This document shows, piece by piece, positions 1 to 39,684 of a DNA stretch of 39,684 nt. Every line of letters starts with the position of its first letter. Within the stretch, counting starts at the first letter, position 1. The DNA lies in the IMG/VR virus record IMGVR_UViG_3300000292_000030, positions 1-39,684 of that record. One strand, given 5' to 3'. Under the pieces are notes generated by a model. The model was not told the DNA's origin. It worked only from the letters and a program-made list of their open reading frames with translations, and searched no databases. The DNA is from a virus. Position numbers and translations under genes: made by a program.

Positions 1-54
1 AAAAAAGAAATGTACATAGATGCTTATAAGAAATGGGAGAATTACAAAGTTGAG
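1..54. repeat. terminal direct repeat identical to 39631..39684 (circular assembly overlap or short terminal redundancy)
   Basis: The string aaaaaagaaatgtacatagatgcttataagaaatgggagaattacaaagttgag occurs at both ends. An ORF reads through the junction without interruption. Confidence 0.9.
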
Positions 55-147
55 AAACCTCAATCTGATGAAGAAACAGAAATAAAATTTAAAATAAATG
101 ATAATGTTAAAGGCAATATAATAAAAAAGTTTACTGAAGTTATGTAA
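1..147 (+). CDS. C-terminal part of a hypothetical protein whose ORF starts at 39427 and crosses the circular junction
   Basis: Frame 1 is open from base 1 to TAA at 145..147. Base 1 is a codon position 1 in the frame of the ORF that starts at ATG 39427. Confidence 0.55.
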   Translation, partial: KKEMYIDAYKKWENYKVEKPQSDEETEIKFKINDNVKGNIIKKFTEVM

Positions 148-156
148 GGTGAAAAT

Positions 157-303
157 ATGAGAAATTTATTACTTAAAATAGGATTAAGAATGGGCTGGGT
201 TACAAGCCCAAGTATCTTATTTGACTTAGCAATGTTAGGTGAGAAATCAACTTACTACGAAAAATACTATAAGAAGTATAAGAAAAGATGTAAATGGCTG
301 TAA
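157..303 (+). CDS. small hypothetical protein (48 aa, basic C-terminus)
   Basis: ATG at 157 is preceded by AAGGTGA. Translation: MRNLLLKIGLRMGWVTSPSILFDLAMLGEKSTYYEKYYKKYKKRCKWL. It falls below the ORF-track cutoff. Confidence 0.3.
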   Translation: MRNLLLKIGLRMGWVTSPSILFDLAMLGEKSTYYEKYYKKYKKRCKWL

Positions 304-406
304 AGCCTTATTTTTATGCCTTTTTATAGTTTGTAGGCGTAAAAGAATAAACTAAAAACTATATTCAAGAAACGGACTTGTAAAAAGTGTAAATATAGGA
401 GGAAAT

Positions 407-1030
407 ATGGAATTTAAAGAATTATTAAAAGCACAAAGCTTAACAGATGAACAAATAAATAACATTACTGCAAAGATGAAAGAAGAAAAAATATATACTA
501 CATCTTTAGAAAATGCAGACGAAAGATATACAAAGTTAAAAGGTCAAAAGGCTGATTTAGATGAACAAATAAAAGCTGCAAATACAACTATAACAGAGTT
601 GAAGAAAAATAATAAAGACAATGAAGCATTGCAACAAACAATACAAGATCATGAAGCTACAATAGAAAATCTGAAAAAAGAATCAGCACAAAAGGATTTT
701 AATTATGCATTAGACAGTGCATTAAAAGACAATAAATGTAAGAATGCTAAGGCTTTAAAAGCTTTACTTGATTTAGACAATATAAAATTTAATGAAGGTA
801 AATTAGAAGGCTTAGAAGGACAATTAACTGCATTGAAGGAAAGCGATGGATATTTATTTGATACATCAAATCCAGCACCAGGAAATACTGGAGGAGCAGG
901 CAATCATCCACGAGTTGGTGGAGGTGCTGGAGAAGTAACAAAGGCAGATTTAATGAAAATGCCTTACAGCAAAAGAGTTGAATTTTTCAACAACAATAAA
1001 GAAGAATTCAACAGATTAATGAATGAATAG
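407..1030 (+). CDS. phage scaffolding protein (GP20-like)
   Basis: Lies immediately upstream of the capsid gene behind a strong SD (AGGAGGAAAT). It is charged and coiled-coil rich with a Gly-rich segment (GNTGGAGNHPRVGGGAG). The N-terminus resembles the Phage_GP20 scaffold family. Confidence 0.7.
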   Translation: MEFKELLKAQSLTDEQINNITAKMKEEKIYTTSLENADERYTKLKGQKADLDEQIKAANTTITELKKNNKDNEALQQTIQDHEATIENLKKESAQKDFNYALDSALKDNKCKNAKALKALLDLDNIKFNEGKLEGLEGQLTALKESDGYLFDTSNPAPGNTGGAGNHPRVGGGAGEVTKADLMKMPYSKRVEFFNNNKEEFNRLMNE

Positions 1031-1044
1031 GAGATGATTGATAT

Positions 1045-2034
1045 ATGGCAACAACAAAATTAGCAGATATTATAAACCCAGAGGTTATGGGTCCAATGAT
1101 AGGTGCAAAAGTAGAAGCACTTTGTAAAATAACACCATATGCAAAAGTTGATACAACATTACAAGGTGTTCCAGGGGATACAAAAACAACACCAAGTTGG
1201 GAATACATAGGAGATGCAGAAGATGTAGCTGAAGGTGAAGAAGTCGGAACAGTAGGATTAAAAGCTGGGTCAACTACTTTTACAATAAAAAAAGCTATGA
1301 AAGCTGTATCTATAACTCAAGAATCTATTAATAGTGGATTAGGTAATCCAGTAGCACAAGCTGAAACTCAATTAGCAAAATCTATAGCTCAAAAAGTTGA
1401 TAATGATGTATTAGATGCTGCTTATACTGGAACTAATAGAGTAGCTGGAGGTACATTAGCTGTAATATCTTACAGTGGTATAGTTGATGCAGTAACACAA
1501 TTCGAAGATGAAGAAGATGGAATAGAAAAGGTTATGTTTATACATCCAAAACAAGAAGCAACTTTACTAAAAGATTCTAACTTTTTATCAGCTGATAAAT
1601 TCACTGCTGGAGTAGCAGTAAACGGAGCTATAGGTAAAATAGCTGGTTGCTGGGTTAAAAAATCTAAAAAAGTTATGTTAGTTCAAGCAGAAAAAAATGA
1701 CAGTGGGACAGTGACTATAACAGAAGATAATTTAGCTGAATATAAAAAGAAAACTTTAGATGGTTCTACTTTAAAAGTAGGCGATAAAGTTAATGCAGTG
1801 GCAGCAGCTAACCAATACTATTTAAATCCAATATTAAAAATGGAGCCAGACAGTCCTGAAACAGAATATACAGAAGATGAATTACCAGCAATAACAATCT
1901 TCCTTAAAAAAGATACTTCTTTAGATCATGAATGGTTCCCTAAAAAACAAATACATGATTTAACAACTGCTAAATACTATGGAGTAGCTAAAACTAACGA
2001 TGCTAAAATAGTACTTGCTAAATTTAAAAAATAA
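1045..2034 (+). CDS. major capsid protein (HK97-fold type)
   Basis: 329 aa, positioned after the scaffold gene. The N-terminal motif ADIINPEVMGPMIGAKVE...AKVDTTLQGVPGDT is typical of Firmicute siphovirus major capsid proteins. Confidence 0.85.
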   Translation: MATTKLADIINPEVMGPMIGAKVEALCKITPYAKVDTTLQGVPGDTKTTPSWEYIGDAEDVAEGEEVGTVGLKAGSTTFTIKKAMKAVSITQESINSGLGNPVAQAETQLAKSIAQKVDNDVLDAAYTGTNRVAGGTLAVISYSGIVDAVTQFEDEEDGIEKVMFIHPKQEATLLKDSNFLSADKFTAGVAVNGAIGKIAGCWVKKSKKVMLVQAEKNDSGTVTITEDNLAEYKKKTLDGSTLKVGDKVNAVAAANQYYLNPILKMEPDSPETEYTEDELPAITIFLKKDTSLDHEWFPKKQIHDLTTAKYYGVAKTNDAKIVLAKFKK

Positions 2035-2049
2035 TAGGACGTGATTTAG

Positions 2050-2298
2050 ATGGATGATTTAGAAATGCTAAAGCTAATTTTAAGGGAGAGTGATTCTCCC
2101 TTTTTTAGCGATGAACAACTCCAATTTTACGCAGAAAAAAATAACTATGACATAAATAAAACTGCTTATGAATGCCTTCTAGCCAAAGCAGAAGATGATA
2201 GTATTGCCTTACCAGGGGGATTAAGCTTGCCGAACAATAAAGAATACTGGTTAAGGCTTGCTAAAAAATACAGACCGAATGGAAGTAAGATCTTATGA
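2050..2298 (+). CDS. head-tail connector protein (gp6-like), putative
   Basis: Small ORF directly after the capsid gene, with translational coupling to the next ORF (ATGA overlap). The call rests on position. Confidence 0.45.
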   Translation: MDDLEMLKLILRESDSPFFSDEQLQFYAEKNNYDINKTAYECLLAKAEDDSIALPGGLSLPNNKEYWLRLAKKYRPNGSKIL

Positions 2299-2675
2299 TA
2301 AATAAAGAAAAAATCAAATCGAAAGTTGAAAAAGCAATAAAAAAGCTCCCTTCTTTAGGAGTGGTTAAGCGAGCTTACACAAATGATTTTGGAGAAAAGT
2401 CAGACTTACTTGAATTAGTATGTGAAATAGAAGGCTTATATCATGAATCAAATAATCAGTATGGCCAAAGTATAACATTGCAAAATAAAGCAGAGGTAAT
2501 AAAAGAAAAAAGTATATATTTTTTAGTTGTATACGATGAGACTGCGAAGCTTATACAGAAAGATGACTATATATATATAAATGGCTATAAATATCAAATT
2601 AAAGATATTGGAAATGTAAATAAAATGGATATTTATGCGGATATGAGATTACAAGAGGTGAGCTACGATGAGTAA
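2295..2675 (+). CDS. head closure / head-tail adaptor protein, putative
   Basis: Position in the head-tail joining cluster; overlaps both neighbours. Confidence 0.45.
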   Translation: MINKEKIKSKVEKAIKKLPSLGVVKRAYTNDFGEKSDLLELVCEIEGLYHESNNQYGQSITLQNKAEVIKEKSIYFLVVYDETAKLIQKDDYIYINGYKYQIKDIGNVNKMDIYADMRLQEVSYDE

Positions 2676-3096
2676 TTTTAGCATGAATATTGACGAGTTA
2701 ATGGATATGTTAGAACAAAAAAGAAATAGAACAAAAGCAGCGCTTGAAATATATGCTAATAGCTCAGCTACAAAACTTCAAAATCACGCAAGAGTAAATA
2801 AACCTTGGACAGATAGGACACATGATGCTAGAAATAGACTTAATGCATCATGGGAATGGAAAAACGAGAATGTATTAAGTATTGCATTATCACACGGAGT
2901 TAATTATGGGATATATCTAGAAAAAGGAACATCACCACATGTTATAACAGGGAATCCTTGGTTGTATTGGCAAGGAGCTAGTCATCCTGTTAAAAAAGTC
3001 AATCACCCTGGTACAAGACCTTATCCAATTATAATGCCAACAATAAATGAAATAGGTCCACAGGTTATGTCTGGACTAAGTATACTTCTAAGGTAG
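2668..3096 (+). CDS. HK97 gp10-like tail/neck component
   Basis: Motifs KPWTDRTHDARNRL and GVNYGIYLEKG, plus size and position, are typical of the HK97-gp10 family. Confidence 0.6.
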   Translation: MSNFSMNIDELMDMLEQKRNRTKAALEIYANSSATKLQNHARVNKPWTDRTHDARNRLNASWEWKNENVLSIALSHGVNYGIYLEKGTSPHVITGNPWLYWQGASHPVKKVNHPGTRPYPIIMPTINEIGPQVMSGLSILLR

Positions 3097-3105
3097 GTGA
3101 GGTTA

Positions 3106-3459
3106 ATGTTTCAGGATTTATATAGATTTCTTAGAACTGGCGGATTAAAAGTGTACTCACTTGGACAACAGGATAAAATTTGCACAGACCCATTTGTATT
3201 GATTTATGAAGCTGGAACAGAAGATACTTCAAGTAGTAAGAATCTAAAAAAAGAAAGCATAGAGTTATGGGTATTTTATCCTTTTAATGAATACTCAAAG
3301 GTTGAGGATTATATAAAACAAGTTGAAAATACAATAAAAAAATTCGGCAAACTAAGAAAAAATTATGATAAGTATGCAATAGAAATTGATAATGATATGA
3401 AAGCATATTATACAAAACTTTCGTATTTCAGATATGTATATAGAGAAGGAGGTAGATAA
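3106..3459 (+). CDS. tail completion / tail terminator protein, putative
   Basis: The ORF track starts at GTG 3097, directly after the upstream TAG. ATG 3106 has the SD-like AAGGTAGG 8 nt upstream and is preferred. Function is inferred from position before the major tail gene. Confidence 0.45.
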   Translation: MFQDLYRFLRTGGLKVYSLGQQDKICTDPFVLIYEAGTEDTSSSKNLKKESIELWVFYPFNEYSKVEDYIKQVENTIKKFGKLRKNYDKYAIEIDNDMKAYYTKLSYFRYVYREGGR

Positions 3460-3461
3460 AT

Positions 3462-4034
3462 ATGGCAGCTACAGTAAAAAAGATAAATCAAATGCCACTA
3501 TCAGATGTATCATTGGTTAGAGTTGTAACTGAAACTGATATTTTTAGTTTCAAAACTTCTGATGAAATTTCAACAGAAGAAGTGGTTTCAGAAGGCGAAG
3601 AACAAACTCTTAAGCTAAAGGGTGAAATATATGCAAATAGAGAAGCTAAAGATACTGTACTTGGTTATGACTTAACTTGCAAAGACAATGTAATGTGTCC
3701 TGAGCTTCTTAAAGTTATTCAAGGAGGTACTATCGAATACGATACAGATGGAAAAACTTTTAAAAAATATACAGCGCCACCAGTAGGACAAAATGCATCA
3801 AAAACATCGTTTGATGTTGAAGTTTATTCTGCAGAAGTAGGAACAGATGGAGACACTGGAAACTTTTCAAAAGTGACATTCCCAAGTTGTAAAGGAAAAT
3901 CAGTGCCTTTAAGTTTTAAAGATGGTGAATATTATTCAAATGAATATACTATTCAATCAAGACCAGAGAAAGGAACTGCACCTTATACAATAGAAAAAGT
4001 AACTGCTTTACCAAATGATACAGTATCAGAATGA
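3462..4034 (+). CDS. major tail protein
   Basis: 190 aa, strong SD (GGAGGTAGATAAAT), lies just upstream of the chaperone pair and tape measure, and is followed by a partial hairpin at about 4090..4118. Confidence 0.7.
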   Translation: MAATVKKINQMPLSDVSLVRVVTETDIFSFKTSDEISTEEVVSEGEEQTLKLKGEIYANREAKDTVLGYDLTCKDNVMCPELLKVIQGGTIEYDTDGKTFKKYTAPPVGQNASKTSFDVEVYSAEVGTDGDTGNFSKVTFPSCKGKSVPLSFKDGEYYSNEYTIQSRPEKGTAPYTIEKVTALPNDTVSE

Positions 4035-4142
4035 ACAAATGATATAGAAGAAAATAAGATTGTAGAAGAAAATAATGTTATAGATGAAATAGACCTCTCT
4101 AAATAATTTTAGAGGGGTTTTTATTATGAAAGGAAATAGATA

Positions 4143-4592
4143 ATGGAAAATTTACAAGTAACAAGTTTAGAAAAATTAAAAAGAGTAAAACAAACTCAGA
4201 TAGTAAGTTTAGGTAAGTTTGAAGATGGAACAGAACTTATAGCTGAGCTAAAAAGACCAGATATGCTAGCTTTTATAACAGAAGGTAAAATACCTAATAC
4301 TCTTTTACAAGAAGCAGCAGAAGTATTTAACGGGAAAACTGAAACTGTAAACAAAGCAACTATAGAAGGAGATGTTACAGCTTTAAAACAGTTAGGAGAG
4401 CTATTAGAGTTTTTATGTGAAGAAACATTAGTAAATCCAAGCTATAAAGAAATAAAAGAAATAGGTATAACGCTACCACTAGAAATGAAAACAACAATTC
4501 TTACTTATGTTCAAGCTGGAATTGACGGGCTAAAAAGCTTTCGTAAAGAGCAAGAACGTATTGAGAATAATCAATCAGTCGGAGAAATATAG
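4143..4592 (+). CDS. tail assembly chaperone (gpG-like)
   Basis: Acidic 149-aa ORF immediately upstream of the tape measure, overlapped at its 3' end by a second ORF. This is the classical G/GT arrangement. Confidence 0.7.
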   Translation: MENLQVTSLEKLKRVKQTQIVSLGKFEDGTELIAELKRPDMLAFITEGKIPNTLLQEAAEVFNGKTETVNKATIEGDVTALKQLGELLEFLCEETLVNPSYKEIKEIGITLPLEMKTTILTYVQAGIDGLKSFRKEQERIENNQSVGEI

Positions 4593-4791
4593 AAGATTAC
4601 CAAGTGAAATAGCAAGAATAAAAGATGAGTACGTGGCTTTTTGCTTTGATGAAGCTTGTATGTATATATCATGCCAACTTGAAGAAAAGAAAAAACCACG
4701 ATGGAGTGAAGATCTAATAGACCAAGAAACAGGAAAGAAAAAAACATTTATATCAGAAGCATGGAAAAAACAAAGAAAGGAGGTTAAATAA
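4561..4791 (+). CDS. tail assembly chaperone frameshift extension (gpT-like); probably expressed only as a fusion with 4143..4592
   Basis: No SD and no ATG. The frame is open from 4534, is +1 relative to the upstream ORF, and ends with TAATG coupling to the tape measure start. Confidence 0.55.
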   Translation: MRIINQSEKYRRLPSEIARIKDEYVAFCFDEACMYISCQLEEKKKPRWSEDLIDQETGKKKTFISEAWKKQRKEVK

Positions 4792-7700
4792 TGCCGGATA
4801 CAAACTTAGGAACTGCAACAGGCTATTTAAATCTTGATATACAAAACTGGAATAATGCATTAGATGATGCTAGAGAAAGTTTACGAGAGTTTGAAAATAG
4901 TTCTAGTTCTATGGGTGATACATTAAGAAATACACAACAAGCTACAAATGGAGTAAGCGATGCATTACGAAGTACAAGCGATTCAGCTAGTAGGGCAAGA
5001 AGCGCTTTTGATAGTGTTAGACAAGTAACTAGCAGTACAAGTAATGCCTTTGACGATATTACAAGTTCAGCATCTAGAACTAGAAGTGAATTTAGTAGAA
5101 CAACTCGTGAAGCTCAAAGATTCGAAAGACAAATGCAAAGACTAGAATATGAGCTAGGCGGAGAAGTACCGCAAGCGACACGAGAAGCATATCAAGAAAT
5201 GTATAGGCTTAGAGGTGAAGTAAGAAATGCAAGAAGATACTACGGAAGCTATTCACAAGAAGCTATGCAAGCGAGAAATGCAATGACAGAGTTCGCGCTA
5301 AGTTTAGATGACAATACATTTAGACAGATTTATATGAGAGGACAATTAGGCCTTACAGAGAGACAGCTACAGACACAAGCTAATAGTATAAGACTTAACG
5401 CGAGAATGACTAGCTTAATGGGAGACCAAACTCAAATATTAACACAACGTATGCAAGGTTTACAAGACCATGGAATAAGACCTGAGATGTTATTACCCCC
5501 ATCTACACCAGGACAATTTAGGCTTTTATCAGAAGCTATGGACTTAGGAGTTTCACCGCTAAATCGTCTATCAAGTGGGTATAGAAGATTAGGTGGTAGA
5601 GTTGAAGGAGTTATAAAAAAATATTCAGCTCAAAAAGTTGCAGTAAGAGCAGCACAAGGCTCAATGGTAAGATACGGATTGATAATGAGAAACTTAACGA
5701 CTGGGACTGCTAACTTAGGACTTGCAATTCCTATTGTTGGAGCTGCCGCAATTGCTGCTTATGGAGTGTTATTTAGTGCAGCTATGAAAGCGGACGAAGG
5801 ATTACAAAAACTATGGGATACTACAAAAAACAAATTAGCAAAAGCTTTCGAGCCTTTAATAGAAACTGCCGGGCAAGTCTTAGAAGTAGGGATGAAAGTT
5901 GTTGGAGTAATAGCTGACTGGATTGCAAAATTTAATGAAGCACATCCAATAATTGCAAAAGTAGCTAGTGTAGTTGCATTGTTAGCTCCCGCAATGACAT
6001 TATTATTATTACCTCTTTCTATGGGCGTAGGATTATGGAGTGGTTGGTTGGTTGCCCTCAATGGTGCTTGGACCATGATTGGCGGAGTTGTGGCAATGAT
6101 AGGAACTGCTACCTCGACATTTTTTGCTTTTGCCATACCTATTGCCGCAGTAACCGCTGGACTTATTCATCTTTATAAGACTAATGAAACATTTAGAACT
6201 ACTGTAAATAATGCTTGGCAATCGGTTAAGGAAAAAGCTGCAGATGTATTCGGAACACTTGAAAAGTATTTTACAGAAACTATTCCGAACGCATATAAAA
6301 AAGGTGGTATAAAAGGAGTTTTAGATCAATTCGCGGATACATTCAAAAGCGGATTAGATAAGGTAAAATCATCACTACCTCAATGGCTAGAAAACGGTAA
6401 AAGTATGGCTAGTAACCTTGCACAAGGAATTAATCAAGGTTTACCAGCTTTACAGGCAAAAGCAAGCGAAATGATATCAAACTTAGTAGCAGGAGTTTTA
6501 AAAGTAGCTCCAAAATTAATAGAAACTGCAGGACAATTAATTCAAGCATGGTTAAAAATGTGGAGTAACAATGTAACACTATTTTTAGATGCTGGATTTA
6601 AATTACTTGAAATGATTATGCAAGGTATAGCACAGGCATTACCAGTGTTAATCGAAACTATAGTAAACGTTATATCTACAGTAATAAATATTATAGCTGA
6701 GAATCTACCAAAAATAATAGAAGCGGGAGCATACATCATAACTGCGCTTGTAAATGGTATAAGTCAAAACCTACCAGCTATAGTTGATATAATAACAAAT
6801 ACTCTGAGTTCTATAGTGAATATCATATTAGAGAATCTACCGCTAATAATTGAAGCAGCAGCACAAATTATAACAACCTTAGCAGTTGCATTGATAGAAA
6901 ATCTACCAACATTATTAGAAGCTGCAGTAAAATTAGTTATTGAAATTGCTAGATGCATATTAGAGAATTTACCGCTAATAATTGAAGCTGGTATCCAACT
7001 TGTAATAGCATTAGGACAGGCAATAATACAAGCATTACCACAGATAGTTGCAGCAATTGGAGAGCTATTTATTGGAATCTTAGAAGTAATTGCGGAGGAG
7101 ATAGGTAAATTAGGCCAATTTTTATTAGATAAAGCTATGGAAATAGTCCCTCAAATTCAAAGTAAAATATCAGAACTATGGGAACAAATAAAGATAACGG
7201 TAACAGAAAAAGCTACAGAGTTATGGAATTCTATAACACAATGGGCAAATAGTGTATATAGTAGCGCATCAAGTTGGATTAGCAATTTGATATCATCAAT
7301 AGGTACGTGGTTAAGTGGCTTACCAGGAAAAGTAGGCTATGCATTAGGGTTTGTATTAGGAGCCATAACTAGCTGGGGAATTAATACATATAACTATTTT
7401 GCTACAAATATACCGATGTGGATTAACTCAATAGGAAACTGGTTCTCTCAATTGCCTTCCAAGATAGGTAAATGGCTTACAGATACATATAGCAGAGTAA
7501 CTCAATGGGGTAGTAATATGTTATCAAAAGCGCAAGAAACTGGTAGTCGATTTATAAGTAATACTATAAATTGGTTTCAACAATTACCAGGAAAGGTATG
7601 GAATTTCCTAAGCAATACTTACAGCAAAGCAACTCAATGGGCATCACAAATGATTGCGAAAGCACAACAAGCTGGAAGTCAATTTGTAAGTAAAGTAGGA

Positions 7701-8336
7701 AGTGCATTATCAACATTGCCAGGGCGAGTATGGTCATTTTTATCTAGCTGTATATCAAAAGCAATTAGCTTTGCATCGCAATTTGGAGCGCAAGGTCAAA
7801 AAGCAGCTAATGATTTTAAAAATAAAATAATAAACGGAGTTAATTCTATCCCTGGCAAAATGGCAAGTATAGGTAAACAAATAGTACAAGGTATATGGAG
7901 AGGTATATCTGGAGCTGGAAGTTGGCTTAGAACTCAAATATCTAATTTTGCCAGTGGAGTAGTAAAAGGATTCAAGGCTGGATTTAAGATTAATTCACCA
8001 AGTAAAATTATGCGAGATATAATCGGTGTTGGTATAGTAGAAGGTATTGGTGTCGGGATAGATCAAGAGGAAAATAGTTTGCTTGGAAAAGCTAAAAATC
8101 TAGCTAATAGTGTAGTTGGTGTTATGAATAACAATGCAACTACAATGGATTTAATAGGTACTGCTAAAGGATTAACTGGTAATATTGGTGCTGTAACTCA
8201 AACAACACAAAATAATACAAGTAATGCTATAAATATAAATATAAATAATCCTTGTATAAATGATAAAATAGATATAGAAACTCTAGCAAATGACCTAGCA
8301 TTCTATCTAAAAAGAAAAAAAGTATTAACAGTATAA
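4791..8336 (+). CDS. tape measure protein
   Basis: 1181 aa with a central hydrophobic/TM block and long helical repeats (ENLPxIIEA x6; W-rich repeats QWxSxM). The C-terminal NSPSKIMRD motif is typical of tape measure proteins. Confidence 0.9.
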   Translation: MPDTNLGTATGYLNLDIQNWNNALDDARESLREFENSSSSMGDTLRNTQQATNGVSDALRSTSDSASRARSAFDSVRQVTSSTSNAFDDITSSASRTRSEFSRTTREAQRFERQMQRLEYELGGEVPQATREAYQEMYRLRGEVRNARRYYGSYSQEAMQARNAMTEFALSLDDNTFRQIYMRGQLGLTERQLQTQANSIRLNARMTSLMGDQTQILTQRMQGLQDHGIRPEMLLPPSTPGQFRLLSEAMDLGVSPLNRLSSGYRRLGGRVEGVIKKYSAQKVAVRAAQGSMVRYGLIMRNLTTGTANLGLAIPIVGAAAIAAYGVLFSAAMKADEGLQKLWDTTKNKLAKAFEPLIETAGQVLEVGMKVVGVIADWIAKFNEAHPIIAKVASVVALLAPAMTLLLLPLSMGVGLWSGWLVALNGAWTMIGGVVAMIGTATSTFFAFAIPIAAVTAGLIHLYKTNETFRTTVNNAWQSVKEKAADVFGTLEKYFTETIPNAYKKGGIKGVLDQFADTFKSGLDKVKSSLPQWLENGKSMASNLAQGINQGLPALQAKASEMISNLVAGVLKVAPKLIETAGQLIQAWLKMWSNNVTLFLDAGFKLLEMIMQGIAQALPVLIETIVNVISTVINIIAENLPKIIEAGAYIITALVNGISQNLPAIVDIITNTLSSIVNIILENLPLIIEAAAQIITTLAVALIENLPTLLEAAVKLVIEIARCILENLPLIIEAGIQLVIALGQAIIQALPQIVAAIGELFIGILEVIAEEIGKLGQFLLDKAMEIVPQIQSKISELWEQIKITVTEKATELWNSITQWANSVYSSASSWISNLISSIGTWLSGLPGKVGYALGFVLGAITSWGINTYNYFATNIPMWINSIGNWFSQLPSKIGKWLTDTYSRVTQWGSNMLSKAQETGSRFISNTINWFQQLPGKVWNFLSNTYSKATQWASQMIAKAQQAGSQFVSKVGSALSTLPGRVWSFLSSCISKAISFASQFGAQGQKAANDFKNKIINGVNSIPGKMASIGKQIVQGIWRGISGAGSWLRTQISNFASGVVKGFKAGFKINSPSKIMRDIIGVGIVEGIGVGIDQEENSLLGKAKNLANSVVGVMNNNATTMDLIGTAKGLTGNIGAVTQTTQNNTSNAINININNPCINDKIDIETLANDLAFYLKRKKVLTV

Positions 8337-8348
8337 GGAGGTGTAGAA

Positions 8349-9107
8349 ATGGAATTTACAGAATATAAAGACCCGATAGTTTTATATTTAGACGATAAAC
8401 CGAGTACAGATTATGGAATAAAGGTGTATGAAAGTAATATCCTTTCTGCGCCTTCTAAAAAATTAGAGTTTGTTGAAATAGAAGGAAGAGACGGAGCACT
8501 AACAATAGACAATGGATATGAAGATTTTGTATTAACACTTGGTTGTGTGCTTGTAAATAATAATAGCAAAGTTGAAACTACTCCAGCATTAGCAAGAAGG
8601 GCAAAGAAATTCCTTCTTAACGGAGCAAATAGAAAGATACAATTAAGTGAGGACATGGGTTTTTATCTATTAGGGACTTATAATTCTGATGTTGACATAG
8701 AAGAAGCAATTGAAAACTTTGGATTGTTCCAGGCACAATTCAGATGCAAGCCTTATAGATTCTCTAATAGTAATAAAACAGTAGAGATAACTACTAAAAA
8801 TACTGTAATAAAAAATGATGAATATAAAACCAAGCCTGTTATTGATGTGTATGCAACAGGAGACATAACTATCAATATAAATAATCAAGAAGTTGTTTTA
8901 AAAGCCTTAGAAGGACATATACAACTTGATTGTGAAAAAATGAATGCAACTACTGTTAATTCGCTTGGAAAAATAGTAAATGCAAATCAGAAAATGTATA
9001 GTGATTTTCCTGTTTTAGAAGAAGGTAATAACAATATAACTTGGACTATAGGAACAGGCGCTAGTTTTACTAAAATAATAATAAATTATAGAATGGCGGT
9101 GATATAG
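8349..9107 (+). CDS. distal tail protein (Dit, Sipho_tail family)
   Basis: 252 aa directly after the tape measure, with motif LEFVEIEGRDGAL. Conserved TMP-Dit-Tal order. Confidence 0.75.
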   Translation: MEFTEYKDPIVLYLDDKPSTDYGIKVYESNILSAPSKKLEFVEIEGRDGALTIDNGYEDFVLTLGCVLVNNNSKVETTPALARRAKKFLLNGANRKIQLSEDMGFYLLGTYNSDVDIEEAIENFGLFQAQFRCKPYRFSNSNKTVEITTKNTVIKNDEYKTKPVIDVYATGDITININNQEVVLKALEGHIQLDCEKMNATTVNSLGKIVNANQKMYSDFPVLEEGNNNITWTIGTGASFTKIIINYRMAVI

Positions 9108-12100
9108 TGATACCAAGAATTTATGATAACAGTTTTACAACGTATGAAAGCAATGGATTAGGTTTATTGGTAGATGCTATATCTTGCCAAGTTGAAGAAG
9201 AGTCTAATGGAGATTTTGAGTTGACACTCGTATATCCTTCTGATGGCTCTTTTTTTTATACATTAAAACAAGATAACCTTATAAAAGCTGATGCATCGGA
9301 TAACTTAAAAGGGCAGCTTTTTAGAATAGATACAATATCAAAACCTCTAAATGGCCAAGTGACTGTATATGCAAAACATATTTCATTTGATTTAGCTAAA
9401 AACTCTTTAAATGAGGATGTAGCTGAAGAAAATATAAAGTGTGAAAATGCTGGTAAACATATGCTTCAAAAATCTGATGCTGACAGTAGATTTTCTATTG
9501 AAAGTAATATAGAGATGCTTGGTAACTACAGCATGGATAGAAAAACAGATTGTTTGAGTGCTATAGCTGGGACAAGAGGTTCTCTTATAGATACATTCGG
9601 TAATGGTCCTAAGCTTCTTAGAGATAACTTTACAATATCCGTACTTACTAGAAGAGGTAAGGATGATAACACTCTTATAGCTTATAAGAAGAACATCACA
9701 GGCTTTACGTTAGAAGAAGATTATTCAGAAATAATCAATATTATAAAACCTTATGCTACTTATACAGAAGATGAAGTTGAAAAAACTCTATATATTGATG
9801 AAACAGGAGTAAAATCGCCAAGATATGTAGAAGGTGATATAGTAAAAAGTCAATGGATGGATTTTTCAGACAAATTTGACGAAGATGAAGCTCCAACAAA
9901 AGAAAAATTAAAAAATCTAGCTGAAAAATATTTCAACGATAATAGCTGCGACCTTCCTAAAATGACTTATAAAATAGAATTTCAACCGCTTAGCCAAACG
10001 GAAGAATACAAGGAAGATGGATTAGCTGAACTAGAATATATAGGCATGGATGATAGTGTATATATAGCTAACAGCAAATATGGAATAAGAGACCAAGCTA
10101 GAGTTATAAAAACAACTTATAACGTATTAGCAGACAAATATATATCTATAGAATTAGGTGATCCAAAGACAACACTAGGCTCAATCATAAATAAAAATAA
10201 TACTGACACAGTAACAAAAGATGAAGTAAAAGACATTGTAGATAAAACAAATAAAAAAGATTATCCTAATACATTACCAGCAGTACCAATTGTTACTATA
10301 GATAGAGCCGGATTTAAGACAGTTTCTCTTAGTTGGACTTTTGATAATAAGCCTTATTATTCTTATCAAGTTTATGCTAGTCAAGAACAAGGATTTAGCC
10401 CTAATGCATTTGACTTGATTTATGAAGGGAAAGGAAGTGCTTTTCTCCATGAGGTAGAATGCTCACAGACTTGGTACTATAGAGTAAGAGCGATTAATAC
10501 TTATGGAAATGCTACGGATTTTTCAGAAGAAGTTAGTGCAACAACTACCAAAATAAGTGATGCTGCAGAATATTTTCAAGAAGCTGCGATAGAAAGTGCT
10601 TTGATTGGATCACTTAATGCTGATGTAATCAATGCTGGGAAACTTAAAGGTACTTTCATAGATGCAAGACAATTAACAGTGACAGATGGAAACGGAAACG
10701 TTACTTTTTCAATAGATAGTGCAGGTAATGTAAATATTCGAGCAACAGAATTTAGTCTAGAAGGCAAAACTATTAATTCTTATATTAACGATGTAACTAC
10801 TGATATAACTGAACAGAAAGAAAGAATAGATAAAATACTTGAAGATGGTACATTAATACCTTCTGAAAAAAGGCAATTACAAATAATTTTAGATGATATA
10901 GTAGAAGAATATGCTGAAATCACAGCAAATGCCTTAAAGTACAATATAGCTTACAATGATTTTCAAACTGCATATAATGCTTTATATAATTACTTAACTG
11001 TAGATTGCAAAATAAACGACATTGAAATTACAACAAATGTGCATCAAGATACTTTGAAAAATTATTTTGAAAATTATTATACAAAAAGAGGAAATATAAA
11101 CAATTTAATAAATGATGAAATAAATAGTAATATTGACGATAAATTAAGCAGTTCAGATTCTGAAGCAGTATTTAATGCTCTTACTAAAAATGGAACAATA
11201 CAAGGGTTATATATGCAAGATGGAAAACTTTATTTTAACGGTCAATATATTAATGCTAAAAATTTAAAAGTAATAGATTCAAAAGGAAATACTACTTTCT
11301 ATATAGATTCAAATGGGAATGTAACAATTAATGCAACAGACTTTAGCTTAGAAGGTAAGACTATAGATGACTATGTAAATTCTCATGTAGTAGAAGTTAC
11401 AGGAATTACAATGAAGAGAGTATCTATATCTTACTATATTTCTACTTCACCTACTCAGTTATTAGGAGGTAGTTGGTCCACAACAAAACCTACTTGGGTA
11501 AGTGGGAAATATATATGGCAAAAAACAGTAACTACATATTCTAATAATACAACAAGCGAATCAGAACCAGTTTGTATAACAGGACCAAAAGGTGAGCAAG
11601 GTACTCCAGGTGGTAAAGGCGACCAAGGTGTGTCTATTACTAGAGTAAGTAACAGATATGGCAAAAGTACATCTAAAATAGACCCACCAACAACTTGGTA
11701 TACAAGTTATCCGGAATGGGAAAGAGGTTATTACATATGGACTAAATCAATAATCTATTATAGCGATGGTACAACAACAGAAACTACACCTTATGTAGAT
11801 ACTTCCTGGGAAGGCATGGCAAATCTTGTAGATAATAAAGTTGATAACACACAACAAGCAATATTTAATGCTCTTACAAACAACGGACAAGTACAAGGTA
11901 TATATTTACAAAATGGAAAAGTTTATTTAAACGGAGAATATATAAAAACCAATAGTTTAAATGCATCTAATATAACTTTCGATGATTTAACAGGTAAAAC
12001 TATAAAAGGCGCTAGATTTTTCACTGCACCTAAAGCAGGTGCGACTGACGGATATTTATTTAGAATTTATTCAGATGGTAGTGTTTATAGTTCTAAAACA

Positions 12101-12751
12101 ATCCAAGTATATGGAGAAACTAATGATGGAAGTTATGCTCAATTAACTCCTGGCAAAGTAACTGCGACAGAATATTTACAATCGCCAGGACTTATTACAA
12201 GTAACAACAGTCTTTATTTTGGGATACAAGGATATACGCCACCAAATGATAACTCAACAAGAATGGTTAAATTGACAAGAGATGCAAATAATGAATATAC
12301 CTATTTCATGCCTTGTTATAATCCTACAAGCACGAGTGGGGGTATAAGATTAGGCTCTACGAATGGATTTTGGAATGTTGTATATGCAACTAATGGGGTA
12401 AAAACAAGTTCAGATAGAACATTAAAAGAAAATATAGATTATTTAGATGGAAATTCTTCTATTGATTATGATGATTTATATAATTTTATAAAAAATGATT
12501 ACTCATTAGCGACTTATAATTATATAGGAGAAAGCGAAAAAAGACTATCAGCTATAGCTCAGGATATGCTTGTAAATTCTGATGGAACAGATAATAAGGT
12601 CGGGCAACTAATTACTAATGCAGAAGAAGCATATAAAAATCAAGCAACACTAGCTATAGAGGAAACTCAGTTAGTAAATGTGCTAATTGGAGCACTAAAG
12701 AAGACAATGGAAAAAGTAGAAGAATTAGAAAATAAGCTAAATAGTAAATAG
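9107..12751 (+). CDS. tail-associated lysin-type baseplate/tip protein (Tal; Prophage_tail N-domain, FN3, collagen-like triplets, C-terminal S74 intramolecular chaperone)
   Basis: GTG start overlaps the Dit stop. The N-terminus (MIPRIYDNSF...GLGLL..A) is Prophage_tail-like. An FN3-like block lies at about nt 10280..10580. GPKGEQGTPGGKGDQG is at 11581..11628. SSDRTLKENIDYL...AIAQDM from about 12407 matches the Peptidase_S74 autocleaving chaperone. Confidence 0.85.
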   Translation: MIPRIYDNSFTTYESNGLGLLVDAISCQVEEESNGDFELTLVYPSDGSFFYTLKQDNLIKADASDNLKGQLFRIDTISKPLNGQVTVYAKHISFDLAKNSLNEDVAEENIKCENAGKHMLQKSDADSRFSIESNIEMLGNYSMDRKTDCLSAIAGTRGSLIDTFGNGPKLLRDNFTISVLTRRGKDDNTLIAYKKNITGFTLEEDYSEIINIIKPYATYTEDEVEKTLYIDETGVKSPRYVEGDIVKSQWMDFSDKFDEDEAPTKEKLKNLAEKYFNDNSCDLPKMTYKIEFQPLSQTEEYKEDGLAELEYIGMDDSVYIANSKYGIRDQARVIKTTYNVLADKYISIELGDPKTTLGSIINKNNTDTVTKDEVKDIVDKTNKKDYPNTLPAVPIVTIDRAGFKTVSLSWTFDNKPYYSYQVYASQEQGFSPNAFDLIYEGKGSAFLHEVECSQTWYYRVRAINTYGNATDFSEEVSATTTKISDAAEYFQEAAIESALIGSLNADVINAGKLKGTFIDARQLTVTDGNGNVTFSIDSAGNVNIRATEFSLEGKTINSYINDVTTDITEQKERIDKILEDGTLIPSEKRQLQIILDDIVEEYAEITANALKYNIAYNDFQTAYNALYNYLTVDCKINDIEITTNVHQDTLKNYFENYYTKRGNINNLINDEINSNIDDKLSSSDSEAVFNALTKNGTIQGLYMQDGKLYFNGQYINAKNLKVIDSKGNTTFYIDSNGNVTINATDFSLEGKTIDDYVNSHVVEVTGITMKRVSISYYISTSPTQLLGGSWSTTKPTWVSGKYIWQKTVTTYSNNTTSESEPVCITGPKGEQGTPGGKGDQGVSITRVSNRYGKSTSKIDPPTTWYTSYPEWERGYYIWTKSIIYYSDGTTTETTPYVDTSWEGMANLVDNKVDNTQQAIFNALTNNGQVQGIYLQNGKVYLNGEYIKTNSLNASNITFDDLTGKTIKGARFFTAPKAGATDGYLFRIYSDGSVYSSKTIQVYGETNDGSYAQLTPGKVTATEYLQSPGLITSNNSLYFGIQGYTPPNDNSTRMVKLTRDANNEYTYFMPCYNPTSTSGGIRLGSTNGFWNVVYATNGVKTSSDRTLKENIDYLDGNSSIDYDDLYNFIKNDYSLATYNYIGESEKRLSAIAQDMLVNSDGTDNKVGQLITNAEEAYKNQATLAIEETQLVNVLIGALKKTMEKVEELENKLNSK

Positions 12752-12766
12752 AAAGGGGATGTTAAC

Positions 12767-15700
12767 TTGATTAAGTATGATTATGAAATAACTGTAAATG
12801 GAAATACAGCAAAATTAAATAAAGACATACATTTATTTAGAGAAAATAAGAATGTTCATTATTATTTTGCTATAAAAAATGCTTCTTTTAATTTTAAAGG
12901 GAGTACAGATTTAATCGAAAAAACAAACGCAATAAACGCAGCAGTAACAGTTATAAAACCGAATGGAGTAGAGGTAGCAAATGCTATAGCTCCAGTAGAA
13001 AATGGTAAAATACACCTAAAGGTAACAGAAGATCTAATCGATGAAGAAGTAGAAGTTGGAGATTTTGATTTAGTGTTCGACTTATTTGACGATGTTGACG
13101 GAGCAGTAACAATTCCAAAAGTAATAGGACAATTCCATGTACTAGAAAGACCATGCACAACTCCCATTTCCGAATTGGTAGCAACTAACACAACAAATGA
13201 AGTAGACCAGGCTCTAACGGATTATGCTATTGTTACTTATGCAGAGCCTGTAGCTTCTACAAATGCAGACGGAACTTTTGCTAAAAAAACATGGGTAGCA
13301 AAAGAAAAAATTACAACAGCAGAGTTAAACAGAATGGAAGAAGGTATAAGCGATGTTAGTTCGCAATGTAAAGATATTGCGAAACAAGTAGGTACAGAAA
13401 CATTAAACACAACAGCACAAGATTTAAAAGGCGCAATAAATGAGGTTTTTCAATTAGTTGCTAAAATATTAGGCTCAACTGTAAAAATTAATTCATTAAG
13501 TAAATTATCTGATTGTAAGTTTAAATTAATTTCTTCTACATCTAATGCGAGTTATAATTCAACAACTGAAGCTGGTAAAAATTACAATGATGACTCTTGG
13601 GATAACATATCTATACCACACGATTGGAGTATATATAATTCATTTAATTCTAATTCTCCTTCAGGATATGAAGGTGGATATTTAGATGGGGGAGATGCTT
13701 GGTATAGATTTAAATTAAAAACTGCTAAATTAGAAGGGCAAAAAGTATATATTTATTTCGATGGGATTTATATGGAAAGTGATGTATATATCAATGGAAC
13801 AAAAGTTAAAAGTAATAAATGGTATAATCCTTTCTATGTAGAAATAACTGATTACGTACAATATAATAACAATGATACATTAGCAGTATTTGTTAGAAAT
13901 CAACAACCTAGCTCAAGATGGTATAGTGGAAGTGGTATAATCAGAAATGCTTATTTAGTATCTGCAAATGATGTTGAAATAGGAATAAACGATATTAATA
14001 TAACAACTCCGACACTAGAAACTGATGTAAAAACAAATATTGCAAATACAAAAATAGATATAAAAATTAACTCAACTACAGTTAAGACAATAAATTTAAT
14101 AAATGAAATATATTTTAATAATTCTTTAGTAGAATCAAATACAAAAGAAGTAGCTTTAAGTATTGGAGATAATTCAATTTCTGAGTATATACAAATAAAT
14201 AATCCTTCTTTATGGGATGAATATAATGGTAATTTATATACGTTGAAAACTTATATAAAAATAGGTGTAGAAACTTATTATTCTACCGAAACTAAATATG
14301 GATATAGATATTTTAAATTTGATAAAGATACTGGATTTTGGCTTAATGGTAAAAATCTTAAATTAAGAGGTGTATGTATGCACCATGATTTAGGTTGTTT
14401 GGGGGCTGAAGTTAATAAATCTGCAATAGAGAGACAAATTGATTTACTAATAGATATGGGGGTTAATGCAATTAGAATCACTCACAACCCAGGAAGTTCT
14501 GAATTTTTAAATGTTTGTGCTAAAAAGGGTATTTTAACTATAGAAGAAATGTTCGACTGTTGGGCCACTGCTAAAAAAACATATGATTTTGCTAGATATT
14601 ATAATACTTATGCAAAAGACGTTATAAAAACCACAATAGAGAGAGATAAAAACAACCCTTCAATAATCATGTGGTCAATAGGAAATGAAATAGTTAATGA
14701 ATCTGATGTAATGACTCGTGAGTTAGTTACATGGGTAAAAGAAGTAGATACTGAAAGGATGGTTACAATGGGGGAAAATTATCCTACACAATCAACACAT
14801 CAAAATTGTATGAAATATTTAGATGTTGTTGGTGTTAATTATGGTAATTCATCAGTATATTCTTCTGTTAGAACTGCTATGCCTAATAAACCTATTTATG
14901 GCTCTGAAACAACTTCAGCTTTGTCATCCAGAGGTATTTATACTAAAGATGATAAAAATAAACAATGCCCTAGTTTTGACGATTTCACAGTAAGTTGGGG
15001 AAGCTATGCAAGTGATGCACTTAAACTACATATAGATGATATTAATTATTTAGCAGGTATGTTTGTATGGACTGGATTTGATTATATAGGAGAACCTACT
15101 CCATTCAATGCTTACCCTAGTAAATCTAGTTATTTTGGGATTTATGATACTTGTGGATTTCCAAAAGATATAATGTATATGTATCAATCAAGATGGGCTA
15201 CATCTCCAATGATTCATATATTACCACATTGGGATTGGACAGATGGAAATATAAAAGTGTGGTTATATTCAAATTGTTATAAGGTAGAATTATTTTTAAA
15301 TGGTGTAAGTTTAGGTGAAAAATTACAAACTAACATAGGTAATAAATATCAATTTGAATATTCTGTTACTTATACAAAAGGTACTTTAGTTGCTAATGGA
15401 TATAATCAAAATGGTGATATTATAGCACAGGATATAATATATACTTCTCAAGGTACTCCAACAACAACTAAATTATCTAGTGATAAAACAAATGTCAATA
15501 TAAATTCAGACGATTTGATATTTATAACTTGTGATTTAGTAGATAAAAACGGAGTGGTTGTACCAACAGCAAATAATAAAATTACTTTCACGGTAGAAGG
15601 TGGAATAATTATAGGTACAGATAATGGTGATGCTACTTGTGTTGAAAAATATAGAACAAATATAAAATCAGCATTTAACGGAAAAGTTTTGTGTGTTGTA

Positions 15701-16639
15701 AAACATAATGGGGTAAGTGGAAATATGATTATAAAAGCAAATGGTGATAATTTAACAGAACAATCGATAACTATAATCAAGGGAGATAAAACAGTTTTAA
15801 AACAAAAAACTAAGCAAAATTTTATAGATGCTACAAATCCAACTATATATGATTATCCTGGAGTTATTAAAAAATATACTATAACAAATAATTTAACTAA
15901 TTGTGTAAATTCAAATACAATAACTACAATAGAAGAAAATGGTAGCTATTCAGGTACTATAACTGCCAAAAATCTATATACATTAAATAATATAACAGTT
16001 ACTATGGGAGGAACAGATATAACAAATACATCAGTTTCACATGGAGTAATAACAATTAATTCTGTTACTGGAGATATAGTAATAACCGCTAATGCAATTA
16101 TTACAGATAATGATAAATTAGTATATTCGTTACCTCAAACAACTACATTTAATGGCATAAGTGATTATATAGATACTGGAGTACAATTATTTGATACTGA
16201 TAAAGATTTTACTGTATTTTTAGATTTTATGAATGGTGAAGGCAATGTAGATGTTAAGCAAAACACAATTCTTCATTGTATGAAAGAACAAAACCCTTAT
16301 TATGGATTATCTATTAGACCTCTTACATCAACAGAACATATAAAAGTTGATTATTATGGAAACGTTGACCTAGATAGTATTATTATTAGTAAACCTACTA
16401 AATTAATAATAACACATACAAAAACTAGTAATACCATAAATCTTTATTCTAATAATAATGTTACTGGTATAGAGTTGTCAGCTACTTTAACATATCATGC
16501 AATAACTCAAAATATAATATTAGGTGCTTATCAAGATGTAAATGGTAATAAAGGAAGATATTGGAATGGAACAATAAATCAATGTAAAATATGGTTCGGC
16601 GCATTAACAAATGATGACATAAATACATTATTAAATTAA
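12767..16639 (+). CDS. receptor-binding / baseplate protein: BppU-like N-terminus + glycoside hydrolase family 2 module + C-terminal LamG-like domain
   Basis: TTG start behind AAAGGGGA. GH2 motifs: IPHDWSIYN, GDAWYRFKL, SRWYSGSGIIRNAYLV, RGVCMHHDLGCLGAEV, NAIRITHNP, MWSIGNEI, YGSETTSA, FVWTGFDYIGEPTPF...SSYFGIYDTCGFPKD. The C-terminus ends NGNKGRYWNGTINQCKIWFGALTNDDINTLL. Confidence 0.8.
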   Translation: MIKYDYEITVNGNTAKLNKDIHLFRENKNVHYYFAIKNASFNFKGSTDLIEKTNAINAAVTVIKPNGVEVANAIAPVENGKIHLKVTEDLIDEEVEVGDFDLVFDLFDDVDGAVTIPKVIGQFHVLERPCTTPISELVATNTTNEVDQALTDYAIVTYAEPVASTNADGTFAKKTWVAKEKITTAELNRMEEGISDVSSQCKDIAKQVGTETLNTTAQDLKGAINEVFQLVAKILGSTVKINSLSKLSDCKFKLISSTSNASYNSTTEAGKNYNDDSWDNISIPHDWSIYNSFNSNSPSGYEGGYLDGGDAWYRFKLKTAKLEGQKVYIYFDGIYMESDVYINGTKVKSNKWYNPFYVEITDYVQYNNNDTLAVFVRNQQPSSRWYSGSGIIRNAYLVSANDVEIGINDINITTPTLETDVKTNIANTKIDIKINSTTVKTINLINEIYFNNSLVESNTKEVALSIGDNSISEYIQINNPSLWDEYNGNLYTLKTYIKIGVETYYSTETKYGYRYFKFDKDTGFWLNGKNLKLRGVCMHHDLGCLGAEVNKSAIERQIDLLIDMGVNAIRITHNPGSSEFLNVCAKKGILTIEEMFDCWATAKKTYDFARYYNTYAKDVIKTTIERDKNNPSIIMWSIGNEIVNESDVMTRELVTWVKEVDTERMVTMGENYPTQSTHQNCMKYLDVVGVNYGNSSVYSSVRTAMPNKPIYGSETTSALSSRGIYTKDDKNKQCPSFDDFTVSWGSYASDALKLHIDDINYLAGMFVWTGFDYIGEPTPFNAYPSKSSYFGIYDTCGFPKDIMYMYQSRWATSPMIHILPHWDWTDGNIKVWLYSNCYKVELFLNGVSLGEKLQTNIGNKYQFEYSVTYTKGTLVANGYNQNGDIIAQDIIYTSQGTPTTTKLSSDKTNVNINSDDLIFITCDLVDKNGVVVPTANNKITFTVEGGIIIGTDNGDATCVEKYRTNIKSAFNGKVLCVVKHNGVSGNMIIKANGDNLTEQSITIIKGDKTVLKQKTKQNFIDATNPTIYDYPGVIKKYTITNNLTNCVNSNTITTIEENGSYSGTITAKNLYTLNNITVTMGGTDITNTSVSHGVITINSVTGDIVITANAIITDNDKLVYSLPQTTTFNGISDYIDTGVQLFDTDKDFTVFLDFMNGEGNVDVKQNTILHCMKEQNPYYGLSIRPLTSTEHIKVDYYGNVDLDSIIISKPTKLIITHTKTSNTINLYSNNNVTGIELSATLTYHAITQNIILGAYQDVNGNKGRYWNGTINQCKIWFGALTNDDINTLLN

Positions 16640-16834
16640 AATATTACAAGGATTTTTTTAATACCCACTTAGTTCGCAATTTAAAAATATTGCGTACCAT
16701 TTTCCCTATGTAGGAAGAATGGTATTTAAATCATTTTATAGTATAATAACTGTAAAGGGGGTGAAAAAGATGTAAAATGTGAGAATACAAGAATAAAAAC
16801 TATATATAATTAAAAAAACTAAATCTATTTTTAA

Positions 16835-16862
16835 AAGGACTGTAGCGGTACAGTCCTTTTTT
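16835..16862 (+). terminator. intrinsic terminator between the tail and lysis modules
   Basis: A 10-bp stem (aaggactgta / tacagtcctt) with loop gcgg, followed by a T-run. Confidence 0.7.
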
Positions 16863-16882
16863 ATATAAGAAAGGAATTTTGC

Positions 16883-17116
16883 ATGAATGATGAATGGTTA
16901 AAAGACACACTAAAGAGACACGATGAAAGGCTGCAAAGACATTCTGAAAGAATAGACAAACTAGAAAATACACAGTCTGAAATGGCAGTAAAAATAGAAA
17001 ATCTATGCAATACCATAGACAAATTAGCAAGCAACTTAAATAAACTAACTTATGCAATTATAACAGCATTGGTTAGTTTTTTCTTTTATGCAATACAAAA
17101 TAATTTATTTAATTAA
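16883..17116 (+). CDS. xhlA: XhlA-like lysis-associated membrane protein
   Basis: 77 aa. An N-terminal coiled coil (HDERLQRHSERIDKLE) plus a single C-terminal TM helix. It sits directly upstream of holin and amidase, as in PBSX xhlA-xhlB-xlyA. Confidence 0.65.
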   Translation: MNDEWLKDTLKRHDERLQRHSERIDKLENTQSEMAVKIENLCNTIDKLASNLNKLTYAIITALVSFFFYAIQNNLFN

Positions 17117-17128
17117 TAGGAGGTAGTT

Positions 17129-17386
17129 ATGTTTGATTTAAATTTATTAGGTAGCTATTTAGTTTTAGTAGTAGTAGGTATTTGTGTATGTGTAGGATAT
17201 GTTATAAAAACAAGTTTTAGTTTTATAGATAATAAATACATACCTTGCATCATGGCACTTTTAGGATGCGCTTTAAACATATGGATAGCTGGATATGTAA
17301 GTCCAGAAGTTATACTTGGTGGATTATTTTCAGGGCTTGCATCTACAGGCTTACATCAAGCTTTTAAGAACTTGATAGAAAAATAG
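17129..17386 (+). CDS. holin
   Basis: 85 aa with 2-3 predicted TM segments and a charged C-terminus (HQAFKNLIEK). It sits immediately upstream of the endolysin. Confidence 0.7.
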   Translation: MFDLNLLGSYLVLVVVGICVCVGYVIKTSFSFIDNKYIPCIMALLGCALNIWIAGYVSPEVILGGLFSGLASTGLHQAFKNLIEK

Positions 17387-17484
17387 ATATAAATACTTTA
17401 TAAGGTGACTGTAAGGTGCTTAGGAAGTGGATAGAAAGGTCGATTTTTTAAGCATCTTTTATTTTCAGAAAAGGAAGTGTTATT

Positions 17485-18360
17485 ATGAGTAAAAAATATT
17501 TAGTAGCTATAGATGCAGGACATGGCATGCATACAGAAGGTAAACAATCTGTTCCAATGTCAAAAAATTTATACATAGATGGTGAATTAGTCAGAAAAAA
17601 AGGAAAGATCATTAAAGAAAATGAATGGAACAGAGGTGTAAGTGAATACTTATCAGTTGCACTAAAAAGATGTGGTATAGATACAATGTTTATAGCTGAT
17701 ATGACAGGTAAAACAGATATACCACTTAATATGAGAGCATACAAAGCTAATGCAGCAAAAGCAGATATATTAATTTCAAATCACTATAATGCGATAGGAA
17801 GCTGTGCTAAATGGCAAAGTAAAATTAAGGGATTATTAGTATTAAGAACTAAAAATTGTTCTGAAAAATCTATAAAATTAGGAAAATTAGCAGTTAAGCA
17901 TCTTAAAAAAGACATAGACTATGAATATAGTTATGGTTTAATGCGCGATGTAGATATGAGTGGATTTACATTAGCTATACTTAGACAAACAACAATGCCA
18001 GCAATATTAATCGAGTATGGTTTTATGGATTATTGGAATGAAGCAAAACTTATGCTTGATAAAAAACATCAAGAAAAATGTGCTGAAGCAGTTTGTAAGG
18101 CAGTATGTGAATATTTCGGAGTAACTTATATAGCAGAAAAGCAAGGAGCTAATAAAACTAAGTACGTTAGAATACTAAAGGATATAAACATACATAGCAA
18201 ACCAGATTTTGATGCTGCTAATGTAATAGGTAAAGTTACTGCTGGTGGAGCTTATACAATTGCAGAAAAAGTTAAAAGAACTGGAACAGATATGTATAAA
18301 CTAAAATCAGGAGTTTATATAATAGCATCACCAAAATATGTAGAAGTATTTGAAAAATAA
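17485..18360 (+). CDS. endolysin: N-acetylmuramoyl-L-alanine amidase (Amidase_3) with C-terminal SH3b-like wall-binding domain
   Basis: Motifs VAIDAGHG, ISNHYNA and PAILIEYGFMD are typical of Amidase_3. The C-terminal ~65 aa (YVRILKD...YKLKSGVYI) looks SH3-like. Confidence 0.85.
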   Translation: MSKKYLVAIDAGHGMHTEGKQSVPMSKNLYIDGELVRKKGKIIKENEWNRGVSEYLSVALKRCGIDTMFIADMTGKTDIPLNMRAYKANAAKADILISNHYNAIGSCAKWQSKIKGLLVLRTKNCSEKSIKLGKLAVKHLKKDIDYEYSYGLMRDVDMSGFTLAILRQTTMPAILIEYGFMDYWNEAKLMLDKKHQEKCAEAVCKAVCEYFGVTYIAEKQGANKTKYVRILKDINIHSKPDFDAANVIGKVTAGGAYTIAEKVKRTGTDMYKLKSGVYIIASPKYVEVFEK

Positions 18361-18369
18361 TTATCGGAC

Positions 18370-18400
18370 GCGACCGATAGCGACCGATAGCGACCGATAA
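18370..18400. repeat. GC-rich 10-bp tandem repeat (GCGACCGATA x3) with an inverted partner TTATCGG at 18361..18367
   Basis: Read directly: ttatcggac gcgaccgata gcgaccgata gcgaccgata a, starting 1 nt after the endolysin stop. Confidence 0.9.
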
Positions 18401-18464
18401 CATTTAGATAATATGTATAAATATTCCAGATGTAGTCGATACTCTAATAAAGGAGGTGTCGGCC

Positions 18465-18548
18465 ATGAAAAAAATAGCATTGGAAATAACAGGGCGCATT
18501 GCATATCTAGGAATTGGAGTAGCAAGTGCTATATTAATAATGATGTAA
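18465..18548 (+). CDS. 27-aa hydrophobic peptide (possible membrane peptide / moron)
   Basis: AGGAGGTG lies 7 nt upstream of the ATG. Translation: MKKIALEITGRIAYLGIGVASAILIMM. Its own hairpin terminator lies downstream. Below the ORF-track cutoff. Confidence 0.35.
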   Translation: MKKIALEITGRIAYLGIGVASAILIMM

Positions 18549-18590
18549 TGGTAGGCTAGGGGAGTATATCTCAGAAGATAATAAATAAAT

Positions 18591-18620
18591 AAGGCTGGAG
18601 AAATGAATTCTCTAGCCTTT
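18591..18620 (+). terminator. hairpin terminator after the 27-aa peptide gene
   Basis: A 12-bp stem (aaggctggagaa / ttctctagcctt, one G-T pair) with loop atgaa, followed by only a single T (18620) after the stem. Confidence 0.55.
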
Positions 18621-18650
18621 AATGTGTTATAATAAATGTGGATAAGTTAA

Positions 18651-18674
18651 TTTTACTGACATTTTTACTGACAT
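18651..18674 (+). repeat. attP arm-type repeats, P arm (TTTTACTGACAT x2)
   Basis: Perfect 12-bp tandem duplication containing TTACTGAC. Confidence 0.6.
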
Positions 18675-18829
18675 TTTAATTTGAAATTTTGTTAAAACGT
18701 TGGTATTGCTAATACTATAAGTTTAATATAATATAGTTACTAGATATATTAAATATGATTTATTAGTATTTAAATCGGTTTACAATGTTTAAATATCAGT
18801 GTTTTTTGATTTATTTATTTTCAAATAAC

Positions 18830-18887
18830 TTACTGACAATTTACTGACCAGTTAAGTTTTTACTGACAAAACTGACAATTTACTGAC
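18830..18887 (+). repeat. attP arm-type repeats, P' arm (TTACTGAC x4 plus one ACTGAC), abutting and overlapping the integrase 3' end
   Basis: TTACTGAC occurs at 18830, 18841, 18860 and 18880, and AACTGAC at 18870, all in the same orientation as the P-arm copies. Confidence 0.6.
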
Positions 18888-20007
18888 TTAGTATATTGTC
18901 AATTTTGTCAACTGCTATCTTATCATTTTCCTTAAAAGCGTGCGCGTAGATTTTTAATGTAATAGATATGTCGGAATGACCCACGCGTTCTGATATTGTT
19001 TTTACATCTACACCAGATGCAACTAACATAGAAACATGAGAATGTCTTAATGCATGTAGCTTTTTAAATTCAAGTCCGATTCTTTTAATAAATCGTTTAA
19101 AAGTAATATCTAGATTATACGGATTATAATAATTGTTATTGCTGTTTATGCATACTGTGTCATATTCTTTTTCTTTCATTAAACCTTGTAATTTTAATTT
19201 ATTTTGTCTTAATTTCTCTTTTTTTAACATATCAAAAACATGATCTGGCAGAGTGATGCTTCTTATTGACGATTCACTCTTTGGTTGCTTCATGATATAT
19301 TTGCCCTCTATGTATTGTAAATTGTATTGAATTTTTATAGTTTTATTTTCGAAGTCTACACAATCCCATGTTAAACCTAAAACCTCACCACGTCTTAGAC
19401 CTCCATAAATCAAAAGCTTTATAGTATTTTGAAAATATATACTTTCACTTTCTAAAGCGTTTAGTATCTGTTTTATTTCTTCTATCGAATATATTTCTTC
19501 TTCGTGTGTTTTATTGTTCTTCGGAAAGATAATAAAATCAGTAATCCTTTTATTTATCTCTTGTAATCTGTATGCTTCATTTAGCACAGCATTGCATAAT
19601 TGCATTATTTTTCGTTTTGAACGATAAGCTAAATCTTTTTGAAACACATAATTAACAAATGTTTGATATTTATTTACAGTTATGTCACTTAATTTCATAT
19701 TTCCCCAATAAGGTTCGACATGTTTTTTTACGATACTTTTCGCACAAGCAATAGTATTTTCAGATATCCCTAACTTGCTATCGTAATATCGATAACAGCG
19801 ATTTGTAAAAGAAATGTTACTCGGCAAAGCATAAATATCATTATTTATACTATTTTTAACTTCTATTAATTTTTTATCTGCATCTTTTTTATTTATAAAA
19901 CTACCTTGCGACTTTTGTTTCTTTTTGCCAACTTCATCTATATATTCTACATATACATAATATTTGTCATTTCTTTTACGTATAAAACTACTTAAGATTT
20001 TTTCCAT
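18880..20007 (-). CDS. int: tyrosine recombinase / phage integrase
   Basis: 375 aa. The catalytic region reads GLRRGEVLGLTW ... HALRHSHVSMLVASGVDVKTISERVGHSDISITLKIYAH (R..HxxR..Y pattern). An N-terminal SAM-like arm/core-binding region is present. Confidence 0.9.
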   Translation of the reverse strand: MEKILSSFIRKRNDKYYVYVEYIDEVGKKKQKSQGSFINKKDADKKLIEVKNSINNDIYALPSNISFTNRCYRYYDSKLGISENTIACAKSIVKKHVEPYWGNMKLSDITVNKYQTFVNYVFQKDLAYRSKRKIMQLCNAVLNEAYRLQEINKRITDFIIFPKNNKTHEEEIYSIEEIKQILNALESESIYFQNTIKLLIYGGLRRGEVLGLTWDCVDFENKTIKIQYNLQYIEGKYIMKQPKSESSIRSITLPDHVFDMLKKEKLRQNKLKLQGLMKEKEYDTVCINSNNNYYNPYNLDITFKRFIKRIGLEFKKLHALRHSHVSMLVASGVDVKTISERVGHSDISITLKIYAHAFKENDKIAVDKIDNILSQ

Positions 20008-20060
20008 TGGTAACCCTCCTAATTAAAAAGAGCAGCTGGTAAAACTGCCCTGATGTTTAT

Positions 20061-20576
20061 CTATAATTTTAATATTTGTTCTTTTTTATTTTCATATTCT
20101 TCTTCAGTTATAGCACCCATATCTAGAAGTTTTTTGAATTTCATTAATTCATCTGCATCACTTGATATATTTTGACTTCTATAGTTATTTTTATTTTCTA
20201 TATAGTTCTCTATATATCCTTTAATTTCTAATATTTGTTCATTATCTTTTTTAGTGAAAGAAATAGTATTTTCATCTTGTACCGCATTAAAAACTCCGCC
20301 TTTAGCCTCTTGGCTACCCATTAATATTATTTGTAGATATCCAGTAGTTAAACCAGGTTTTTTATATTGTACTCCTGTTACATTATCTAAACAGATTTTC
20401 TTTGTACCTGTAAATCCTTTATTTATCGAATTCATAATTCCTTTAGCGGTAATAGAAATAAATTTCCCTTCTAAGACAATTTCATATTTGCCGTTTGATT
20501 TTAAATTGTAAACTTTTTTAGAAGTTATAACTTGTCTTTCATTAGATTTATCTTTTTTAGATTTAAATAATCCCAT
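20061..20576 (-). CDS. bacterial PH (YokE-like) domain + SHOCT domain protein, function unknown
   Basis: The C-terminus ELMKFKKLLDMGAITEEEYENKKEQILKL is a SHOCT motif. The central GYLQIILMG...ISF block resembles bPH/YokE-like domains. It sits in the int-proximal moron slot. Confidence 0.55.
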   Translation of the reverse strand: MGLFKSKKDKSNERQVITSKKVYNLKSNGKYEIVLEGKFISITAKGIMNSINKGFTGTKKICLDNVTGVQYKKPGLTTGYLQIILMGSQEAKGGVFNAVQDENTISFTKKDNEQILEIKGYIENYIENKNNYRSQNISSDADELMKFKKLLDMGAITEEEYENKKEQILKL

Positions 20577-20612
20577 AATTATCCCCCTCTTTAGTTTTCA
20601 TTTTTTCTTAAA

Positions 20613-20674
20613 TTGTAGCATATACCAATTTAATTTACACTATTTTCTAGTATAAAATAGATATTATGCTACAA
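20613..20674. promoter_or_regulatory. 10-bp perfect inverted repeat (TTGTAGCATA ... TATGCTACAA) bracketing the divergent promoter region; candidate operator pair
   Basis: Half-sites at 20613..20622 and 20665..20674 are exact reverse complements, 42 bp apart, in the 108-bp gap between 20576(-) and 20685(+). Confidence 0.5.
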
Positions 20675-20684
20675 AAATGATAGT

Positions 20685-20882
20685 ATGAAGATACTAATTT
20701 ACCAACAAAGAATAAAAAAGAGATATTCATTAGAAAAATTAGCAAGAAAAACTAATATTAGTAAAGCTGCACTTAATAACTACGAAACTGAAAAAAGGAA
20801 GGTGAATATATTCCAGCTAGAAGATATAGCCAAGGCTTTAGATTGTAAAATAACAGATTTGTTTGATTCTTATTGGAAGTAA
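20685..20882 (+). CDS. XRE-family helix-turn-helix regulator (65 aa)
   Basis: YSLEKLARKTNISKAALNNYETEKRKVNIFQLEDIAKAL is a classical HTH_3 pattern. There is no obvious SD upstream, so the mRNA may be leaderless or weakly translated. Confidence 0.65.
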   Translation: MKILIYQQRIKKRYSLEKLARKTNISKAALNNYETEKRKVNIFQLEDIAKALDCKITDLFDSYWK

Positions 20883-20885
20883 GCA

Positions 20886-20915
20886 GAAATTTCCGTCTAC
20901 ATATGTGGAAATTTT
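20886..20915 (+). terminator. hairpin after the XRE gene
   Basis: A 9-bp stem (gaaatttcc / ggaaatttt) with a 12-nt loop; T-rich 3' side. Confidence 0.4.
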
Positions 20916-21032
20916 ACTAAAATATTCCAAAAAGGTCGTATTAGATAGTATAATAAGACTATACAAAATATTTTGTAATTTACATATACTATATATCTGA
21001 AAAATAGTATATAATATATGTAAACGATTAAT

Positions 21033-21048
21033 TAGAACGTATGTTCTA
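21033..21048. promoter_or_regulatory. candidate LexA operator (Cheo/SOS box, GAAC-N4-GTTC)
   Basis: Perfect palindrome TAGAAC GTAT GTTCTA, downstream of TATAAT (21010..21015) and upstream of the SD and ATG of ORF 21075. Confidence 0.5.
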
Positions 21049-21074
21049 TGATTTAAGGGGGAATAATCTGGAAT

Positions 21075-21182
21075 ATGAAAGAAAAATTAATAAATGCAAT
21101 AAAAAATCACAAATTAGATCACAAACATTTAAATGAAGTTATAAAGCTAGCTAAAGAAGAATTAAATAAAACAAAAGACTAG
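21075..21182 (+). CDS. 35-aa helical, basic protein downstream of the SOS box (candidate small antirepressor / switch modulator)
   Basis: GGGGG SD lies 13 nt upstream. Translation: MKEKLINAIKNHKLDHKHLNEVIKLAKEELNKTKD. It ends inside the bidirectional terminator. Below the ORF-track cutoff. Confidence 0.4.
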   Translation: MKEKLINAIKNHKLDHKHLNEVIKLAKEELNKTKD

Positions 21183-21203
21183 GGATTTCCTAGTCTTTTT
21201 TTA
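21175..21203. terminator. bidirectional intrinsic terminator shared by the convergent ORFs 21075(+) and 21528(-)
   Basis: A 9-bp stem (aagactagg / cctagtctt) flanked by an A-run on the 5' side and a T-run on the 3' side. Confidence 0.75.
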
Positions 21204-21528
21204 TTAGTCCAAATGCCATTTTAGTTATTAATTCAAGTTGTTCATCTGTTAATTGTTCTGCTAATTTAATAGCATCATGTTCTTTTCCTGACATATCTTC
21301 TAACGGTTTTTTATTATCTACACGCCCTAGCAGATAATCTGTGGTAACGTCAAATATATCTGCTAATTGTAAAAGCGTATGGGCATCTGGTACGCTTATG
21401 CCTCTTTCGTAGCAACCGTATGCTCCTTTTGTTAAACCTATTTTACTAGCAATTTCTTGTTGTGTATAATTATTTTCCTCTCTCAGTTCTCTTAATCTTC
21501 TTGCTAACATGTTTTTCCTATCCTCCAT
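21190..21528 (-). CDS. CI-like lysogeny repressor (XRE HTH, 112 aa, no S24 peptidase domain)
   Basis: LRELREENNYTQQEIASKIGLTKGAYGCYERGISVPDAHTLLQLADIF is an HTH_3 domain. It is divergent from cro across a 212-bp operator/promoter region. Confidence 0.8.
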   Translation of the reverse strand: MEDRKNMLARRLRELREENNYTQQEIASKIGLTKGAYGCYERGISVPDAHTLLQLADIFDVTTDYLLGRVDNKKPLEDMSGKEHDAIKLAEQLTDEQLELITKMAFGLIKKD

Positions 21529-21643
21529 TAAAATGCACTTTATCTATAAATATGTTATAAGTTAATTATACTTATATATTCTCTATTTATGCAAATTTTC
21601 CTCGCCTTTTTGGAATAAAATCGAAAAATTTTAGTCAAAACAC

Positions 21644-21671
21644 TTGACAGGCTAATTTAATTTGCTATAAT
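21644..21671 (+). promoter_or_regulatory. early rightward promoter (PR-like)
   Basis: TTGACA (21644..21649), a 16-nt spacer, then TGcTATAAT (extended -10; TATAAT at 21666..21671). (A/G)ATTTGC motifs at about 21660 and 21694 and on the opposite strand at about 21592 are candidate operators. Confidence 0.65.
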
Positions 21672-21743
21672 GTAAGTATAACAAGTCAATAAGATTTGCT
21701 TAATAATTAAAAAATCTAATTAAATTCGATTGGAGGTGATTTG

Positions 21744-21968
21744 ATGAATAAGCTAAGAGAATACAGAACAGAGGGCAATTATAGACAAAGGGACTTAGCT
21801 GAAAAAATAGGAGTAACAAGACAAGCATTTTCTTGTTATGAATTAGGAATAGCTAAACCTCCACTAGACAAAGCTAAGAAATTAGCCGATATATTTGGAG
21901 TAACAATAGAAGATATTTTTTTTAGTAAATCAGATGAATTAAATTCGACTAATAAAAACATTGACTAA
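21744..21968 (+). CDS. Cro-like XRE HTH regulator
   Basis: GGAGG lies 7 nt upstream of ATG 21744 (the track starts at TTG 21741). YRQRDLAEKIGVTRQAFSCYELGIAKPPLDKAKKLADIF is an HTH_3 domain. Confidence 0.75.
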   Translation: MNKLREYRTEGNYRQRDLAEKIGVTRQAFSCYELGIAKPPLDKAKKLADIFGVTIEDIFFSKSDELNSTNKNID

Positions 21969-21995
21969 TAATATTGATTGAAAGGAGATTGAAAT

Positions 21996-22847
21996 ATGGA
22001 TTGTATAAACGAAATGAATAACTTAGTAGCAAGTATAGATGTAAAAGAATATGAAGGTCAACCAGTAGTTAGCAGTAGAGAGGTAGCTAATAATTTTGAA
22101 AAGCAACACAAACATGTACTTGAATGTATAGAAAATTTAAAAGAGGGGGTAGCCGAAAAATCGGCAGACCTATTTATAGAAAGTAAATATCAACATCCAC
22201 AAAATAAACAATGGTACAAAGAATACTTACTTACTAGAGATGGATTCAGTTTACTGGTAATGGGATTTACTGGAGCAAAAGCATTACAGTGGAAACTTAA
22301 ATATATAGAAGCATTCAACAAAATGGAACAATACATAAAAGAACAGAAACCTAAGTTACCAACTACATACAAAGAAGCATTGCAACATTTATTAGTGCAA
22401 GTTGAAGAAAATGAAAGATTAGCACTAGAAAATAAACAACAAACAAAAGTCATAGAGAAACAATCAGAGGTAATTGGAGAAATGGCTCCAAAAGCAGAGT
22501 ACTTTGATGCTTTAGTAGATAACAACTTACTTACAAATATAAGAGATACTGCTAAAGAATTAGGAATAAAAGAAAGAACTTTTACAGAGTGGTTAATTCA
22601 AAAGAATTTATGCTACAGAGATAAAAAAAGAAAAATTAAACCTTATGCAAATAAGATGAAGTACTTTGAATTAAAAGAATTTACAACTGCTTGGGGACAT
22701 AGCGACACACAAACACTTATAACTCCTAGAGGTAAAGAAACCTTTAGATTACTTCTTATAAAAGATGGATTAATAAAAGATCATAACAAGCAATTAGAGT
22801 TAGGATTACCAGTTAACGAAGTTACAAAATCAGATTTTTATAATTAG
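21996..22847 (+). CDS. antirepressor-type regulator (Rha N-domain + KilAC/ANT C-domain)
   Basis: The N-terminus VVSSREVANNFEKQHKHVLECIENL is Phage_pRha-like. The C-terminus EYFDALVDNNLLTNIRDTAKELGIKERTFTEWL is KilAC/ANT-like. Confidence 0.8.
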   Translation: MDCINEMNNLVASIDVKEYEGQPVVSSREVANNFEKQHKHVLECIENLKEGVAEKSADLFIESKYQHPQNKQWYKEYLLTRDGFSLLVMGFTGAKALQWKLKYIEAFNKMEQYIKEQKPKLPTTYKEALQHLLVQVEENERLALENKQQTKVIEKQSEVIGEMAPKAEYFDALVDNNLLTNIRDTAKELGIKERTFTEWLIQKNLCYRDKKRKIKPYANKMKYFELKEFTTAWGHSDTQTLITPRGKETFRLLLIKDGLIKDHNKQLELGLPVNEVTKSDFYN

Positions 22848-22858
22848 GAGGATTAAAT

Positions 22859-23272
22859 ATGGAAGATAATAAAAAAATTGGATTTACTTATTTGGGAGAC
22901 ATAAGAATAGAGAGAGCAAATGTTAGAGTGATAGAAATAGGGGCTGGAAGTCTTAAATTTGCACTAGACGAAAGATATCCTTACTACATAAAGGTTTATA
23001 TAGGAGATAGCTCTGATGAAGGATTTGAATACATAGACGACATATCAGGGATAGATCCAAAAATAAATGATGATGAATTTATGACAATAGTTCTTAATTA
23101 TTGTGTGCAACATGTAGAGTTTATAACAAATAAAGCAATGGAGGAAAGGGTTCAAAATTACTATAAAAAGTTAGAAAAAGAAAACCAAAAGGTAAAACAA
23201 ATTTTATCTCAGTATACAGATGAACAGTTATTAAACGAAGTTAACGAAAGAGGACTTTTAGGAGGTAATTAG
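22859..23272 (+). CDS. hypothetical early protein (acidic, 137 aa)
   Basis: Strong SD (AGGAGGATTAAAT); no recognisable motif. Confidence 0.55.
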   Translation: MEDNKKIGFTYLGDIRIERANVRVIEIGAGSLKFALDERYPYYIKVYIGDSSDEGFEYIDDISGIDPKINDDEFMTIVLNYCVQHVEFITNKAMEERVQNYYKKLEKENQKVKQILSQYTDEQLLNEVNERGLLGGN

Positions 23273-23273
23273 C

Positions 23274-23477
23274 ATGGCAGTATATACAGGAACAGAACAC
23301 TTCATAAAAAAAGAAGTAGAAGTAGTATCAGACATATTAAGAGCTAGAGGTTTTAGAGAAGAATGGAACATCATAACTCCATACCAAGCAGAAATAAAAA
23401 TGTTTCACGTGTTACAAAACAAGTTTGCACTACTTAGAAAACAAGGCAATAACACAGTAGTTGATTATAGCAGATAG
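23274..23477 (+). CDS. hypothetical early protein (67 aa)
   Basis: Tightly coupled to the upstream ORF (TAGCATG) with an SD GGAGG upstream. Confidence 0.5.
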   Translation: MAVYTGTEHFIKKEVEVVSDILRARGFREEWNIITPYQAEIKMFHVLQNKFALLRKQGNNTVVDYSR

Positions 23478-23485
23478 GAGGCATC

Positions 23486-23569
23486 ATGTTAGCAAAATAC
23501 ATAGCAGCAGTAATCATATTTAACATAGGCTTCTTTTTAGGGGCTTGGTGGCACAGCATACATAATTAG
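23486..23569 (+). CDS. 27-aa single-TM peptide, hypothetical
   Basis: AGGAGG lies 5 nt upstream. Translation: MLAKYIAAVIIFNIGFFLGAWWHSIHN. Below the track cutoff. Confidence 0.3.
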   Translation: MLAKYIAAVIIFNIGFFLGAWWHSIHN

Positions 23570-23580
23570 GGGGTGAAAGT

Positions 23581-23907
23581 ATGGCAAGTGAATTTGAAAA
23601 GATGTTAGTAAGAAACATGGACCAAAGCGAACTACTTCAAACAATATCAGAAAGAATTGACTTAGTTGATATCGTTGAAAAATTTCGTTATAGCGAAGAC
23701 TATGCACCATGTGAATATCTAACAATAGAACAATTACAGGAGTATCTACATTGTGGCCGTAACTATGCTTTACAGGTAGCAAGATATGGACTTAGCACAG
23801 GAGAATACACAGTAAATCATATGGGGAGAAAGTATCTAGTAGACAGAATAAGCTATGACAAATATGTCAAAAGAAAACTAGGAAAGTCTTTAAAGGAGGT
23901 ACTATAA
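23581..23907 (+). CDS. DNA-binding protein with excisionase-like HTH (possible Xis), hypothetical
   Basis: LTIEQLQEYLHCGRNYALQVARYGL....HMGRKYLVDRISYDKYV resembles HTH_17/excisionase-family proteins. The assignment is tentative. Confidence 0.4.
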   Translation: MASEFEKMLVRNMDQSELLQTISERIDLVDIVEKFRYSEDYAPCEYLTIEQLQEYLHCGRNYALQVARYGLSTGEYTVNHMGRKYLVDRISYDKYVKRKLGKSLKEVL

Positions 23908-24186
23908 ATGACAAATCAAGAGTTCAGAAAAGAAGCAAATAAGCTATTTGATAAAGTTGAATACATCAACGAAAACAGTGGCTTTATAAGTGCTTTTCTA
24001 GGATTACATCACCTAAAAGGAATAGACAAACCATTTTGCAGTCTAACTCTTAGAATAGACCAATACAAAACAAAAGACACATTTCTATACACATCAACAG
24101 GAAGTAGAGACACAGAATACACAATTTCAAAGATGCATCAAGTATTAGATGCAGTTATCGAAGGTGTAAAGGAGGTGGTTAGATGA
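23908..24186 (+). CDS. hypothetical early protein (92 aa)
   Basis: SD GGAGG upstream; coupled to its neighbours. Confidence 0.5.
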   Translation: MTNQEFRKEANKLFDKVEYINENSGFISAFLGLHHLKGIDKPFCSLTLRIDQYKTKDTFLYTSTGSRDTEYTISKMHQVLDAVIEGVKEVVR

Positions 24187-24296
24187 AATGTACACCAGAG
24201 GTCCTAAACTACTTAGCAAGTAAATATCCAAACATGACTGTAAAGCAACTTATAGAGTTAATGAACTCAAAATGTAACTGGAGAAATATGTATTAA
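24183..24296 (+). CDS. hypothetical small protein (37 aa)
   Basis: ATGA start/stop overlap with the upstream ORF. Translation: MKCTPEVLNYLASKYPNMTVKQLIELMNSKCNWRNMY. Below the track cutoff. Confidence 0.35.
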   Translation: MKCTPEVLNYLASKYPNMTVKQLIELMNSKCNWRNMY

Positions 24297-24303
24297 ACAC
24301 AAA

Positions 24304-24350
24304 AACTCTCTAGTTGGCGCTAGAGAGTTCACATAAAAATATGTGTTTTT
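24304..24350 (+). terminator. tandem-hairpin intrinsic terminator inside the early region
   Basis: A 10-bp stem (aactctctag / ctagagagtt), then a 6-bp stem (cacata / tatgtg), followed by TTTTT. Confidence 0.65.
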
Positions 24351-24392
24351 AAAAAAATAACTTGATTAAATTATAACATAGGAGGTCAAAAA

Positions 24393-25343
24393 ATGAGTAG
24401 AAAATTTTTGGATTCAGAAATATTAGTATCTACAAAAGGAATGTCAAAAGAGGAATGGCTTAAACATAGACAATCAGGTATCGGGGGCTCAGATGCTAGT
24501 GCAGTAGCTGGCATAAATCCTTGGAAAACAGCAGTGCAAGTTTACATAGACAAAAAACAAGAAGAAGTAAAAGAAGTAAAAAGTTTCAGAATGGAATTAG
24601 GGAATAGATTAGAGGGGTTTGTAGCTGAATTATTTACAGAAGAAACTGGATTAAAAGTTAGAAATGTAAATGGAATATTAGCAAATGAAAAATATCCTTT
24701 TGCATTCGCTAACATAGATAGAGCTATAGTAGGAGAAAAAGCATTCTTAGAATGTAAAACTACTAACAGCTATGCTGCAAAAGATTGGGAAAATGGAATC
24801 CCAGCACACTATGAAATACAATGCTTACACTATATGGCTGTAACAGGGGCAACTCATTGTTATATAGCAGCATTAATAGGCAACCAAGAGTTTAAATGGT
24901 ACAAGCTTGAAAGAGATCAAGAAACTATAGATTACTTGATGAAAATAGAAAAAGACTTTTGGGAAAATAATGTGTTAAAAGATGAAATACCTGTTCCAGA
25001 TGGTTCTTATGCATATAGTGAGTATTTAAAAGAAAAATATCCGAGTTCAATAAAAGAAGAAATAGACATAACAAATTTTATAAAAAATGCCAAAGATAAG
25101 CTTAATCGCTATGATGAAATAGTTGCAGACATTAAAGCATTAGATAATGAAAAGAAAACTATAGAACAAGAAATACAAGCTGAAATGAAAGATTGCGAGG
25201 TAGCAAAAATAGGAGATAGAAAAGCAACTTGGAAATCTCAAAGTAGAAGCTCAATAGATAGTAAAAAGCTAAAAAGTGAGTTACCTGATTTAGCTGCTCA
25301 ATATATGAAAACAAGTAATTTCAGAAAATTCAGTATTAAATAG
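24393..25343 (+). CDS. YqaJ-like / lambda-Exo-type recombination exonuclease
   Basis: WLKHRQSGIGGSDASAVAGINPW, the ...ECKT... and ...YEIQCLHYM motifs fit the PD-(D/E)xK YqaJ family. It is paired with recT downstream. Confidence 0.85.
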   Translation: MSRKFLDSEILVSTKGMSKEEWLKHRQSGIGGSDASAVAGINPWKTAVQVYIDKKQEEVKEVKSFRMELGNRLEGFVAELFTEETGLKVRNVNGILANEKYPFAFANIDRAIVGEKAFLECKTTNSYAAKDWENGIPAHYEIQCLHYMAVTGATHCYIAALIGNQEFKWYKLERDQETIDYLMKIEKDFWENNVLKDEIPVPDGSYAYSEYLKEKYPSSIKEEIDITNFIKNAKDKLNRYDEIVADIKALDNEKKTIEQEIQAEMKDCEVAKIGDRKATWKSQSRSSIDSKKLKSELPDLAAQYMKTSNFRKFSIK

Positions 25344-25354
25344 GAGGTAGCAAC

Positions 25355-26191
25355 ATGACAAATTTAAAAAATCAATTACAAAATAAAGCTAATAACACTA
25401 ATCAAGTTAAAAAAGCAAGCCCAAGTAAAGGAATGGAACAACTATTAACTAAAATGGGAGGGCAAATACAAAAAGCACTTCCAAGCATGGTTAGTAGTGA
25501 AAGATTTCAAAGAGTAGCATTAACAGCTTTTAGTAATAATACAAAATTACAACAATGTGATCCAATGAGTTTTATAGCAGCAATGATGCAATCAGCACAA
25601 TTAGGATTAGAACCAAATACACCATTAGGACAAGCTTACTTAATACCATATGGAAAACAAGTTCAATTTCAAATAGGTTATAAAGGTTTACTAGAATTAG
25701 CTCAAAGAAGTGGAAAAATCAAAACTTTATATGCGCATGAAGTTAGAGAAAATGATACTTTTGACATAGATTACGGACTTAACCAAACATTAATACATAA
25801 ACCGCTTTTAAAAGGTGATAGAGGGGAAGTTATAGGTTATTATGCAGTATATCATTTAGATACTGGAGGCAATAGTTTTATCTTTATGACAAAGGATGAA
25901 GTCTTAGAACATGCAAAAAGATTTTCAAAAACATACAACAGTGGTCCGTGGCAAACAGACTTTGATGCAATGGCTAAGAAAACAGTAATAAAACAACTTC
26001 TAAAATACGCCCCATTAAGCATCGAGTTGCAAAAAGCTACAAGTATGGACGAAACAGTTAAAACAGAAATATCAGATGATATGAGTTTAGTGAAAGATGA
26101 AGGTATAGAGGCAGAGTTTACAGAGTTGACAGATGAAGGAGCAGAGGTTGAAAATCAACAAATAGAAGGGCAACAAGTAATGGATATGTAG
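25355..26191 (+). CDS. recT: RecT-family single-strand annealing protein
   Basis: Motifs ERFQRVALTAF, SFIAAMMQSAQLGLEPNTPLGQAYLIPYG and QFQIGYKGL are classical RecT. Confidence 0.9.
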   Translation: MTNLKNQLQNKANNTNQVKKASPSKGMEQLLTKMGGQIQKALPSMVSSERFQRVALTAFSNNTKLQQCDPMSFIAAMMQSAQLGLEPNTPLGQAYLIPYGKQVQFQIGYKGLLELAQRSGKIKTLYAHEVRENDTFDIDYGLNQTLIHKPLLKGDRGEVIGYYAVYHLDTGGNSFIFMTKDEVLEHAKRFSKTYNSGPWQTDFDAMAKKTVIKQLLKYAPLSIELQKATSMDETVKTEISDDMSLVKDEGIEAEFTELTDEGAEVENQQIEGQQVMDM

Positions 26192-26214
26192 CTAGGTTGG
26201 GGAGCAATAAAAAA

Positions 26215-26238
26215 AGAAAGGAGTTTATTCTCCTTTCT
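26215..26238 (-). terminator. hairpin terminator of the minus-strand RHH gene (T-run on the minus strand)
   Basis: A 9-bp stem (agaaaggag / ctcctttct). On the minus strand it is followed by TTTTTT. The stem includes the RHH stop codon. Confidence 0.6.
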
Positions 26239-26374
26239 CCGAGCTAACTTTAACATAATCTTTTAAAATTTTAATTATTAGATTTGATAAAGTCCTATCT
26301 TCTTTAATTGCTATTTGCTCTAGTTTTTCTCTTAAATCATTTGGCATTCTAAATGTAAATTGTTTAGTTGTCAT
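26225..26374 (-). CDS. ribbon-helix-helix (CopG/Arc/MetJ-type) DNA-binding protein, 49 aa
   Basis: Not in the ORF track. AAGGTGG SD lies 6 nt upstream on the minus strand. MTTKQFTFRMPNDLREKLEQIAIKEDRTLSNLIIKILKDYVKVSSEKGE shows a beta-strand then helix-helix pattern. Confidence 0.6.
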   Translation of the reverse strand: MTTKQFTFRMPNDLREKLEQIAIKEDRTLSNLIIKILKDYVKVSSEKGE

Positions 26375-26460
26375 AACACACCACCTTTATTTTTTATTTA
26401 CATTTTAACATATTTAAGTAAGATAAAGCAATATCATTATATTATTTTGCAAGACAAGTA

Positions 26461-26489
26461 TTTACAATGTAAGACAAAAATAGTATAAT
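26461..26489 (+). promoter_or_regulatory. promoter of the replication operon
   Basis: TTTACA, a 17-nt spacer, then TATAAT. It is flanked and overlapped by two AAGACAA repeats (26451.. and 26471..). Confidence 0.6.
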
Positions 26490-26539
26490 ATAACTATAAA
26501 GATACGAAATTTGACATTTTATAAAAGGAGGCGAGCAGA

Positions 26540-27331
26540 ATGGATGAAGGTAAAAATGAAATTAGATATCGCAAGAATAACTTTCTGAGTGAAGGTTATG
26601 GGATATTACCTAAGTTAGTTATGAGAGATAAGAAATTGCCTATAGAAGCTAAGGCTATATATGCTTATCTAGTTGCATTTGCAGGCAATAAATATACTTG
26701 TTACCCAAGTAGGGATTTAATGTGTAAAGAGCTGAATATAGGTAAAAACAGATTTACAAAATATCTAGATCTGCTAAAGGAATCAGGATATATCAAGGTA
26801 ACCAATACTCAAAACGGAAATTTAAAATCAAAAAATATATATGAAATCATAATGGATGAAAGAGATAGACAAGAAATTCTTCGATGTCTTCAATTTCGAG
26901 ACACCGAAGCTCGAGACACCGAAATTCGAGACCTCGAAAACAAAGACACTAATAGTAACAGTATAAATAGTAACAGTATAAATAGTAACAGTATAAATAC
27001 TACTGATACTGTTATTTCTTTAGATGTTATAGATAATATATGGAAATTATATCCTAATAAGAAAGATAAAGCTAAAGCATATAAGTACATTAAAAGAATA
27101 CTTACAAAAGAAAAGATAAGTGCAGAAGAATTAGAAAGAGCGGTAAAAAGATATGCTAAAGAAAAAGAAAATACAGACAAGCAATATATAAAACATGGAA
27201 GCACATTTTTTAATGGAGCTTATATAGATTATTTAGATGAAAACTACCAACCAAGTGAATCAGTTCAACCAACTACAAAAATCGAATCATCATTAGACTT
27301 GCTAGACTTGATAAATGGACCTGGGGAATAG
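26540..27331 (+). CDS. replication initiator (winged-helix HTH N-domain, DnaD/phage-O-like), contains the candidate origin
   Basis: The N-terminus GYGILPKLVMRDKKLPIEAKAIYAYLVAFAG...YPSRDLMCKELNIGKNRFTKYLDLLKESGYI is HTH_36-like. It lies upstream of the DnaB helicase and has internal iterons. Confidence 0.7.
   Translation: MDEGKNEIRYRKNNFLSEGYGILPKLVMRDKKLPIEAKAIYAYLVAFAGNKYTCYPSRDLMCKELNIGKNRFTKYLDLLKESGYIKVTNTQNGNLKSKNIYEIIMDERDRQEILRCLQFRDTEARDTEIRDLENKDTNSNSINSNSINSNSINTTDTVISLDVIDNIWKLYPNKKDKAKAYKYIKRILTKEKISAEELERAVKRYAKEKENTDKQYIKHGSTFFNGAYIDYLDENYQPSESVQPTTKIESSLDLLDLINGPGE
26896..26940 (+). repeat. iteron set A: 15-bp tandem repeat x3 (TCGAGACACCGAAnn)
   Basis: tcgagacaccgaagc / tcgagacaccgaaat / tcgagacctcgaaaa, in frame within the initiator gene (RDTEA RDTEI RDLEN). 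Confidence 0.85.
26951..27000 (+). repeat. iteron set B: 15-bp perfect tandem repeat x3.3 (AATAGTAACAGTATA)
   Basis: Three exact copies plus a partial copy, in frame (NSNSI x3). Confidence 0.9.
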
Positions 27332-27339
27332 GAGGATTT

Positions 27340-28671
27340 ATGAACAATTATTTATACAATTTAGAATATGAAAGAATAGTTCTCGGGATGGTATTGTTAG
27401 AACCTAACTTATTTGAAGTAATACAGGATTTATCGGAAGAAACTTTTTATTTCGAATATAACAGAGTTATTTATAAAGCAATGAAGCTACTGGATAAAGA
27501 AAAATCACCGATTGATCTAATAAGTTTAGTAAATAAGATAGAACAAATAGATAATACAGTTGAAATGATGTATATAACGAATTTGAACCAATATGCTACA
27601 ACAGCAAGTAATATAGAGTTTTATATTGGTGAAATAAAAGAAATGAAACAAAAAAGAGACACGATAGAACTTGCTAAAAGCCTTATAGAAGGGATTCAAA
27701 CAGGGAGAAATATAAATACTTGCATTAACACTTTTGAAACTGGCACAAAGGTAAATAAAGAAGTAGATGAAGATAATGCATTAAGTTCTATAATATCAAA
27801 TATGTTTGACAAGCTAGGTGAAAAAATAGAACGTGTATTAACTGGAATAAAAATAGTGGACAAGTTAACAGAAGGTGGCCTAGCTAAAAAAGAATTACTT
27901 ACTATAGGAGCTAAAAGTGGAGTTGGTAAAAGCGCTATGAGCTTAAGAATGGCTATTAATATGTTAAAACAGGGCAAAAAAGTCCTAATAGTTAGTAGAG
28001 AAATGAGTAAAGAGCAAGTAGCTGAGAGAATTTTACTAAGTTACGCGGGAATAACAAGACAAGAATATCGTAGTGGAGAGTTATCCTCAGGCAAAACCAA
28101 GAAAATAATAGAGACTATGGAAAGTTTGAATACAGATAAGTTGAGAATAGACGATAGTATAAGCACGATAGCACAAATTAAAAAGGCACTAAGAATGTAT
28201 AAGCCAGACGTACTGATAGTAGATTATGTACAACTATTAACTCCAACAGATACAAAAGTCTCTAGAGAACGACAGGTAGCGGAATTGTCGAGGGAATTAA
28301 AGAATATAACATTAGATTTCAACATGATAGTAATACAACTAACACAGTTAGCGGATAAAGGTACTGGAAATTATAGACCGCATGGAGAAACTTATTGTAG
28401 AGAATCAAGGGCAATATACCAAGATAGCAATCAAGTGGTTTACATACATGAAGTTACAGAAGAGAAGGAATTAGAACAAGCATGGAAAAGAACAGGTTTT
28501 AATGAAGGCACTAGACTAGAAGAATTTATCGAAAGCATGAGAGATAAAAAAGAAAAAGGCTATACATTAGTTGAAGTCATTCTGGATAAGAATCGAGATG
28601 GAGATAAAGGGTCTAGATATTATCTGTTCTGCGGAAAGGAATTAATGTATTATCCTATAGGAAATAAATAG
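27340..28671 (+). CDS. dnaB: DnaB-family replicative helicase
   Basis: The N-domain reads ERIVLGMVLLEPNLF. Walker A is GAKSGVGKSA, Walker B is VLIVDYVQLL, and the RecA-like C-domain has IVIQLTQL. Confidence 0.9.
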   Translation: MNNYLYNLEYERIVLGMVLLEPNLFEVIQDLSEETFYFEYNRVIYKAMKLLDKEKSPIDLISLVNKIEQIDNTVEMMYITNLNQYATTASNIEFYIGEIKEMKQKRDTIELAKSLIEGIQTGRNINTCINTFETGTKVNKEVDEDNALSSIISNMFDKLGEKIERVLTGIKIVDKLTEGGLAKKELLTIGAKSGVGKSAMSLRMAINMLKQGKKVLIVSREMSKEQVAERILLSYAGITRQEYRSGELSSGKTKKIIETMESLNTDKLRIDDSISTIAQIKKALRMYKPDVLIVDYVQLLTPTDTKVSRERQVAELSRELKNITLDFNMIVIQLTQLADKGTGNYRPHGETYCRESRAIYQDSNQVVYIHEVTEEKELEQAWKRTGFNEGTRLEEFIESMRDKKEKGYTLVEVILDKNRDGDKGSRYYLFCGKELMYYPIGNK

Positions 28672-28682
28672 GGGGTGCGGAG

Positions 28683-28883
28683 ATGGAACTGTATAAAAAT
28701 TACAACGAAAAAACCATAAAACTTATAAAAGAGTTAGGATTTTATGGCAAAACACCAAAGGAAATAGAATTACTAATTGTTTTAGAATTAGAAAAATGCA
28801 AGAAAAATAGCACTTATGAGGAAATAAAAACTATTGCAGAAGTTCAAGGACGTTTATTGGAGCATATAAAAACTATAAAGTAA
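28683..28883 (+). CDS. hypothetical protein (66 aa)
   Basis: SD GGGGGTGCGGAG upstream; no recognisable motif. Confidence 0.45.
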   Translation: MELYKNYNEKTIKLIKELGFYGKTPKEIELLIVLELEKCKKNSTYEEIKTIAEVQGRLLEHIKTIK

Positions 28884-28925
28884 CTACAGGGGCTTAAACA
28901 AGCCTCTAGAAAGGAGGATAATCAA

Positions 28926-29270
28926 ATGGCAAAAAGACTATCAGACTTAGAACGAAAAAAGATAAAGAGATTATACAATAAAGGATTAAGCATTTTGAAT
29001 ATTTCATACGAACTAAATAGAGATAAAAGCACTATAAGAAAATACATAAAGGATATGGGACTTACTAGACAGCCAAAAGTAGTAGATTTGACAGGTAAAA
29101 TATATGGGAAATTAGTTGTATTAGAACTAGATCATGTAGAAAAAAGCAGAAGATACTGGAAATGTCAATGTGAATGTGGAAATACAACAGTAGTAAGAGA
29201 AAGTAATTTACAACATAGAATAACAAAAAGTTGTGGATGCCTAAAGAAAGAAACAAAAAAACATGACTAG
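28926..29270 (+). CDS. DNA-binding protein: N-terminal HTH + C-terminal Cys-rich (zinc) module
   Basis: The HTH region is LSDLERKKIKRLYNKGLSILNISYELNRDKSTIRKYI. The C-terminus is WKCQCECGNTTVV...KSCGC. Confidence 0.5.
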   Translation: MAKRLSDLERKKIKRLYNKGLSILNISYELNRDKSTIRKYIKDMGLTRQPKVVDLTGKIYGKLVVLELDHVEKSRRYWKCQCECGNTTVVRESNLQHRITKSCGCLKKETKKHD

Positions 29271-29468
29271 GTGACAGTTCAAAAAATAAAACCAAGACAT
29301 AATAACGGTGGTGTATTCTTCTTGCAAGCTGGAGAAATAAAGTTAAAGGGCAATTACGAAAGCGAGAAAAAATGCAGCAAAGTAAAAGAATACAAATTAA
29401 GTCCTGAGGAGTTGCAAGTCTATTTGAAATCACTAGAAACAAAAAAAGTAAAGAGAAGGGGTGAATAG
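29271..29468 (+). CDS. hypothetical ORF with no ATG and no SD, contiguous in frame with the upstream gene across a TAG
   Basis: 65 stop-free codons in AT-rich DNA. A GTG directly follows TAG 29268..29270. An alternative TTG start lies at 29322 behind GGTGGTG. Confidence 0.35.
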   Translation: MTVQKIKPRHNNGGVFFLQAGEIKLKGNYESEKKCSKVKEYKLSPEELQVYLKSLETKKVKRRGE

Positions 29469-29470
29469 TA

Positions 29471-29869
29471 ATGGAAAAAAATATAATCGAAGTGAAAAAT
29501 ATAAAAACTGGAGAAGTATTAGAGTTTACAGGCCAAAATGCAGTAGCGAAGTATCTTACAGGTGTATATGGCAAGAAAATATACGCTGGAGCTGTAGCAT
29601 CAGCTATAAGACAAAGCGTTCCGTATAAAAAGGAATGGGAAATAAATTTCATAAAAAATGCTAATAAAAAAATATGCGATTATTGTGGCAAAGAATATAC
29701 AAGTAATAGAGCAAATCAAAGATTTTGCAGTGATACTTGTAGAGAAGAATATCGTGCATGGAAAAAAAGAGGACCAGCGATAAACAGTGAGGCGAAAATA
29801 ACAAAAGACAAAGAAAAATTAGTACATAAATTAGTAACAATGTTAGCACCATATAGAACAGCAAAATAG
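29471..29869 (+). CDS. hypothetical DNA-binding protein (NUMOD-like N-terminus, C-terminal zinc ribbon)
   Basis: CDYCGKEY...RFCSDTCREEYRAW has a zinc-ribbon pattern. The ATG overlaps the upstream stop region (TAGTAATG). Confidence 0.45.
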   Translation: MEKNIIEVKNIKTGEVLEFTGQNAVAKYLTGVYGKKIYAGAVASAIRQSVPYKKEWEINFIKNANKKICDYCGKEYTSNRANQRFCSDTCREEYRAWKKRGPAINSEAKITKDKEKLVHKLVTMLAPYRTAK

Positions 29870-29877
29870 GAGGGAAT

Positions 29878-30363
29878 ATGGATAGATATACATCAAATAA
29901 AAATGGAGAAGGATATGCAGATAACACAGCATATAAAGCTATAAGAAATGTAAGTATGACAGAAAAAAATAAAGTTAGATTTCTTATTCCAGGAGAACCA
30001 ATAGCAAAAGAAAGACCTAGACTTGGAAAGAATGGAAAAGTATATACACCTAGAAAAACACATAACTTTGAAACAACATGTAGTTTAGCTTACGGAAACA
30101 GACCTAGATTAGAAGGCGAGAAATTAAGAGTTGAAATATTATTCAATTTCAAAGTACCGAAAAGCTATAGCAAGAAACAACGAAATAAGGCTCTAGATGA
30201 CAAAATAGGACCAACTAAAAAGGATATTGATAATTGTATCAAGGCAGTACTAGACGGATTAAATGGAATAGCATGGAGAGACGATAGATATATTCATGAA
30301 GTGATAGCAAAGAAACAGTTTGCTGAGAAGTCTGAAATAATAGTAGAAATAACGGAGTTGTAA
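29878..30363 (+). CDS. rusA: RusA-family Holliday junction resolvase
   Basis: GEPIAKERPR, YTPRKTHNFE and KKDIDNCIKAVLDGLNGIAWRDDRYI are RusA signature blocks. Confidence 0.85.
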   Translation: MDRYTSNKNGEGYADNTAYKAIRNVSMTEKNKVRFLIPGEPIAKERPRLGKNGKVYTPRKTHNFETTCSLAYGNRPRLEGEKLRVEILFNFKVPKSYSKKQRNKALDDKIGPTKKDIDNCIKAVLDGLNGIAWRDDRYIHEVIAKKQFAEKSEIIVEITEL

Positions 30364-30364
30364 A

Positions 30365-30625
30365 ATGGAATTTGAATGTGAAAATCTTACAACTTTAGGC
30401 TGTGAGAGAATGGATTCGGTAAAAGAGTTAATGCTGCTGGAACAAATAGAAAGCAACGAAGAACTTGATTTAAATAGAATTTGTAAAAATCAATGTTGTA
30501 AAGATTGTGACAATACAAATCAATGTTGCTATACATGCGGTCGAATTTATTGGAAGGATCCAGCAGAAGAATTTGAAAAAGAAGAAATAAAGCAAGTTGA
30601 TTATGAACAACTGACATTCTTTTAG
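30365..30625 (+). CDS. hypothetical Cys-rich protein (86 aa)
   Basis: CKNQCCKDCDNTNQCCYTC cluster; coupled to rusA (TAAAATG). Confidence 0.45.
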   Translation: MEFECENLTTLGCERMDSVKELMLLEQIESNEELDLNRICKNQCCKDCDNTNQCCYTCGRIYWKDPAEEFEKEEIKQVDYEQLTFF

Positions 30626-30637
30626 GAGGGAATTACA

Positions 30638-31129
30638 CTGGAATTTAAACACATAATAAGGTTTTATGGGGAGCCTAAATTAAAGAAACCAAAAGAATTA
30701 AAGGGGATAAAATCAGAATTTTCGGTAGACTACATTGAGGGAAAATGTAAATGTCAAGTGTTTATTGAAGGGAATAATCTTTGGATAAAACATAGAGACT
30801 ATTTTAGTCAACCTATAAAATATGAAAAAGAAGACTATGGAGCTCCACTTGGAGTATTAATTAAAAAATATTGCGATAGAAGTAAAAATAAAAAATTTGT
30901 ATATGAGGATTCTTGGGGAGAACTGATAGCAAGAAATGAAGCTTGGATATGCTTGGTAGATTTCAGGATGGATGTTAAAAATAAGCACCCATTGGAGTTA
31001 CTTCCTGAGATTCTAAGACAACAAGAGCAAGCATGTGGATTTGATGAATATGAACTTGTTTGTACAAATATGGAAAGAATGTATGAAAGAATCATATTAA
31101 AATTTTATGATCCAAACAAGATATATTAG
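30638..31129 (+). CDS. hypothetical protein; start probably non-canonical (CTG 30638) rather than GTG 30758
   Basis: The frame is open from 30626. A perfect SD (AGGAGGG, 30624..30630) lies 7 nt before the in-frame CTG. GTG 30758 from the track has no SD. Confidence 0.4.
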   Translation: MEFKHIIRFYGEPKLKKPKELKGIKSEFSVDYIEGKCKCQVFIEGNNLWIKHRDYFSQPIKYEKEDYGAPLGVLIKKYCDRSKNKKFVYEDSWGELIARNEAWICLVDFRMDVKNKHPLELLPEILRQQEQACGFDEYELVCTNMERMYERIILKFYDPNKIY

Positions 31130-31138
31130 GAGGATGAT

Positions 31139-31339
31139 ATGAACAAAGAAGAAATGGAAAGTGCTGCTGGAATCATATGCACTTTATTAAAAGGATTATT
31201 AGAAGAAACTGGATTATACATAGCTGTTGATAAAAAGACAAAAGAATTTGTTTTTATCGAAAGAGAAAGCTTTGATAGAGGAGATAGCAGAGGAAGAACA
31301 GCTAGAGTATCTATGGAACAAATAAATGTAAAGGAATAG
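31139..31339 (+). CDS. hypothetical protein (66 aa)
   Basis: SD AGGAGGATGAT upstream. Confidence 0.45.
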   Translation: MNKEEMESAAGIICTLLKGLLEETGLYIAVDKKTKEFVFIERESFDRGDSRGRTARVSMEQINVKE

Positions 31340-31346
31340 AGAAAAA

Positions 31347-31628
31347 ATGAATAAAAAAGAAAATACAATAAAATACTTCATGAAGGCATCAGAAAATGAG
31401 GAATTATTTACAACTATCGCAATGGAAGAATGTGCAGAATTAATTCAAGCAATAAGCAAAGCAAAACGAGGCAAATTGGATGCTGACAACATGGCAGAGG
31501 AAATAGCTGATGTACTAATAGGAATTGAATGGCTTAAAGAATTATATGATATTGATGCTTTAGAAGTACAAAAGTGGATAGCATATAAACAAAACAGAAT
31601 CGCAAAAAAACTGGAAAATAGGGGGTAA
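31347..31628 (+). CDS. MazG-like nucleoside triphosphate pyrophosphohydrolase (single-domain)
   Basis: EECAELIQAISKAKRGK ... EEIADVLIGIEWL matches the EExxE..(E/D)xxD helical MazG pattern. Confidence 0.65.
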   Translation: MNKKENTIKYFMKASENEELFTTIAMEECAELIQAISKAKRGKLDADNMAEEIADVLIGIEWLKELYDIDALEVQKWIAYKQNRIAKKLENRG

Positions 31629-31666
31629 GTATATGGCAGAGCAATACAGAAAATTAGGTGATAAAG

Positions 31667-31843
31667 ATGAAATGTAAATACTTTAAAAAAGAAACTGGCG
31701 ATAAATACTGCAGCAACTATTTAGGACCACAAATAGTAGGAGCATATGGAGAAGGAACGATTATAAAACATAACTGTAAAGATAAATGCAAGTATATTGA
31801 TTGTAAGAAACTTGAAGAATTACAAGGATTAAAAAGGGGATGA
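31667..31843 (+). CDS. hypothetical Cys-rich protein (58 aa)
   Basis: ATG 31667 lies behind AGGTGA (the track uses GTG 31658). Translation starts MKCKYFKKETGDKYCSNY...CKDKCKYIDC. Confidence 0.45.
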   Translation: MKCKYFKKETGDKYCSNYLGPQIVGAYGEGTIIKHNCKDKCKYIDCKKLEELQGLKRG

Positions 31844-31847
31844 TTAA

Positions 31848-31967
31848 TTGATATTAGCAAGATACAAAGAATTAGTCGAACTGGCTAAGAAATACATAGA
31901 AAAGGGATATAGCACATTGGAAGCAATTAAATTAGCTGAAAAGGAATTGGAGGGACTATATGAATAA
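31848..31967 (+). CDS. hypothetical small protein (39 aa, TTG start)
   Basis: AAGGGGA lies 7 nt upstream of the TTG. Translation: MILARYKELVELAKKYIEKGYSTLEAIKLAEKELEGLYE. It overlaps the next start. Confidence 0.3.
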   Translation: MILARYKELVELAKKYIEKGYSTLEAIKLAEKELEGLYE

Positions 31968-32466
31968 AAGAATAAAGATAAAAAAGGGCATCTGGCATAA
32001 AGAATGTGATTGTAGATGTGATAACTTTATAAGAATTTTAAGAGGAAGTGCATTATTAGTTTTTAATTGCAAGAACTGCAATTTAAGACCAGAGAGGGTA
32101 AGAAATGTAATATTGACTATGTTAGATGAAGATGAAGAAATACAAGAGTATACATATAGAGAAGAAGCTATAAAGACAATGTATAAAGAGAGAGTAGTAA
32201 ATCCGATTATTAATGCTATGAAAAATCATAATTATAGAAAAATAATATTACCAATATATGTACCAGGAGTAAAAATAAAAGATATAGATATTGAATTTAT
32301 GAAAAGACAAATTGAAGCTAAAAAATTAGAGATAATCAAATTTGAGTTATCCTCAATACAATATAGATACACATATAACATGGTTATAGAAATAAAAAGA
32401 AAAGATGTTACTATATATGATCATCATAAGCAAAACAATACAATTCATTTGATAGGAGGAAAATAA
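31960..32466 (+). CDS. hypothetical protein (168 aa, N-terminal Cys cluster)
   Basis: GGAGGGACTAT SD upstream; CDCRCDN...CKNC motif. Confidence 0.5.
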   Translation: MNKRIKIKKGIWHKECDCRCDNFIRILRGSALLVFNCKNCNLRPERVRNVILTMLDEDEEIQEYTYREEAIKTMYKERVVNPIINAMKNHNYRKIILPIYVPGVKIKDIDIEFMKRQIEAKKLEIIKFELSSIQYRYTYNMVIEIKRKDVTIYDHHKQNNTIHLIGGK

Positions 32467-32514
32467 AATTATAGGGAATATATACGAAAATAAAAAACTA
32501 CTGGAGGGGAAATA

Positions 32515-32691
32515 ATGGAAGACAGAAAAGAATCGATAAAAAAAGCATTACTAACAATAAAAAAAGAATGTAGTAGATATGATGAATGCGAAGATGGACA
32601 ATGCATAGTATTGGAATTACTGCCTAGTCTTGATATATGTCCGTTATACCATAATAGTCCAGAAGATTGGGAGATAGAAGAATATGAATAG
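32515..32691 (+). CDS. hypothetical Cys-containing protein (58 aa)
   Basis: GGAGGGGAAATA SD upstream. Translation: MEDRKESIKKALLTIKKECSRYDECEDGQCIVLELLPSLDICPLYHNSPEDWEIEEYE. Just below the track cutoff. Confidence 0.45.
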   Translation: MEDRKESIKKALLTIKKECSRYDECEDGQCIVLELLPSLDICPLYHNSPEDWEIEEYE

Positions 32692-32758
32692 AGTAATAGC
32701 AGATGCAATAATCATAGTGGTTATTGGTGCATGGATAGTGAGTAGATTATGCATGTAA
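32684..32758 (+). CDS. 24-aa hydrophobic peptide, hypothetical
   Basis: The ATG overlaps the upstream stop (ATGAATAG). Translation: MNRVIADAIIIVVIGAWIVSRLCM. Confidence 0.25.
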   Translation: MNRVIADAIIIVVIGAWIVSRLCM

Positions 32759-32841
32759 GATACAAATAATTGACATAAAAAAAGGAATGCTTTCACATTC
32801 CGACAAATTCCTTAATAATATTATAACAGGAGTGTGGGAGC

Positions 32842-33300
32842 ATGGCTAGTAAAACAATAGAAAAAGATAAAACATTTTCAGATGCAGAAGGTAAGTTATA
32901 CAATTATAATTCTATGAAAATAGAATTAAACAGTCTAAAAATAGATTTAGAATATTTAGAAATAGATTACAAGGGATGCAAAGCTATTAGCTATGCTGAC
33001 GAAAGAACAGGACAAACAAATAACATAAGCAATACAGTCGAAAATGAAGTACTTGCAAAAGAGAGACAGATAATAGAAATAGAAAATAAGATACATAAAA
33101 AAGAGAGACAAATTAGAAAAATAGAAAATGCACTAGAGCTGCTAAAAGAAGAAGAGAAAAGACTTGTTAGCTTTAGATATTTCTCTAATAGAAAAAAAGC
33201 ACCAAGCTGGTTAGATGTAGGAGAAGAAATAGGATATAGTGATAAAAAATGTAGAATTATGAGAAACGATATAATAAATAAAATAAAATCACTTATATGA
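32842..33300 (+). CDS. ArpU/RinA-like late-gene transcriptional activator (sigma region-4-like C-terminus)
   Basis: 152 aa and the last gene before the packaging module. N-terminal LYNYNSMKIELNSLKIDLE and C-terminal RLVSFRYFSNRKKAPSWLDVGEEIGYSDKKCRIMRNDIINKI fit the ArpU family. Confidence 0.65.
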   Translation: MASKTIEKDKTFSDAEGKLYNYNSMKIELNSLKIDLEYLEIDYKGCKAISYADERTGQTNNISNTVENEVLAKERQIIEIENKIHKKERQIRKIENALELLKEEEKRLVSFRYFSNRKKAPSWLDVGEEIGYSDKKCRIMRNDIINKIKSLI

Positions 33301-33349
33301 TTTCCGTAAAAGTTCCGTAAAGTTACCTCATAATTTCCGTAAAAGTTCC
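33300..33349 (+). repeat. three direct copies of TTCCGTAAA(A)GTT (two of them the 17-mer ATTTCCGTAAAAGTTCC)
   Basis: Copies at 33300..33316, 33313..33324 and 33333..33349, starting at the last base of the arpU-like stop codon. Confidence 0.85.
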
Positions 33350-33589
33350 TTTTTTGGACAGAAAACTATAGTATATTTGTATTATAGGAAAATATAAAGG
33401 TTGTTTTTTTTACGAACTCTTATTGAATGTCAGATAGCCTGGTAACCTATTTGACTAGTATAATTGCTACAGTTTTTTTAAAACATTGGTTTTTTCTTGG
33501 CACAGACTTGTGTCCTCCCTAAGTATTAAGTATATAATTAACAACTTAGTTATGACAGGAAATGGCTGGGGGTAAAACCTCAGCAACGT

Positions 33590-33645
33590 GCAAGTAATGG
33601 AAATCACTCCCCCATGTGATACAGGTTCGAATCCTGTAGCTTGCT
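33590..33645 (+). ncRNA. tRNA-like element (acceptor-like helix + canonical T-arm), not a complete tRNA
   Basis: The T-arm is ACAGG-TTCGAAT-CCTGT (33621..33637) and contains GGTTCGAATCC. The flanks GCAAGT(A) at 33590..33596 and (A)GCTTGC at 33638..33644 can pair. Only 24 nt lie between them, so there are no D or anticodon arms. Confidence 0.3.
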
Positions 33646-33707
33646 AATTGTAATTACTATCATACAACAACAGAAACAGATTTTAATCTCATACTCAATT
33701 TGAAAAA

Positions 33708-33729
33708 GAGCCCTTCATGGGCTCCTTTT
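33708..33729 (+). terminator. intrinsic terminator 27 nt upstream of the first packaging-module ORF
   Basis: A GC-rich 6-bp stem (gagccc / gggctc) with loop ttcat, followed by CTTTTGTTG. Confidence 0.6.
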
Positions 33730-33755
33730 GTTGTGCAAAGAAAGAGTTGATCTAA

Positions 33756-34040
33756 ATGAGTAGAAAAATATTTCAAAGAAAAGAGTATTCAATTTATAGA
33801 TGTAGTGACGGATTTGTTGTACATAATACAAACAAGAAATTTGAAAACGGGCATACACATGTAAATAATTTTTATAAAGCTAAGATACTGGTTATTATGG
33901 CTATAAAAAGAGAGATAGACGATAAGCTAAGTAAAAGAGATATAGAAAGTCTTATTAGATTAACGAATGATAATAGATATAGAAATAAATTGATAAATAA
34001 ATTAGAAAGGAGTGGTATTAATGGCGAAATTGACAGCTAA
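33756..34040 (+). CDS. hypothetical protein (94 aa) preceding terS
   Basis: ATG 33756. It overlaps the terS start by 20 nt. No recognisable motif. Confidence 0.45.
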   Translation: MSRKIFQRKEYSIYRCSDGFVVHNTNKKFENGHTHVNNFYKAKILVIMAIKREIDDKLSKRDIESLIRLTNDNRYRNKLINKLERSGINGEIDS

Positions 34041-34524
34041 ACAAAAGAAGTTTGTAGAAGAATACTTAATAGACCTTAATGCCACTCAAGCGGCTATTAG
34101 GGCTGGATATAGCACGGAATCAGCAAAAGAAATTGGTTGTGAAAACTTAACGAAACCTAACGTAAAAGCTGAAATAGACAAAGCTATAGCGGAAAGAAGT
34201 CGAAGGACAGGTATTAATCAAGATAGAGTTTTAAGGGAATTAGCAAAGATAGCATTTGTTAATCCAGGAGATGTAATAAATTTAAATCAAGCTACTGTAA
34301 AATCAGATGCAAAAGAAGAAGATTTAGCAGCTATAGCAAGTGTAAAAATAAAAAACATACCAACAGAAGATGGAGAAATAACAGAAAGGGAAATAAAACT
34401 ATGCGACAAACTAAAAGCATTAGATTTACTCGGTAAACATCTAGGAATATATGACAAGAAAGATGCTGAGGATAAAAACCTAACAATAACAATCAATAAG
34501 GCAAGTGAAAAAAATGGAAATTAA
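34021..34524 (+). CDS. terS: terminase small subunit (Terminase_2 / P27 family)
   Basis: [49 protein letters not shown] is the family signature. ATG 34021 lies behind AAAGGAG (the track starts at GTG 34012). Confidence 0.85.
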
Positions 34525-35788
34525 TATAACTTGCAATGATCACTTTGAAGATTTTGTTTTAGATTGGAATTATAAATTTTATTTTCTTGTTGGTGGTTAT
34601 GGTAGCTCTAAAAGTTATCATGTGGTCCAAAAGCTGCATCTAAAATTATTACAAGAAAAGAGATTAGCATTAGTTGTAAGGGAAGTATATGACACTATAC
34701 GAGATAGCTGCTTTTCACTTTTACAAGATGTAGCGGTAGATATGGGAATATACGATATGCTTAAATTTAAGACATCGCCAATGCAAGTAACATATCCTAA
34801 TGGAAGCAAGATAATTTTTAAAGGTATGGATAAACCGGCTAAATTAAAATCCATCAATGGTGTATCTATTATATGGGTTGAAGAATGTTCCGAGGTTAAA
34901 TATGAGGGCTTTAAAGAACTTTTAGGACGTTTAAGACATCCTACACTCAGTAATCACATTATACTTAGTGAAAACCCTATAGAAAAGGCTAACTGGACTT
35001 ATAAGCATTTTTTTATTGATGAAGAAAATAATAAGAAAATACTTGATGATGAAAAACTTTATATTGAAAGAATTATCAAGACAAATAATACATACTATCA
35101 TCATTCCATTTGTGATGACAATTATTTTCTACCTCAGGACTATATAAAAGAGCTTGATAACATGAAAGAATATGACCCAGATTTATATAGAGTAGCTAGA
35201 CAAGGTAGATTTGGTATAAATGGTACTAAAGTATTGCCACAATTTGAAATGATGGACCACGATTTAGTTATGGCCAAAGTAGGTTCTATACCTTCTAGAT
35301 TTTATAGAGCTGGTATGGACTTTGGATTTGAAACTTCATACAATGCATTAGTTAGAATTGCTATAGATGATGTAAATAAAGATTTGTATATTTACTGGGA
35401 ATATTATAAAAATCATATGACAGATGATAAGACTGCTAAAGAAATAGATGAATTTAGAGTAAATAAAGAGTTAATAAGAGCAGATAGCGCTGAGCCCAAG
35501 ACAATTAGATTTTATCAGCAAGAAGGTTTTAAAATGATAGGGGCTAAAAAATATCAAGGCTCTAGGCTTCAAAATACTAAAAAAGTAAAAAGATTTAAGC
35601 ATATATATTGCTCAACTAAATGTGTTAATGTAAAAAAAGAATTGAAGGAGCTAACATATAAGCAAAATGAAAAAGGTGAGAATATATATGATGAATTTAA
35701 TATAGACCCTCATACTTTGAGTGCTATTTGGTATGCATTAGATGGCTATGAGGTTGCAGATTATAAAAGACATTATCACAGTAGATAG
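34505..35788 (+). CDS. terL: terminase large subunit (PBSX/Terminase_3 type)
   Basis: Walker A-like VGGYGSSKS, Walker [10 protein letters not shown], and a C-terminal nuclease region. The start could be GTG 34505 or ATG 34514. Confidence 0.9.
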
Positions 35789-35803
35789 AAAGGAGGTTAC
35801 AAG

Positions 35804-37228
35804 ATGCTTAATAGTTATCAAGAGTTTGTTACTGCTGAACTTACTGGATTGTATGGCTCGGCAGTATTACAAGAAATGAACGATATACTAAGACTATATG
35901 ACATATACGAAGGTCGAGAAAACTTTATAGACAAGTCAGAAGAAAAAGACTATACACAGACAGAAAAAAGAACAAATCTGATTAAGAAGCTTATAAAAGA
36001 AGAATCTAGATTTTTATTCGGTAAGACTCCAGAGTTATACATTCAACCTAAAAATGATACAGATGCTGATAAAGATAAAGCTGAAGAAATAAATCTTTAT
36101 TTAAATAAAATATTAAAAGATAATCTATTCTCAGAAAAACTTGTAAAAGGTGCTAGAGACTGCTTTATCGGTAAAAGAGCTGCTATTAAATTATATGCTA
36201 ACCAAGATACAAAAGAGATTAGGATAATGTTTTTACCTAGCTTGGAATTTATCTATGAGAGTGACGAGGAAAATCCTAACGAACTTAAAAAGATAATATT
36301 CTTCTATCAGACAAATAAGGAAGTTGAAAAAGACAAGCAACGTATTTGGAAGCAAAAGTATGAAATGGTAGATGGAAGATGCATATTAAATGAAGGTATC
36401 TACAATGGTAATGGGATATTAATAGAACCTATAAATGTAGATGTAGACTTGCAATTAAGCGGTATTCCTTGCTATGTAATCATCAATGACGGACTAAGTG
36501 GCGACCCATTTGGAGAGAGCGATGTAAAAGAGCTTTTAGATAATCAAATTCAATACAACAGACTATCCTCAGAAGATGTAGACACACTTAGAAAAGGTAT
36601 GGATAGGATTATTTATGGTGTCGACATAGACCCAGAAGCATCTGAAAAATTTCAACTAAAGCCTGGAGCATTTTGGGACGTACCAACAGACCCTACAGCA
36701 GAAGGGAAACAAGCTACACTAGGTACAATACCGACAGACTTTGGTTATGGAGACAAGATAGAAAACTCATTAAAACGTATTAAGTCAGATATGTACGAGA
36801 TGCTAAATATACCAATGCTATCAAATGACGAGCTAAAAGGCATGATGACATCAGGCAAAACTATGAAAGCACTGTATTGGCAACTTATTACTAGATGTGA
36901 AGAGAAGATGATGGCATGGCGACCAGCTTTAGAGTGGTTAATAAGAGCAATACTTGAAATTACAGAAGTGTATCAAATAGAGAAATTACCGCAGCTTGAT
37001 TATACTGTTACAGTCGAAAATAACTATCCTTTACAGGAAGATGAAGACGAAGAAAAGACGTTAGACTTGCAACAAGTAAATGCACAGGCTATGTCTAGAA
37101 AAACATTCATCAAGAAATGGCAAGGTGTTACAGATGATGTGGCTGATGCTGAAATAAAACAAATAGCATTAGAAAGAGAAATGTTAGAAGAAAGTTATGT
37201 ATCTGGAATGAGTGATCCAGTTGAATAA
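35804..37228 (+). CDS. portal protein (SPP1 gp6-like)
   Basis: 474 aa directly after terL, behind AAAGGAGG SD. The size and acidic C-terminus are typical. Confidence 0.85.
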   Translation: MLNSYQEFVTAELTGLYGSAVLQEMNDILRLYDIYEGRENFIDKSEEKDYTQTEKRTNLIKKLIKEESRFLFGKTPELYIQPKNDTDADKDKAEEINLYLNKILKDNLFSEKLVKGARDCFIGKRAAIKLYANQDTKEIRIMFLPSLEFIYESDEENPNELKKIIFFYQTNKEVEKDKQRIWKQKYEMVDGRCILNEGIYNGNGILIEPINVDVDLQLSGIPCYVIINDGLSGDPFGESDVKELLDNQIQYNRLSSEDVDTLRKGMDRIIYGVDIDPEASEKFQLKPGAFWDVPTDPTAEGKQATLGTIPTDFGYGDKIENSLKRIKSDMYEMLNIPMLSNDELKGMMTSGKTMKALYWQLITRCEEKMMAWRPALEWLIRAILEITEVYQIEKLPQLDYTVTVENNYPLQEDEDEEKTLDLQQVNAQAMSRKTFIKKWQGVTDDVADAEIKQIALEREMLEESYVSGMSDPVE

Positions 37229-38105
37229 TTTTTTTAAACAAAAGAATAAAACTGAAAAAGAGATGACTAGAGAAATAAAAAAAGCATATAAGAGAGTAGC
37301 AAATAATTTGATTAAAAGATTGGCTCTAGTTAATCCAGATACGATGACATATGACTATTTAAGACAAACTGCTAAGTATCTAGAAAAGGAATATAAGAAG
37401 CTTAATAAAAGACTTAATAAAGATATAGAAAAGGCTATTGTAAACACCGTAGAAGGCTATACACAAAGCCAAGTAGAGTTTTACAGTGATTTATGCAAAC
37501 CTCTATCTAGTAGCTTTGAAGATATGTTTATTAAAGTGAATAAGCAAGTTTTAGACAATGTTATTACAGGCAAAATGTATGGAGATAACATAAAACTTTC
37601 TGACAGACTTTGGAGCAATCACAACAAGACTGTAAAGACTATAAACGATATACTCACAGATGGATTTATTAGTGGTAAAAACAGTAAAGATATAGCTAAA
37701 GACTTAGAGGTTTATTGTAATCCAGATTATTTAAAGGAATACGAAAAGTTTACTATTCATCCTAAAAGCAAAAACAAGGTTGAATTTAATTCATATAGAT
37801 TAGCAAATACATATATAAATCATGCATACCAAGAAGCAACAAGGCAAAGTGCTAAGCATAATCCATTTGTAGAAAAAGTTGAATGGCTAAGCGGAACAGA
37901 CGATACTGTATGCGATTTATGTAAAGAACGAAACGGAAAGAAATTTGATAAAAATAAAGTACCTTTAGACCATCCACTTGGCAGATGTACACTATTACCA
38001 GTCATAGAAGATGATTTAGAAGATATAGCTAGAGAGTTAAAAGACTGGGCTAATGGTGGTAAAAATGAAAAGCTTGATAAATGGTTTGAAGCATGGGAGG
38101 TATAA
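37212..38105 (+). CDS. minor head / head morphogenesis protein (SPP1 gp7 / Mu F-like)
   Basis: VCDLCKERNGKKFD....PLDHPLGRCTLLP is the conserved C..C...G / HP.CRC motif. It follows the portal gene. The start could be GTG 37212 or ATG 37263. Confidence 0.8.
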   Translation: MIQLNNFFKQKNKTEKEMTREIKKAYKRVANNLIKRLALVNPDTMTYDYLRQTAKYLEKEYKKLNKRLNKDIEKAIVNTVEGYTQSQVEFYSDLCKPLSSSFEDMFIKVNKQVLDNVITGKMYGDNIKLSDRLWSNHNKTVKTINDILTDGFISGKNSKDIAKDLEVYCNPDYLKEYEKFTIHPKSKNKVEFNSYRLANTYINHAYQEATRQSAKHNPFVEKVEWLSGTDDTVCDLCKERNGKKFDKNKVPLDHPLGRCTLLPVIEDDLEDIARELKDWANGGKNEKLDKWFEAWEV

Positions 38106-38108
38106 ATA

Positions 38109-38375
38109 ATGGAACTGTGTGAAGAAAAACTAAAAGAATACTTAACTGTATTAGGATATAGAGAAGAAGTCCAAGATAGATTGATAAAATTTGCTAGAGA
38201 AATTAACAAACTTATTAATCGAATTACAGAGTTTTTAGATGCAAATTCTATAAATAATCAAATAAGAACTAAAGCTAACAAAGAAATCAAACAAGAATGG
38301 AGAAAAGCTTTCAAGTTGAAATCTCAAGTAATAAACAGAAAGCCGAATTTTATAAGATGTAGAAATTGTTGTTAG
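38109..38375 (+). CDS. hypothetical protein (88 aa, basic C-terminus ending RCRNCC)
   Basis: SD GGGAGGTATAAATA upstream; no recognisable motif. Confidence 0.45.
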   Translation: MELCEEKLKEYLTVLGYREEVQDRLIKFAREINKLINRITEFLDANSINNQIRTKANKEIKQEWRKAFKLKSQVINRKPNFIRCRNCC

Positions 38376-38384
38376 GAGGATAAC

Positions 38385-39158
38385 ATGAAAAAAGTGTTTT
38401 TAGGTGGAACTTGTAACGATAGCAAATGGAGAGATAAATTGATTCCAATGCTCGATATAGATTATTTTAATCCAGTAGTAGATGATTGGACTGAAGAATG
38501 TTACCAAGAAGAATTAAGACAAAGAGAAATATGTGACTATTGTTTATATGTTATAACTCCTAGAATGACAGGAGTATATAGTATAGCAGAAGTAATAGAT
38601 GATAGTAATAAAAGACCTAATAAAACTTTATTCTGTGTGCTAATATCAGATATAGATTATATACCTGATATTAGATGGAATGAAGAATCGAATAAATTTT
38701 TTATAGGACATGATGAAACAGAAAAACAATTTGATGAAGGGCAAATGAAATCTTTAGACAAAGTTGGTGTTATGGTAGAAAGAAATGGTGGGAAATATTT
38801 TAAATCACTAGAAGAAGTTGCAAGTTATTTAAATAAAGTTGGAACAAAAAAAATAAGAGGAGTCGAAGGAATTTCTAATTGGGTTAAAAGAGGACATGAA
38901 ATACTTCCTGAAGACAAGTGGGAGTACTGGGATGAAATTGTTCCAATAAGAGCCAAAGACCTCTATGAAGGAATGGAATTGGATTGCACATTAGACATAG
39001 AAGAAATATTACAAACAAAAACAGAGGATAGTTTTAAAAGAGCTAGTAATGAATTAGATAGTCAAGGTCATTCTGGAATGTCATATGGCTTAATGAAAGC
39101 AATGATAGCACAGTTTTGTACAAATGGCAAAGAGTTTGTAAAATACTTAGAAGGATAA
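38385..39158 (+). CDS. nucleoside 2-deoxyribosyltransferase-like (Nuc_deoxyri_tr2-type) domain protein with an uncharacterised C-terminal half
   Basis: The N-terminal ~150 aa read KVFLGGTCNDSKWRDKLIPMLDIDYFNPVVDDW..EE....E.CDYCLYVITPRMTGVYSIAEVID, a pattern I recognise from that family. The C-terminal ~100 aa are unassigned. Confidence 0.5.
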   Translation: MKKVFLGGTCNDSKWRDKLIPMLDIDYFNPVVDDWTEECYQEELRQREICDYCLYVITPRMTGVYSIAEVIDDSNKRPNKTLFCVLISDIDYIPDIRWNEESNKFFIGHDETEKQFDEGQMKSLDKVGVMVERNGGKYFKSLEEVASYLNKVGTKKIRGVEGISNWVKRGHEILPEDKWEYWDEIVPIRAKDLYEGMELDCTLDIEEILQTKTEDSFKRASNELDSQGHSGMSYGLMKAMIAQFCTNGKEFVKYLEG

Positions 39159-39171
39159 GGAGAGTAAATAA

Positions 39172-39417
39172 ATGAAATTACAAGATACAGTAGATTTAAT
39201 GTTAGGAACAGATTTTAAAGATAGATTTAAAGCTGAATATTATCAACTAGATAATAGAATAGCTGGATTGCAAAGAATGCTAGAAGGATATAAAAATGGA
39301 ACTCTTAATTTTACTCCTAACTGCTCATATGAAATATTACATGCTCAATTAGTATGTATGGAAGCATACAGAAATGTATTAGAAGAAAGAGCAAAAATAG
39401 AAAATATAGAATTATAG
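39172..39417 (+). CDS. hypothetical conserved phage protein (81 aa)
   Basis: DFKDRFKAEYYQLDNRIAGLQRML...C....L..Q...M..Y..VLEERA resembles a small family widespread in Firmicute and crAss-like phages of unknown function. Confidence 0.5.
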   Translation: MKLQDTVDLMLGTDFKDRFKAEYYQLDNRIAGLQRMLEGYKNGTLNFTPNCSYEILHAQLVCMEAYRNVLEERAKIENIEL

Positions 39418-39426
39418 GAGGACTTT

Positions 39427-39684
39427 ATGAACGAACAACAATTTTTAGATTGGTGTAAAGAGGAAGTTGTAAAATATACTAATAATCACTTAGATAAATC
39501 AGATAACAAGCAAATAACGAAAAATGATGTGTTTATGGTTTGGTGTGTTAAGGTTTTACAAAATAACAAAGCATTATTAAGTACAACTTTATTCGACGGA
39601 ATGTATTATGAATGTACATACAATGGAGATAAAAAAGAAATGTACATAGATGCTTATAAGAAATGGGAGAATTACAAAGTTGAG
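39427..39684 (+). CDS. N-terminal part of a hypothetical protein that continues at 55..147 after the circular junction
   Basis: AGGAGGACTTT SD then ATG 39427. The frame runs off the window end in phase with the ORF at 1..147. Total length is about 116 aa on the circular molecule. Confidence 0.55.
   Translation, partial: MNEQQFLDWCKEEVVKYTNNHLDKSDNKQITKNDVFMVWCVKVLQNNKALLSTTLFDGMYYECTYNGDKKEMYIDAYKKWENYKVE

Follow-up and report, generated by a model that had tools for sequence, protein, structure and literature searches.

Organization of the lysogeny switch region

The stretch of DNA analysed here (the window) comprises the 39,684 nucleotides of the viral record IMGVR_UViG_3300000292_000030, and the elements surrounding its lysis–lysogeny switch are listed in table 1. 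The host appears to be Intestinibacter bartlettii, a member of the same family as C. difficile (Peptostreptococcaceae), since the flanking ABC-transporter gene that the prophage interrupts is named for this species by NCBI. At the centre of the region lies a 35-codon ORF (the micro-ORF), located immediately downstream of, and convergent with, a gene for a 112-aa cI-like repressor, the two stop codons being separated by 8 nt. On the other side of the repressor gene, a divergently oriented cro-like HTH gene stands behind a consensus promoter and heads the early lytic operon, which is the arrangement typical of an AimL-type gene; it is followed by genes for a Rha/ANT protein, YqaJ, RecT and a DnaB-like helicase. 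Upstream of the micro-ORF, Pfam searches identified the 65-aa HTH gene, a DUF4429/SHOCT gene and an integrase gene. The only match of the whole window to cultured phages in a megablast search is 123 nt long and falls into an antirepressor gene of phiCD27, and a search of genome contigs with the cI-like protein retrieved only distant HTH relatives.

Table 1. Features of the lysogeny switch region and their positions in the window.
Feature	Position	Strand	Basis and remarks
Optional 65-aa XRE-type HTH gene	20685..20882	+	Pfam HTH_3/HTH_26; upstream of the micro-ORF promoter
-10 hexamer TATAAT of the micro-ORF promoter	21010..21015	+	Direct reading
Predicted LexA (SOS/Cheo) box TAGAACGTATGTTCTA (TAGAAC-GTAT-GTTCTA)	21033..21048	no strand	17 nt past the -10 hexamer
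Shine-Dalgarno run GGGGG	21057..21061	+	Direct reading; ends 13 nt before the ATG
Micro-ORF, 35 aa, MKEKLINAIKNHKLDHKHLNEVIKLAKEELNKTKD	21075..21182	+	ORF list; proposed AimX-like antirepressor
Bidirectional intrinsic terminator	21173..21199	both	Terminator scan; common to the micro-ORF and the repressor gene
cI-like repressor, 112 aa, AimC homologue	21190..21528	-	HTH domain, linker, two C-terminal helices
PR-like early lytic promoter, TTGACA-16-TATAAT with TG	21644..21671	+	12/12 consensus match
Cro-like HTH protein, 74 aa, AimL position	21744..21968	+	Pfam HTH_3; gene calls of 74 aa on related contigs
Rha + ANT/KilAC protein	21996..22847	+	Pfam Phage_pRha + ANT; AriS-like domain pair

A first-pass annotation, made from the sequence alone, had described a TATAAT hexamer, a GGGGG ribosome-binding site with an ATG, and a terminator between the micro-ORF and the convergent repressor gene. 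The hexamer is indeed present and, together with an AAAAT block upstream of it, unchanged in 13 diverged promoter regions. A promoter scan found no convincing -35 hexamer 16–18 nt upstream of it, and the promoter may therefore have low activity or depend on an activator. The GGGGG run and the ATG both exist, but the gap of 13 nt between them is long for a Shine-Dalgarno sequence, compared with 6–7 nt in other alleles; the GGGG block itself is unchanged in all alleles of the micro-ORF. The terminator was recovered by the scan as a hairpin (12 and 11 pairs) that has T-runs on either strand.

The first-pass annotation also regarded the large Rha/KilAC protein as separate from the SOS input of the switch, and we agree; because its gene sits inside the cro operon, this protein cannot be the primary trigger of induction. 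A similar domain pair is carried by AriS, whose KilAC domain acts on the SOS system (PMC9043618). We also considered a 25-nt similarity between positions 20966–20990 and 21548–21572 as a candidate cI operator upstream of the micro-ORF promoter, and set it aside because it is not conserved in relatives devoid of the 65-aa HTH gene.

The repressor and its relationship to AimC

Bacillus phages with the arbitrium system inactivate their repressor AimC by a small, convergently encoded antirepressor, AimX; AimX, AimC and AimL together form the 'extended arbitrium' of phi106, phiW23, BMBtp14 and Wbeta (Kabel et al., bioRxiv 10.1101/2025.11.23.689978; Aframian et al., bioRxiv 10.1101/2021.09.20.460909). 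The repressor encoded in the window resembles AimC in several respects. With its 112 residues it lies within the 80–140 aa of AimC-type repressors, and it likewise consists of an N-terminal HTH domain, a linker and a helical C-terminal domain. As had been proposed from its length, it has no S24/LexA-type autocleavage domain: Pfam recognizes only HTH_3/HTH_19 and no Peptidase_S24, nor did it reveal any gene for an M78/ImmA-type protease adjoining the repressor gene. An AlphaFold model of the protein (pLDDT 88) places helices in residues 2–66, followed by the linker and two further helices (81–91 and 95–111).

The best full-length match of the repressor in PDB by sequence profile is the entry 9IAQ, which is AimC of BMBtp14 (E 4e-13, reaching residue 137 of 142); an ImmR entry (7T8I) scores higher (E 1.3e-19) but spans the HTH domain only. 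The same AimC structure is the top fold match in PDB (TM 0.62–0.65, 31–32% identity), and the SinR/SinI complex (1B0N), ranked fifth in the fold search, is a full-length match by sequence as well. The protein also resembles the phi106 repressor solved together with AimX (9SF2). Judged by the profile searches and the modelled fold, the repressor is thus a full-length homologue of AimC. On many contigs gene callers let it start at Met7, which would make it 106 aa long.

A candidate LexA box ahead of the micro-ORF

The palindrome between the -10 hexamer and the micro-ORF has two perfectly complementary arms of 6 nt each, separated by a GTAT spacer that is not palindromic itself. Its core, GAACGTATGTTC (positions 21035–21046), fits the LexA motif of Bacillota, GAAC-N4-GTT(C/T) with an AT-rich spacer, and a motif count agrees with the first-pass annotation that the window contains no other exact GAAC-N4-GTTC. 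The caution expressed there, that the occurrence by itself is weak evidence, is equally justified, for 0.24 such sites are expected by chance per window and 22 of 100 shuffled windows contain at least one. Scoring with a LexA position matrix had been suggested as a check, and it puts the box, at 16.8 bits, inside the range of bound sites (10.1–18.1 bits for the training sites); the matrix derives from 11 SPR-validated stable LexA sites of C. difficile, i.e. from the family of the presumed host rather than from the host's own LexA. The second-best site in the window reaches 11.8 bits, 5 bits less than the box, and a score of 16.8 bits was attained in seven of 200 shuffled windows. A second copy of the motif is absent from the cI–cro intergenic region and from the region upstream of the HTH gene, the runner-up staying below 10 bits in each locus. 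Its distance of 17 nt from the -10 hexamer would place the box near the transcription start of the predicted promoter.

We consider the conservation across diverged relatives to be the decisive evidence for this putative box. All relatives of the cI-like protein with at least 53% identity and enough downstream DNA keep it, 140–185 nt past the cI stop codon. The arms, (A/C)GAAC...GTTCT, are retained in every case, and the spacer occurs in nine variants (GTAT, ATAT, ATAC, ACAC, AAAC, ATTT, GTAC, TTTT and GTGT). The flanks vary too, as does the distance at which the GAAC core begins after the invariant TATAAT (10 to 19 nt across the family); in the Terrisporobacter phage TPELB_ph1 the box overlaps the -10 hexamer. 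The box also persists across different types of the HTH domain of cI and of Cro. The variant with the ATAT spacer is identical to the core of the B. subtilis LexA optimum, CGAACATATGTTCG.

The whole layout, with a box, a Shine-Dalgarno sequence, a convergent micro-ORF and a short HTH repressor, recurs with unrelated peptides in three other phages or loci: the C. difficile phage phiCDHM1 (also written CDMH1; a box of 16.7 bits and a 46-aa ORF), TPELB_ph1 (15.8 bits, 35 aa) and the metagenomic locus L082 (17.2 bits, 39 aa). A score like that of validated sites from the family of the host, fixed arms around a free spacer and the recurrence ahead of unrelated micro-ORFs support the view of the palindrome as a LexA box.

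Diversification of the micro-ORF

The ATG reported by the first-pass annotation does open an ORF of 35 codons, and the identical peptide is encoded in 1185 blocks of a public assembly collection. Its reality as a gene is supported by its maintenance as an ORF in ten diverged alleles of 30–40 aa, among which the frame is kept through in-frame indels. Near-identical copies of the type-A micro-ORF differ by three synonymous and two non-synonymous codon changes, numbers that are small. The peptide matches no family in Pfam or PHROG, the Tum, Gfo and Ant proteins included, and an exhaustive phmmer search of 1.84 billion representatives yielded, low-complexity noise aside, no homologues beyond its own cluster. 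A profile built from nine alleles retrieved nothing relevant from PDB, which includes the complex of the phi106 repressor with AimX. Thus, none of these four approaches revealed a resemblance to AimX or another known antirepressor; AimX proteins have been reported to be highly divergent among themselves. We also examined a possible mimicry of the first tail helix of the repressor (IKLAKEEL versus IKLAEQL) and dismissed it, as the alignments are no better than those of shuffled sequences in seven of eight pairs and the hhalign probability is 0.1%.

The micro-ORF has diversified into at least three types, and these follow the C-terminal tail of the repressor. Pairwise identity of the micro-ORF correlates with identity of the cI tail (Spearman rho 0.65, Mantel p 0.0008) and shows no correlation with identity of the HTH domain (rho 0.08). 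A natural chimera illustrates the same pattern: in the locus L111 the HTH domain is 100% identical to that of the window, and the tail and the micro-ORF are both of type B. As the coding regions of the micro-ORF and cI abut, this co-variation could stem from physical linkage alone.

Proposed role of the micro-ORF and alternative explanations

The combination of a predicted LexA box at the promoter of a small gene with a repressor lacking both an S24 domain and an adjacent M78/ImmA protease is what is expected of a LexA-repressed antirepressor. We consider it probable that the lysis–lysogeny switch of the prophage senses DNA damage through the micro-ORF element, by way of LexA control and an antirepressor peptide. 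As far as sequence analysis goes, the conservation of the box and the relationship between the repressor and AimC lend support to the first-pass annotation, in which the tiny ORF was seen as the SOS input. In the lysogen, host LexA would occupy the box downstream of the promoter, which is recognizable by its -10 hexamer only, and keep the gene silent. Upon DNA damage, activated RecA would induce self-cleavage of LexA and the micro-ORF promoter would fire, giving a short transcript that ends at the common terminator and encodes a helical, charged peptide of 35 aa. We infer that this transcript is translated and that the peptide binds the two-helix oligomerization tail of the repressor; the resulting heterocomplex would be unable to oligomerize on operators located between positions 21529 and 21740. 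The PR-like promoter would thereby open and turn on the cro operon with the genes for Cro, the Rha/ANT protein, recombination and replication.

An alternative that we regard as unlikely accepts the box and the micro-ORF as genuine but has the peptide target LexA, RecA or another SOS-timed function of the phage or the host. Small phage modulators of the SOS response do exist, as exemplified by gp7 (PMC9700832) and AriS (PMC9043618), and no homology of the peptide points to a particular function. However, the location of the ORF matches that of AimX and the repressor is homologous to AimC, and the peptide types follow the repressor tail rather than the constant host; a host target would lead one to expect a conserved peptide instead of the three or more types seen. 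A co-repressor of LexA, furthermore, is needed during lysogeny, when the micro-ORF would itself be repressed by LexA.

It is considerably less probable that the LexA-controlled transcript acts as an RNA, by convergent transcription or as an antisense of the repressor mRNA, with the peptide being incidental. The orientation of the micro-ORF towards cI would suit such a mechanism, and an earlier model for aimX was of the same kind, but a strong bidirectional terminator lies between the micro-ORF and cI, and the Shine-Dalgarno sequence has been kept along with the frame and the length of the ORF in the ten diverged alleles. In phi106 and phiW23, moreover, recoded and stop-codon alleles showed that the protein is what acts, and not an antisense RNA.

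Any palindrome with two arms of 6 nt could also bind an HTH dimer, and the box might be an operator of the 65-aa HTH protein, cI or Cro. With the XRE-type gene lying directly upstream, the first of these would amount to an SOS-independent TF-smORF module as known from plasmid phages of Vibrio and Aeromonas (PMC10432266). We find this explanation highly improbable. The 65-aa HTH gene is missing from four relatives (L060, L063, L068 and L073), all of which keep the box and the micro-ORF, and the gene calls for L111 and L116 do not include it; the protein was accordingly discarded as the box-binding factor. As for cI and Cro, their recognition domains differ among alleles and the arms of the box stay constant, the cI–cro intergenic region offers no further copy of the motif (nor does the region upstream of the HTH gene), and GAAC-N4-GTTC is also found ahead of unrelated micro-ORFs in phages from other genera. 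Finally, a chance palindrome in AT-rich DNA beside a spurious short ORF, conceivable from the shuffled windows that contain the motif or reach its matrix score, appears effectively refuted by the comparative data, as ten diverged alleles share the arms, the -10 hexamer, the Shine-Dalgarno sequence and the ORF without change, with the stretches between these elements varying, and the layout is found again in three unrelated phages.

Comparison with known systems

The closest parallel to the proposed SOS-controlled micro-antirepressor is provided by AimX-AimC-AimL. Both systems have a short HTH repressor with a helical C-terminal oligomerization domain and no autocleavage domain, an ORF of 29–80 aa convergent with the repressor gene, and, in divergent orientation, a cro-like gene with early lytic genes behind it. 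The aimX gene of phi106 is under LexA repression, as evidenced by a lexA(ind-) allele and mutation of the box (bioRxiv 10.1101/2021.09.20.460909), and the predicted site in the window similarly lies upstream of the small ORF, where it would serve as a damage input. The window differs in lacking an AimR receptor and an AimP propeptide, so that LexA would be the sole recognizable input; 13 ORFs of at least 250 aa were scanned without a TPR- or AimR-like match (the scan left out the three largest ORFs, 1181–1290 aa long and presumed to be tail genes), and AimR and AimP are likewise absent from every relative examined. Further differences are the host, a gut commensal of the Clostridia (Peptostreptococcaceae) and not a Bacillus, the dissimilarity of the micro-ORF and AimX sequences, and the optional 65-aa HTH gene that fills the upstream slot. 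The extended-arbitrium preprint mentions very few close homologues of AimC and AimL outside arbitrium systems within Bacillus. We therefore view the locus as a well-supported new, arbitrium-free example of a design already known in Bacillus phages, and not as a new principle.

Antirepressors repressed by LexA are also known from Gram-negative hosts, including Tum of coliphage 186, GfoA/GfhA of the Gifsy phages, AntC of N15 and Ant of SPC32H. The mechanism proposed here shares with them the release of a small protein upon LexA cleavage and the non-covalent inactivation of a repressor resistant to RecA-dependent cleavage. Neither the peptides nor the repressors are homologous, however; the operator in the window is of the Gram-positive type, and its peptide is much smaller, at 35 aa, and encoded convergently with, and abutting, the repressor gene. 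SinR of B. subtilis (1B0N) likewise combines an HTH domain with a two-helix oligomerization tail, and its small helical antagonist SinI forms a heterocomplex with that tail, as we propose for the micro-ORF peptide. Unlike the latter, which has no detectable similarity to the cI tail, SinI is homologous to the tail of SinR, and it belongs to a chromosomal developmental switch outside LexA control rather than to a phage.

The TF-smORF modules of linear plasmid phages (Silpe et al., Nature 2023, PMC10432266) resemble the locus in their unannotated small ORF without homologues, a proposed non-proteolytic inactivation of cI and a small XRE-type gene beside the small ORF. Those modules are, however, independent of SOS, with the transcription factor activating a divergent smORF and cI still cleavable with RecA (PMC10432266), whereas in the window the HTH gene is tandem and dispensable, the promoter has a predicted LexA box and cI is devoid of a cleavage domain. 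The analogy with GIL01 gp7, a LexA co-repressor from Bacillus thuringiensis invoked by the first-pass annotation, proved a poor fit. Although both concern a small protein of a Gram-positive temperate phage tied to LexA, gp7 is present, and needed, in lysogeny, when it strengthens LexA binding, and a cI-type repressor is absent from GIL01; the peptide from the window, encoded next to a cI/Cro switch, would be repressed by LexA in the lysogen and appear only after LexA is gone.

Implications

If correct, our interpretation would extend the AimX/AimC mechanism of anti-repression beyond Bacillus and beyond arbitrium signalling, and it offers a testable answer to the question of how abundant prophages of the human gut sense DNA damage with a repressor unable to cleave itself. 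A broader proposition, which we put forward tentatively and with less than even confidence, is that LexA-gated, tail-specific micro-antirepressors constitute a general, unannotated SOS sensor of AimC-type repressors in prophages of gut Clostridia, phiCDHM1 included. By AimC-type repressors we mean in this context those without both S24 and ImmA. Were this true, the LexA box, the micro-ORF and the convergent repressor would represent an ancestral module onto which Bacillus phages grafted arbitrium later. Pairs of micro-ORF and tail would then recombine independently of the HTH domain, as in the chimeric locus L111, and thereby define 'induction-specificity groups' separate from the immunity groups; prophages residing in the same cell would not necessarily induce one another. 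The analysis flags unannotated micro-ORFs with predicted LexA boxes in two cultured, genetically testable phages, phiCDHM1 and TPELB_ph1. Genes of this kind, 30–46 aa in length, are missed by annotation pipelines or called on the wrong strand.

The lysogeny module and its candidate LexA box

Judged by its gene content, the region summarized in the table is a prophage lysogeny module; genes for YqaJ, RecT and a DnaB-like helicase lie farther downstream, and terminase, portal and capsid genes occur elsewhere in the window. The first-pass annotation had laid out here a TATAAT hexamer, a palindrome, a G-run Shine-Dalgarno sequence, an ATG opening a 35-codon ORF (hereafter the micro-ORF) and a terminator shared with a convergent repressor gene; all the coordinates check out, and the observation as such is confirmed. 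No -35 element was found for the micro-ORF by the promoter scan, and the spacing between the Shine-Dalgarno sequence and the ATG is long in the window allele (13 nt).

Table. Features of the switch region and its surroundings.
Feature	Position	Strand or arrangement	Basis
Tyrosine integrase	18880-20007	minus strand	
DUF4429/SHOCT cargo gene		between integrase and 65-aa HTH gene	
XRE-type HTH gene, 65 aa	20685-20882	in tandem, upstream of micro-ORF promoter	
-10 hexamer TATAAT	21010-21015		read from sequence
Box TAGAAC-GTAT-GTTCTA	21033-21048		read from sequence
Shine-Dalgarno sequence, G-run	21057-21061		read from sequence
Micro-ORF, 35 codons	ATG 21075, end 21182		ORF call
Terminator hairpin	21173-21199	both strands	terminator scan
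cI-like ORF, 112 aa	21190-21528	convergent	Pfam: helix-turn-helix families only
Consensus promoter TTGACA-16-TATAAT	21644-21671		promoter scan
cro-like gene		downstream of consensus promoter	
Rha+ANT/KilAC protein	21996-22847	in cro operon	

The motif GAAC-N4-GTTC occurs exactly once in 39.7 kb, as originally claimed, and the accompanying caution was justified: since chance alone would supply about 0.24 sites, and one or more turned up in 22 of 100 shuffles, occurrence alone proves little. A score against a host-clade LexA matrix had been proposed as a check. In the related locus L012, a serine recombinase has split a host gene for an ABC-transporter substrate-binding protein; NCBI lists this gene under Intestinibacter bartlettii, which places the host in the Peptostreptococcaceae, the family of Clostridioides difficile. 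We used oligonucleotides bound by C. difficile LexA in SPR (Walter et al., PMC4234289), of which the 11 sites with stable binding were combined into a symmetrised matrix. The window box scores 16.8 bits, inside the range of the training sites (10.1-18.1, median near 16.5), the second-best site in the window reaches 11.8 bits, and 16.8 bits was attained in seven of 200 shuffled windows.

Relatives were gathered in two ways: the 65-aa HTH protein and a cI alignment served as queries against viral contigs, and contigs encoding cI homologues were looked up. Together these yielded ten diverged alleles of the box/micro-ORF/repressor unit. Wherever cI identity was at least 53% and the sequence extended far enough downstream, the top-scoring matrix match in the entire locus was located 140-185 nt beyond the cI stop. 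The aligned promoters share the invariant blocks AAAAT, TATAAT, GAAC, GTTCT and GGGG, while the 4-nt box spacer takes nine forms, the flanks also differ, and indels shift the distance from the -10 hexamer to the box core between 10 and 19 nt. A LexA operator would be expected to keep its half-sites and leave the spacer free, the pattern seen here; we regard this comparative conservation as the decisive evidence for the predicted box, which is very probably a functional LexA site. In L045/L064, recombination has had breakpoints between the -10 hexamer and the box as well.

Alternatively, the box might be the operator of a phage-encoded regulator. However, the 65-aa HTH gene is missing in L060, L063, L068 and L073, all of which retain box and micro-ORF, and was likewise not called in L111 and L116; the box arms stay constant while cI recognition domains and Cro proteins vary among alleles; the matrix scan found no second motif copy in the cI-cro region; and other phages carry this motif ahead of convergent micro-ORFs that are unrelated to the window's. 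LexA, a factor common to all these hosts, would be the economical explanation of the shared motif. The 65-aa HTH gene, present in some relatives and cleanly missing from others that have box and micro-ORF, may itself serve as a second input, in immunity or as activator of the -35-less promoter. A 25-nt stretch upstream of the micro-ORF -10 hexamer (20966-20990) shows 80% direct similarity to one beside the cI start (21548-21572); it could be a cI operator also governing the micro-ORF promoter, or the two AT-rich stretches may resemble each other by chance.

The micro-ORF and the repressor

Pfam and PHROG searches assigned the micro-ORF to no family, and no homologue beyond its own cluster was found among 1.84 billion representative proteins. 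The ten alleles encode 30-40 aa with 24-97% identity to the window's peptide; in all of them the start codon follows the conserved G-run, in-frame indels leave the frame open, and the stop falls just ahead of the terminator. Near-identical copies of type A (one of at least three peptide types) differ by three synonymous and two non-synonymous changes, too few to add weight. Expression of the micro-ORF is, in our estimation, highly likely. The peptides are charged, predicted to be helical and not hydrophobic, which rules out type I toxins.

The repressor had been described as lacking an autocleavage domain, and Pfam indeed found no S24 domain; nor is there a neighbouring ImmA-type protease. Its AlphaFold model (pLDDT 88) comprises a five-helix HTH domain (2-66), a linker and, at the C-terminus, two helices (81-91 and 95-111). 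Among PDB entries, 9IAQ, which is AimC of Bacillus phage BMBtp14, gives the best full-length match in the profile search (E 4e-13) and ranks first by fold (TM 0.62-0.65, 31-32% identity); the ImmR entry 7T8I has a higher sequence score, covering the HTH domain only. Further matches are 9SF2, the phi106 repressor solved with AimX, and 1B0N, SinR in complex with SinI. An apparent resemblance of the peptide to the first tail helix, as in SinI-like mimicry, is not significant.

Between alleles, micro-ORF identity follows cI-tail identity (Spearman 0.65, Mantel p 0.0008) as against 0.08 for HTH identity, and in a natural chimera (L111 1501-1956, versus window 21075-21528) an HTH domain 100% identical to the window's is joined to a tail and micro-ORF of type B. 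This co-variation is consistent with the tail being the peptide's target, although linkage alone could also produce it, since the tail-coding region abuts the micro-ORF. A cI relative of 149 aa with a duplicated C-terminal tail (L112/L113 1501-1950) is encoded within an array of three HTH genes, after which comes an M78 peptidase, a different regulatory setting for the same repressor family.

Comparison with arbitrium and other phage switches

In extended arbitrium phages of Bacillus, AimC-type repressors are unresponsive to RecA and are inactivated by AimX, a protein of 29-80 aa encoded convergently with aimC, which binds their C-terminal domain to form a heterodimer, preventing oligomerisation and DNA binding; close AimC/AimL homologues outside arbitrium loci are very few within Bacillus (Kabel et al., bioRxiv 10.1101/2025.11.23.689978). 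Non-cleavable LexA and box mutations showed phi106 aimX to be LexA-repressed (Aframian et al., bioRxiv 10.1101/2021.09.20.460909). The window matches the phi106 AimX/AimC/AimL module part for part, as far as sequence can tell, with a repressor homologous to AimC, and it shares the logic of the classical LexA-controlled antirepressors of 186 (Tum) and Gifsy. Arbitrium systems, however, carry the receptor AimR and propeptide AimP; we looked for both in the window and found neither (of its ORFs of at least 250 aa, the 13 scanned gave no TPR/AimR-like match), so the module is not an arbitrium member, but would work like the core of one. The earlier reading of the micro-ORF as the SOS input to the switch is supported, as a prediction, by the conserved box and the AimX/AimC-like parts; the full mechanism, including anti-repression via the cI tail, seems to us fairly likely.

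The same architecture recurs in C. difficile phage CDMH1 (L108 2836-3011, HG531805; 16.7-bit box, micro-ORF of 46 aa) and Terrisporobacter phage TPELB_ph1 (L107 2797-2981, PP197244; 15.8-bit box, 35 aa), in both of which an AimC-like repressor adjoins an unannotated convergent micro-ORF; metagenomic locus L082 combines a 17.2-bit box with an unrelated convergent micro-ORF of 39 aa. In TPELB_ph1, the annotated hypothetical CDS0032 covers part of the ORF and box on the opposite strand and may be a mis-call. Our literature search found no paper describing such a module for Clostridia, where it appears to stand alone, without arbitrium, in gut prophages. The finding is well supported and of use for annotation and gut-phage biology, if not surprising to a specialist. 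In the Wbetavirus AP631 of Bacillus (L109 2827-2949), the annotated 40-aa hypothetical AP631_0030 stands where aimX would be, converging on an AimC-like repressor that shares 34% identity with the window's cI. No LexA box was found at this locus, in agreement with the published remark that such a box is missing from many extended arbitrium systems.

The large antirepressor, from which the micro-ORF input had rightly been distinguished, pairs pRha and ANT/KilAC domains, as in AriS-like regulators; the KilAC domain of Listeria AriS down-regulates the SOS response (PMC9043618). Its gene lies within the cro operon, so the protein would act after the switch rather than as its trigger. Among relatives the N-terminal domain alternates between Rha, Bro-N and AntA, and some have a second gene of this kind.

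Spread and mosaicism

Comparison of the window with cultured phages found no close one at the DNA level. The exact 35-aa peptide occurs in 1185 blocks of public assemblies, its carriers being mosaic prophages with a tyrosine or serine recombinase and varied cargo. The recombinase-to-switch slot (window 18880-20576; relatives L001-L020) is highly mosaic: tyrosine integrase and serine recombinase replace one another, and the cargo may be DUF4429/SHOCT, a 212-aa Rv1352-like protein, a 141-aa protein or a TPR and zinc-ribbon pair. More distant prophages with cI-like repressors of 120-124 aa (L075-L079, L088-L090, L093; e.g. L075 4075-4092), one of them with an ImmA-like gene after the repressor (L078), have a LexA-like box of 14-18 bits directly after a terminator and some 40-100 nt ahead of the integrase gene, which suggests either that the integrase is under SOS control or that a site at the attachment junction is conserved.
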